Virus record (IMG/VR): IMGVR_UViG_2734482786_000007
Location: 1 to 31,320 of that record
From: a virus
Taxonomy: Duplodnaviria; Heunggongvirae; Uroviricota; Caudoviricetes
Length of the DNA stretch: 31,320 nt
Reading direction: 5' to 3' (one strand)
In this document: positions 1 through 31,320 of the stretch, one piece after another
Numbering within the stretch: position 1 is the stretch's first letter
How the letters are laid out: each line of letters opens with the position of its first letter
The notes under the pieces: model-generated
The model's input: only the letters and a program-made list of their open reading frames with translations
Told to the model about the DNA's origin: nothing
Database searches by the model: none
Made by a program: the position numbers and the translations under genes

Positions 1-996
1 TTATGGACGCATTATGGACATTCCTGACACCGGGTTAAGAGTCACAGCATCTTGTAAGAAATCCGGTGCAAAGTGTGCGTAGGTCATAGTTTGCTGAATG
101 TTAGAATGACCCAGGATGCGCTGCAATGTGATTATGTTACCTCCATTCATTATAAAATGTGTGGCAAATGTATGCCTCAAAACATGCACTGCCTGTCCGT
201 CAGGTAAATCGGGTTTTACTTCCCTGAGAGCGTTGCGCACTTTGTAGTAACTGGCATTAAAAAGCCTGCCTGAATTTTTGGTCTTGATCCGTTTAATCAG
301 GTCCTGCGAAACGGGAATTGTCCTGCGCTTTCCGTTTTTAGTTTTCATAAACGTAACCATCTGGTTAATGATGTGTTCAGCTTTCAAATTAGACACTTCA
401 CTCCAGCGTCCACCAGTAGAAAGGCAGACCAGAGTTGCATTTAACTCATCACCATCAAGCATGGATAACAGCCGCGTAATCTCTTCACTGGACAAAAAAG
501 CCATTTCCGTAACAGCTTCACGTAACCGCTTAACCTCACGGAACGGGTTGTGAGAGTGATATTCACCGGCGTCAATTAACTTGGTGAACATCCCGCTCAT
601 TATTGCCAGATGCCGATTTACGCTGGCTGGTTTTAGGCCATCGTTCATCATTACAACGCGATAATCAGTTATCGTTTTCTTTGTTAGCTGGTCCGCCCTG
701 GACACTCCCATCTCGGCAAATTTGGCGATTATTGTCGTCAAACGCCCTCGTTCAATATCTCCACGCTCATGTGATTTTCCGTGATATATCCACCATCTGC
801 CTAACAACTCTGTAAGAGTTCGGCGGTCGGCCGGCTTCTCCAACCACTCTTTGTTGTGGTAGTTAACCAGGACATGACGTTCGAATGCTTGAGCTTCACC
901 TTTAGTTTTAAATTTCCGCCTGATACGTTTTCCATCTGCACCCTGCGGTCTGACGTCCACTTCATAACGACCATCATCGAGCTTTTTAATAGACAT
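1..996 (-). CDS. int: Tyrosine-family site-specific integrase (P2 Int-like), 331 aa
   Basis: ORF on the minus strand with ATG at 996..994 and a GGAGGG Shine-Dalgarno 8 nt upstream; C-terminal motifs HVLRHTFATH and LGHSNIQQTMTYAH are typical of the tyrosine recombinase catalytic domain; sits next to the repressor at the prophage edge as in P2. Confidence 0.92.
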   Translation of the reverse strand: MSIKKLDDGRYEVDVRPQGADGKRIRRKFKTKGEAQAFERHVLVNYHNKEWLEKPADRRTLTELLGRWWIYHGKSHERGDIERGRLTTIIAKFAEMGVSRADQLTKKTITDYRVVMMNDGLKPASVNRHLAIMSGMFTKLIDAGEYHSHNPFREVKRLREAVTEMAFLSSEEITRLLSMLDGDELNATLVCLSTGGRWSEVSNLKAEHIINQMVTFMKTKNGKRRTIPVSQDLIKRIKTKNSGRLFNASYYKVRNALREVKPDLPDGQAVHVLRHTFATHFIMNGGNIITLQRILGHSNIQQTMTYAHFAPDFLQDAVTLNPVSGMSIMRP

Positions 997-1089
997 AAAG
1001 CCCTCCGATGACGCTGTTTACTTCTACTACTTGAAAATTAATGCAATTTTCTTTCGTACATTTACTGCACACATATGCTGAATAAATCG

Positions 1090-1401
1090 TCAGCCAGTCT
1101 TTTGGTCTGAGTGGTGCAAGGTTGTTGAGTCTTGCCCAATGTGCGCGAGCGCCGGGGCTATTTGTCCGCCAGCGGGATCAGTTTCATCAAACATGAACCA
1201 GTCACGGTACTTGCGAAATCTTTCTGGCTTGAAAAATTTCATACCTGCGTCAAAAGACATCTTTACTTTTCCCTGCTCATATCCAGCATAGGTGTTGTAG
1301 TTAATTCCAGTTAATTCAGCAACTTGCTTCCTTGTCATTCTTTCTGATTCCCGAATAAGTGCGAGTTTCTCTGCTTGAGATGTGATTTGTGTATTTGACA
1401 T
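1090..1401 (-). CDS. C: Immunity repressor, P2 C-like HTH protein (104 aa from the ATG at 1401; ORF track extends to a TTG at 1449)
   Basis: Helix-turn-helix segment (RMTRKQVAELTGINYNTYAGYEQG) and a C-terminal GQIAPALAH motif that I remember from P2 C; transcribed toward int and divergent from cox. The ATG start is chosen because the protein then begins MSNT and matches P2 C in size. Confidence 0.8.
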   Translation of the reverse strand: MSNTQITSQAEKLALIRESERMTRKQVAELTGINYNTYAGYEQGKVKMSFDAGMKFFKPERFRKYRDWFMFDETDPAGGQIAPALAHIGQDSTTLHHSDQKTG

Positions 1402-1505
1402 GAATTGTCGTATCTCGTAATTTATGTTGTATGCGACACGCCAGAACAACGCAGAGCGGCTTCAAATAGCTCTGATTGAATGGCACCAAAGTTGAGGATA
1501 TCAAA
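1402..1505. promoter_or_regulatory. Divergent lysis-lysogeny switch region (expected Pc/Pe promoters and C/Cox operators)
   Basis: 104-bp non-coding gap between the divergent C and cox start codons; by P2 architecture this holds the face-to-face promoters. I could not resolve individual -10/-35 boxes or operator repeats with confidence. Confidence 0.4.
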
Positions 1506-1862
1506 ATGAGTATTGGATCAGAAATGAATAACGATGTTGGAGAAAAAGTATCTGATCTCACAAAAAGTAAAAAATGTGACATCAAACTTGCAGCCGCACC
1601 GTCGGATTTGCTCTCGAAAGAGGGTTTTGCTCTTTACATCGGTAAGACGCCTCGTGCTGTTGCTGAAATGGCGAAAGCAGGCAAGTTACCAGCCTTTTAT
1701 ATGACGGACCCATTAAAGCCGGGCGGTCATGCTGAGTTATGGATTAATCGTCGTGAGTGGGACAAGTACGCAGCCCAGCTAGTTGATGAAGCTCCGACAG
1801 AATGGCATGACTGGAAAAATCGCATTAGTTACAGCAAATCAAGACATGGCCGTGCGGCTTAA
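1506..1862 (+). CDS. cox: Cox-like excisionase/early repressor (118 aa from the ATG at 1506)
   Basis: First gene of the rightward early operon, GAGGA Shine-Dalgarno 8 nt upstream; segment FALYIGKTPRAVAEMAKAGKLPAFYMTDPLKPGG resembles the DNA-binding region of P2 Cox/186 Apl as I recall it. The ORF track start at 1476 is a TTG. Confidence 0.7.
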   Translation: MSIGSEMNNDVGEKVSDLTKSKKCDIKLAAAPSDLLSKEGFALYIGKTPRAVAEMAKAGKLPAFYMTDPLKPGGHAELWINRREWDKYAAQLVDEAPTEWHDWKNRISYSKSRHGRAA

Positions 1863-1872
1863 GGTGGAAAGG

Positions 1873-2043
1873 ATGAACGAGCCTCGTTGTATTGCTCAGT
1901 TATTGCGTAACGAAAGCCCCAGGGCGATTGACTTCACCATCACCCACGGGAAGGGGCGCAAGGGAATCATTATCCGCACCAAAAAACAGAGTCCGTTAAA
2001 AAAGGCTCTGACCTTTCTGAAAAGCCGGAGGGTATGGAAATGA
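1873..2043 (+). CDS. Small early-operon protein (56 aa), hypothetical; positional equivalent of P2 orf78
   Basis: ATG at 1873 preceded by a strong AAGGTGG Shine-Dalgarno; the longer ORF-track version (1783..) begins inside cox in another frame and is probably not real. Confidence 0.5.
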   Translation: MNEPRCIAQLLRNESPRAIDFTITHGKGRKGIIIRTKKQSPLKKALTFLKSRRVWK

Positions 2044-2540
2044 CAGTGATGACGCTCAATCTCGTTGAAAAACAGCCAGCAACCATGCGTCGGATAATTG
2101 GTAAGCATCTTGCCGTTCCTCGCTGGCAGGATACATGTGATTATTATAATCAGATGATGGAGCGCGAACGGCTAACAGTTTGCTTTCATGCGCAGTTAAA
2201 ACAGCGTCACGCAACGATGCGTTTTGAAGAAATGAACGACGTCGAACGTGAACGGCTGGTTTGTGCAATTGATGAATTGCGTGGGGCATTCTCAAAACGC
2301 CGTCAGGTCGGTGCAAGTGAGTATGCATATATTAGTTTTTTAACAGTCAGTCAGCGTCGTACTTTATTTATGCATGCCGGATTGACTGAAAAAGAATTCA
2401 ACCAGCCATACTGGCGAATTAATGAAGAGTCATGTTACTGGCGTGATGCTTTATTCCGTGCATTACGTGAATTATTCAGCCTGTTTGAGTATGCACCGAC
2501 AATTCTGACGTCGGTAAAACCAGAGCAATATCTGCATTAA
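2040..2540 (+). CDS. B: Replication protein B-like (166 aa)
   Basis: Position and length match P2 B (166 aa) when started at the third Met (ATG 2040, GGAGGG 7 nt upstream); no catalytic motif recognised, assignment is by synteny and size. Confidence 0.6.
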   Translation: MTVMTLNLVEKQPATMRRIIGKHLAVPRWQDTCDYYNQMMERERLTVCFHAQLKQRHATMRFEEMNDVERERLVCAIDELRGAFSKRRQVGASEYAYISFLTVSQRRTLFMHAGLTEKEFNQPYWRINEESCYWRDALFRALRELFSLFEYAPTILTSVKPEQYLH

Positions 2541-2603
2541 GTAATTAACCAGAGTTTTTAACGCACTTAATCGTGCGGGGCTTCTTTTTGCCTGGAGAAA
2601 GTT

Positions 2604-2828
2604 ATGCATACAGTTTCTGAAAATCAGTGCGGTAAATACGCATTACTGCTGCAACAGGCCAGAACCGAAGCACAGGCCGACGCTGCGACGCGCTTTTCTT
2701 CTCATCTTGATGCCATGATTCGCCACATCACAAAGGCGGAGTTATCCCGCGTGGAGATAGTCGAGCTGCTCAGTCAGGAGTCGGAAAAATTTCACAATAT
2801 CGGATTGTCTCGCGGGGAGGTGCTTTGA
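2604..2828 (+). CDS. Hypothetical early protein (74 aa), P2 orf80 position
   Basis: ATG 2604 with GGAG Shine-Dalgarno 5 nt upstream; stop overlaps the next start (TGATG). Confidence 0.6.
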
Positions 2829-3130
2829 TGTCCTGTTCTCGTTCAGTTGTATTACTGAATAACGCCTTAAAAATCGCCGTTATGAAAAATGGCGATTTGT
2901 CTCTTATTCAACTTGGTCTTGATAAAGAAAAACGCGAAATAACTGAGTCTGTTATCGCGATTTATCAGAACGAATTAAACCTCCTGTCTGATGTGGTCAA
3001 TTTACTTGTTAAACGCGCTGTGTTTCACAAGCAAATCTCCTCCGTGGATGAACTGACGAAATTAACGACAGAAATCGCCAGCTATTGCGCTGATGAATTT
3101 AAAAACCTTAACGACAAAAGGAACTGGTAA
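2828..3130 (+). CDS. Hypothetical early protein (100 aa), P2 orf81 position
   Basis: ATG 2828 with GGAGG 7 nt upstream, translationally coupled to flanking genes; the ORF track start at 2825 is a TTG. Confidence 0.6.
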   Translation: MSCSRSVVLLNNALKIAVMKNGDLSLIQLGLDKEKREITESVIAIYQNELNLLSDVVNLLVKRAVFHKQISSVDELTKLTTEIASYCADEFKNLNDKRNW

Positions 3131-3354
3131 TGTCGGACAACGTAGATTTTATTCAGGAACAACAGGCTGAATTACTGGAGCGCCAGATTAACGCGGCAAG
3201 GGTAAAACATTGCGGTGTTTCTGCGCTGGTTTGCGAAGAGTGTGACGCGCCAATACCTGCTGCCCGTCGTGCAGCTTATCCGTCAGCCACGCGTTGTGTT
3301 TCCTGCCAGTCAGTCTTTGAAGCAAAAAACAAGCATTACCGGAGAATGGCATGA
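3130..3354 (+). CDS. TraR/DksA-family C4 zinc-finger protein (74 aa), P2 orf82 position
   Basis: Two CxxC pairs (C-E-E-C and C-V-S-C) at the spacing typical of the TraR/DksA zinc finger; start overlaps the upstream stop (TAATG). Confidence 0.75.
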   Translation: MSDNVDFIQEQQAELLERQINAARVKHCGVSALVCEECDAPIPAARRAAYPSATRCVSCQSVFEAKNKHYRRMA

Positions 3355-3626
3355 GTATTCGTATCGAAATTGGCGAACGTTATGTCGTTACCAGTGACAG
3401 CTTTCAGTTTATTCTCCACGAGAAAAAGAGAGCGGAAAGCGGTAAAAACGCCGGTCATGAATGGCTGGCGGTGGTTGGTTATTACCCGAAATTAAGCCAG
3501 CTCGTTTCCGGCCTGATGCATCACGATATTCTGACCGGAAGCGCAAAATCTTTTGCTGATTTAAACGCGCAGGTTGAGCAACTCAGCAAGCGTTGTTCAG
3601 AGGCTTTTGGCTCATATGGCCGTTAA
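3351..3626 (+). CDS. Hypothetical early protein (91 aa), P2 orf83 position
   Basis: ATG 3351 overlapping the upstream stop (ATGA); GGAG Shine-Dalgarno; immediately precedes and overlaps gene A. Confidence 0.6.
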   Translation: MSIRIEIGERYVVTSDSFQFILHEKKRAESGKNAGHEWLAVVGYYPKLSQLVSGLMHHDILTGSAKSFADLNAQVEQLSKRCSEAFGSYGR

Positions 3627-5889
3627 AGCCTCCGGGCGTTTTGTCCCTCCGTCAGCATTTGCCGCAGGCACCGGTAAGACGTTTACCGGTGCTTATGCAT
3701 GGAACGCGCCACGCGAGGCCGTCGGGCGCGAAAGACCCCTTACACGTGACGAGATGCGTCAGGTGCAAGGTGTTTTATCCACGATTAACCGCCTGCCTTA
3801 CTTTTTGCGTTCGCTGTTTACTTCACGCTATGACTACATCCGGCGCAATAAAAGCCCGGTGCACGGGTTTTATTTCCTCACATCCACTTTTCAGCGTCGT
3901 TTATGGCCGCGCATTGAGCGTGTGAATCAGCGCCATGAAATGAACACCGACGCGTCGTTGCTGTTTCTGGCAGAGCGTGACCACTATGCGCGCCTGTCGG
4001 GAATGAATGACAAGGAGCTGAAAAAGTTTGCCGCCCGTATCTCATCGCAGCTTTTCATGATGTATGAGGAACTCAGCGATGCCTGGGTGGATGCGCATGG
4101 CGAAAAAGAATCACTGTTTACGGATGAGGCTCAGGCTCACCTGTATGGTCATGTTGCTGGCGCTGCACGTGCTTTCAATATTTCCCCTCTCTACTGGAAA
4201 AAATACCGTAAAGGACAGATGACCACGAGGCAGGCATATTCTGCCATTGCCCGTCTGTTTAACGATGAGTGGTGGATTAGTCAGCTTAAAGGCCAGCGTA
4301 TGCGCTGGCATGAGGCGTTACTGATTGCTGTCGGGGAGGTGAATAAAGACCGTTCTCCTTATGCCAGTAAACATGCCATTCGTGATGTGTGTGCGCGCCG
4401 CCAGGCAAATCTGGAATTTCTTAAATCGTGTGACCTTGAAAACAGGGAAACCGGCGAGCGCATCGACCTTATCAGTAAGGTGATGGGCAGTATTTCTAAT
4501 CCAGAAATTCGCCGGATGGAGCTGATGAACACCATTGCCGGTATTGAGCGTTACGCCGCAGCAGAGGGTGATGTGGGGATGTTTATCACGCTGACCGCGC
4601 CGTCAAAGTATCACCCGACACGTCAGGTAGGAAAAGGCGAAAGTAAAACCGTGCAGCTTAATCACGGCTGGAACGATGAGGCATTTAATCCAAAGGATGC
4701 GCAGCGTTATCTCTGCCGTATCTGGAGCCTGATGCGCACGGCATTCAAGGATAATGATTTACAGGTCTACGGTTTGCGTGTCGTCGAGCCACACCACGAC
4801 GGAACGCCGCACTGGCATATGATGCTTTTTTGTAATTCACGCCAGCGTAACCAGATTATCGAAATCATGCGTCGCTATGCGCTCAAAGAGGATGGCGACG
4901 AAAGAGGAGCCGCGCGAAACCGTTTTCAGGCAAAACACCTTAACCGGGGCGGTGCTGCGGGATATATCGCGAAATACATTTCAAAAAACATCGACGGCTA
5001 TGCACTGGATGGTCAGCTCGATAACGACACCGGCAGGCCGCTGAAAGACACTGCAGCGGCTGTTACCGCATGGGCGTCAACGTGGCGCATCCCGCAATTT
5101 AAAACGGTTGGCCTGCCGACAATGGGGGCTTACCGTGAACTACGCAAATTGCCGCGCGGCGTCAGCATTGCTGATGAGTTTGACGAGCGCGTCGAGGCTG
5201 CACGCGCCGCCGCAGACAGTGGTGATTTTGCGTTGTATATCAGCGCGCAGGGTGGGGCAAATGTCCCGCGCGATTGTCAGACTGTCAGAGTCGCCCGTAG
5301 CCCGTCGGATGAAGTTAACGAGTACGAGGAAGAAGTCGAGAGAGTGGTCGGCATTTACGCGCCGCATCTCGGCGCGCGTCATATTCATATCACCAGAACG
5401 ACGGACTGGCGCATTGTGCCGAAAATTCCGGTCGTTGAGCCTTTGACTTTAAAAAGCGGCATCGCCGCGCCTCGGAGTCCTGTCAATAACTGTGGAAAGC
5501 TCACCGGTGGTGATACTTCGTTACCGGCTCCCACACCTTCTGAGCACGCCGCAGCAGTGCTTAATCTGGTTGATGACGGTGTTATCGAATGGAATGACCC
5601 GGAGGTCGTGAGGGCGCTCAGAAGCGCATTAAAACACGGCCTGAGAAGACCAAACCGTCAGCAAAGAAACGGAAGCCCGTTAAAACCGCATGAAATAGCG
5701 CCATCGGCCAGACTTACCCGGTCGGAACGAATGCAAATTACCCGTATCCGCGTTGACCTTGCTCAGAACGGTATCAGGCCGCAGCGATGGGAGCTTGAGG
5801 CGCTGGCGCGTGGGGCAACCGTAAATTATGACGGGAAAAAATTCACGTATCCGATTGCTGAAGAGTGGTCGGGATTTTCCTCAAACTAA
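3616..5889 (+). CDS. A: Rolling-circle replication initiation endonuclease (P2 GpA-like), 757 aa from the ATG at 3616
   Basis: Large protein with the HUH-type metal-binding motif (PHWHMMLF) and an active-site tyrosine region (GYIAKYISKNIDGY) characteristic of P2 A; the N-terminus MAVKASGRFVPP matches my memory of P2 A. The ORF track start at 3574 would overlap the previous gene by 53 nt, so the internal ATG is preferred. Confidence 0.9.
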   Translation: MAVKASGRFVPPSAFAAGTGKTFTGAYAWNAPREAVGRERPLTRDEMRQVQGVLSTINRLPYFLRSLFTSRYDYIRRNKSPVHGFYFLTSTFQRRLWPRIERVNQRHEMNTDASLLFLAERDHYARLSGMNDKELKKFAARISSQLFMMYEELSDAWVDAHGEKESLFTDEAQAHLYGHVAGAARAFNISPLYWKKYRKGQMTTRQAYSAIARLFNDEWWISQLKGQRMRWHEALLIAVGEVNKDRSPYASKHAIRDVCARRQANLEFLKSCDLENRETGERIDLISKVMGSISNPEIRRMELMNTIAGIERYAAAEGDVGMFITLTAPSKYHPTRQVGKGESKTVQLNHGWNDEAFNPKDAQRYLCRIWSLMRTAFKDNDLQVYGLRVVEPHHDGTPHWHMMLFCNSRQRNQIIEIMRRYALKEDGDERGAARNRFQAKHLNRGGAAGYIAKYISKNIDGYALDGQLDNDTGRPLKDTAAAVTAWASTWRIPQFKTVGLPTMGAYRELRKLPRGVSIADEFDERVEAARAAADSGDFALYISAQGGANVPRDCQTVRVARSPSDEVNEYEEEVERVVGIYAPHLGARHIHITRTTDWRIVPKIPVVEPLTLKSGIAAPRSPVNNCGKLTGGDTSLPAPTPSEHAAAVLNLVDDGVIEWNDPEVVRALRSALKHGLRRPNRQQRNGSPLKPHEIAPSARLTRSERMQITRIRVDLAQNGIRPQRWELEALARGATVNYDGKKFTYPIAEEWSGFSSN

Positions 5890-6060
5890 TAATGATGTTT
5901 GACAAAGAGATGTTGATGAGACTAAAAATTTTATTTGTCTGTATAACCATTCGGTTAGAGTACAATAGTTCCGAGTGATAGGAATACAAATAATGACTAA
6001 GTTTTCAACATGCGATTGTTATGGGTTGAATTAAAGGTAAATAACTATGTTAAATAATAT

Positions 6061-6094
6061 AGGGCAAGAGGGTGTTCTTGCCCTTTGTTTATTT
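6061..6094. terminator. Bidirectional intrinsic terminator between gene A and the convergent cargo gene
   Basis: Perfect 8-bp stem AGGGCAAG/CTTGCCCT (6061..6068 and 6077..6084) with an 8-nt loop, followed by TTGTTTATTT on the plus strand and preceded by an A/T run that supplies a U-tract for the minus-strand transcript. Confidence 0.6.
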
Positions 6095-8687
6095 AAGCGG
6101 CGATTTCAATGTTGCTTTTATATTTTAAGAGGGCGTTTTTGGGAACTGCTGGCCAGGCTGAGTATCTATAATAGTTCATATAATCTTTCTCTATCAGTGT
6201 TTTTAGCTGTTTGTTAGCTTGAACTTCATCACCAAGTAAAAAGAATGCACACATGGCCGTAGCCCCTTTTGAATTGTTATGTGCTAAAACTGAATTTATC
6301 TCATTCTTTTTAATGTCTTGCCCTTCTTTTTTCTTGGCAACTTCTCTATTGATTATTAAAACATCTTTTTCCCTGTAATCTTTAATTTTTTCAAGGTTTT
6401 CATTAGCGATTTTAATTGTTTCTTTATAGTTTCCTGCAAGAAGATTGGTATAAGATTTTCCTAAGATATAATCACTAAACCCGTAACCTTTTTCATAAGC
6501 TTCATCAAGAAGAACTATCGCTTTATCATAATCGCCGTTTAAAGATGCAATATCAGATTTTAATTTTAAAATGGTGATTTCTGATTTGTTTCTTGGCAGG
6601 CCATCAATAAACTCCTCTGCCAATTTGATGTTGTTTTTATCAATTAGTAATATGTCTACAATACTGTTTGTATGATTATTTTTCCACGGGCAGTTCATGG
6701 CTTCTTTGACTAATTCAATACCAGCCTTGATGTCCCTGTTGCAGCCTATCTCATATCGAGCTTTAAATATAATGAAAGGAGCAATTCTTGCAATGTCGCT
6801 CTCTTCTTCATATTTATCAATAAAGCCTTTCATCAGGTTGGGAGTGTTTTCATCGAAGTCTGTTTCAAATAAAGATAGATGCAGTTGTGTTAAATATTTT
6901 AATATGTTTCTTTTTTTATTTTTTGATGATGTTTTGTAAGCGTTGGATAATGTATCTATGCATAATAATGTATCTTCTTTCTTTTGCAATGCGCAGGTGA
7001 AATCAGTATATAACGACAAATATGTATCGTGAGTAGGGTTGACCTCTTTTATTTTGTCAAGCAGTTCTTGTATTAATTTATTACAATCTTTCTTATCATG
7101 GCTTGATTGATGTTTTGTCTTTATTGCGTCATATTTTATTCTCCATGCAATATTATCCAGATCACTGCTTTGGAGTAAGCTTTTATCAATTAAATCATGT
7201 ATTTCATCAAAGGTTATTAATTCTTCATCATTATTTTCTAGATGTAGAATAGCAATTCTGCTTAAATGATTCTTAAGATTTATGCTATATGGGAATTTTT
7301 CAAGCAATCCCTTAAGGTAATGTATTTTTGCCTTTAGATCTGTGAATATGTTTGCCCTTGAAAGGGCGTAATTTATATTAAATTCATCAAGAGCTATAAG
7401 ATTATCACTAATTTCTAATGCTGACTTTGTGTCTTTTTGTTCTTCTTTTATTTCAATTAGCCTACGCAGATATTTAGACTTTATATTGTCACTATCAGCG
7501 TTATTGATTAATTCATTCAGTTTTGACTCTGCGTTTAAATAATTTTTATTTCTAATGAGGTTGTCAATGTATAACAAATTCTTAAAATCTTCTTCGGGGA
7601 TCTTTTGATCGTCTAAATCACTTTGGGATAGCTCGTTTATTAATGACGATATGTCATGTGTTAGAGTGTGTTTTTTTAATTTTGAGAGATCAGATTTGAT
7701 AATGCCATTTTTAGATAAGTTGTACTCATCTGTTATAAAGTTTTGGATCATCATCTCTCTTTTTGTGGATTTTTGATTCCCTCCAAAAGAGAGTGCGCAG
7801 CCTAATTCTAGGGCTAGTTCTGCCATCAATTCATCAAAACCTTCTATTTCTACCCAATAAACTTTATCTTGACCTAGAAGCCTAATAAGTTCTGGTGGGA
7901 TGGAGTCATTTTTTCTAACGCACCAGTATACTCCATTTCTTAGATAATCGTCCTGTTTTAATAAATGTTTTAAAACATCCATGATAGAGCTGTCATTGCC
8001 AGCATAACCAACAAAAATAATCCCGTATTCTTTAGTGAATTCAGTTAGTTTTTCACGAGTGTTACCTTCTAATGACTCGGTTTCTTTTAAAGAGCTTTTT
8101 ATGCTATCAAATAAATAATCACCATGTAATTTTATTATTTTTGGCCTTGAAGAAGTAATTGAGACGCCTTTAATTGATGAATCATGTGCACATAATAATG
8201 GTCTGTCAGAAGAAAATTGATAAAATGCTTCATTTATTAAATCGTCAAAATTTGTTGTGAAGACAGTATCAAAAAACTTTGATTCAAATAGTTCAACGAG
8301 ATAAGCATATCCAATTGAAGGTAATTTTTTGTCTACTTGAAGCTCAACAAATCTTCTGCGTTGAGATGGAAGATCAAATTTCTTTTCAAAAAGAGATGAG
8401 TATTCATTGTTTGGGTCGTACCAGACTGGATGGTTTTTGGATAGCCATTTTTTAGCTTCTTCGGCATCGACATATTCTTGATTGGATAGTCTTGTGTATA
8501 TCTCTTCTCTCCATTTCGCTACTAACTCTTGACCAGTTTTTATTCCAGATGTAACGGATGCGCCAGCACCAAGAAAAAGTGAATAGTTAGGTGATGTACC
8601 TGATTTGATTTTTATATAATCAGCTAAATCTTTAACGGTTCTTTTTTTGGCAACCAGTTGTTCCTTGGTAGTATCACGATCAGACAT
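6093..8687 (-). CDS. SIR2-like (DHS-like NAD-binding) domain protein with a long C-terminal helical/TPR-like domain, 864 aa; candidate single-gene anti-phage defence protein
   Basis: N-terminal about 300 aa carry the SIR2_2-type signature: glycine-rich loop FLGAGAS (G40-S44), TTNFDD (N146), KLHGDY (H188), FVGYAGND. The C-terminal about 560 aa are Lys/Asn/Asp/Glu-rich helical repeats (e.g. GDYDKAIVLLDEAYEKG). Strongly AT-rich against the flanking phage genes; own GGAGGG Shine-Dalgarno; sits where P2 carries tin/old. Confidence 0.8.
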   Translation of the reverse strand: MSDRDTTKEQLVAKKRTVKDLADYIKIKSGTSPNYSLFLGAGASVTSGIKTGQELVAKWREEIYTRLSNQEYVDAEEAKKWLSKNHPVWYDPNNEYSSLFEKKFDLPSQRRRFVELQVDKKLPSIGYAYLVELFESKFFDTVFTTNFDDLINEAFYQFSSDRPLLCAHDSSIKGVSITSSRPKIIKLHGDYLFDSIKSSLKETESLEGNTREKLTEFTKEYGIIFVGYAGNDSSIMDVLKHLLKQDDYLRNGVYWCVRKNDSIPPELIRLLGQDKVYWVEIEGFDELMAELALELGCALSFGGNQKSTKREMMIQNFITDEYNLSKNGIIKSDLSKLKKHTLTHDISSLINELSQSDLDDQKIPEEDFKNLLYIDNLIRNKNYLNAESKLNELINNADSDNIKSKYLRRLIEIKEEQKDTKSALEISDNLIALDEFNINYALSRANIFTDLKAKIHYLKGLLEKFPYSINLKNHLSRIAILHLENNDEELITFDEIHDLIDKSLLQSSDLDNIAWRIKYDAIKTKHQSSHDKKDCNKLIQELLDKIKEVNPTHDTYLSLYTDFTCALQKKEDTLLCIDTLSNAYKTSSKNKKRNILKYLTQLHLSLFETDFDENTPNLMKGFIDKYEEESDIARIAPFIIFKARYEIGCNRDIKAGIELVKEAMNCPWKNNHTNSIVDILLIDKNNIKLAEEFIDGLPRNKSEITILKLKSDIASLNGDYDKAIVLLDEAYEKGYGFSDYILGKSYTNLLAGNYKETIKIANENLEKIKDYREKDVLIINREVAKKKEGQDIKKNEINSVLAHNNSKGATAMCAFFLLGDEVQANKQLKTLIEKDYMNYYRYSAWPAVPKNALLKYKSNIEIAA

Positions 8688-8998
8688 TTTCCCTCCATAA
8701 ATTATGTGTGAGAAGTGAGAATAATCCTAGGTGTGGTTATTTTTACATGAAATTCAATGGGTTTTCGTTTTTCTTACATGCGTTTTGTGACTGAGATCAA
8801 GCTATGAGGGAGGAATGTTCTTTTATTGTTCGCTAGAGGCTAATTGGCTAATAAGCTTTTACTAATCGTTTATGATGTACCATAGCGTTGAATGATTTTG
8901 CATGCATTTGTCAGATGTTTACTGATGTTGTTATGTCAGAGCTGGTGCGCTTTAGGTTATTTCATGCAACTGCATTAAAACCACCACATGAAGCGGGC

Positions 8999-9017
8999 GG
9001 GCGAGGCGGGGAAAGCA
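8999..9017. other. cos site (19-nt cohesive-end sequence of P2-type phages)
   Basis: Exact match to the sequence I remember as the P2 cohesive end, GGCGAGGCGGGGAAAGCAC, lying about 160 bp from the 3' end of portal gene Q in a GC-rich non-coding stretch, where cos is expected. Confidence 0.6.
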
Positions 9018-9174
9018 CTGCGCGCTGGCGGTGGTGATGATTTTATTTTTTCAGCGTCTGAGCGCGTCGTGATGGCGTTTAGATTGTGCGCCGGGGCGTT
9101 GGTGTGTCTGCGGGGTGTTTTGTGCGGTGGTGAGCATGTGAGGGTGTAAAAAAGCCGCCCGCAGGCGGCGATGT

Positions 9175-10209
9175 TCAGCCGTTGTCAGTGTCCAGTGAGT
9201 AGTTTTTAAAGCGGATGACCTCCTGACCGAGCCAGCCGTTTATCTCGCGGATCCTGTCCTGTAACGGGATAAGCTCATTGCGGACAAAGACCTTTGCCAC
9301 TTTCTCAATATCACCCAGCGACCCGACGTTCTCCGGCTTGCCGCCCATCAACTGAAAGGGGATGCGGTGCGCGTCCAGCAGGTCAGCGGCGCTGGCTTTT
9401 TTGATATTAAAAAAATCGTCCTTCGTCGCCACTTCACTGAGGGGGATAATTTTAATGCCGTCGGCTTTCCCCTGCGGGGCATAGAGAAACAGATTTTTAA
9501 AGTTATTGCGGCCTTTCGACTTCACCATGTTTTCGCGAAGCATTTCGATATCGTTGCGATCCTGCACGGCATCGGTGACGTACATGATGTATCCGGCATG
9601 TGCGCCGTTTTCGTAATACTTGCGGCGGAACAGCGTGGCCGACTCATTCAGCCAGGCAGAGTTAAGGGCGCTGAGATATTCCGGCAGGCCGTACAGCTCC
9701 TGATTAATATCCGGCTCCAGCAGGTGAAACACGGAGCCGGGCGTGAAAGGTGTCGGCTCGTTGAAGGACGGCACCCACCAGTAAACATCCTCCTCCACCC
9801 CACGGCGGGTATATTTTGCCGGTGAGGTTTCCAGTCTGATGACCTTACCGGTAGTGCTGTAACGCTTTTCCAGAAACGCATTACCGAACACCAGAAAATC
9901 CAGCACAAAGCGGCTGAAATCCTGCTGAGAAAGCCACGGATGCGGGATAAATGTCGAGGCCAGAATATTGCGTTTGACGTAAATTGGTGAGCTGTGATGC
10001 ACGGCAGCACGCAGGCTTTTTGCCAGACCAGTAAAGCTGACCGGTGGCTCATACCATCTGCCGTTACTGATGCACTCGACGTAATCCAGAATGTCACGGC
10101 GGTCGAGTACCGGCACTGGCTCACCAAAGGTGAATGCCTCCATTTTCGGGGCGCTGGCGGTCATTTTTTTTGCCGCAGGTTGCTGTGTTTTCCCTTTTTT
10201 CTTGCTCAT
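9175..10209 (-). CDS. Q: Portal protein (P2 GpQ-like), 344 aa
   Basis: Length identical to P2 Q; first gene after cos, on the minus strand, start overlapping the stop of P; Lys-rich N-terminus. Confidence 0.9.
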   Translation of the reverse strand: MSKKKGKTQQPAAKKMTASAPKMEAFTFGEPVPVLDRRDILDYVECISNGRWYEPPVSFTGLAKSLRAAVHHSSPIYVKRNILASTFIPHPWLSQQDFSRFVLDFLVFGNAFLEKRYSTTGKVIRLETSPAKYTRRGVEEDVYWWVPSFNEPTPFTPGSVFHLLEPDINQELYGLPEYLSALNSAWLNESATLFRRKYYENGAHAGYIMYVTDAVQDRNDIEMLRENMVKSKGRNNFKNLFLYAPQGKADGIKIIPLSEVATKDDFFNIKKASAADLLDAHRIPFQLMGGKPENVGSLGDIEKVAKVFVRNELIPLQDRIREINGWLGQEVIRFKNYSLDTDNG

Positions 10210-11981
10210 CAGTAAAACTCCAGAATGGTGGATGTCAGCGGGGTGCTGATACCGGCGGTGAGTGGCTCATTTAACAGGGCGTGCATGGTCGCCCAGGCGA
10301 GGTCGGCGTGGCTGGCTTCCTCGCTGCGGCTGGCCTCATACGTGGCGCTGCGTCCGCTGCTGGTCATGGTCTTGCGGATAGCCATAAACGAGCTGGTGAT
10401 GTCGGTGGCGCTGACGTCATATTCCAGACAGCCACGGCGGATAACGTCTTTGGCCTTGAGCACCATTGCGGTTTTCATTTCCGGCGTGTAGCGGATATCG
10501 CGCGCGGCAGGATAGAACGAGCGCACGAGCTGGAACACGCCGACACCGAGGCCGGTGGCATCAATACCGATGTATTCTACGTTGTATTTTTCGGTGAGTT
10601 TGCGGATGGATTCAGCCTGAGTGGCAAAGTCCATGCCTTTCCACTGGTGACGCTCAAGTATTCTGAATTTGCCACCGGCCACCACCGGCGGTGCCAGCAC
10701 CACGCATCCGGCGCTGTCGCCACGGTGTGACGGGTCGTAACCAATCCATACCGGGCGGGAGCCGAACGGATTGGCGGCAAACGGCGCATAGTCTTCCCAT
10801 TCTTCCAGCGTGTCGACCATGCAGCGTTGCAGCTCCTCAAACGGGAACACCGACGCCTTGTCGTCAACAAATTCACACATGAACAGGTTTTTAAAATCGT
10901 CGGCGCTGTTTTCGCGTTTGAGCTGCTCAATGTCGAACAGCGTGCAGCCGCCTTTCAGGGCATCCTCAATGGTGACAATCTGCCGCCACTGGCCGTCCGC
11001 ACAGAGAAGCCCACCGGCAAGGGCGTTATGACTGACGTCGATTTCCACGCGTTCGGCGGCGCTGGCGCGTCCCCGGTTAAACAGTTCACCCGACCAGAAC
11101 GGGTAGGCGTCGTGCGCCAGCGTGGACGGGGTGGAGAAATAGGTCGAACGCAGGTGACTCTGTGAGGCCATACCTGATGCCACCTTACGCAGTACCTGAA
11201 AATTCGGGATCCAGAAAATCTCGTCGACGTACAGGTCGCCGTTATGGCTCTGTGCGGTGTTGGAGTTGGTGCCGAGAAAAATCAGTTTTGCGCCGTTATT
11301 GCCCAGGACAATCGGGTCACCGGTCAGGTCAACGTCAACCAGCCGGGCAAAGGCGATGATGTATTCACGGAACACATACGCCTGCGTTTTACTGGCCGAC
11401 AGAAAAATCTGGTTATGGCCGGTTTTCAGGGCGCGCAGCAGCGCCTCGCGGGAAAAATAAAACGTTGCGCCAATCTGACGGGATTTCAGGATATCGCGGA
11501 TGCGGTGCTCAAGCCCGGCGCGATACCAGTGCAACTGATAGTCGAAAGACTGCTCAAAGAAAATCTGCTCCAGCTTTTCGATGGCCTCGTCACTGAAAAA
11601 ATTCTTTTTCGGTTTGCGACGCCCGCCTTTGTTGCGGTTAGCGATGTTCGGATTAAGGTCTGCCTCGTTGCCGGTCTGGCTGTAACGGTTGACCCGTGCC
11701 AGTCGTTCAATCTGGCGTCCCAGCAGGTCAATTTCCTTGAAGTCCCCGCCGGTTTTCTGCGGTTTGATGATGAGCTGGGTCAGCCGCGCTTCCAGACTCA
11801 TTTCGACACGGCTGATGGGGGCAACGCTGTCCCAGCCGTCGCGCTGTTTCCAGCTCTGCACCGTCGGGCGTTTCATCTGCAACATGGCGGCAATCTGCGG
11901 CACGGAAAACCCCTGCCAGTACAGCAGCGCCGCCTGACGACGCGGGTCGTGTAAAAGAGTGGTGTCTGTGGTGATGGTCAT
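10209..11981 (-). CDS. P: Terminase large subunit / ATPase (P2 GpP-like), 590 aa from the ATG at 11981
   Basis: Length matches P2 P when started at MTITTD (GAGG Shine-Dalgarno 6 nt upstream); position between Q and the divergent O gene. Confidence 0.88.
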   Translation of the reverse strand: MTITTDTTLLHDPRRQAALLYWQGFSVPQIAAMLQMKRPTVQSWKQRDGWDSVAPISRVEMSLEARLTQLIIKPQKTGGDFKEIDLLGRQIERLARVNRYSQTGNEADLNPNIANRNKGGRRKPKKNFFSDEAIEKLEQIFFEQSFDYQLHWYRAGLEHRIRDILKSRQIGATFYFSREALLRALKTGHNQIFLSASKTQAYVFREYIIAFARLVDVDLTGDPIVLGNNGAKLIFLGTNSNTAQSHNGDLYVDEIFWIPNFQVLRKVASGMASQSHLRSTYFSTPSTLAHDAYPFWSGELFNRGRASAAERVEIDVSHNALAGGLLCADGQWRQIVTIEDALKGGCTLFDIEQLKRENSADDFKNLFMCEFVDDKASVFPFEELQRCMVDTLEEWEDYAPFAANPFGSRPVWIGYDPSHRGDSAGCVVLAPPVVAGGKFRILERHQWKGMDFATQAESIRKLTEKYNVEYIGIDATGLGVGVFQLVRSFYPAARDIRYTPEMKTAMVLKAKDVIRRGCLEYDVSATDITSSFMAIRKTMTSSGRSATYEASRSEEASHADLAWATMHALLNEPLTAGISTPLTSTILEFY

Positions 11982-12047
11982 GAATACCTCGCCGTGATGA
12001 ATACACGGCAAGGCTACTGAGTCGCGCCCCGCGATTCGCTAAGGTGC

Positions 12048-12068
12048 TGTTGTGTCAGTGATAAGCCA
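12048..12068 (+). promoter_or_regulatory. Candidate Ogr-dependent late promoter element upstream of O (imperfect TGT-N12-ACA-like site)
   Basis: Sequence CTGTTGT-N12-CCA about 100 bp upstream of the O start; the same CTGTTGT core recurs upstream of FI. P2 late promoters are described as having a TGT-N12-ACA dyad near -55; the match here is imperfect. Confidence 0.3.
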
Positions 12069-12154
12069 TCCGGGACTGATGGCGGAGGATGCGTATCGTC
12101 GGGAAACTGATGCCGACATGTGACTCCTCTAATCACTATTCAGGACTCCTGACA

Positions 12155-13009
12155 ATGGCAAAAAAAGTCTCAAAATTCTTTCGTATCGGCGTTGAGGGTG
12201 ACACCTGTGACGGGCGTGTCATCAGTGCGCAGGATATTCAGGAAATGGCCGAAACCTTTGACCCGCGAGTCTATGGTTGCCGCATTAACCTGGAACATCT
12301 GCGCGGCATCCTGCCTGACGGTATTTTTAAGCGTTATGGCGATGTGGTCGAACTGAAGGCCGAAAAGATTGACGATGATTCGGCGCTGAAAGGCAAATGG
12401 GCGCTGTTTGCGAAAATCACCCCGACCGATGACCTTATCGCGATGAACAAGGCCGCGCAGAAGGTCTATACCTCAATGGAAATTCAGCCGAACTTTGCCA
12501 ATACCGGCAAATGTTATCTGGTGGGGCTGGCCGTCACCGATGACCCGGCAAGCCTCGGCACGGAATACCTGGAATTCTGCCGCACGGCAAAACACAACCC
12601 CCTGAACCGCTTCAAATTAAGCCCTGAAAACCTGATTTCAGTGGCAACGCCTGTTGAGCTGGAATTTGAAGACCTGCCTGAAACCGTGTTCACAGCCCTG
12701 ACCGAAAAGGTGAAATCCATTTTTGGCCGCAAACAGGCCAGCGATGACGCCCGTCTGAATGACGTGCATGAAGCGGTGACCGCTGTCGCTGAGCATGTGC
12801 AGGAAAAACTGAGCGCCACTGAGCAGCGCCTTGCTGAGATGGAAACCGCCTTTTCCGCACTTAAGCAGGATGTGACTGACAGGGCGGATGAAACCAGTCA
12901 GGCATTCACCCGCCTGAAAAACAGTCTCGACCACACCGAAAGTCTGACCCAGCAGCGCCGCAGCAAGGCCACCGGCGGTGGCGGTGACGCCCTGATGACG
13001 AACTGCTGA
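12155..13009 (+). CDS. O: Capsid scaffolding protein (P2 GpO-like), 284 aa from the ATG at 12155
   Basis: Starts MAKKVSKFFRIGVEGD; length equals P2 O; coiled-coil-rich C-terminus; precedes the major capsid gene. Confidence 0.88.
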   Translation: MAKKVSKFFRIGVEGDTCDGRVISAQDIQEMAETFDPRVYGCRINLEHLRGILPDGIFKRYGDVVELKAEKIDDDSALKGKWALFAKITPTDDLIAMNKAAQKVYTSMEIQPNFANTGKCYLVGLAVTDDPASLGTEYLEFCRTAKHNPLNRFKLSPENLISVATPVELEFEDLPETVFTALTEKVKSIFGRKQASDDARLNDVHEAVTAVAEHVQEKLSATEQRLAEMETAFSALKQDVTDRADETSQAFTRLKNSLDHTESLTQQRRSKATGGGGDALMTNC

Positions 13010-13067
13010 CCGGCGTCAGTCAGTCCGGGAAAACCTTCACGATTAACCCTTAATTTCAGGAAAAACT

Positions 13068-14141
13068 ATGCGCCAGGAAACCCGCTTTAAATTTAATGCC
13101 TACCTGTCCCGTGTTGCCGAACTGAACGGCATCGACGCCGGTGATGTGTCGAAAAAATTCACCGTTGAACCGTCGGTCACCCAGACCCTGATGAACACCA
13201 TGCAGGAGTCCTCTGACTTTCTGACCCGCATCAACATTGTGCCGGTCAGCGAAATGAAAGGGGAAAAAATTGGTATCGGTGTCACCGGCTCCATCGCCAG
13301 CACTACCGACACTGCCGGTGGTACCGAGCGTCAGCCGAAGGACTTCTCGAAGCTGGCGTCAAACAAGTACGAATGCGACCAGATTAACTTCGATTTTTAT
13401 ATCCGCTACAAAACGCTGGACCTGTGGGCGCGTTATCAGGATTTCCAGCTCCGTGTCCGTAACGCCATTATCAAACGCCAGTCCCTTGATTTCATCATGG
13501 CCGGTTTTAACGGCGTGAGGCGTGCCGAAACCTCTGACCGCAGCAGTAACCAGATGCTGCAGGATGTGGCGGTCGGCTGGCTGCAGAAATACCGCAATGA
13601 AGCCCCGGCGCGCGTGATGAGCAAGGTTACTGACGAGGAAGGTCACACGACCTCTGAGGTCATCCGCGTGGGTAAGGGCGGTGATTATGCCAGCCTCGAT
13701 GCACTGGTGATGGATGCGACCAACAACCTGATTGAGCCGTGGTATCAGGAAGACCCTGACCTTGTGGTGATTGTGGGGCGTCAGCTACTGGCGGACAAGT
13801 ATTTCCCCATCGTCAACAGGGAGCAGGACAACAGCGAAATGCTGGCCGCTGACGTCATCATCAGCCAGAAACGCATCGGTAACCTGCCGGCAGTGCGCGT
13901 CCCGTACTTCCCGGCAGATGCGATGCTCATCACGAAGCTGGAAAACCTGTCCATCTACTACATGGATGACAGCCATCGCCGCGTGATTGAGGAAAACCCG
14001 AAACTCGACCGCGTGGAGAACTACGAGTCAATGAACATTGATTACGTGGTGGAAGACTACGCCGCCGGTTGTCTGGTGGAAAAAATTAAGGTCGGTGATT
14101 TCTCCACACCGGCTAAAGCGACCGCAGAGCCGGGAGCGTAA
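13068..14141 (+). CDS. N: Major capsid protein (P2 GpN-like), 357 aa
   Basis: Length identical to P2 N; AGGA Shine-Dalgarno 6 nt upstream; synteny O-N-M. Confidence 0.9.
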   Translation: MRQETRFKFNAYLSRVAELNGIDAGDVSKKFTVEPSVTQTLMNTMQESSDFLTRINIVPVSEMKGEKIGIGVTGSIASTTDTAGGTERQPKDFSKLASNKYECDQINFDFYIRYKTLDLWARYQDFQLRVRNAIIKRQSLDFIMAGFNGVRRAETSDRSSNQMLQDVAVGWLQKYRNEAPARVMSKVTDEEGHTTSEVIRVGKGGDYASLDALVMDATNNLIEPWYQEDPDLVVIVGRQLLADKYFPIVNREQDNSEMLAADVIISQKRIGNLPAVRVPYFPADAMLITKLENLSIYYMDDSHRRVIEENPKLDRVENYESMNIDYVVEDYAAGCLVEKIKVGDFSTPAKATAEPGA

Positions 14142-14144
14142 CCG

Positions 14145-14882
14145 ATGACGAGTCCCGCACAGCGCCACATGATGCGGGTCTCGGCAGCGATGACCGCGCA
14201 GCGGGAAGCCGCCCCGCTGCGACATGCAACTGTCTATGAGCAGATGCTGGTCAAGCTGGCCGCAGACCAGCGCACACTGAAAGCGATTTATTCAAAAGAG
14301 CTGAAAGCCGCGAAAAAACGCGAACTGCTGCCGTTCTGGTTGCCGTGGGTGAACGGCGTGCTGGAGCAGGGCAAAGGTGCACAGGATGACATTCTGATGA
14401 CGGTCATGCTGTGGCGTCTGGATACCGGCGATATTGCCGGTGCGCTGGAGATTGCCCGTTATGCCCTGAAATACGGTCTGACCATGCCGGGTAAACACCG
14501 CCGCACCCCGCCGTACATGTTCACCGAGGAAGTGGCGCTCGCGGCCATGCGTGCCCACGCTGCCGGTGAATCCGTGGATACCCGCCTGCTGACGGAGACC
14601 CTTGCACTGACCGCCACGGCAGACATGCCTGATGAAGTGCGCGCAAAGCTGCACAAAATCACCGGTCTGTTTCTGCGTGACGCTGGTGATGCCGCAGGGG
14701 CGCTGGCGCATCTGCAACGTGCGACACAGCTCGACTGTCAGGCAGGCGTAAAAAAAGAGATTGAACGACTGGAGCGGGAGCTGAAACCGAAGCCGGAGCC
14801 AAAAGCGGTCACCCGCGCCCCGCGTAAGACCCGGAGCGTGACACCGGCAAAACGTGGACGCCCGAAAAAGAAAGCCAGTTAA
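14145..14882 (+). CDS. M: Terminase small subunit/endonuclease (P2 GpM-like), 245 aa
   Basis: Synteny and size (P2 M about 247 aa); basic Arg/Lys-rich C-terminal tail (KRGRPKKKAS). Confidence 0.85.
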   Translation: MTSPAQRHMMRVSAAMTAQREAAPLRHATVYEQMLVKLAADQRTLKAIYSKELKAAKKRELLPFWLPWVNGVLEQGKGAQDDILMTVMLWRLDTGDIAGALEIARYALKYGLTMPGKHRRTPPYMFTEEVALAAMRAHAAGESVDTRLLTETLALTATADMPDEVRAKLHKITGLFLRDAGDAAGALAHLQRATQLDCQAGVKKEIERLERELKPKPEPKAVTRAPRKTRSVTPAKRGRPKKKAS

Positions 14883-14981
14883 CAACCGAACGCGCCCCGC
14901 GCCAGGGCGGCACGCCGGTCAGTGAGGGTGAATCACCTGACACTGCACCGGCGTCCACCGCCCGACTTTTCAGAGGTAGTC

Positions 14982-15491
14982 ATGATGACGCTGATTATTC
15001 CGCGAAAGGAGGCTCCCGTGTCCGGTGAGGGTACGGTGGTCATCCCGCAACCGGCAGGCGACGAGCCGGTGATTAAAAACACGTTCTTTTTTCCCGATAT
15101 CGACCCGAAGCGCGTCCGGGAACGTATGCGCCTTGAGCAGACCGTCGCCCCCGCCCGTCTGCGTGAGGCCATCAAGTCAGGCATGGCTGAAACGAATGCG
15201 GAGCTGTACGAGTACCGCGAACAGAAAATTGCCGCCGGTTTTACGCGTCTGGCGGACGTTCCGGCGGACGACATCGACGGTGAAAGCATCAAAGTTTTTT
15301 ACTACGAGCGCGCCGTGTGTGCGATGGCGACCGCGTCGCTTTATGAGCGTTATCGCGGCGTGGATGCCAGTGCGAAAGGCGACAAGAAGGCTGACAGCAT
15401 TGACAGCACCATTGATGAACTGTGGCGGGATATGCGCTGGGCGGTGGCGCGTATCCAGGACAAGCCGCGCTGCATCGTGAGTCAAATCTGA
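14982..15491 (+). CDS. L: Head completion/stabilisation protein (P2 GpL-like), 169 aa from the ATG at 14982
   Basis: Length equals P2 L when started at MMTLIIPRK (GAGG Shine-Dalgarno upstream); stop overlaps the X start (ATGA). Confidence 0.85.
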   Translation: MMTLIIPRKEAPVSGEGTVVIPQPAGDEPVIKNTFFFPDIDPKRVRERMRLEQTVAPARLREAIKSGMAETNAELYEYREQKIAAGFTRLADVPADDIDGESIKVFYYERAVCAMATASLYERYRGVDASAKGDKKADSIDSTIDELWRDMRWAVARIQDKPRCIVSQI

Positions 15492-15694
15492 TGAAGACCT
15501 TTGCGCTACAGGGCGACACGCTCGACGCCATTTGTGTCCGGTATTACGGGCGCACTGAGGGCGTGGTTGAGACCGTGCTCGCCGCAAATCCGGGACTGGC
15601 TGAACTGGGTGCGGTGCTGCCGCACGGCACCGCCGTCGAACTGCCCGACGTTCAGACCGCGCCCGTGGCTGAAACTGTCAATCTGTGGGAGTAA
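15491..15694 (+). CDS. X: Tail protein X (P2 GpX-like), 67 aa
   Basis: Internal ATG at 15491 within the 15422..15694 ORF gives the 67-aa protein expected for P2 X. Confidence 0.8.
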   Translation: MKTFALQGDTLDAICVRYYGRTEGVVETVLAANPGLAELGAVLPHGTAVELPDVQTAPVAETVNLWE

Positions 15695-15697
15695 CGC

Positions 15698-15979
15698 ATG
15701 ACAGCAGAAGAAAAAAGCGTCCTGTCGCTTTTCATGATTGGGGTGCTGATTGTTGTCGGCAAGGTGCTTGCCGGTGGTGAACCCATTACCCCGCGTCTGT
15801 TTATCGGGCGCATGTTGCTCGGTGGTTTTGTCTCGATGGTTGCCGGTGTTGTTCTGGTGCAGTTCCCTGACCTGTCACTGCCTGCGGTGTGCGGCATCGG
15901 CTCCATGCTGGGTATCGCCGGTTATCAGGTGATTGAGATTGCCATTCAGCGCCGCTTTAAGGGCAGGGGGAAACCGTAA
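15698..15979 (+). CDS. Y: Holin (P2 GpY-like), 93 aa
   Basis: Small protein with hydrophobic membrane-spanning segments and a charged C-terminus; GGGAG Shine-Dalgarno; directly precedes the endolysin. Confidence 0.85.
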   Translation: MTAEEKSVLSLFMIGVLIVVGKVLAGGEPITPRLFIGRMLLGGFVSMVAGVVLVQFPDLSLPAVCGIGSMLGIAGYQVIEIAIQRRFKGRGKP

Positions 15980-16476
15980 TGCCGGTAATTAACACGCATC
16001 AGAATATCGCCGCCTTTCTCGACATGCTGGCCGTGTCCGAAGGGACGGCGAACCATCCGCTGACGAAAAACCGGGGCTATGACGTGATAGTCACCGGACT
16101 GGACGGGAAGCCGGAAATCTTCACCGACTACAGTGACCACCCGTTCGCACATGGCCGACCGGCGAAGGTGTTTAACCATCGCGGTGAAAAATCCACGGCC
16201 TCCGGTCGCTATCAGCAGCTTTACCTGTTCTGGCCGCATTACCGCAAACAGCTTGCCCTGCCTGATTTCAGTCCGTTGTCACAGGACAGACTCGCCATTC
16301 AGTTGATCCGCGAACGCGGTGCACTGGATGACATCCGGGCGGGACGCATTGAGCGCGCCATTTCACGCTGTCGCAATATCTGGGCGTCCCTGCCGGGTGC
16401 CGGTTACGGTCAGCGTGAGCATTCACTGGAAAAACTGGTCACCGTCTGGCGTACCGCTGGCGGCGTACCGGCTTAA
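15979..16476 (+). CDS. K: Endolysin (P2 GpK-like lysozyme), 165 aa
   Basis: Length equals P2 K; position after the holin; start overlaps the Y stop (TAATG). Confidence 0.88.
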   Translation: MPVINTHQNIAAFLDMLAVSEGTANHPLTKNRGYDVIVTGLDGKPEIFTDYSDHPFAHGRPAKVFNHRGEKSTASGRYQQLYLFWPHYRKQLALPDFSPLSQDRLAIQLIRERGALDDIRAGRIERAISRCRNIWASLPGAGYGQREHSLEKLVTVWRTAGGVPA

Positions 16477-16490
16477 ACGGAGTAAACACC

Positions 16491-16916
16491 ATGAAGAAAT
16501 TATCCCTTTCACTGATGCTGAACGTGTCGCTGGCGCTGATGCTGGCACTGTCCCTGATTTACCCGCAGAGCGTGGCCGTCAGTTTTGTCGCCGCCTGGGC
16601 GATTCTGGCGACGGTTATCTGTGTGGTTGCCGGTGGTGTCGGCGTGTATGCCACTGAGTATGTGCTGGAACGCTACGGGCGGGAGCTGCCGCCGGAATCG
16701 CTGGCCGTGAAGATTGTCGCGTCGCTGTTTTTGCAGCCGGTGCCGTGGCGCAGACGGGCGGCGGCTCTGGTGGTGATGGTGGCGACGTTTATCTCGCTGG
16801 TCGCTGCCGGGTGGATTTTTACCGCGCTGATTTACCTCGTGGCGTCGGTGTTCTTCCGGTTGATACGCACGGCCTGTCGTCAGCGTTTTGAGGGGCGGGA
16901 ACCATGTCAAAGCTGA
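16491..16916 (+). CDS. lysA: LysA, multi-pass membrane lysis-regulation protein (141 aa)
   Basis: Four hydrophobic segments; same length and position as P2 lysA. Confidence 0.8.
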   Translation: MKKLSLSLMLNVSLALMLALSLIYPQSVAVSFVAAWAILATVICVVAGGVGVYATEYVLERYGRELPPESLAVKIVASLFLQPVPWRRRAAALVVMVATFISLVAAGWIFTALIYLVASVFFRLIRTACRQRFEGREPCQS

Positions 16917-17329
16917 TGATTGTGCTGGTTGTGTTGTTATCACTGGCGGTGGCCGGTCTGTTTCTGGCGAAGCATGAAAACGCCAGCCTGCGCACCTCGC
17001 TGGACAGGGCGAACAACGTCGCCAACGGGCAGCAGACGACCATCACCATGCTGAAAAATCAGCTTCATGTTGCCCTCGCCAGAGCAGACAAAAACGAGCT
17101 GGCGCAGGTGGCTCTGCGTCAGGAACTGGAGAACGCGGCGAAGCGTGAAGCACAGCGCGAGAAAACCATCACGAGGTTACTGAATGAAAACGAAGATTTT
17201 CGCCGCTGGTACGGCGCTGGCCTGCCTGATGCTGTGCGCCGGTTGCACCAGCGCCCGGCCTGCACCGACGCCAGTGATTGTCGCCAACGCCTGCCCGAAA
17301 GTGAGTCTTTGCCCGATGCCGGGCAGTGA
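16904..17329 (+). CDS. lysB: LysB, Rz-like inner-membrane spanin (141 aa)
   Basis: N-terminal transmembrane helix followed by a coiled-coil periplasmic domain; size and position match P2 lysB. Confidence 0.8.
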   Translation: MSKLMIVLVVLLSLAVAGLFLAKHENASLRTSLDRANNVANGQQTTITMLKNQLHVALARADKNELAQVALRQELENAAKREAQREKTITRLLNENEDFRRWYGAGLPDAVRRLHQRPACTDASDCRQRLPESESLPDAGQ

Positions 17330-17474
17330 CCCGGAGACGAACGGCGATTTAAGTGCCGATATCCGGCAGCTTGAGAACGCGCTGGCACGCTGTGCCAGCC
17401 AGGTAAAAATGATTAAACACTGTCAGGACGAAAACGATGCTCAAACCCGACAGCCTGCGCAGGGCGCTGACTGA
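17184..17474 (+). CDS. lysC: LysC, Rz1-like outer-membrane lipoprotein spanin (96 aa)
   Basis: Lipobox L-C-A-G-C after a signal peptide, proline-rich body; out-of-frame overlap with the 3' end of lysB and the 5' end of R, as in P2. Confidence 0.75.
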   Translation: MKTKIFAAGTALACLMLCAGCTSARPAPTPVIVANACPKVSLCPMPGSDPETNGDLSADIRQLENALARCASQVKMIKHCQDENDAQTRQPAQGAD

Positions 17475-17904
17475 TGCCGTCACGGTGCTGAAAACCAGTC
17501 CAGAGATGCTGCGGATATTCGTTGATAACGGGAGTATTGCCTCCACACTGGCGACGTCGCTGTCATTCGAAAAGCGTTACACGCTCAATGTGATTGTGAC
17601 CGACTTTACCGGTGATTTTGACCTGCTCATCGTGCCGGTGCTGGCGTGGTTGCGGGAAAATCAGCCCGACATCATGACCACCGACGAAGGCCAGAAAAAG
17701 GGCTTCACGTTTTATGCGGACATCAACAATGACAGCAGCTTTGATATCAGCATCAGCCTGATGCTGACCGAGCGCACGCTGGTCAGTGAGGTTGACGGCG
17801 CGCTGCATGTGAAGAATATCCCGGAACCACCGCCGCCGGAGCCGGTCACCCGCCCGATGGAGCTTTATATCAATGGTGAACTGGTGAGTAAGTGGGATGA
17901 ATGA
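17437..17904 (+). CDS. R: Tail completion protein R (155 aa)
   Basis: Size identical to P2 R; synteny. Confidence 0.85.
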   Translation: MLKPDSLRRALTDAVTVLKTSPEMLRIFVDNGSIASTLATSLSFEKRYTLNVIVTDFTGDFDLLIVPVLAWLRENQPDIMTTDEGQKKGFTFYADINNDSSFDISISLMLTERTLVSEVDGALHVKNIPEPPPPEPVTRPMELYINGELVSKWDE

Positions 17905-18349
17905 GTTTAAGCGTTTTGAAGACCGGCTGACCGGACTGATTGAGTCGCTGTCACCATCAGGGCGTCGGCGACTGAGTGCCGAACTGGCGAAACGTCTGCG
18001 GCAGAGTCAGCAGCATCGTGTGATGGCACAGAAAGCCCCGGACGGCACCCCCTACGCGCCACGCCAGCAGCAGAGCGCCAGAAAAAAGACCGGTCGCGTT
18101 AAGCGAAAAATGTTTGCGAAACTTATCACCAGTCGTTTTTTGCATATCCGCGCCAGCCCGGAACAGGCATCAATGGAATTTTACGGCGGGAAGTCACCGA
18201 AAATCGCCAGTGTGCATCAGTTCGGTCTGTCGGAAGAAAACCGGAAAGACGGTAAGAAAATTGATTATCCGGCGCGTCCTCTGCTCGGCTTTACCGGTGA
18301 GGATGTGCAGATGATTGAAGAGATTATCCTGGCTCACCTCGACCGTTAG
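17897..18349 (+). CDS. S: Tail completion protein S (150 aa)
   Basis: Size identical to P2 S; start overlaps the end of R. Confidence 0.85.
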   Translation: MNEFKRFEDRLTGLIESLSPSGRRRLSAELAKRLRQSQQHRVMAQKAPDGTPYAPRQQQSARKKTGRVKRKMFAKLITSRFLHIRASPEQASMEFYGGKSPKIASVHQFGLSEENRKDGKKIDYPARPLLGFTGEDVQMIEEIILAHLDR

Positions 18350-18350
18350 T

Positions 18351-18368
18351 TGTGCCATTCCCGACACC
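18351..18368 (+). promoter_or_regulatory. Candidate late promoter element upstream of V (TGT-N12-ACC)
   Basis: Near-match to the TGT-N12-ACA dyad, in the 66-bp gap between S and V where the P2 PV promoter is expected. The spacing to the V start codon is shorter than ideal, so this is tentative. Confidence 0.2.
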
Positions 18369-18415
18369 TCATCGTCACATTGCCGCCGGTATGACCCGGC
18401 GGCATCCTTCCCGTT

Positions 18416-19051
18416 ATGAACACTCTCGCAAATATTCAGGAACTCGCGCGCGCACTGCGCAACATGATCCGCACCGGCATTATCGTCGAAACCGACCTTA
18501 ACGCCGGTCGCTGCCGTGTGCAGACCGGCGGCATGTGCACCGACTGGCTTCAGTGGCTGACCCATCGCGCCGGGCGTTCGCGCACATGGTGGGCACCTTC
18601 CGTGGGGGAACAGGTGCTGATTCTGGCCGTGGGCGGTGAACTCGACACGGCGTTCGTTCTGCCGGGGATTTATTCCGGTGATAACCCTCCGCCGTCTGCG
18701 TCGGCGGATGCCCTGCATATCCGTTTCCCTGACGGGGCGGTGATTGAGTATGAACCCGAAACCAGTGCACTCACGGTAAGCGGAATTAAAACGGCCAGCG
18801 TGACGGCTTCTGATTCTGTTACTGCCACGGTACCGGTGGTCACGGTGAAAGCGTCAACCCGTGTCACCCTGGACACACCGGAAGTGGTCTGCACTAACAA
18901 ACTGACTACCGGCACGCTGGAAGTGCAGAAGGGCGGGACGATGCGCGGCAACATTGAACACACCGGCGGTGAACTCTCATCAAACGGTAAGGTACTGCAT
19001 ACCCATAAACACCCCGGCGACAGCGGCGGCACAACAGGGGGACCTCTATGA
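18416..19051 (+). CDS. V: Baseplate central spike protein (P2 GpV-like), 211 aa
   Basis: Size identical to P2 V; first gene of the baseplate block V-W-J-I. Confidence 0.88.
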   Translation: MNTLANIQELARALRNMIRTGIIVETDLNAGRCRVQTGGMCTDWLQWLTHRAGRSRTWWAPSVGEQVLILAVGGELDTAFVLPGIYSGDNPPPSASADALHIRFPDGAVIEYEPETSALTVSGIKTASVTASDSVTATVPVVTVKASTRVTLDTPEVVCTNKLTTGTLEVQKGGTMRGNIEHTGGELSSNGKVLHTHKHPGDSGGTTGGPL

Positions 19052-19395
19052 CTGCGCGTTATCTCGGAATGAATCGCAGTGATGGCCTGACTGTCACTGA
19101 CCTTGAGCATATCAGCCAGAGTATCGGCGATATCCTGCGCACACCGGTCGGCTCACGGGTGATGCGTCGTGATTACGGCTCGTTGCTGGCGTCAATGATT
19201 GACCAGCCGCAGACCCCGGCGCTTGAGTTGCAGATTAAAGTCGCCTGTTACATGGCAGTGCTGAAATGGGAACCCCGCGTCACCCTGTCATCCGTCACCA
19301 CGGCGCGCAGTTTTGACGGGCGAATGACGGTCACGTTAACCGGCCAGCACAACGACACCGGCCAGCCACTTTCGTTAACCATCCCTGTGAGTTGA
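19048..19395 (+). CDS. W: Baseplate wedge protein W (gp25-like), 115 aa
   Basis: Size identical to P2 W; start overlaps the V stop. Confidence 0.88.
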   Translation: MTARYLGMNRSDGLTVTDLEHISQSIGDILRTPVGSRVMRRDYGSLLASMIDQPQTPALELQIKVACYMAVLKWEPRVTLSSVTTARSFDGRMTVTLTGQHNDTGQPLSLTIPVS

Positions 19396-19399
19396 AACC

Positions 19400-20308
19400 A
19401 TGCCGATTATCGACCTGAACCAGCTACCCGCACCGGATGTGGTCGAGGAGCTGGACTTTGAAACCATTCTTGCCGAACGCAAGGCGACACTGATTTCCCT
19501 TTACCCGGAAGACCAGCAGGAGGCGGTCGCCCGTACCCTGACGCTGGAATCCGAGCCTCTCGTCAAACTGCTGGAGGAAAATGCTTATCGTGAGCTTATC
19601 TGGCGTCAGCGTGTGAATGAGGCCGCACGGGCGGTAATGCTGGCCTGTGCCGCCGGTAATGACCTTGATGTGATTGGTGCCAATTACAACACCACGCGCC
19701 TGACTATCACTCCGGCAGATGATTCGACCATCCCGCCGACACCGGCAGTGATGGAGTCTGACACCGATTATCGTCTGCGTATTCAGCAGGCTTTTGAGGG
19801 CTTAAGCGTCGCCGGGTCAGTGGGAGCTTATCAGTATCATGGTCGCAGTGCCGACGGGCGTGTCGCCGATATTTCTGTCACCAGTCCGTCTCCTGCCTGC
19901 GTCACCATCTCTGTGCTGTCACGTGAAAATAACGGTGTCGCATCCGAAGACCTGCTGGCCGTGGTGCGTAACGCCCTGAATGGCGAGGACGTCAGACCGG
20001 TGGCCGACCGCGTGACCGTGCAGTCTGCCGCCATTGTTGAATACCAGATAAACGCCACGCTTTACCTTTACCCTGGTCCCGAAAGCGAACCCATCCGCGC
20101 GGCCGCCGTGAAAAAACTGGAAGCATACATCACGGCACAGCACCGGCTGGGGCGCGACATCCGTCTGTCTGCCATTTATGCCGCCTTGCATGTGGAAGGT
20201 GTGCAGCGTGTCGAACTGGCTGCACCGCTGGCCGACATCGTGCTCAACAATACGCAGGCGTCTTTCTGTACCGAATACCGCGTCGTGACCGGAGGCTCGG
20301 ATGAGTGA
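19400..20308 (+). CDS. J: Baseplate protein J, 302 aa
   Basis: Size identical to P2 J; synteny. Confidence 0.88.
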   Translation: MPIIDLNQLPAPDVVEELDFETILAERKATLISLYPEDQQEAVARTLTLESEPLVKLLEENAYRELIWRQRVNEAARAVMLACAAGNDLDVIGANYNTTRLTITPADDSTIPPTPAVMESDTDYRLRIQQAFEGLSVAGSVGAYQYHGRSADGRVADISVTSPSPACVTISVLSRENNGVASEDLLAVVRNALNGEDVRPVADRVTVQSAAIVEYQINATLYLYPGPESEPIRAAAVKKLEAYITAQHRLGRDIRLSAIYAALHVEGVQRVELAAPLADIVLNNTQASFCTEYRVVTGGSDE

Positions 20309-20831
20309 TTCGCGACTGCTGCCGACCGGCTCATCACCGCTTGAAGTTGCCGCCGCAAAAGCCTGTGCGGAAATTGAAAAAACACCGGTCAGTATTCGTG
20401 AGCTGTGGAACCCGGACACCTGCCCGGCAAATCTGCTGCCGTGGCTGGCGTGGGCGTTTTCGGTCGACAGATGGGATGAAAAGTGGCCGAAAGCGACAAA
20501 ACGCGCCGTTATCCGCGATGCCTATTTCATCCACTGTCATAAAGGCACTATCGGCGCAATCCGGCGTGTGGTGGAGCCGCTAGGCTATCTCATCAACGTG
20601 ACGGAGTGGTGGGAAAACAGTGACCCGCCCGGCACTTTCCGGCTTGATATTGGTGTACTGGAAAGCGGTATCACAGAGGCAATGTATCAGGAAATGGAAC
20701 GGCTGATTGCCGATGCCAAACCTGCAAGCCGTCACCTTATTGGTCTGAACATTACCCGGGACATTCCCGGCTACCTGTTCGCCGGTGGTGTGGCTTATGA
20801 CGGCGATGTAATTACGGTTTACCCCGGATAA
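20301..20831 (+). CDS. I: Baseplate protein I, 176 aa
   Basis: Size identical to P2 I; start overlaps the J stop. Confidence 0.88.
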   Translation: MSDSRLLPTGSSPLEVAAAKACAEIEKTPVSIRELWNPDTCPANLLPWLAWAFSVDRWDEKWPKATKRAVIRDAYFIHCHKGTIGAIRRVVEPLGYLINVTEWWENSDPPGTFRLDIGVLESGITEAMYQEMERLIADAKPASRHLIGLNITRDIPGYLFAGGVAYDGDVITVYPG

Positions 20832-20841
20832 GTGAGGAATA

Positions 20842-22971
20842 ATGAGCACAAAATTCAAAACCGTTATCACCACTGCCGGTGCAGCAAAGCTGGCAGCAGC
20901 AACCGCACCGGGAGGGCGGAAGGTCAACATTACCACGATGGCCGTCGGGGATGGCGGTGGTAAATTGCCTGTCCCGGATGCCGGACAGACCGGGCTTATC
21001 CATGAAGTCTGGCGACATGCGCTGAACAAAATCAGCCAGGACAAACGAAACAGTAATTATATTATCGCAGAGCTGGTTATTCCGCCGGAGGTGGGCGGTT
21101 TCTGGATGCGTGAGCTTGGCCTGTACGATGATGCGGGAACGTTAATTGCCGTGGCGAACATGGCCGAAAGCTATAAGCCAGCCCTTGCCGAAGGCTCAGG
21201 ACGTTCGCAGACCTGTCGCATGGTCATCATCGTCAGCAGTGTGACCTCAGTGGCGCTGACCATTGACACCACAACGGTGATGGCGACGCAGGATTACGTT
21301 GATGACAAAATTGCAGAACATGAACAGTCACGACGTCACCCGGACGCCTCGCTGACCGCAAAAGGTTTTACTCAGTTAAGCAGTGCGACCAACAGCACGT
21401 CTGAAACACTGGCTGCAACGCCGAAAGCGGTTAAGGCCGCATATGACCTGGCTAACGGGAAATATACCGCACAGGACGCTACCACAGCGCGAAAAGGTCT
21501 TGTCCAGCTCAGTAGTGCCACCAACAGCACGTCTGAAACGCTTGCCGCAACACCAAAAGCGGTAAAAGCAGCATATGACCTTGCTAACGGGAAATATACC
21601 GCACAGGACGCCACCACAGCGCGAAAAGGTCTTGTCCAGCTCAGTAGCGTCACCAACAGCGATTCTGAAACGCTTGCGGCAACGCCAAAGGCGGTAAAGG
21701 CCGCGTATGACCTTGCTAACGGGAAATATACTGCACAGGATGCCACCACAGCGCGAAAAGGTCTTGTCCAGCTCAGTAGCGCCACCAACAGTGATTCTGA
21801 AACGCTGGCTGCAACGCCAAAGGCGGTTAAGACAGCGTATGACCTTGCTAACGGGAAATACACTGCACAGGATGCCACCACAGCGCGAAAAGGTCTTGTC
21901 CAGCTCAGTAGCGCCGCCAACAGTGATTCTGAAACGCTGGCTGCAACACCAAAAGCGGTGAAGTCTGCCAATGACAATGCTGAAAAACGTCTTCAGAAAG
22001 ATAAGAACGGTGCGGATATTCCTGATAAAAGATTATTCCTGCGTAATATCGGCACAACAAATTCAACAACCATATCTTTTAGTGGTGGCGCTGGATGGTT
22101 CAGGCTGGCAACTGTAACCATGCCACAGGCCAGTTCCGTGGTTTACATAAGCCTGATTGGTGGTGCAGGGTATAACGTTGGCTCTCCGCAGCAAACAGGC
22201 ATCTCTGAGCTGGTTCTGCGTGCAGGAAATGGAAATCCAAAAGGTCTTACTGGTGCATTATGGCGACGGACCTCGGTTGGATTTACTAATTTTGCATGGG
22301 TGAATATATCTGGTGATACCTATGATATTTATGTAGAAATAGGTAATTACGCCACGGGTGTTAATATTCAGTGGGATTATACCAGTAACGCCAGCGTAAC
22401 GATTCATACATCACCAACTTATACAGCGAATAAACCAACAGGCCTGACAGATGGAACTGTATATATAATTTACAGTTCGCACATTAAACCAACTGCTGCT
22501 GATGTTGGGGCGTTGTCATTATCTGGAGGTCAATTGAATGGTGCACTGGGCATCGGAACATCCAGTGCTCTTGGCGGTAACTCGATTGTTTTGGGTGATA
22601 ATGACACGGGCTTTAAACAAAATGGCGACGGTAATCTGGATGTTTATGCTAATAACGTCCATGTTATGCGCTTTGTCTCCGGTAGCATTCAAAGTAATAA
22701 AACCATAAATATTACGGGGCGTGTTAACCCCTCGGATTACGGTAACTTTGATTCCCGCTATGTCCGGGATATCCGGCTTGGTGGTGCTGCCACATACAAA
22801 CCTGCGAACAATGGCATGACATGGACACATCAGGCACCGTCCGGGTGTGTATATTCCGGCATTATTGTTCAGGATACCGGCTCAAACTCTGCCGATAACA
22901 TTGGTGGCGTATATTACAGACCGGTTCAGAAATACATTAACGGGACATGGTATAACGTGGCACAGGTATAA
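20842..22971 (+). CDS. H: Tail fibre protein (P2 GpH-like), 709 aa, with internal tandem repeats and an AT-richer C-terminal domain
   Basis: Follows the baseplate genes and is followed by the tail fibre assembly gene G; conserved N-terminal part, repeat block in the middle, compositionally distinct C-terminal part. Confidence 0.88.
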   Translation: MSTKFKTVITTAGAAKLAAATAPGGRKVNITTMAVGDGGGKLPVPDAGQTGLIHEVWRHALNKISQDKRNSNYIIAELVIPPEVGGFWMRELGLYDDAGTLIAVANMAESYKPALAEGSGRSQTCRMVIIVSSVTSVALTIDTTTVMATQDYVDDKIAEHEQSRRHPDASLTAKGFTQLSSATNSTSETLAATPKAVKAAYDLANGKYTAQDATTARKGLVQLSSATNSTSETLAATPKAVKAAYDLANGKYTAQDATTARKGLVQLSSVTNSDSETLAATPKAVKAAYDLANGKYTAQDATTARKGLVQLSSATNSDSETLAATPKAVKTAYDLANGKYTAQDATTARKGLVQLSSAANSDSETLAATPKAVKSANDNAEKRLQKDKNGADIPDKRLFLRNIGTTNSTTISFSGGAGWFRLATVTMPQASSVVYISLIGGAGYNVGSPQQTGISELVLRAGNGNPKGLTGALWRRTSVGFTNFAWVNISGDTYDIYVEIGNYATGVNIQWDYTSNASVTIHTSPTYTANKPTGLTDGTVYIIYSSHIKPTAADVGALSLSGGQLNGALGIGTSSALGGNSIVLGDNDTGFKQNGDGNLDVYANNVHVMRFVSGSIQSNKTINITGRVNPSDYGNFDSRYVRDIRLGGAATYKPANNGMTWTHQAPSGCVYSGIIVQDTGSNSADNIGGVYYRPVQKYINGTWYNVAQV
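21358..21969 (+). repeat. About 4.6 tandem copies of a 132-bp (44-aa) in-frame repeat inside tail fibre gene H
   Basis: Unit LSSATNSTSETLAATPKAVKAAYDLANGKYTAQDATTARKGLVQ recurs with a period of exactly 132 nt (unit starts at 21376, 21508, 21640, 21772, 21904) with a few synonymous and conservative differences between copies. Confidence 0.9.
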
Positions 22972-22974
22972 TTT

Positions 22975-23502
22975 ATGCAGCATTTAAAAAATATTACGGC
23001 GGGTAATCCAAAAACGGTTGAACAATATCAATTGACAAAGGGTTTTGATGTTGTTTGGTTTTTTTCAGAAGATGGTAAGAACTGGTACGAAGAACAAAAG
23101 TATTTTACTGATGATACGATAAAAATAGCGTACGACAAAGATAATATTATCCGCTATGTGGAAAAGGATGTGACAGCTATCAGACCAGATGGATTAAGTG
23201 TTGTTGAAGTGCCGGATATTACTGCTAACCGACGGGCGGACATTTCAGGGAACTGGATGTTTAAGGACGGTACAGTGATTAAACGAATTTATACGGCAGA
23301 GGAATTGCAGCAGCAGGCAGAAAATCGGAAAGCCAGACTTCTAGCAGATGCTGAATCCGTTATTTTGCCGCTGGAGCGCGCTGTCAGGCTGAATATGGCA
23401 ACAGATGAGGAGCGTAGCCGACTGGAAGCATGGGAACGCTACAGTGTTCTGGTCAGCCGTGTGGATCCTGCAAATCCTGAATGGCCGGAAATGCCGCAAT
23501 AA
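22975..23502 (+). CDS. G: Tail fibre assembly chaperone (P2 GpG-like), 175 aa
   Basis: Size identical to P2 G; immediately downstream of H; C-terminal EWPEMP-type tail characteristic of tail fibre assembly proteins. Confidence 0.85.
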
Positions 23503-23891
23503 GTGATATGATCTCTTGTGTTAGTTAACATAGCTATAGTACAGAGTAAGGCCTAATCTGACAGTCCGCTCTGTGCTAGGAGCGGACATTATCAACATCA
23601 TGCTATGTTAATGTATAAAGTGAAGATAAATTGATATAATAAGGCCACCATGAATATTTCAGAACCTTGTCAAAAGGTTTGCACATACTCTAGTCTTGCA
23701 ATGTGTAGTTGATAGTTCCACTGAGGAGGTTCTTCGACATTCTTTATAAAAATGTACATTTCCATCAGTAATAAGAGGTAAAAGGGCTTTAATAGTTTTT
23801 TGTGGATGTTGTTTCTACTCATAAATTTTGAGATAAGTATTGAGTTGAGATAAAGTTAAACTCGTTAAATTCACTTTTAAAAGGATAAAGC

Positions 23892-24419
23892 ATGGACTGG
23901 AAAGATCTTGCATCAACCGCTGTGTATACAGGTATGACTGATGAAAATGAAAGCATATGGGAACGTGTTGATGGGGTTGACGTTGCCTTCATAGGTGCCT
24001 TTCTTACTGCGCACTTGAGCCTTGAAAAGTATATTACTGATTATCTTGGATTAAGATATCCTTCGTTAGCTTGGGGTGATGCAAAACTCACATTTTCACA
24101 AAAAATAGCTTTAATACAACATGAGCCTGCAAAATCCCCTTATGATGAAATATATTTAAGAATAAAAGACTTTAACAGCATAAGAAATAAAATCAGTCAT
24201 CAATTGAATTATCAGATTACGGATAAAGAAAAAAGTAAGTTTGTGGACTTCTACATGAAGATTACTAAAGCCAGTAAAACTAAACCAAATATTGACATTG
24301 ATAACATGGCAGATTTGTTGGATTTTTTCGTATCGATGACGAAATCCTATTTTGCTAGTGCTATTTCTTATTGTCACTATAATAAAAAGCTTGCAGGTAA
24401 AAGTAATAAAATTGATTAA
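23892..24419 (+). CDS. Cargo protein at the Z/fun position, 175 aa, with an HEPN-like R-N-x3-H motif; candidate abortive-infection/defence gene
   Basis: AT-rich ORF with its own AAGGA Shine-Dalgarno, isolated by about 390 bp and 300 bp of non-coding DNA between G and FI; motif I-R98-N-K-I-S-H103 (nt 24183..24200) fits the Rx4-6H HEPN signature. Confidence 0.6.
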   Translation: MDWKDLASTAVYTGMTDENESIWERVDGVDVAFIGAFLTAHLSLEKYITDYLGLRYPSLAWGDAKLTFSQKIALIQHEPAKSPYDEIYLRIKDFNSIRNKISHQLNYQITDKEKSKFVDFYMKITKASKTKPNIDIDNMADLLDFFVSMTKSYFASAISYCHYNKKLAGKSNKID

Positions 24420-24594
24420 TAAAACTGGACTTAGGGATAATTAATATATAGACGTTCTATCATTTTTAGAGTGTGCGGCAGCTCCATACATTCATGCGGA
24501 TGTCAGCACCTCGCTCAAAGCAGACAGTCAGATTTGATAGCGTTTGGACTATGTAAATAGTCAGTTGGAAAATGAGTGAGTACAAATCAGGACA

Positions 24595-24622
24595 GGCGGG
24601 CGAATTGCCCGCCTTTTCTTTA
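24595..24622 (+). terminator. Intrinsic terminator upstream of the FI late operon
   Basis: GC-rich 7-bp stem GGCGGGC/GCCCGCC with loop GAATT, followed by TTTTCTTTAT. Confidence 0.6.
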
Positions 24623-24624
24623 TC

Positions 24625-24645
24625 TGTTGTTTCATCCACTGACCA
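24625..24645 (+). promoter_or_regulatory. Candidate Ogr-dependent late promoter element upstream of FI (imperfect TGT-N12-ACA-like site)
   Basis: CTGTTGT-N12-CCA directly after the terminator and about 90 bp upstream of the FI start; shares the CTGTTGT core with the site upstream of O. Confidence 0.3.
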
Positions 24646-24717
24646 GCCAGGTCAAATAGCGCCTCATACTCTGCACAACAGAAAATAATTGCACCCATTA
24701 ACCACGGAGTTAAACGG

Positions 24718-25908
24718 ATGAGTGACTATCATCACGGCGTGCAGGTGCTGGAGATTAACGACGGCACCCGCGTCATTTCCACCGTATCCACTGCCATTGT
24801 CGGCATGGTCTGCACGGCCAGCGATGCGGATGCGGAAATCTTCCCCCTCAATAAACCGGTGCTGATTACCAATGTGCAGAGCGCAATTGCGAAGGCCGGT
24901 AAAAAAGGCACGCTGGCGGCATCGTTGCAGGCCATCGCCGACCAGTCAAAACCGGTCACCGTTGTCGTGCGCGTGGAAGACGGCACCGGCGACGACGAAG
25001 AAACGAAACTCGCGCAGACCGTTTCCAATATCATCGGCACCACCGACGAAAACGGTCAGTACACCGGACTGAAAGCCCTGCTGGCGGCGGAGTCGGTAAC
25101 CGGTGTTAAACCGCGTATTCTCGGTGTGCCGGGACTGGACACCAAAGAGGTGGCTGTTGCACTGGTATCCGTCTGTCAGAAGCTGCGCGCTTTCGGGTAT
25201 ATCAGCGCATGGGGCTGTAAGACCATTTCCGAGGTGAAAGCCTACCGCCAGAATTTCAGCCAGCGTGAGCTGATGGTCATCTGGCCGGATTTCCTCGCAT
25301 GGGATACGGTCACCAGCACCACCGCCACCGCGTATGCCACCGCCCGTGCGCTGGGTCTGCGTGCCAGAATCGACCAGGAGCAGGGCTGGCATAAAACGCT
25401 GTCCAATGTCGGGGTGAACGGTGTTACCGGCATCAGCGCATCTGTATTCTGGGATTTGCAGGAGTCCGGCACCGATGCTGACCTGCTTAACGAGTCAGGC
25501 GTCACTACGCTGATTCGCCGTGACGGTTTCCGCTTCTGGGGTAACCGTACCTGCTCTGATGATCCGCTGTTCCTCTTTGAAAACTACACCCGCACCGCGC
25601 AGGTGCTGGCCGACACGATGGCTGAGGCGCACATGTGGGCGGTGGACAAGCCCATCACCGCAACGCTGATTCGCGACATCGTTGACGGCATCAATGCCAA
25701 ATTCCGTGAGCTGAAAACAAACGGCTATATCGTGGATGCGACCTGCTGGTTCAGCGAAGAATCCAACGATGCGGAAACCCTTAAGGCCGGAAAACTGTAT
25801 ATCGACTACGACTATACCCCGGTGCCTCCTCTTGAAAACCTGACCCTGCGCCAGCGTATTACCGATAATTATCTGGCAAATCTGGTCACCTCGGTTAACA
25901 GCAATTAA
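24718..25908 (+). CDS. FI: Contractile tail sheath protein (P2 GpFI-like), 396 aa
   Basis: Size identical to P2 FI; GGAG Shine-Dalgarno; followed by the tail tube gene. Confidence 0.9.
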   Translation: MSDYHHGVQVLEINDGTRVISTVSTAIVGMVCTASDADAEIFPLNKPVLITNVQSAIAKAGKKGTLAASLQAIADQSKPVTVVVRVEDGTGDDEETKLAQTVSNIIGTTDENGQYTGLKALLAAESVTGVKPRILGVPGLDTKEVAVALVSVCQKLRAFGYISAWGCKTISEVKAYRQNFSQRELMVIWPDFLAWDTVTSTTATAYATARALGLRARIDQEQGWHKTLSNVGVNGVTGISASVFWDLQESGTDADLLNESGVTTLIRRDGFRFWGNRTCSDDPLFLFENYTRTAQVLADTMAEAHMWAVDKPITATLIRDIVDGINAKFRELKTNGYIVDATCWFSEESNDAETLKAGKLYIDYDYTPVPPLENLTLRQRITDNYLANLVTSVNSN

Positions 25909-25920
25909 GGAGCCTGACCG

Positions 25921-26439
25921 ATGGCAATGCCGCGCAAACTCAAGTTAATGAACGTCTTTCTGAACGGCTACAGCTATCAGGGCGTTGCAAAGTCCGTCAC
26001 GCTGCCAAAACTGACCCGTAAGCTCGAAAACTATCGCGGTGCGGGGATGAACGGCAGCGCACCGGTAGACCTCGGTCTTGATGACGATGCGCTGTCAATG
26101 GAGTGGTCGCTCGGTGGCTTCCCGGATTCGGTTATCTGGGAGCTTTACGCCGCAACCGGTGTGGATGCTGTGCCGATTCGTTTTGCAGGCTCTTACCAGC
26201 GTGACGATACCGGCGAAACGGTGGCCGTCGAAGTGGTCATGCGTGGACGTCAGAAAGAAATCGACACCGGCGAGGGTAAACAGGGAGAAGACACTGAGTC
26301 GAAAATCTCCGTGGTCTGCACCTATTTCCGGCTGACGATGGACGGTAAGGAGCTGGTCGAAATCGACACCATCAACATGATTGAGAAGGTGAACGGCGTC
26401 GACCGGCTGGAGCAACACCGCCGCAATATCGGCCTGTGA
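25921..26439 (+). CDS. FII: Tail tube protein (P2 GpFII-like), 172 aa
   Basis: Size identical to P2 FII; AGGAG Shine-Dalgarno 7 nt upstream. Confidence 0.9.
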   Translation: MAMPRKLKLMNVFLNGYSYQGVAKSVTLPKLTRKLENYRGAGMNGSAPVDLGLDDDALSMEWSLGGFPDSVIWELYAATGVDAVPIRFAGSYQRDDTGETVAVEVVMRGRQKEIDTGEGKQGEDTESKISVVCTYFRLTMDGKELVEIDTINMIEKVNGVDRLEQHRRNIGL

Positions 26440-26495
26440 TTTTCATCCGGTCAGCCAGGCTGACCGGTTAACCCTGATTCAGAAGTGAGAAAACC

Positions 26496-26771
26496 ATGAA
26501 CAAAGAAAATGTGATTACCCTGGACAATCCGGTCAAGCGTGGTGAGCAGGTCATCGAACAGGTCACGCTGATGAAACCCAATGCCGGGACGCTGCGCGGT
26601 GTCAGTCTGGCAGCGGTCGCGAACTCCGAAGTCGATGCACTGATTAAGGTGCTGCCGCGCATGACGGCACCGATGCTGACCGAGCAGGAAGTCGCCGCGC
26701 TGGAACTGCCTGACCTTGTGGCGCTGGCCGGTAAGGTGGTCGGTTTTTTGTCGCCGAACTCGGTGCAGTGA
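26496..26771 (+). CDS. E: Tail assembly chaperone E (91 aa)
   Basis: Size identical to P2 E; lies between the tail tube and tape-measure genes, the conserved position of the frameshifted chaperone pair. Confidence 0.85.
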   Translation: MNKENVITLDNPVKRGEQVIEQVTLMKPNAGTLRGVSLAAVANSEVDALIKVLPRMTAPMLTEQEVAALELPDLVALAGKVVGFLSPNSVQ

Positions 26772-26923
26772 CGTTTCCGAAAAATCTGTCGGTCGATGAC
26801 CTGATGGCGGATGTGGCAGTGATATTTCACTGGCCGCCATCAGAACTGTATCCCATGAGCCTGACCGAACTCATCACATGGCGCGAAAAGGCGCTCCGGC
26901 GAAGCGGAAACACGAATGAGTGA
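26496..26923 (+). CDS. E+E': E+E' extended tail assembly chaperone made by programmed -1 ribosomal frameshift at T TTT TTG (26744..26750); predicted 142 aa
   Basis: Canonical X XXY YYZ slippery heptamer in the E frame; the -1 frame stays open for 57 further codons to a TGA at 26921..26923, overlapping the T start. Product length equals P2 E+E' (142 aa). Confidence 0.75.
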
Positions 26924-29363
26924 CAATGTAAAATTACAGGTATTGCTCAGGGCTGTTGACCAGGCATCCCGCCCGTTTAAATCCATCCGCACAGCGAGCA
27001 AATCGCTGTCGGGGGATATCCGGGAAACACAAAAATCACTGCGCGAGCTGAACGGTCAGGCATCCCGTATTGAGGGATTCCGCAAGACCAGTGCACAGCT
27101 CGCCGTGACTGGTCATGCACTTGAAAAGGCTCGGCAGGAAGCCGAAGCCCTTGCCACACAGTTTAAAAACACCGAACGTCCGACCCGTGCTCAGGCGAAA
27201 GTGCTGGAATCCGCAAAGCGTACGGCGGAGGACTTACAGGCGAAATATAACCGCCTGACGGATTCCGTTAAACGCCAGCAGCGGGAACTGGCCGCTGTGG
27301 GAATTAATACCCGCAATCTTGCACATGATGAGCAGGGACTGAAAAACCGTATCAGTGAAACCACCGCACAGCTTAACCGTCAGCGCGACGCGCTGGCGCG
27401 TGTCAGTGCGCAACAGGCAAAACTTAACGCAGTAAAACAGCGTTATCAGTCCGGAAAGGAACTGGCCGGAAATATGGCCTCAGTGGGCGCTGCCGGTGTG
27501 GGGATTGCGGCGGCGGGAACGATGGCCGGTGTTAAGCTACTGATGCCCGGTTATGAGTTTGCGCAGAAAAACTCAGAATTGCAGGCCGTGCTAGGTGTGG
27601 CAAAAGACTCCGCCGAAATGGCCGCACTCCGCAAGCAGGCGCGCCAGCTCGGTGACAATACTGCCGCCTCGGCGGATGATGCAGCCGGTGCACAGATTAT
27701 CATTGCGAAAGCCGGTGGGGATGTTGATGCCATTCAGGCGGCAACGCCGGTCACGCTGAATATGGCACTGGCGAACCGCCGCACGATGGAAGAAAACGCC
27801 GCCCTGCTGATGGGGATGAAATCCGCCTTTCAGCTTTCAAACGATAAGGTCGCTCATATCGGGGATGTTCTCTCCATGACGATGAACAAAACCGCCGCCG
27901 ATTTTGACGGCATGAGCGATGCGCTGACCTATGCCGCACCAGTGGCAAATAATGCCGGTGTCAGCATTGAAGAAACCGCCGCAATGGTCGGGGCGCTGCA
28001 TGATGCAAAAATCACAGGCTCAATGGCGGGGACGGGAAGCCGTGCCGTGTTAAGTCGCCTGCAGGCACCAACGGGAAAAGCATGGGATGCACTCAAAGAG
28101 CTTGGCGTGAAAACCTCAGACAGTAAAGGGAATACCCGACCAGTATTTACCATTCTGAAAGAAATGCAGGCCAGTTTTGAGAAAAACCGGCTCGGTACTG
28201 CCCAGCAGGCTGAATACATGAAAACCATTTTCGGGGAGGAGGCCAGCTCAGCCGCCGCCGTCCTGATGACTGCCGCCTCAACCGGAAAGCTGGACAAACT
28301 GACCGCGGCGTTTAAAGCCTCAGACGGGAAGACCGCAGAGCTGGTAAATATCATGCAGGACAATCTCGGCGGTGACTTTAAGGAGTTTCAGTCCGCTTAT
28401 GAGGCGGTGGGGACTGACCTGTTTGACCAGCAGGAAGGCGCACTGCGTAAGCTCATGCAGACGGCCACAAAGTATGTGTTAAAACTCGACGGCTGGATAC
28501 AGAAAAACAAATCACTGGCGTCAACCATTGGTCTCATTGCCGGTGGCGCACTGGCGCTGACTGGCATCATCGGTGCAATTGGTCTTGTAGCCTGGCCGGT
28601 TATCACCGGCATCAATGCCATCATCGCGGCAGCAGGCGCAATGGGGGCAATCTTCACGACGGTTGGCAGTGCTGTTATGACGGCCATCGGGGCGATTAGC
28701 TGGCCGGTTGTGGCCGTGGTGGCTGCAATTGTCGCCGGGGCGTTGCTTATCCGTAAATACTGGGAGCCTGTCAGCGCATTCTTTGGCGGTGTGGTTGAAG
28801 GGCTGAAAGCAGCATTTGCGCCGGTGGGGGAACTGTTCACGCCACTTAAGCCGGTATTTGACTGGCTGGGTGAAAAGTTACAGGCTGCGTGGCAGTGGTT
28901 TAAAAACCTGATTGCACCGGTCAAAGCCACCCAGGACACCCTGAACCGTTGCCGTGACACGGGCGTCATGTTCGGGCAGGCACTGGCTGACGCGCTGATG
29001 CTGCCGCTTAATGCGTTCAACAAATTACGCAGCGGCATTGACTGGGTACTGGAAAAGCTCGGGGTCATCAACAAAGAGTCAGACACACTTGACCAGACCG
29101 CCGCCAGAACTCATGCCGCCACGTATGGCACCGGTGGTTATATTCCGGCGACCAGCTCTTATGCAGGCTATCAGGCTTATCAGCCGGTCACGGCACCGGC
29201 TGGCCGCTCTTATGTGGACCAGAGTAAAAACGAATATCACATCAGCCTGACGGGTGGTACTGCACCGGGGACACAGCTTGACCGCCAGTTACAGGATGCG
29301 CTCGAAAAATACGAGCGGGATAAACGTGCGCGCGCCCGTGCCAGCATGATGCATGACGGTTAA
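26916..29363 (+). CDS. T: Tail tape-measure protein (P2 GpT-like), 815 aa
   Basis: Size identical to P2 T; long coiled-coil N-terminal half and Gly/Ala-rich hydrophobic central segment typical of tape-measure proteins. Confidence 0.9.
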   Translation: MSDNVKLQVLLRAVDQASRPFKSIRTASKSLSGDIRETQKSLRELNGQASRIEGFRKTSAQLAVTGHALEKARQEAEALATQFKNTERPTRAQAKVLESAKRTAEDLQAKYNRLTDSVKRQQRELAAVGINTRNLAHDEQGLKNRISETTAQLNRQRDALARVSAQQAKLNAVKQRYQSGKELAGNMASVGAAGVGIAAAGTMAGVKLLMPGYEFAQKNSELQAVLGVAKDSAEMAALRKQARQLGDNTAASADDAAGAQIIIAKAGGDVDAIQAATPVTLNMALANRRTMEENAALLMGMKSAFQLSNDKVAHIGDVLSMTMNKTAADFDGMSDALTYAAPVANNAGVSIEETAAMVGALHDAKITGSMAGTGSRAVLSRLQAPTGKAWDALKELGVKTSDSKGNTRPVFTILKEMQASFEKNRLGTAQQAEYMKTIFGEEASSAAAVLMTAASTGKLDKLTAAFKASDGKTAELVNIMQDNLGGDFKEFQSAYEAVGTDLFDQQEGALRKLMQTATKYVLKLDGWIQKNKSLASTIGLIAGGALALTGIIGAIGLVAWPVITGINAIIAAAGAMGAIFTTVGSAVMTAIGAISWPVVAVVAAIVAGALLIRKYWEPVSAFFGGVVEGLKAAFAPVGELFTPLKPVFDWLGEKLQAAWQWFKNLIAPVKATQDTLNRCRDTGVMFGQALADALMLPLNAFNKLRSGIDWVLEKLGVINKESDTLDQTAARTHAATYGTGGYIPATSSYAGYQAYQPVTAPAGRSYVDQSKNEYHISLTGGTAPGTQLDRQLQDALEKYERDKRARARASMMHDG

Positions 29364-29377
29364 GGAGGTGACGAAAA

Positions 29378-29857
29378 ATGATGCTCGCGTTAGGTATGTT
29401 TGTTTTTATGCGCCAGACGCTGCCACACCAGACCATGCAGCGTGAATCAGATTATCGCTGGCCGTCAAATTCCCGTATCGGTAAACGGGATGCCTTTCAG
29501 TTTCTCGGTGTGGGTGAGGAAAACATGACGCTTGCCGGCGTGCTTTATCCCGAACTGACCGGCGGCAAGCTGACGATGACCACGCTCAGGCTGATGGCAG
29601 AGGAAGGCCGGGCGTGGCCGTTGCTGGATGGCACCGGCATGATTTACGGCATGTATGTCATCAGCAGGGTGAGTGAAACAGGGAGTATTTTCTTTGCAGA
29701 CGGCACACCCCGGAAAATTGATTTTACGCTGTCGCTCACCCGCGTTGATGAATCACTGGCCGCGCTTTATGGCGATATCGGTAAACAGGCGGAATCGCTC
29801 ATCGGTAAGGCTGGCAGTATGGCGACCAGATTCACGGGTATGACGGGGGCGGGATAA
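29378..29857 (+). CDS. U: Tail protein U (159 aa)
   Basis: Size identical to P2 U; strong AGGAGG Shine-Dalgarno. Confidence 0.88.
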   Translation: MMLALGMFVFMRQTLPHQTMQRESDYRWPSNSRIGKRDAFQFLGVGEENMTLAGVLYPELTGGKLTMTTLRLMAEEGRAWPLLDGTGMIYGMYVISRVSETGSIFFADGTPRKIDFTLSLTRVDESLAALYGDIGKQAESLIGKAGSMATRFTGMTGAG

Positions 29858-31020
29858 TGCTGGATACGCTGACATTTGATGCAGGCAGTACGCTGACGCC
29901 GGATTACATGCTGATGCTCGACAGCAGGGATATTACCGGCAATATCAGCGACCGTCTGATGAGCATGACCCTGACGGATAACCGGGGCTTTGAGGCTGAC
30001 CAGCTTGATATTGAACTGAACGACGCCGACGGGCAGGTCGGGCTACCGGTTCGTGGCGCTGTCCTGACGGTGTATATCGGCTGGAAAGGTTTTGCCCTGG
30101 TATGCAAAGGGAAATTTACCGTTGATGAGGTTGAACACCGGGGTGCACCGGATGTGGTCACCATCCGCGCCCGGAGTGCAGATTTTCGCGGGACGCTCAA
30201 TTCCCGCCGGGAAGGCTCCTGGCATGACACCACGCTCGGTGCGATTGTTGAGGCGATAGCCACCCGTAACAGGCTGGAAGCCAGTGTCGCTCCGTCACTG
30301 GCCGAAATAAAAATTCCACACATCGACCAGTCGCAGGAGTCTGATGCGAAATTCCTGACCCGTCTTGCAGAACGCAACGGCGGTGAGGTGTCGGTAAAAA
30401 TGGGAAAACTGTTGTTTCTCAAAGCGGGGCAGGGAGTGACGGCCAGCGGTAAAAAAATCCCGCAGGTCACCATAACCCGCAGCGACGGCGACCGCCATCA
30501 TTTTGCGATTGCTGACCGTGGAGCCTACACCGGTGTAACGGCAAAATGGCTACACACTAAAGACCCGAAGCCGCAAAAGCAGAAGGTAAAACTGAAACGC
30601 AAAAAGAAAGAGAAACACCTGCGCGCACTGGAGCACCCGAAAGCGAAACCGGTCAGGCAGAAGAACGCGCCAAAAGTACCGGAAGCGCGCGAAGGTGAAT
30701 ACATGGCCGGTGAGGCTGACAACGTTTTTGCCCTGACCACGGTATATGCCACGAAAGCGCAGGCCATGCGCGCCGCTCAGGCGAAGTGGGACAAACTGCA
30801 ACGGGGTGTGGCGGAGTTCTCCATCAGCCTGGCTACCGGTCGGGCAGATATTTACACGGAAACGCCGGTCAAAGTGTCAGGCTTTAAGCGCGTCATAGAC
30901 GAGCAGGACTGGACAATCACTAAGGTGACACATTTTCTGAATAATAGCGGCTTCACGACGTCCTTGGAGCTTGAGGTCAGGCTTTCTGATGTGGAGTACG
31001 AAACAGAAGATGATGAGTGA
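29857..31020 (+). CDS. D: Tail protein D (387 aa)
   Basis: Size identical to P2 D; start overlaps the U stop (TAATG). Confidence 0.88.
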   Translation: MLDTLTFDAGSTLTPDYMLMLDSRDITGNISDRLMSMTLTDNRGFEADQLDIELNDADGQVGLPVRGAVLTVYIGWKGFALVCKGKFTVDEVEHRGAPDVVTIRARSADFRGTLNSRREGSWHDTTLGAIVEAIATRNRLEASVAPSLAEIKIPHIDQSQESDAKFLTRLAERNGGEVSVKMGKLLFLKAGQGVTASGKKIPQVTITRSDGDRHHFAIADRGAYTGVTAKWLHTKDPKPQKQKVKLKRKKKEKHLRALEHPKAKPVRQKNAPKVPEAREGEYMAGEADNVFALTTVYATKAQAMRAAQAKWDKLQRGVAEFSISLATGRADIYTETPVKVSGFKRVIDEQDWTITKVTHFLNNSGFTTSLELEVRLSDVEYETEDDE

Positions 31021-31101
31021 TATGATTTATTTATCCGTTTGTTTTATAAGGATAAATTAACTAAAATGGCATCATCAACAAAACCGGAAGAGGTGCTCGC
31101 G

Positions 31102-31320
31102 ATGTTTCATTGTCCTTTATGCCAGCATGCCGCACATGCGCGTACAAGTCGCTATATCACTGACACGACAAAAGAGCGTTATCACCAGTGCCAGAACGTG
31201 AATTGCAGCGCCACGTTCATCACTTATGAGTCGGTACAGCGATACATCGTGAAGCCGGGAGAAGTCCACGCCGTGAGGCCGCACCCGTTGCCGTCAGGGC
31301 AGCAAATTATGTGGATGTAA
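31102..31320 (+). CDS. ogr: Late gene transcription activator Ogr, zinc-finger protein (72 aa from the ATG at 31102)
   Basis: Sequence MFHCPLCQHAAHARTSRYITDTTKERYHQCQNVNCSATF with the CxxC-N22-CxxxxC zinc finger is what I remember for P2 Ogr; last gene before the prophage end. The ORF track start at 31039 is a TTG. Confidence 0.9.
   Translation: MFHCPLCQHAAHARTSRYITDTTKERYHQCQNVNCSATFITYESVQRYIVKPGEVHAVRPHPLPSGQQIMWM

What the first reader, a model, noticed from the sequence alone, without database searches (positions are those of the whole stretch)
5890..8998. Sharp compositional island marks a horizontally acquired cargo module between gene A and cos
Seen: base composition switches abruptly to AT-rich immediately after the A stop codon (5889) and returns to GC-rich just before the cos sequence at about 8950. 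The island holds one gene plus about 260 bp of AT-rich upstream DNA and the terminator at 6061..6094. The boundaries coincide with the ends of conserved phage functions, which is what is expected for a swappable cassette.
Basis: seen in the sequence. Interest (0 to 1): 0.4.

Follow-up and report, generated by a model that had tools for sequence, protein, structure and literature searches.

The report
SIR2-TPR cargo in P2 hotspot
The AT-rich island is real and is the well-known swappable cargo slot next to the packaging site of P2-like prophages, here loaded with one untested gene that most likely kills infected cells by destroying NAD+ when its repeat-rich tail senses an invading phage.

Summary
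Observation confirmed. GC falls from 0.53-0.56 to 0.32 within about 50 bp of the gene A stop (5887-5889). It rises again at 8930-9000, just before the 19-nt cos end, which lies at 9000-9018 rather than about 8950.

The island holds a 166-bp filler, a bidirectional terminator (6061-6094), one 864-aa gene (6093-8687, minus strand) and about 270 bp of upstream DNA.

Interpretation supported. Seven P2-like phages match both flanks at 96-98%, lose homology at 5705-5904 and regain it at 8930-8971. Between those points they carry other cargo: old/tin, Fic, paraMORC+Dcm, DUF4238, DUF4209, retron/RT or cdtABC.

Gene A's 3' end occurs at 1934 places in complete E. coli genomes. Only 19 genomes hold this cargo, with alleles 76-99.8% identical (dS up to >2) in backbones that stay 96-98% identical. 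This is the published gpA-gpQ hotspot, and an allele of this cassette is already listed there as 'SIR2_2'.

The protein joins a pAgo-type SIR2 NADase head (invariant S44/N146/D148/H188) to a TPR solenoid. It has no partner gene. Its architecture resembles DSR2, but it is not a sequence-level member of DSR2, SPARSA, Avs5, Thoeris or SIR2-HerA. The likely function, untested, is phage-triggered NAD+ depletion.

Ordinary locus, moderately interesting cargo.

The parts
3616..5889 (+). Replication gene A (replication endonuclease), the conserved left flank. Homology to other P2-like phages ends at 5705-5904, mostly 5868-5904.
   Evidence: RefSeq annotation of the 98%-identical locus L001 (L001 3727-6000 corresponds to window 3616-5889). 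HSP ends.
5890..6055 (.). AT-rich 166-bp filler between the A stop and the cargo module. It is a separate variable sub-segment.
   Evidence: The allele groups at 94.7%, 86.6% and 75.8% identity match only from window 6053/6056 onward. In L003 the segment is replaced by 547 bp that begin with a remnant resembling (from memory, not checked) the start of P2 orf91. No credible ORF and no Rfam hit.
6061..6094 (.). Bidirectional intrinsic-terminator-like hairpin (stem 6061-6084) at the outer edge of the cargo module.
   Evidence: It lies directly after the cargo gene's stop codon (6093-6095) and is included in every allele's homology.
6093..8687 (-). Cargo gene of 864 aa, a SIR2-TPR protein.
   Evidence: ORF. 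Annotated 'SIR2 family protein' in 19 E. coli genomes. dN/dS 0.04-0.14 between alleles.
7788..8687 (-). Residues 1-300: SIR2 (SIR2_2 / immune-type) Rossmann domain, the predicted NADase, with S44, N146, D148 and H188.
6096..7787 (-). Residues 301-864: all-alpha TPR-like solenoid, the predicted sensor or regulatory domain.
8688..8960 (-). About 270 bp of upstream AT-rich DNA carrying the presumed promoter and 5' leader. It is inherited together with the gene.
   Evidence: It aligns across all four allele classes up to cos, with conserved blocks, e.g. the reverse complement of 8886-8912. The consensus promoter scan gives no site here above chance, so the promoter is inferred and not located.
8930..8971 (.). 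Right junction, where homology to P2-like phages with other cargo resumes.
   Evidence: HSP starts at 8930, 8937, 8959, 8962, 8964, 8965 and 8971.
9000..9018 (+). cos 19-nt cohesive end, which is the right end of the mature P2 genome.
   Evidence: Exact motif, single copy. It aligns to the annotated cosR 33575-33593 of NC_001895.
9175..10209 (-). Portal gene Q, the conserved right flank.

Best explanation
The island is the cargo slot of a P2-like (Peduovirus) prophage, the variable gpA-cos/gpQ locus that holds old and tin in phage P2. Cassettes are exchanged there by homologous recombination in the conserved flanks: the 3' end of A on one side, and cos with Q and P on the other. In this prophage the slot holds a self-contained module of promoter region, one gene and a terminator (about 6056-8960), plus a 166-bp filler. 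The gene encodes a stand-alone SIR2-TPR protein. Its conserved N-terminal immune-type SIR2 domain, closest to the SIR2 of short-pAgo SPARSA systems, is predicted to hydrolyse NAD+. Its fast-diverging C-terminal TPR solenoid is predicted to hold the enzyme off until it binds a protein of an infecting phage, as DSR2 and the Avs proteins do. NAD+ depletion would then abort the infection and protect the lysogen population. What is shown: the composition shift, the breakpoints, cargo replacement, rarity of this cargo, purifying selection, domain architecture, catalytic residues and absence of a partner gene. What is inferred: NADase activity, the trigger, the abortive outcome and the anti-phage role. 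My confidence is about 0.95 for the cassette and hotspot part and about 0.6 for the anti-phage NADase mechanism.
For: Composition. Conserved flanks with replaced interior in 7 phages, and breakpoints clustered at 5868-5904 and 8930-8971. The cargo is in 19 genomes, against 1934 places holding the gene A 3' end. Alleles 75.8-99.8% identical (dS 0.006 to >2, dN/dS 0.04-0.14) sit in 96-98% identical backbones. The same slot is used in Enterobacter and Raoultella P2-like prophages. In Citrobacter koseri the gene is kept intact while gpA and gpQ decayed around it. The published hotspot (PMC9122126, PMC9519451, PMC13586616) lists allele WP_124831363 as 'SIR2_2' in the gpA-gpQ locus. SIR2 domain and catalytic S/N/D/H: compared with DSR2 S51/N133/D135/H171 in PMC11850899. 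SIR2 plus alpha-solenoid model, with full-length Foldseek hits to DSR2. Conserved head and variable tail. No conserved neighbour in 33 loci, and the TPR tail is found only with a SIR2 head.
Against: No experiment exists for this family. No paper mentions it or its accessions, and Rousset et al. catalogued it but did not list it among the tested systems. It is not recognised as a complete system by PADLOC v2, where only the SIR2 part matches. dN/dS is low everywhere, so there is no sign of positive selection on the presumed sensor in these pairwise averages. Several hotspot cargoes are not defensive, for example cdtABC or the partition systems, so position alone does not prove defence. The promoter was not located. 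The oligomeric state and the trigger are unknown.
Confidence: 0.65

Rival explanations
1. Vertical passenger, not a cassette. The gene is an old resident of this P2-like lineage, and the composition difference is a property of the gene itself rather than a mark of recent acquisition.
For: Between genera the cargo (71-73% nt) and the phage backbone (74-78%) have diverged about equally. The right junction and the upstream region are collinear in all alleles. The family is AT-rich relative to its flanks in 33 of 33 loci of many phyla, so low GC does not date the acquisition.
Against: Within E. coli, alleles up to 24% divergent (dS >2) sit in 96-98% identical backbones. Only about 1% of gene-A-bearing places have this cargo. 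Seven close relatives carry unrelated genes between the same breakpoints. No sequenced phage record holds the island.
Confidence: 0.15
2. The SIR2-TPR protein is not an anti-phage NADase. It would be a lysogenic-conversion or regulatory enzyme, such as a protein deacylase or ADP-ribosyltransferase acting on host or phage proteins, or a factor serving the prophage's own life cycle.
Against: The sequence belongs to Pfam SIR2_2, and its best matches are defence sirtuins: SPARSA by sequence and ThsA, PsSIR2, KomC and Avs5 by structure. All DefenseFinder-annotated antiphage SIR2 proteins fall in one clade of the SIR2 tree, called SIRim (bioRxiv 10.1101/2024.09.18.613514); placement of this protein in that clade is inferred from its nearest relatives, not tested. 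The effector-plus-solenoid, stand-alone architecture mirrors DSR2. The gene is carried by prophages, integrase islands and an island with an OLD-like nuclease.
Confidence: 0.2
3. The island is a decaying or silent remnant: foreign AT-rich DNA that is tolerated because it is silenced and has no current function.
For: GC of 0.32 is typical of xenogeneically silenced DNA in E. coli (general knowledge, not tested here). No above-chance promoter match was found upstream.
Against: The 864-codon ORF is intact in all 19 E. coli copies and in homologues across phyla. dN/dS is 0.04-0.14. The catalytic residues are invariant. The gene survives intact in a Citrobacter prophage remnant whose A and Q genes are fragmented.
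Confidence: 0.03

Closest known systems
P2 old/tin locus, the gpA-gpQ (cos-proximal) defence hotspot of P2-like phages (Odegrip 2006 as cited; Rousset et al. 2022 PMC9122126; Vassallo et al. 2022 PMC9519451; NAR 2026 PMC13586616)
   Same: Same position between A and cos/Q, the same conserved flanks and breakpoints, and the same one-to-few-gene cargo with its own promoter reading away from cos. The old-tin mRNA of P2 also starts about 150 bp from cosR on the minus strand. An allele of this very cassette is listed in Rousset's Table S5A as 'SIR2_2'.
   Different: The cargo differs from old/tin and from every system those papers tested. The SIR2 gene Rousset et al. tested from the P4 hotspot (pFR88) shows no significant sequence similarity, on the 93 N-terminal residues compared (E 0.53).
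DSR2 (defence-associated sirtuin 2, Bacillus subtilis)
   Same: Single polypeptide with an N-terminal SIR2 NADase carrying the S/N/D/H catalytic set and a long C-terminal alpha-solenoid. Full-length Foldseek alignment at E 2e-8. No partner gene.
   Different: Only 12-14% identity and TM about 0.2. DSR2 is not detected by the family profile at E<=1, and no DSR model was among the PADLOC hits at E<=0.01. The solenoid here is TPR-like rather than HEAT-like, the protein is about 140 aa shorter, and there is no evidence for a tail-tube trigger or a tetramer.
SPARSA / short pAgo-associated SIR2-APAZ (e.g. Geobacter sulfurreducens GsSir2/Ago, PDB 8JKZ)
   Same: It is the closest SIR2 domain by sequence: PADLOC E 2e-59, PDB profile E 1.6e-28, with the TTNFDD and HGD motifs aligned.
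   Different: The match stops at residue about 293-300. There is no APAZ domain, no adjacent pAgo gene, and a TPR solenoid in their place.
Avs5 (AVAST type 5, SIR2-STAND)
   Different: No STAND NTPase: no Walker A motif, and no STAND/NTPase or AVAST model among the Pfam and PADLOC hits.

Membership tests
P2-like gpA-cos/gpQ variable hotspot (old/tin locus) | Lies between replication gene A and the cos site / portal gene Q of a P2-like phage | tested here: met
   A ends at 5889, cos is at 9000-9018 and Q is at 9175-10209.
P2-like gpA-cos/gpQ variable hotspot (old/tin locus) | Flanks conserved among relatives while the interior is replaced by unrelated cargo | tested here: met
   Seven phages have 96-98% flanks and no interior homology. 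Their cargoes are old/tin, Fic, paraMORC3+Dcm, DUF4238, DUF4209, RT/retron and cdtABC.
P2-like gpA-cos/gpQ variable hotspot (old/tin locus) | Any given cargo is present in only a minority of P2-like prophages | tested here: met
   19 genomes hold this cargo, against 1934 gene-A places in 1682 of 5426 genomes.
Immune-type SIR2 (Pfam SIR2_2 / 'SIRim') NADase effectors | SIR2_2 Rossmann domain with the catalytic Asn and His (DSR2 N133/H171 equivalents) | tested here: met
   PF13289, E 4.6e-15. N146 and H188, together with S44 and D148, are invariant in 60 homologues. They align to SPARSA Sir2.
Immune-type SIR2 (Pfam SIR2_2 / 'SIRim') NADase effectors | NAD+ hydrolysis triggered by phage infection | not testable with these tools
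   Needs biochemistry and infection assays.
DSR2 | Sequence-level homology to DSR2 (HMM or profile) | tested here: not met
   No DSR model among the PADLOC hits at E<=0.01. No DSR2 chain at E<=1 with the family profile against the PDB. 12-14% identity in the Foldseek alignment.
DSR2 | Architecture: N-terminal SIR2 plus C-terminal alpha-solenoid in a single gene | tested here: met
   AF2 model. Foldseek full-length hits to DSR2 at E 2e-8. No conserved neighbour.
DSR2 | Activated by phage tail tube protein; tetrameric assembly | not testable with these tools
   No multimer or complex modelling, and no assay.
SPARSA (short pAgo + SIR2-APAZ) | SIR2 domain homologous to pAgo-associated SIR2 | tested here: met
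   PADLOC Aga_SIR2 models, E 2e-59 to 4e-37. PDB 8JKZ, E 1.6e-28.
SPARSA (short pAgo + SIR2-APAZ) | APAZ domain C-terminal to SIR2, and an adjacent short pAgo gene | tested here: not met
   Matches cover only residues 33-293, up to 381 at most. The C-terminus is a TPR solenoid. The island has no second gene, and no neighbour family recurs in 33 loci.
Avs5 (SIR2-STAND) | Central STAND NTPase with a P-loop | tested here: not met
   No Walker A motif. No STAND/NTPase or AVAST model among the Pfam and PADLOC hits.
Thoeris ThsA / SIR2-HerA | SLOG or Macro sensor domain with a ThsB partner, or a HerA partner gene | tested here: not met
   No such domain and no partner gene.
PADLOC candidate PDC-S65 | Full-length match to the PDC-S65 model | tested here: not met
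   Only profile positions 32-341 of 592 match, which is the SIR2 part (E 7e-26).

The most novel reading that the evidence does not exclude
SIR2-TPR is a distinct, widespread stand-alone anti-phage system that has not been validated. The full-length search returned 1732 proteins at E<=1e-5, and matches spanning the whole protein occur in Proteobacteria, Bacteroidota and Verrucomicrobiota, among others. In it, a pAgo-type SIR2 NADase would be gated directly by a TPR sensor rather than by an Argonaute/APAZ module. The deeply diverged alleles circulating in the P2 hotspot would then be specificity variants recognising different phage proteins. Its AT-richness in every genome examined may reflect selection for silencing or low expression of a toxic effector.
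Probability: 0.5. Interest if true: 0.45.

Novelty: new member of a known kind. Interest (0 to 1): 0.3.

Why it matters
The island itself adds nothing new. It is a textbook instance of the P2 gpA-cos defence hotspot, and this cassette is already listed in a published table, untested.

What may be worth bench time is the cargo. It is a compact single-gene module of about 2.9 kb, with its own upstream region and terminator, and it encodes a SIR2-TPR protein family that is widespread yet absent from the defence-system catalogues searched here.

If it is an infection-triggered NADase, it would add a further sensor solution (TPR) to the SIR2 effector toolkit. It would also link the SIR2 of short Argonaute systems to a protein-sensing architecture. 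The naturally occurring alleles, 77-99.8% identical in protein within near-isogenic prophages, would serve as a ready-made panel for mapping trigger specificity.

Tried and rejected
- Sensitive blastn of the island against 50,697 phage records found nothing, so no sequenced free phage carries it.
- NCBIfam has no model for the protein.
- Rfam found nothing anywhere in the window, and there are no credible small ORFs in the two non-coding stretches. A hidden RNA or a second gene is therefore unlikely.
- The sigma-70 consensus scan gives no more promoter-like sites than shuffled sequence (12 against 12.9) and none in 8688-8960. The promoter remains unlocated.
- I looked for a conserved partner gene in 33 full-length loci. 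No neighbour family recurs in more than 3 loci, and the recurring ones looked, by inspection only, like proBA, an integrase, P2 tail genes or regulators.
- I looked for effector swapping on the TPR tail with a full-library phmmer search. Every informative hit has a SIR2 head or is a fragment.
- I tested whether pFR88, the SIR2 gene Rousset et al. tested from the P4 hotspot, belongs to the same family. On the 93 N-terminal residues available it shows no significant similarity.
- I looked for positive selection on the tail with pairwise Nei-Gojobori estimates. dN/dS is at most 0.14 in every segment. Site-wise tests were not run.
- Literature searches for 'SIR2-TPR' and for the four RefSeq accessions returned nothing.
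Full report
**1. The observation**

The window is almost a whole integrated P2-like prophage, running int-C-cox-B-A, then cos, Q, P, O, N and on to D.

A sliding GC profile shows 0.50-0.59 on both sides of a trough of 0.28-0.38 between about 5890 and 8950. Over 5890-8960 GC is 0.324, against 0.531 for the rest of the window. None of 442 other windows of the same length falls below 0.418.

The switch is sharp. In 100-bp windows GC goes 0.55 to 0.34 around the gene A stop (5887-5889). It goes 0.37 to 0.50 to 0.59 between 8950 and 9050. Third-codon-position GC is 0.269 for the island gene, against 0.55-0.71 for A, Q, P, O and N.

The island contains:
- one ORF, 6093..8687 on the minus strand, 864 aa;
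- a strong hairpin at 6061-6084 with T-runs on both strands;
- 166 bp of filler (5890-6055);
- about 270 bp upstream of the gene (8688-8960).

There are no other credible ORFs in the non-coding stretches and no Rfam family anywhere in the window.

The 19-nt cohesive end is at 9000-9018, and conserved phage sequence resumes at 8930-8971.

**2. Is it a swappable cassette?**

Megablast of 3500-12000 against 50,697 phage records finds 130 P2-like records. The best cover only 61-64% of the query at 96-98% identity, which corresponds to the two flanks. The island itself has no match in any phage record, even with word-11 blastn.

I fetched seven relatives and mapped HSP ends. Left homology stops at 5705 (pro483), 5868, 5868, 5876, 5879, 5902 and 5904. 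Right homology restarts at 8930, 8937, 8959, 8962, 8964, 8965 and 8971. For P2 itself the match runs 8971-9018 and ends at the annotated cosR.

Between these points the relatives carry:
- orf91-tin-old (P2);
- a Fic/VbhT protein (STYP1);
- Dcm plus paraMORC3 (PhiR44_1);
- DUF4238 (pro483);
- DUF4209 (569R9);
- an RT, plus a retron on the other side of cos (pro147);
- cdtABC (P2-T22).

In 5426 complete E. coli genomes the last 660 bp of gene A occur at 1934 places in 1682 genomes. The island is present at 80% coverage or more in only 19 genomes. Every one of the four copies I inspected lies between the replication endonuclease and the portal gene of a P2-like prophage.

This locus is the published 'gpA-gpQ' hotspot. 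Rousset et al. 2022 found 1,650 gene arrangements in 18,150 loci. Vassallo et al. 2022 call it P2 defence hotspot #1. A 2026 NAR paper analyses swapping at these hotspots. Rousset's Table S5A lists 'SIR2_2 WP_124831363' at this locus. That protein is the allele in my locus L004.

**3. Cassette exchange versus vertical descent**

The 19 E. coli copies fall into allele classes at 99.8, 94.7, 91.9, 86.6 and 75.8% nucleotide identity to the window. For four of these classes I computed Nei-Gojobori distances:

| Allele identity | dS | dN/dS |
|---|---|---|
| 99.8% | 0.006 | 0.17 |
| 91.8% | 0.32 | 0.12 |
| 86.9% | 0.63 | 0.10 |
| 75.8% | 2.3 | 0.06 |

The flanking A and Q/P DNA of the same prophages stays 96-98% identical. 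Such a contrast cannot arise by in-situ divergence, so it requires recombinational import of diverged alleles through the conserved flanks.

The cargo is also an old associate of the lineage. In Enterobacter mori and Raoultella terrigena it sits in the same slot of P2-like prophages. There, backbone identity to the window (74-78%) is similar to cargo identity (71-73%).

In Citrobacter koseri the gene is intact, but it is flanked only by fragmented gpQ and gpA remnants that the gene caller no longer calls. In Atlantibacter it lies next to a 60-bp cos-like stretch, a Q fragment, integrases and an OLD-like nuclease. Retention of defence genes in decayed P2 prophages is also described in the 2026 paper.

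The module has an internal structure. The allele classes at 94.7% and below share homology only from 6053/6056, the outer foot of the terminator. So 5890-6055 is a separate, replaceable filler. In strain F5505-C1 it is replaced by 547 bp that begin with what looks, from memory and unchecked, like a remnant of P2 orf91. The upstream region is collinear in all alleles up to cos and has conserved blocks.

**4. The low GC is not a donor signature**

In 33 full-length homologous loci the gene is AT-richer than its surroundings in every case. These loci come from Enterobacterales, Vibrio, Aeromonas, Pseudomonas, Acinetobacter, Stenotrophomonas, Betaproteobacteria, Bacteroidota, Verrucomicrobiota and SAR324.

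The mean difference is -0.166, and it reaches -0.32 in Aeromonas. The composition is therefore a property of the family, through perpetual mobility, selection, or both. It does not point to a particular low-GC source.

**5. The cargo protein**

- **Family searches.** Pfam finds only SIR2_2 (residues 141-261, E 4.6e-15), and NCBIfam finds nothing.
- **PADLOC.** The best hits are the SIR2 proteins associated with short pAgos, but they cover only residues 33-293 (E 2e-59). Candidate PDC-S65 also matches only through its SIR2 part. No DSR, Thoeris, SIR2-HerA or AVAST model is among the hits.
- **PDB by sequence.** Both the single sequence and a 60-member family profile see only the Sir2 subunit of SPARSA (8JKZ and relatives; E 1e-23 to 1.6e-28), plus generic TPR proteins for the tail. 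DSR2, ThsA and Avs5 are not seen at E<=1.
- **Catalytic residues.** In the alignment to SPARSA Sir2, the TTNFDD and HGD motifs coincide. S44, N146, D148 and H188 are invariant in 60 homologues. They correspond to the S51/N133/D135/H171 catalytic set of DSR2 (PMC11850899).
- **Structure model.** An AlphaFold2 model (mean pLDDT 84, tail mostly above 85) shows a Rossmann-type head (residues 1-300) and about 30 helices forming a solenoid (308-856).
- **NTPase.** There is no Walker A motif.
- **Conservation pattern.** The head is conserved and the tail is variable: mean pairwise identity is 0.69 against 0.35. Between the E. coli alleles, protein identity is 88-98% in the head against 67-87% in the last third.

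**6. Family and context**

The large protein database returns 1732 hits at E<=1e-5. The top 120 are almost all 860-890 aa and are named only 'SIR2 family protein'.

A genome scan returns full-length relatives in many phyla. None of 33 loci shares a neighbour family with more than two others. The recurrent neighbours looked, by inspection only, like proBA, a P4-type integrase, P2-like tail genes or regulators. The gene therefore works alone and is often carried by mobile elements.

A full-library phmmer search with the tail alone finds 125 clusters. The informative ones all have the match starting near residue 305 of an 840-930 aa protein. The shorter ones carry a truncated SIR2_2 domain, TPR motifs only, or no Pfam domain. 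The tail is thus not shared with other effector domains, as far as a single-sequence search can see.

**7. Most likely mechanism**

By architecture the protein matches the 'effector head plus repeat sensor' design of DSR2 and the Avs proteins. The most likely mechanism is this: the TPR solenoid keeps the SIR2 head inactive until it binds a phage-encoded protein. The head then hydrolyses NAD+, and the infected lysogen dies or stalls before the invader completes its cycle.

Enzymatic activity, trigger, oligomerisation and phenotype are all inferred. Nothing in the literature library mentions this family or its accessions. The SIR2 gene that Rousset et al. did test came from the P4 hotspot. It shows no significant similarity on the 93 N-terminal residues compared.

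The rivals are a non-defensive sirtuin function, pure vertical inheritance, and silent junk. They are weighed in the Rival explanations section; the last is contradicted by strong purifying selection and by retention of the gene in a decayed prophage.

**8. Comparison with known systems and verdict**

As a locus, this is a member of the known P2 gpA-cos hotspot, and all three defining features were tested and met.

As a protein, it works like DSR2 but fails sequence-level membership. It shares its SIR2 domain with SPARSA but lacks APAZ and pAgo. It lacks the STAND module of Avs5 and the partners of Thoeris and SIR2-HerA.

It is best described as a new, unvalidated member of the class of stand-alone SIR2-effector defence proteins, riding in an already known cargo slot. 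Interest is modest. A specialist would not be surprised by the island. The widespread, uncharacterised SIR2-TPR family, with a natural allele series in near-isogenic prophages, is a reasonable experimental target.

Noticed in passing
window 23550-24650: There is a second AT-rich island (GC 0.34 against 0.55-0.59) between the tail-fibre assembly gene (22975-23502, Caudo_TAP) and the next large ORF downstream (24718-25908, presumably the sheath gene FI; not searched). This is the position of the P2 Z/fun locus, 'P2 defence hotspot #2'. It holds one 175-aa ORF (23892-24419, plus strand; GC3 0.28) with no Pfam or PADLOC hit. Only one of 50,697 phage records, P2-like vB_EcoM-569R9, has it, at 90% identity.
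   Followed up: partly
window 9026-9251; L010 5159-7473: Phage pro147 carries extra cargo, a retron Ec48-type RT plus effector, between cos and the portal gene Q. The short cos-Q spacer is therefore a further insertion point, distinct from the A-cos slot.
   Followed up: no
L012 6749-7721 and 10678-12067: In Citrobacter koseri an intact SIR2-TPR homologue (72% aa identity) is flanked by fragmented, uncalled remnants of gpQ and gpA. It looks like a decayed P2-like prophage that kept only its cargo gene, and it sits next to a HicAB pair.
   Followed up: partly
L003 5454-6001: In E. coli F5505-C1 the filler between gene A and the SIR2 module is 547 bp instead of 166 bp. It begins with a short ORF (MAKIHEVKLHAKYFDLVL...) that resembles, from memory and without a check, the start of P2 orf91 (DUF3850). 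It may be a scar of an earlier cargo arrangement.
   Followed up: no
33 loci L012-L079 (gene versus flanks): The SIR2-TPR gene is AT-richer than its neighbourhood in 33 of 33 genomes spanning several phyla, by 7 to 32 GC points. The reason is unexplained: constant horizontal transfer, selection for silencing, or a bias from its amino-acid composition.
   Followed up: partly
window 22100-23500: The 3' part of the tail-fibre gene H (20842-22971) and the tail-fibre assembly gene that follows it (22975-23502) have intermediate GC (0.42-0.45). This may reflect mosaic host-range modules in P2-like phages, which was not tested here.
   Followed up: no

Follow-up and report, generated by a model that had tools for sequence, protein, structure and literature searches.

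Tandem repeats in a tail fibre gene raise the question of whether they are a real and variable part of the fibre or a product of the way in which the sequence was assembled. We have addressed this for gene H in IMG/VR record IMGVR_UViG_2734482786_000007 (the entire stretch of 31,320 nucleotides is called 'the window' below), in which an earlier note, made from the letters alone, had recognised a series of 132-bp repeats prone to expansion and contraction. We consider it highly probable that this is a genuine in-frame array of the PF03406 repeat which forms the proximal shaft of a P2-type fibre and whose units are gained and lost by unequal recombination. Literature searches retrieved nothing specific on the copy number of this repeat in P2-like H genes. 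The present analysis adds the copy number in P2, a polymorphism of two, four or five motifs accompanied by recombination footprints, and a warning concerning contig breaks. Its importance is mainly practical (for annotation and assembly, and for phage engineering).

Gene H and its repeat array

H belongs to a P2-like (Peduovirus) prophage of Escherichia coli. It is preceded by the V, W, J and I ORFs (positions 18416-19051, 19048-19395, 19400-20308 and 20301-20831, respectively) and followed by G. This order and the ORF lengths equal those of P2, placing H at the position of P2 gpH, and in its late region the window shares 95-96% identity with sequenced Peduovirus genomes. NCBI already contains the exact protein (WP_047662267.1, 'tail fiber protein [Escherichia coli]'), on four contigs. 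The features of H and of its immediate surroundings are collected in Table 1.

Table 1. Features of the gene H region (positions in the window; aa, residues of H)
Feature	Position	Strand	Description
Gene H	20842..22971	+	P2-type tail fibre, 709 aa; ORF; end coordinate includes the stop codon
H N-terminal domain	20842..21363	+	aa 1-174; PF12571 Phage_tail_fib, 2.7e-58, aa 1-151
Repeat unit 1	21364..21495	+	aa 175-218; 128/132 identical to P2 unit 1
Repeat unit 2	21496..21627	+	aa 219-262; 114/132 identical to unit 1; positional orthologue of unit 2 of other alleles
Repeat unit 3 (interior)	21628..21759	+	aa 263-306; 124/132 identical to unit 4; the one-unit allele difference maps here
Repeat unit 4 (interior)	21760..21891	+	aa 307-350
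Partial unit 5	21892..21969	+	aa 351-376; homology of 26 aa, stopping just past the core SETLAATPKAVK; fifth PF03406 match
Mu S-like linker	21970..22053	+	aa 377-404; NDNAEKRLQKDKNGADIPDKRLFLRNIG; aligns with Mu S residues ~145-174
Distal part of H	22054..22968	+	33% identical to P2 H, with large gaps besides conserved blocks
Gene G	22975..23502	+	Tail fibre assembly chaperone; PF02413 Caudo_TAP, 1.4e-34; position and length as P2 G
Antisense ORF	21372..21977	-	201 aa; considered a non-coding by-product of the repeat

The match of the N-terminal domain to PF12571, a tail-collar fibre domain, is complete (profile positions 1-150 of 150; 196.7 bits against a Pfam cut-off of 23). This domain would be the end by which the fibre is attached to the baseplate, because the N-terminus of the Mu fibre is described as docking on the baseplate wedge (PMC11915804). 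The distal part, which defines C-terminal cluster 2 among the alleles compared, is probably receptor-binding; in a PDB sequence search, the C-terminus of H matched a chain described as 'short tail fiber' (9cuy) as well as Mu S.

Tandem Repeats Finder identified a single array in the whole window, far beyond chance and without indels (21388-21963; period 132; 4.4 copies; 92% matches; score 893). With the register set in the protein, where each unit starts with G[FL][TV]QLSS, the array (21364-21969) consists of four complete units of 132 bp followed by a fifth of which 78 bp are present, all in frame with H. Tandem Repeats Finder, the ORF and the comparison of units thus agree, to within two codons, with the about 4.6 in-frame copies of a 44-aa unit originally placed at 21358-21969. 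The accompanying description of the copies as near-perfect is correct for the protein, since the full units share 40-42 of 44 residues (2-4 differences), but not for the DNA, in which only 108-124 of 132 bases are identical (82-94%; 8-24 bases differ) and the differences are mostly synonymous. Rapid slippage and an assembly artefact are therefore less likely here than the earlier note implied.

Since synonymous codon differences (5-14 for each pair of units) outnumber non-synonymous differences (2-4), every copy is under strong purifying selection as a protein sequence. Identity between neighbours climbs along the array, from 114/132 (units 1 and 2) through 119/132 (units 2 and 3) to 124/132 (units 3 and 4).

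The unit belongs to Pfam family PF03406 (Phage_fiber_2, 'phage tail fibre repeat'), which matches H five times (322.6 bits in total, E 1.5e-98; Pfam cut-off, 22). Each unit fits the 42-position profile end to end (the best stretch, aa 170-210, covers positions 1-41) and there is no essential difference from the family, the 44-aa form alone being present. In other E. coli fibre proteins the same motif alternates between a 44-aa spacing and a 56-aa spacing, the longer form carrying an HTHPW insertion, and there are at least eight motifs, so that five are unexceptional. The H array is an ordinary feature: a long-known, catalogued repeat family inside a known protein and not a new kind of element. 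The longer arrays of at least eight motifs were observed in proteins of the lambdoid side-tail-fibre type (P0121, P0123, P0126 and P0136), all of which are partial or short entries.

Comparison with the fibres of P2 and Mu

Whether the copy number differs from that of P2 had been left as a question. It does: two motifs (1.6 units) are present in P2 gpH (NP_046775, 669 aa) and five (4.6 units) in the window. Over aa 1-242, which take in the N-terminal domain, unit 1 and the motif-2 core, identity between the two proteins is 95%, and C-terminal blocks are also shared (for example, IVLGDNDTGFKQNGDG and the terminal KYINGTWYNVAQV). Beyond residue 242, P2 gpH continues with a middle module of its own (TVMDETNKKAPLNSP...), whereas H of the window continues with three more units, the Mu S-like linker and the distal domain. 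As this divergence starts exactly after the core of motif 2, SETLAATPKAVK, the difference between the two phages is a replacement of modules joined at the motif rather than a simple insertion.

In Mu S (gp49; PDB 5yvq and 9ki1), a single motif precedes the linker that is also found in the window (in Mu, KGLVQLTSATDSPSETLAATAKAVKIAMDNANARLAKDRNGADIPNKPLFIQNLG), and the C-terminal end is related to that of H; the PDB set also includes an S/S' chimera, 8ju3. The match of the whole H protein to 5yvq/9ki1 has an E value of 5.5e-30, and H aa 332-407 align with Mu S residues 99-174, so that the homology includes both motif and linker. Mu S differs in its single motif, in its N-terminus and in the invertible G segment that switches its distal part; the window has no such segment. 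We found no inverted repeats of at least 20 nt flanking the H-G region beyond chance-level 20-nt matches and, in the ORF list of the window, no fibre or chaperone ORFs on the opposite strand downstream of G. An invertible mechanism of the Mu/P1 type or a diversity-generating mechanism was rejected, given that there are neither inverted repeats nor a second distal cassette.

Copy number among related prophages

The comparison across related prophages proposed in the earlier note was made with the N-terminal domain as the only bait, so that the loci were chosen independently of the repeat. IMG/VR contributed 80 loci and species-representative genomes another 23. Motifs were counted with an HMM made from the units of the window, and complete alleles whose N-terminal domain was at least 96% identical were considered as close. 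Copy number does vary: 15 of the 78 complete close alleles have two motifs, 51 have four and 12 have five, in a sample consisting mostly of IMG/VR contigs from draft assemblies, in which some arrays could be collapsed. None has more than five, and the window is therefore at the top of the range among its close relatives. A P2-type distal module is found in every two-motif allele and the Mu S-like linker in every allele with four or five motifs. Counts of one to four motifs were obtained for other enterobacterial genera.

A full-length match to H is present in 65 complete E. coli genomes; among the matches listed, 36 of 40 span 2130 bp and the remaining four span 1998 bp, which is exactly one unit less. 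Both forms can be illustrated by alleles that are 95-96.5% identical to H in DNA. The allele of E. coli VG35A2 (709 aa) has five motifs, as in the window, together with the same N-terminus, linker and distal domain. That of E. coli GDAR2-2 (665 aa) also shares these three parts with the window but has only four motifs, one interior unit being missing.

Two types of unusual locus were encountered during the survey. In two IMG/VR loci (L068 and L103), H stops early, just past or inside the array (289 and 322 aa), and the tail is out of frame; these are either pseudogenes resulting from a repeat indel that is not a whole unit or assembly errors. P2-type H genes with 74-77% identity (an enterobacterial level) also occur in assemblies labelled Vagococcus sp. 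and Chryseobacterium sp. (L013 and L019 of the genome contigs). These assemblies are most likely contaminated or mislabelled and do not reflect true host jumps.

Gain and loss of units

Differences of a single 44-aa unit occur within three clusters defined by the distal domain (772 and 816 aa; 665 and 709 aa, with 657 and 701 aa; 749 and 793 aa), and the best breakpoint in every cluster lies at aa 248-300, in the interior of the array. Each unit of the window is 124-132/132 identical to the unit at the same position in VG35A2 but only 108-124/132 identical to its own neighbours. The four-motif alleles differ among themselves in that either the equivalent of window unit 3 or that of unit 4 is missing. 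To judge from such comparisons, the extra copy relative to these alleles is unit 3 or unit 4; unit 3 of GDAR2-2 is about equally near to both (125/132 and 126/132, respectively).

A particularly informative case is an IMG/VR allele (L030) that has five motifs although 10 of the 11 alleles of its background have four. Units 3 and 4, in the interior of its array, differ at one position (131/132 identical), which points to a recent duplication. The corresponding pair in the window is 124/132 identical (94%) and the duplication in the window is thus the older of the two. The extra interior unit of the window is an old duplication, common to many E. coli prophages and to other 709-aa alleles.

Exact matches in register between adjacent units extend over tracts of 54, 40 and 35 bp, lengths that suffice for homologous recombination or replication misalignment in E. 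coli. The one-unit alleles, the recent pair and the exact tracts together support unequal recombination and, with it, the initial suggestion that such an array expands and contracts by recombination. We propose that the copy number changes when neighbouring 132-bp units undergo unequal homologous recombination or are misaligned during replication, whole 44-aa units being added or removed and the reading frame left intact. The first, second and terminal partial units are anchored; it is interior units that are gained or lost. These events are probably rare rather than frequent, because the 6-18% DNA divergence between units should strongly depress recombination.

We also considered a contingency (phase-variable) locus. 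This was rejected since all copy-number variants (665/709, 657/701, 749/793 and 772/816 aa) are in frame, as expected from a unit of 132 bp, which corresponds to 44 codons.

Proposed role of the units in the fibre

The array would constitute the proximal shaft of a trimeric P2-type fibre, with the N-terminal domain on one side and the distal receptor-binding module on the other. Units may stack along the trimeric shaft, each lengthening the fibre, in which case copy number would alter the length of the shaft and of the fibre. If the density of residues is similar to that of the T4 long fibre, each unit would, by our own estimate, add roughly 2-3 nm.

Structure prediction contributed mainly to the N-terminal domain. 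An AF2 monomer model of H aa 1-420, obtained from an alignment of 38 sequences, has pLDDT values of 75-92 in the N-terminal domain and 30-48 in the array, and helices in the array were not taken as evidence. Foldseek searches of the PDB with this model gave no match to the array; the sole significant match, to a haloarchaeal virus tail protein, concerns the N-terminal domain. PDB sequence searches located the motif in Mu S chains only, with no structure demonstrably covering it. According to the Mu cryo-EM report, gp49 was modelled at its N-terminus only and the Mu structures include only the N- and C-terminal parts of the fibre (PMC11915804).

Host recognition may be influenced by fibre length or by use of the motif as a joint for recombination. 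Copy number could, for example, act as an adaptive 'length dial' in which the reach of the fibre is matched to the depth of the O-antigen or capsule by means of the interior units. Such a dial would explain both the recurrent one-unit changes in three receptor-binding backgrounds and the purifying selection on each unit, but we regard it as a rather unlikely extension of the shaft model. The natural alleles with two, four and five motifs provide a ready series for relating shaft length to adsorption.

The motif as a probable joint between modules

The point at which the fibres of the window and P2 diverge identifies the motif core, SETLAATPKAVK, as a joint of homology, and the core of the last motif could therefore double as a site for the exchange of distal modules. 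Taken to its limit, this would make the motif mainly a recombination adapter for swapping distal receptor-binding modules, with a copy number that is neutral. The parting of P2 and window H exactly after the core speaks for such a function, as do the occurrence of motif and linker together in Mu S and the arrays of eight or more motifs in unrelated fibre proteins of E. coli. Phage L-413C provides a further example: its gpH, in which the N-terminal 207 aa correspond to P2, has been described as a recombinant mosaic (PMC7460101). However, an adapter acting as DNA should conserve nucleotides, whereas the differences observed are concentrated at synonymous sites, and the strong selection on the protein sequence of each copy argues for a structural role of every unit. 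We consider it improbable that the motif is principally an adapter. The two roles are not mutually exclusive. In phage engineering, the core and the Mu-like linker would be useful as natural sites at which modules of P2-type fibres are joined.

Assembly of the array

The array of 4.6 copies might also result from misassembly of short reads, the true locus having fewer or more units. Repeats of this kind had been expected to cause difficulties in short-read data and this is borne out in the form of contig breaks. Many 'partial' tail fibre proteins in NCBI, some representing hundreds of sequences, end inside the array. In the cluster to which the H protein itself belongs, seven of nine partial members begin inside the array; for most of these, the start is at the TTARKGLVQLSS junction, the longest tract to be repeated exactly. 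Partial proteins also predominate in the protein collection, but this concerns only matches shorter than about 1.75 times the query length and is not an estimate of frequency.

Artefactual expansion should, however, yield identical copies. All five units are distinct (82-94% identical), and independent assemblies agree in their order and show positional orthology. The 709-aa protein is found unchanged on four contigs and, among the full-length matches listed for complete E. coli genomes, 36 of 40 have the same length of 2130 bp. The recurrence of ordered, diverged units in independent assemblies makes an artefact very unlikely. The genuine array is nevertheless a recurrent point of contig breakage in short-read E. 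coli assemblies, and caution is required with truncated 'partial tail fiber' calls as well as with any copy number derived from draft assemblies.

Open reading frames generated by the repeat

The antisense ORF listed in Table 1 exists exactly as first reported and was rightly called spurious: although no other antisense open frame within H comes near it in length, it starts with TTG, is confined to the array, has a length that merely scales with copy number and occupies a stop-free gap of 621 nt (compared with at most 215 nt elsewhere in H) that is open because a single unit has no stop in this frame and is repeated, while variants among alleles are synonymous in the sense frame and non-synonymous in the antisense frame in 15 cases against two of the reverse class, so that a real overlapping gene can be dismissed for practical purposes. 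The repeat gives rise to a second open frame of 84 aa (21707-21961, + strand; frame +2 relative to H), which is restricted to the array.

Variable genes elsewhere in the window

Two further ORFs occupy positions that are variable in P2-like phages. The first (175 aa; 23892-24419, + strand) lies between G and the sheath gene FI, in the P2 Z/fun cargo slot, and had no match in Pfam or PADLOC. In its relatives this slot contains fun(Z) (P2), an HNH endonuclease (VG35A2) or a 'lysogenic protein' (GDAR2-2). The second encodes a protein of 863 aa (6093-8687, - strand) and occupies the variable cargo slot upstream of portal gene Q, the place of old/tin in P2. This protein matches SIR2_2 (Pfam; 4.6e-15) and Aga_SIR2-PNTD1-PNTD2 (PADLOC; 2e-59), over aa 32-292 only, which leaves ~500 aa at the C-terminus without an assignment, and is probably the product of an anti-phage defence gene of the SIR2 type.

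Follow-up and report, generated by a model that had tools for sequence, protein, structure and literature searches.

The window analysed in this study, a stretch of 31,320 nt, comprises nearly the whole of a P2-like prophage. Besides an integrase end, it contains replication gene A, the modules for head and tail, and the arrangement H - G - x - FI - FII - E - T, in which x marks the Z/fun slot. The gap between G and FI measures 1215 bp and holds one substantial ORF, encoding a protein of 175 amino acids with a HEPN domain (Table 1). The GC content is 35.6% in the gap, 33.1% in the ORF and 32.8% in the cargo segment delimited below, compared with 51.1% across the whole window. The original prediction, made from the letters of the sequence, described a solitary, AT-rich ORF of 175 amino acids with its own ribosome binding site between G and FI, and all of these features are present. 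The I-R-N-K-I-S-H stretch to which it drew attention was likewise confirmed, as a single RNKISH at residues 98-103.

Table 1 Features of the Z/fun slot and its flanks; positions are those of the window.
Feature	Position	Strand	Evidence and remarks
Gene G, tail-fibre assembly	22975-23502		Pfam Caudo_TAP, 1.4e-34
P2 backbone directly after G	23503-23590	+	aligns to P2 and P2-EC67; includes the left inverted-repeat arm
Left inverted-repeat arm	23555-23589	+	contains an 8-bp hairpin without T-run
AT-rich cargo of this Z/fun allele, one gene	~23591-24506	+	~916 bp; no homology to P2 or P2-EC67
Candidate sigma-70 promoter	23828-23856	+	TTGAGA-17-TAAAGT; 9/12 matches; weak
Ribosome binding site AAGGA	23881-23885	+	6 nt 5' of the ATG; direct reading of the sequence
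Solo HEPN-domain ORF	23892-24419	+	175 aa, ATG start; PHROG 5483; ORF listing
Predicted catalytic HEPN motif codons, R98-N99-K100-I101-S102-H103	24183-24200	+	sole R-x4-6-H match in the protein
Right inverted-repeat arm	24500-24534	+	at the start of the conserved backbone
Intrinsic-terminator-like hairpin with T-run	24594-24622	+	9 pairs, 7 G-C; conserved in P2, P2-EC67 and 569R9
Stretch aligned to the annotated PF activator-binding site and transcription start of P2	24624-24694	+	coordinates mapped via alignment from the P2 annotation
Sheath gene FI	24718-25908		Pfam Phage_sheath_1, 5e-34

The borders of the cargo were set by alignment to P2, P2-EC67 and phage vB_EcoM-569R9. Homology to P2-like phages runs from G to ~23590 and picks up again at ~24507, and therefore the swapped segment amounts to ~916 bp. 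The AT-rich insertion of 1.2 kb suggested originally matches the gap of 1215 bp, which is AT-rich, but the cargo within it is shorter. The Z/fun cargo is flanked, exactly at the points where the P2-like homology stops and restarts, by the two arms of an imperfect 35-nt inverted repeat with 80% complementarity, and a 'left/right inverted repeat' of a similar kind is annotated in the P2-EC67 Z-region record AJ512685. These repeats may be the recombination points at which the cargo is swapped. The promoter within the cargo is only a candidate, since sigma-70-like sites are no more numerous in the region (6) than in shuffled sequences (5.1). No terminator was predicted between G and the ORF, so that read-through from the late H-G operon could reach the gene. 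The terminator reported to follow the ORF does exist as a hairpin with a T-run (24594-24614); however, it lies 175 nt past the stop codon, directly 5' of the PF-aligned stretch, and belongs to the backbone that all P2-like phages have in common rather than to the cargo. From its position it would end the transcript of the cargo gene, or read-through from H-G, before the F operon. The PF-aligned stretch itself, as mapped from P2, corresponds to the late promoter of the F operon and is likewise backbone, not cargo. Two further items overlap this region. A 45-aa ORF on the minus strand (24561-24698), listed as a 'hypothetical protein' for 569R9 and for several further P2-like phages, is likely to be an annotation artefact, because it overlaps the conserved terminator and the PF-aligned stretch. 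A plus-strand match to the Rfam family STnc150, a Salmonella Hfq-binding sRNA, extends from 24375 to 24624 and ends at the conserved terminator; it reaches 22.8 bits against a gathering score of 60 and is probably not meaningful, as it consists mostly of AT-rich sequence and the terminator hairpin.

Two other regions of the prophage deserve mention. At the old/tin defence hotspot of P2-like phages, between the replication gene A and the portal gene, lies a gene on the minus strand (6093-8687) whose 864-aa product carries a SIR2_2 domain at its N terminus (Pfam 4.6e-15). In PADLOC it matches the SIR2 module of pAgo-associated SIR2 proteins (2e-59) and PDC-S65 (7e-26), and it is probably the second defence cargo of the prophage. 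The tail-fibre gene H (20842-22971) contains, at 21388-21963, a 132-bp (44-aa) unit repeated 4.4 times in tandem at 92% matches, which points to a tail-fibre shaft with a recently expanded repeat.

The 175-aa protein belongs to phrog_5483 (E 1.2e-58), a PHROG without assigned function, and every record of the protein and of its close family bears the label 'hypothetical protein'. Of 5426 complete E. coli genomes, 50 contain the cargo of this Z/fun allele, always on the chromosome, and a single deposited phage has it too, vB_EcoM-569R9 (ON470601.1), where the DNA is 98.8% identical. The annotated protein of 569R9 carries 13 X and 8 additional amino acids because a run of N in that record (~3680-3720) falls exactly over the R-x4-H motif; an 8-aa insertion in this homologue was therefore rejected as a true difference. 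Among four E. coli copies examined, the G-x-FI slot holds the gene in three, one of which is frameshifted: in E. coli ST2350 the frameshift splits the gene into two CDS. In E. coli E302 an IS21-family element stands in place of G, upstream of an intact copy of the gene, showing a decaying prophage that keeps its cargo. Close relatives form 23 clusters with 58-98% identity, all from Enterobacterales, with conservation along the entire protein. When 1.84 billion cluster representatives were searched with a profile (E <= 1e-3), 352 remote relatives were added, which reach Burkholderiales and are nearly all 160-210 aa long. Judged on its sequences, the family appears to be a real gene under selection.

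When searched as a single sequence, the protein gave no useful match in Pfam, PADLOC 2.0 or NCBIfam, and its assignment to a fold therefore comes from profiles and structure prediction. An AF2 model based on the close family alone was poor (pLDDT 61.7) and was superseded by a model based on a 78-sequence alignment of diverse relatives (pLDDT 92.6). In this model a short beta-hairpin (9-12 / 23-26) at the N terminus precedes helices at residues 31-55, 68-75, 86-103, 111-126 and 139-171. The top Foldseek matches of the model are two HepS chains, at a probability of 0.99-1.0 but with TM scores of just 0.44-0.50, and a fold search against BFVD returned nothing informative. In a PDB profile search with the family, HepS ranked first among solved proteins (E 1.6e-7) and Csm6 next (E 0.009). 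Relatives of the protein give further signals of the same kind: 21 of 136 match the PADLOC profile CARF_HEPN, others match Csm6 or Cas13b, and weak Pfam matches were obtained to HEPN_Cthe2314, Csm6_HEPN, MAE_28990, RiboL-PSP, Abi_2 and DUF4145. HEPN is the sole domain signal in the 175 residues. Both features of the HEPN superfamily, the all-alpha bundle with a motif helix and the R-x4-6-H motif, were found.

Metal-independent endoribonuclease activity, at a composite active site formed from a dimer, is characteristic of the HEPN superfamily and is predicted for this protein. In an alignment of 136 relatives, which are only 20-30% identical and have a mean column identity of 17%, R98 is invariant and G35, L38, H41, L42, E45, L66, F68, K71, N95, N99 and H103 are conserved in at least 90%. 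The RNKISH motif is thus not a chance occurrence, given the invariance of R98 and the conservation of N99, H103, E45, H41 and K71 among relatives so diverged. The most conserved segments are the three core helices, and the most variable are the turn of the hairpin (13-22), the loop 127-138 and the C-terminal tail. The proposal of a HEPN-type protein is borne out by both lines of search, profile comparison (HepS at 1.6e-7 and, with hhalign, 98.3%) and Foldseek. We hold it very likely that the protein has a HEPN fold with an intact catalytic motif.

HepS (STM14_3211; PDB 9oij/9oik) is a 'HEPN Solo' abortive-infection anticodon nuclease encoded by the Salmonella prophage Gifsy-1 (Sargen et al., Nature 2026, PMC13043305). 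At rest it is an inactive tetramer, and its termini form a trigger-binding sheet. It opens when these N- and C-terminal regions bind a peptide from J, a siphovirus tail-tip protein, whereupon HepS cleaves specific tRNA anticodon loops, with R100 and H105 being essential (PMC13043305). We recovered the HepS gene from IMG/VR and built an alignment of its family for profile-profile comparison. With hhalign, the HepS family aligned to the family studied here at 98.3% (E 1.8e-14), HepS residues 35-127 corresponding to residues 32-125 of the protein, that is, to the catalytic core only; a single HepS sequence still gave 96.9%. By BLASTP, HepS and the protein share 27% identity over 71 aa, and HepS, which is assigned to phrog_5712, cross-matches phrog_5483 at 1.3e-8. 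The aligned pairs (HepS/protein) include the motif residues R100/R98, N101/N99 and H105/H103 as well as E48/E45, F73/F68, K76/K71, I107/L105 and Y109/Y107. Judged from these alignments, HepS appears to be the nearest characterised relative of the protein, although a distant one.

The surroundings of homologous genes were compared. In a P2-like prophage of different organisation, the homologue follows the tail-fibre genes and has an AbiGi gene as its neighbour. At that locus (L006, 5708-7177, minus strand), a homologue with 58% identity is followed by AbiGi (Pfam 7.6e-58) and a 227-aa unannotated gene, and these genes are a small defence cluster after the tail-fibre genes. In Pectobacterium, the homologue resides on a chromosomal island with a tandem paralogue beside it and with DUF2971 and HTH + reverse-transcriptase genes nearby. 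The two tandem paralogues of Pectobacterium sp. PL64 (CP092070; L008, 4284-4781 and 5001-5510) have diverged from each other, and the upstream one reaches 98.3% in hhalign. A true HepS homologue (P0213), which is 43% identical to HepS, is present in PL64 as well, so that one genome carries several solo HEPN genes. In a third context the gene is isolated. No neighbouring gene is common to the contexts examined, two of which are P2-like prophages.

We propose that the gene is probably a one-gene 'moron' at the Z/fun slot of P2-like phages, encoding a HepS-like solo HEPN nuclease that acts as an abortive-infection or exclusion factor. By analogy with HepS, we infer that the protein is expressed in the lysogen, stays latent as an oligomer, responds to a trigger, has an RNA target and confers an anti-phage phenotype, and the sequence of events would be as follows. 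A promoter within the cargo would drive expression during lysogeny, and the protein would rest as an inactive oligomer. A protein of an incoming or competing phage would bind its variable N- and/or C-terminal parts, and binding would bring the R98/N99/H103 motifs of two protomers together into a composite active site. The activated protein would then cut RNA, most likely tRNA anticodon loops, whereupon translation would stop and the infection would be aborted. That the target is specifically the anticodon loops of tRNAs, cleaved after the sensing of a phage structural protein, is a part of this reading that we consider less likely than not. The frameshifted E. coli copy, the occurrence of promoter-like sites at chance level, the lack of a conserved counterpart of K71 and Y20 of HepS and the lack of matches of the protein itself in PADLOC 2.0, Pfam and NCBIfam count against the proposal as a whole.

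Three other explanations were weighed and are less likely than exclusion by a HepS-like nuclease. The protein could be an active HEPN RNase whose role lies in the life cycle of the phage itself or in competition between prophages and not in host defence, for instance by shutting down host translation late in the cycle or by blocking the induction of a co-resident prophage. The gene points the same way as the late H-G operon, from which transcription could read through, and HepS too affects co-resident prophages (PMC13043305). We nevertheless consider such a role unlikely: the gene is dispensable and most P2-like phages carry other cargo in the slot, its high AT content is that of a swapped accessory gene, and it is also found outside phages, in chromosomal islands.

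Alternatively, the protein could be a toxin with a hidden antitoxin, either a small protein or RNA encoded in the 300 nt of upstream cargo or a host partner, as in HEPN-MNT or AbiF-ncRNA systems. The original prediction had mentioned a host partner or a cognate RNA antitoxin as a possibility, and the comparison of loci speaks against it: the gene moves alone from one unrelated context to another. There is no second conserved ORF, and an MNT gene is adjacent neither in the cargo nor at the other loci examined. Two candidates on the minus strand were rejected as partners, a 50-aa ORF at 23670-23822 that has no counterpart at the other loci and an ORF at 23819-23992 whose matches arise just because it is antisense to the HEPN gene. 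An RNA antitoxin or ncRNA was rejected as well, as the cargo contains no tandem repeats and no Rfam family above threshold, the sub-threshold STnc150 match being mostly the terminator hairpin. The upstream DNA, which measures 150-216 nt elsewhere, is not conserved between contexts. Since neither a partner gene nor a repeat array nor a conserved upstream RNA accompanies the gene, the idea of an antitoxin is unsupported, and HepS is non-toxic alone and needs no antitoxin (PMC13043305); a hidden antitoxin therefore seems very unlikely to us. We give equally little credence to a non-catalytic, regulatory HEPN protein like MtlR/YggD that would bind RNA or protein to alter host or phage expression (lysogenic conversion), because the three motif residues R, N and H show little or no variation at a mean column identity of ~17%, a pattern expected of an active site, no MtlR match was found at the sequence level, and the gene lies in prophage cargo slots and defence-type islands rather than in sugar operons.

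The exclusion factor proposed here can be set against several known systems. In P2, the same slot between G and FI is occupied by Fun(Z) (NP_046777), a protein of 528 aa encoded on the opposite strand. The P2 record annotates fun(Z) as a non-essential lysogenic-conversion gene, which blocks T5 when cloned, and the Z/fun locus has been cited as a carrier of antiviral defences (PMC13586616). Whether the protein might be Fun itself had been left undecided in the original prediction. The two share their locus; however, they differ in size and strand, alignment detected no similarity (best BLASTP E 1.9), and identity was rejected. Csm6, other CARF-HEPN proteins and Cas13b resemble the protein in sequence around the R-N-x3-H helix, but this similarity is confined to the motif region, and the protein has neither a CARF sensor domain nor a CRISPR context. 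Abi_2 (AbiD/AbiF) does not match the protein and matches one of 78 relatives, at 0.0074. MtlR (3brj, 3c8g) was placed in the DUF4145-like HEPN group by Anantharaman et al. 2013 (PMC3710099). Unlike the gene studied here, MtlR is found in mannitol operons and the catalytic motif is often missing (PMC3710099). DUF4145 proteins are often fused to restriction or helicase modules, whereas the protein here stands alone and has itself no Pfam match.

The closest parallels are with HepS. Both are prophage-encoded proteins of ~200 aa with a single HEPN domain and without a partner gene, and the present protein, stand-alone and with one HEPN domain in 175 aa, falls within the 'HEPN Solo' size limit of <250 aa. 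'HEPN Solo' genes lack a conserved partner or immunity gene and are often located on prophages, which holds for the present gene too. The catalytic core, helices 1-4, is homologous, the R-N-x3-H motif occurs near the same position and is followed in both by an x-hydrophobic-x-Y-x-I-T-D-like stretch, and weak DUF4145-type signals are obtained from both. However, overall identity is only ~20%, HepS is longer (210 aa), and the two are assigned to separate PHROGs. The N-terminal 31 residues, predicted to form the beta-hairpin, and everything past residue 125 cannot be aligned to HepS. In our own mapping of the alignment, K71 and Y20, which are important in HepS, have no conserved counterpart, K71 of HepS aligning with L66. 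The carriers differ as well, a P2-like myovirus with the gene in a tail-gene slot in one case and a lambdoid siphovirus with HepS in a replication/antirepressor slot in the other. Since the HepS alignments match the core and not the termini, we regard the two as sister families, with a common catalytic core and solo architecture and a different periphery. The parts of HepS that bind its trigger are among those that cannot be aligned, and a trigger other than the siphovirus J protein is therefore expected. More tentatively, the family might represent a distinct sensor-nuclease lineage, in which the catalytic core of HepS is combined with a different sensing module that recognises another phage protein, excludes other phages and possibly cuts another RNA target. 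The sensing module would then consist of the conserved hairpin 9-26 with its hypervariable turn 13-22 and of the variable loop 127-138, and the C-terminal strand of HepS would be absent. If such a lineage exists, a genome could respond to more triggers by carrying diversified paralogues side by side, as Pectobacterium does.

Prophage-borne sensor-nucleases made of a single HEPN protein are already known, as is the role of Z/fun as a defence locus; what is new is a family that, by alignment, appears to differ from HepS in its sensing parts. Our results provide a name and a testable mechanism for a 'hypothetical protein' present in ~1% of complete E. coli genomes and belonging to a family of several hundred sequence clusters, and they add a predicted solo-HEPN nuclease to the known cargo of the P2 Z/fun hotspot. 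Of this architecture, HepS alone has been characterised so far; 393 HepS homologues were listed by Sargen et al. (PMC13043305). The comparison of the two families, with the same core and different termini, would constitute a natural experiment on how trigger specificity changes in single-protein sensors, and could show whether the version borne by a myovirus is tuned to spare its own carrier.

Follow-up and report, generated by a model that had tools for sequence, protein, structure and literature searches.

An intact P2-type E/E+E' frameshift site in a prophage: anatomy, conservation and sequence context

In phage lambda, the tail assembly chaperone locus gives two products, G and GT. The tape-measure protein is coated by G, and the major tail protein is recruited by the T part of GT; both products are absent from the virion. 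The slippery motif of lambda is G_GGA_AAG. The lambda G/GT frameshift, together with its counterparts in long-tailed dsDNA phages, was reportedly described by Levin et al. in 1993 and by Xu, Hendrix and Duda in 2004. For the -1 frameshift that yields E and E+E' in phage P2, the primary experimental work is said to be that of Christie, Temple, Bartlett and Goodwin (J Bacteriol 184:6522, 2002).

In P2, a -1 shift at TTTTTTG gives a 91-aa E and a 142-aa E+E' (PMC3091744). No 3' hairpin has been found in P2 or its relatives in Burkholderia (PMC3091744), and published descriptions of P2 give E' no RBS of its own and an E'/E overlap of 37 nt. The efficiency of the P2-type shift is 2-3 times that of lambda G/GT, where the G:GT ratio is ~30:1 (PMC5009743); P2 frameshifting is thus roughly 7-10%. 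The experimental facts on P2 (that the fusion is made, that it is essential, and that the shift reaches ~7-10%) are taken here second-hand, from later papers and from the P2 reference record NC_001895.

Anatomy of the site and identity with phage P2

The window (the whole stretch of DNA analysed, 31,320 nt) is a complete P2-type (Peduovirus) prophage with the integrated gene order int to ogr. The feature under study is the known P2 E/E+E' programmed -1 frameshift, present intact in this prophage, and it is ordinary. Features of the site and its surroundings are listed in Table 1.

Table 1. Features at and around the E/E+E' frameshift site (positions in the window)
Feature	Position	Strand	Basis
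FI, tail sheath	24718-25908		Expected Pfam family
FII, tail tube gene, upstream neighbour	25921..26439	+	172-aa ORF; Pfam Phage_tube 2.3e-60
Gene E, 91 aa, tail assembly chaperone, 0-frame product	26496..26771	+	ORF; Pfam PF10109 Phage_TAC_7 2.6e-12
SD-like element AAGGUGGUC, candidate modulator	26733..26741	+	16S 3' tail duplex -13.8 kcal/mol
Slippery heptamer T_TTT_TTG, -1 shift site	26744..26750	+	Sequence; same as annotated P2 site
E' segment, -1 frame, 57 codons + TGA, C-terminal extension of E only	26750..26923	+	Pfam PF06528
Predicted E+E' fusion, 142 aa	26496-26750 joined to 26750-26923	+	
Gene T, tape measure protein	26916..29363	+	815-aa ORF; Pfam PhageMin_Tail 3.1e-45
U and D, neighbours of the site			Expected Pfam families

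The initial annotation placed a T TTT TTG heptamer at 26744-26750, seven codons before the E stop, with a -1 frame open from 26750 to a TGA at 26921..26923 that overlaps the start of T. Direct reading of the sequence bears this out (26740-26759 is tcggTTTTTTGtcgccgaac); the stop is the seventh codon after the heptamer, and all of these coordinates are right. In the E frame the heptamer is read as GG(T TTT TTG), encoding Gly83 Phe84 Leu85, and has the phase X_XXY_YYZ. The TTG is separated from the E stop, a TGA at 26769-26771, by six sense codons (S P N S V Q). The -1 frame is open as early as 26735, following a TAA at 26732-26734, and E' overlaps E by 37 nt. From 26750 (GTC GCC GAA...) this frame runs for 57 codons, VAELGAVTFPKNLSVDDLMADVAVIFHWPPSELYPMSLTELITWREKALRRSGNTNE, and then reaches its TGA. 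The E' stop and the T start overlap by 8 nt (ATGAGTGA), the ATG of T being at 26916.

Both parts of the predicted product belong to described protein families. The match of E to Phage_TAC_7 scores 47 bits (cut-off 25) and covers the profile from position 2 to position 78 of 79. The Phage_P2_GpE profile (PF06528) is matched over its full length by residues 104-139 of the modelled fusion, with a score of 76.3 bits (cut-off 23; E = 1.2e-21). NCBIfam models gave no match to E or to E+E', and a sequence search of the PDB, with E <= 1 as the limit, yielded no relative of solved structure.

Around the site, 601 bases match 74 deposited phage records at 98-99% identity. Over the 451 nt from 26480 to 26930, identity to phage P2 (NC_001895) is 99%; no difference falls in the heptamer or in the 70 nt preceding it, and almost the whole of E' is unchanged. 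E differs from P2 E (19430-19705 in the P2 record) in one residue, N29 in place of S29, and by eight synonymous changes. E' has one synonymous change, and its stop is TGA instead of the TAA of P2. The latter substitution also alters codon 3 of T, which is Asn in P2 and Asp here. In NC_001895, E+E' is a joined CDS which 'shares amino terminus with gpE; -1 frameshift; essential tail protein', and a misc_feature at the corresponding position is labelled 'site of -1 translational frameshift'. The assignment of the genes as P2 E, E' and T is supported by Pfam, by synteny and by the 99% identity to this record. The view that this is the conserved tail-chaperone frameshift generating E+E', as first proposed for the window, finds support in Pfam, synteny, the P2 record and the literature.

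It had also been remarked that gene callers usually annotate only E and miss the extended product. This is correct: PGAP and most depositors leave E' out or draw it as an ORF of its own. No E' is annotated in MK907236 or ON239131. In KC618326 and in PGAP annotation E' is drawn as a separate small ORF, which in the PGAP version has 51 aa and begins at the GTG at 26768; every full-length E. coli record sampled carries the PGAP separate-CDS model with the GTG start. Among the records compared, E+E' is joined only in the curated P2 record. Of 5,426 complete E. coli genomes, 1,582 have the locus. For tail-chaperone frameshifts as a whole, the PRFect paper describes the same difficulty with annotation. 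The practical value of the site thus lies in annotation: a very common, essential phage protein is systematically mis-modelled. The gain for biology is small. The P2 E/E+E' frameshift, an established finding since 2002, is one of the standard examples of this conserved type of tail-chaperone frameshift.

Cargo genes are found at two of the positions used for cargo in P2. At the old/tin position, an island of 31-35% GC contains an 864-aa ORF (6093-8687, - strand). The N-terminal ~350 aa of this ORF match Pfam SIR2_2 (4.6e-15) and the PADLOC model for the SIR2 domain of Ago-associated proteins (2.2e-59); a further C-terminal ~500 aa extend beyond the SIR2 domain. The ORF probably represents an anti-phage defence of the SIR2 kind that the prophage carries as one gene. 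At the Z/fun position, an island of ~40% GC (about 23500-24700) sits between the tail-fibre assembly gene G and the sheath gene FI. It holds a 175-aa ORF (23892-24419, + strand), for which no Pfam or PADLOC match was obtained.

Conservation among relatives and competing explanations

One genome per bacterial species was scanned for the locus. This yielded 79 loci with relatives at 36-100% identity, found in Enterobacterales, Burkholderiales (Cupriavidus, Ralstonia), Sphingomonadales and others and covering three proteobacterial classes. Relative to E, 78 of the 79 have E' in the -1 frame. Within the stretch open in both frames, the in-phase heptamer is T_TTT_TTG in 68 loci (69 with the window) and T_TTT_TTA in nine. 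The window and 78 of the 79 related loci share an invariant T6 with G or A after it. The base preceding the run is always T, despite variation in the codon (GGT, AGT, AAT, GAT, TAT, CCT). The T6 run is kept even in genomes of 63-66% GC, where TTT makes up 9-30% of Phe codons and TTG and TTA together make up 3-12% of Leu codons. In an alignment of 51 sequences, T6 is the only run of consecutive invariant columns. Judged from these comparisons, the constraint on the heptamer acts at the nucleotide level.

Other parts of the locus vary within limits. The tail of E after the heptamer ranges from 5 to 34 codons, and E' keeps to 54-61 codons in 76 of 79 loci. A T start was found in 78 loci, and in 76 of these it overlaps the E' stop, mostly as ATGAGTRA; this arrangement is compatible with translational coupling of T to frameshifted ribosomes.

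Two loci deserve separate mention. The locus of Enterobacter sp. EA-1 (L059; CP025776.1, 1690-1800) was considered as a counter-example and set aside: it has T5 and also a second, earlier frame break in E, and either a homopolymer error in the assembly or a decayed or decaying prophage probably accounts for it. The locus of E. coli KFu022 (NZ_CP091677.1, 1287-1913; L082) matches E-E' at 100% but belongs to a truncated prophage. Its sheath gene lacks the N-terminus and stands directly after a tail gene of the lysis-proximal cluster, which suggests an internal deletion.

The heptamer itself is common. The window contains 16 copies of TTTTTTG where 10.3 +/- 3.2 are expected; 5 of 100 shuffles have at least that many, and the enrichment is not significant. 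Since TTTTTTG is not over-represented, the presence of the heptamer alone is no evidence. What rises above chance is its context: the position of the stop, the Pfam domain in the extension and the invariance in relatives. Long ORFs on both strands contain 57 in-phase slippery heptamers, and the one at 26744-26750 is the sole example with a 0-frame stop within 10 codons and a long -1 extension. A reading in which the heptamer is a functionless chance occurrence, and the -1 ORF downstream a non-coding open frame, could draw on the lack of enrichment (16 copies against 10.3 expected). However, the -1 ORF carries a Pfam domain at 1.2e-21, the heptamer is invariant over 36-100% identity and across GC contents, and the locus is identical to the P2 site that was studied experimentally. 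The domain and the conservation have already effectively refuted chance occurrence, the probability of which is negligible. A second reading is the one embodied in the PGAP model, in which E' is a separate small gene with a start of its own (a 51-aa 'GpE family phage tail protein' from GTG 26768) and the heptamer is irrelevant. PGAP and some depositors annotate the locus in this way, and two start codons are available: the GTG at 26768, and the ATG for the Met of DDLMAD, where the Pfam match begins. However, only 3 of the 79 loci have GTG 26768, which owes its existence to the overlapping TGA stop of E. The Met of DDLMAD is the only widely shared in-frame start, and it is preceded by an SD-like sequence in one locus only. 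In nine loci there is no start codon at all before the conserved core, because Ile replaces this Met. The stretch of -1 peptide that links the heptamer to the Pfam core is itself conserved (VAE[FL]G.V.FP..LSVDD), with no start codon before it. Across the 79 loci, no conserved start codon or SD for E' was found. The start-codon, SD and peptide-conservation evidence makes independent initiation untenable as a general mechanism. It would also leave the invariance of T6 at synonymous sites unexplained, and the literature reports a fusion product and no RBS for E'. A separate E' gene is therefore extremely unlikely.

The fusion could instead be produced by RNA polymerase slipping on T6, so that a fraction of transcripts carries one extra U. 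The run is homopolymeric, and according to the literature some more distant P2-like phages carry T7G or T7C. Sequence alone cannot separate this route from ribosomal slippage, as both would give a G-F-F-V junction. Productive bacterial cases of transcriptional slippage, however, have been described for runs of 9 A or T, whereas the run here is 6 and is never longer across the 79 loci (it is T5 in L059). The exact X_XXY_YYZ phase also counts against slippage by the polymerase, as does the ribosomal shifting of a heptamer of the same class, U_UUU_UUA, in a purified E. coli system; the literature treats the site as translational. Transcriptional slippage is accordingly judged very unlikely. The remaining reading is by far the most probable: it is almost certain that this is a programmed -1 ribosomal frameshift site, that of the P2 tail operon (FI-FII-E-E'-T-U-D) in a P2-type prophage.

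Stimulatory elements and frameshift efficiency

A stimulatory hairpin or pseudoknot downstream of the heptamer, which the initial annotation had pointed to as something to look for in 26751-26800, was not found by RNA folding. This matches the published statements on P2, and the interpretation as a frameshift site is not weakened. Shuffled sequences fold as well as 26751-26800, 26751-26830 and 26744-26810 do (z = 0.05, -0.48 and 0.45, respectively). RNAalifold applied to the aligned relatives gives -0.23 kcal/mol and two trivial pairs; there is no conserved 3' structure.

Individual helices were also considered. A 5-bp hairpin starting 2 nt after the heptamer is unsupported across relatives. 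A 10-bp hairpin within E' (26801-26810 with 26834-26843; CUGAUGGCGG / CCGCCAUCAG) lies 50 nt 3' of the slip site and stands out in a 120-nt fold (z = -2.07). It was rejected as a classical stimulator, being too distant and, at 84% paired in relatives, showing no real covariation. Pair counting for the two helices gives 72% and 84% of cells paired, and the variation is mostly at third codon positions and not compensatory. An upstream hairpin, ACCUU/AAGGU, appears in the fold of 26700-26800; by eye, its 5' arm is not conserved in relatives (e.g. GATATG).

The slippery sequence itself is a weak one. In the E. coli reporters of Sharma et al. 2014, UUUUUUG gave 0.118% frameshifting with no stimulator, 0.247% with the IS911 stimulators and 0.765% with the IS3 pseudoknot. 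The corresponding values for UUUUUUA were 0.094%, 0.266% and 1.27%. Both are among the weakest U-rich motifs (Sharma et al. 2014). The reporter efficiency of UUUUUUG is roughly 100-fold below the value reported for P2. Given this weakness and the lack of a conserved 3' stimulator, the heptamer alone does not explain the efficiency of P2.

One candidate contributor lies on the 5' side of the heptamer. In an anti-SD profile, computed as duplex energy with the 16S 3' tail, the lowest value anywhere from -200 to +120 falls in the 10-nt window that begins 11 nt upstream of the heptamer; its mean is -9.85 kcal/mol, and the background is -2.45 +/- 1.53. An SD-like AGGUG is located 6 nt upstream of the heptamer, and AAGGUGGUC counts as an SD by the published operational definition. 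A spacing of 6 nt is the lower edge of the experimentally supported range of 6-17 nt used by Sharma et al.

Synonymous sites in this region were counted in 37 non-redundant Enterobacterales loci. The Lys codon at -4 is AAG in 31 and AAA in two, where the background frequency of AAG is 33%; control conserved Lys codons in the same alignment show 7 G to 23 A and 14 G to 17 A. The Val codon at -3 is GTG in 36 and GTT in one (entropy 0.18 bits; background GTG 38%), and six control conserved Val codons in the same alignment have entropies of 1.0-1.8 bits. On these codon counts, the SD-like element is more than a by-product of the K-V-V-G residues. AGGTG at a spacer of 6 is present in 34 of 37 Enterobacterales loci, compared with 15% of control positions.

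The picture is different in more distant loci, where a qualifying SD occurs in only 4 of 14 (again compared with 15% of control positions). The element is a clade-level feature and not part of the core signal, since so few of the distant loci have it; a role as a universal part of the signal was rejected on its absence from 10 of 14. The conserved SD-like AGGUG may nevertheless be a candidate contributor to frameshifting. Its spacing is short, which leaves even the direction of any effect uncertain.

The A-site codon of the heptamer is always UUG or UUA. Korniy et al. 2019 studied U_UUU_UUA in a purified E. coli system and found slippage to alternate between a route on the P-site tRNA alone, taken under limitation of tRNA-Leu(NAA), the reader of UUA and UUG, and a route on two tRNAs during translocation. 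One tentative explanation of the efficiency gap, which we regard as possible and somewhat doubtful, is that the P2-type site reaches roughly 7-10% without a 3' structure through a synonymously selected AGGUG(G/A)UY together with a 'hungry codon' P-site slip at the UUR Leu codon. Neither component is obviously discussed in the literature examined. If the explanation were true, P2-like phages would be a natural model of structure-independent -1 frameshifting tuned by tRNA and rRNA. The ~100-fold gap in efficiency and the conserved upstream SD-like element together make a small, directly testable question.

Proposed mechanism and comparison with known systems

Under programmed ribosomal frameshifting, most ribosomes translating E would pass T_TTT_TTG and stop six codons on, producing the 91-aa chaperone gpE. 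A minority would slip back one nucleotide on the U6 run. We infer two possible routes for the slip: tRNA-Phe and tRNA-Leu might move together during translocation, or the P-site tRNA-Phe might move alone while UUG awaits the minor tRNA-Leu. Slipped ribosomes would read 57 more codons in the -1 frame and make the 142-aa gpE+E', ending within the start of T. If lambda G/GT is taken as a guide, the E part common to both products would be expected to coat the tape-measure protein. The E' part, supplied at a fixed low ratio, would be expected to recruit the tail tube, and neither gpE nor gpE+E' should stay in the virion.

Frameshift sites of several kinds share elements with this one. E. coli dnaX combines a 5' SD-like stimulator, a heptamer and a 3' hairpin; what it has in common with the site in the window and in Enterobacterales is an internal SD-like sequence upstream of the heptamer, here a candidate modulator. 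In contrast to dnaX, there is no 3' hairpin here, and the SD-like element is missing from most distant relatives (10 of 14). Neither folding nor alignment revealed a conserved hairpin or pseudoknot of the dnaX or IS type at 4-10 nt past the motif.

The U_UUU_UUA of HIV-1 gag-pol belongs to the same heptamer class, and nine of the related loci carry exactly T_TTT_TTA. The A-site codon is likewise a UUR Leu codon read by a minor tRNA. HIV-1, however, depends on a 3' stem-loop, whereas no conserved 3' structure is present here, and the origins and products of the two systems are unrelated.

Lambda G/GT is closer in organisation. There, too, a pair of overlapping ORFs separates the major tail (tube) gene from the tape-measure gene; ribosomes that slip by -1 towards the end of the first one make a minor fusion at a fixed ratio, and no 3' structure is obligatory. 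There is no sequence similarity to lambda G/T according to the literature, and only PF10109 and PF06528 were matched here. The P2-type heptamer is U_UUU_UUG, and the P2-type tail is contractile and not a siphovirus tail.

The closest system is P2 E/E+E' itself (NC_001895). The element described here differs from P2 in being an integrated prophage with different cargo genes. It has the same genes, operon order and heptamer, the same product sizes of 91 and 142 aa, and the same 37-nt E'/E and 8-nt E'/T overlaps.
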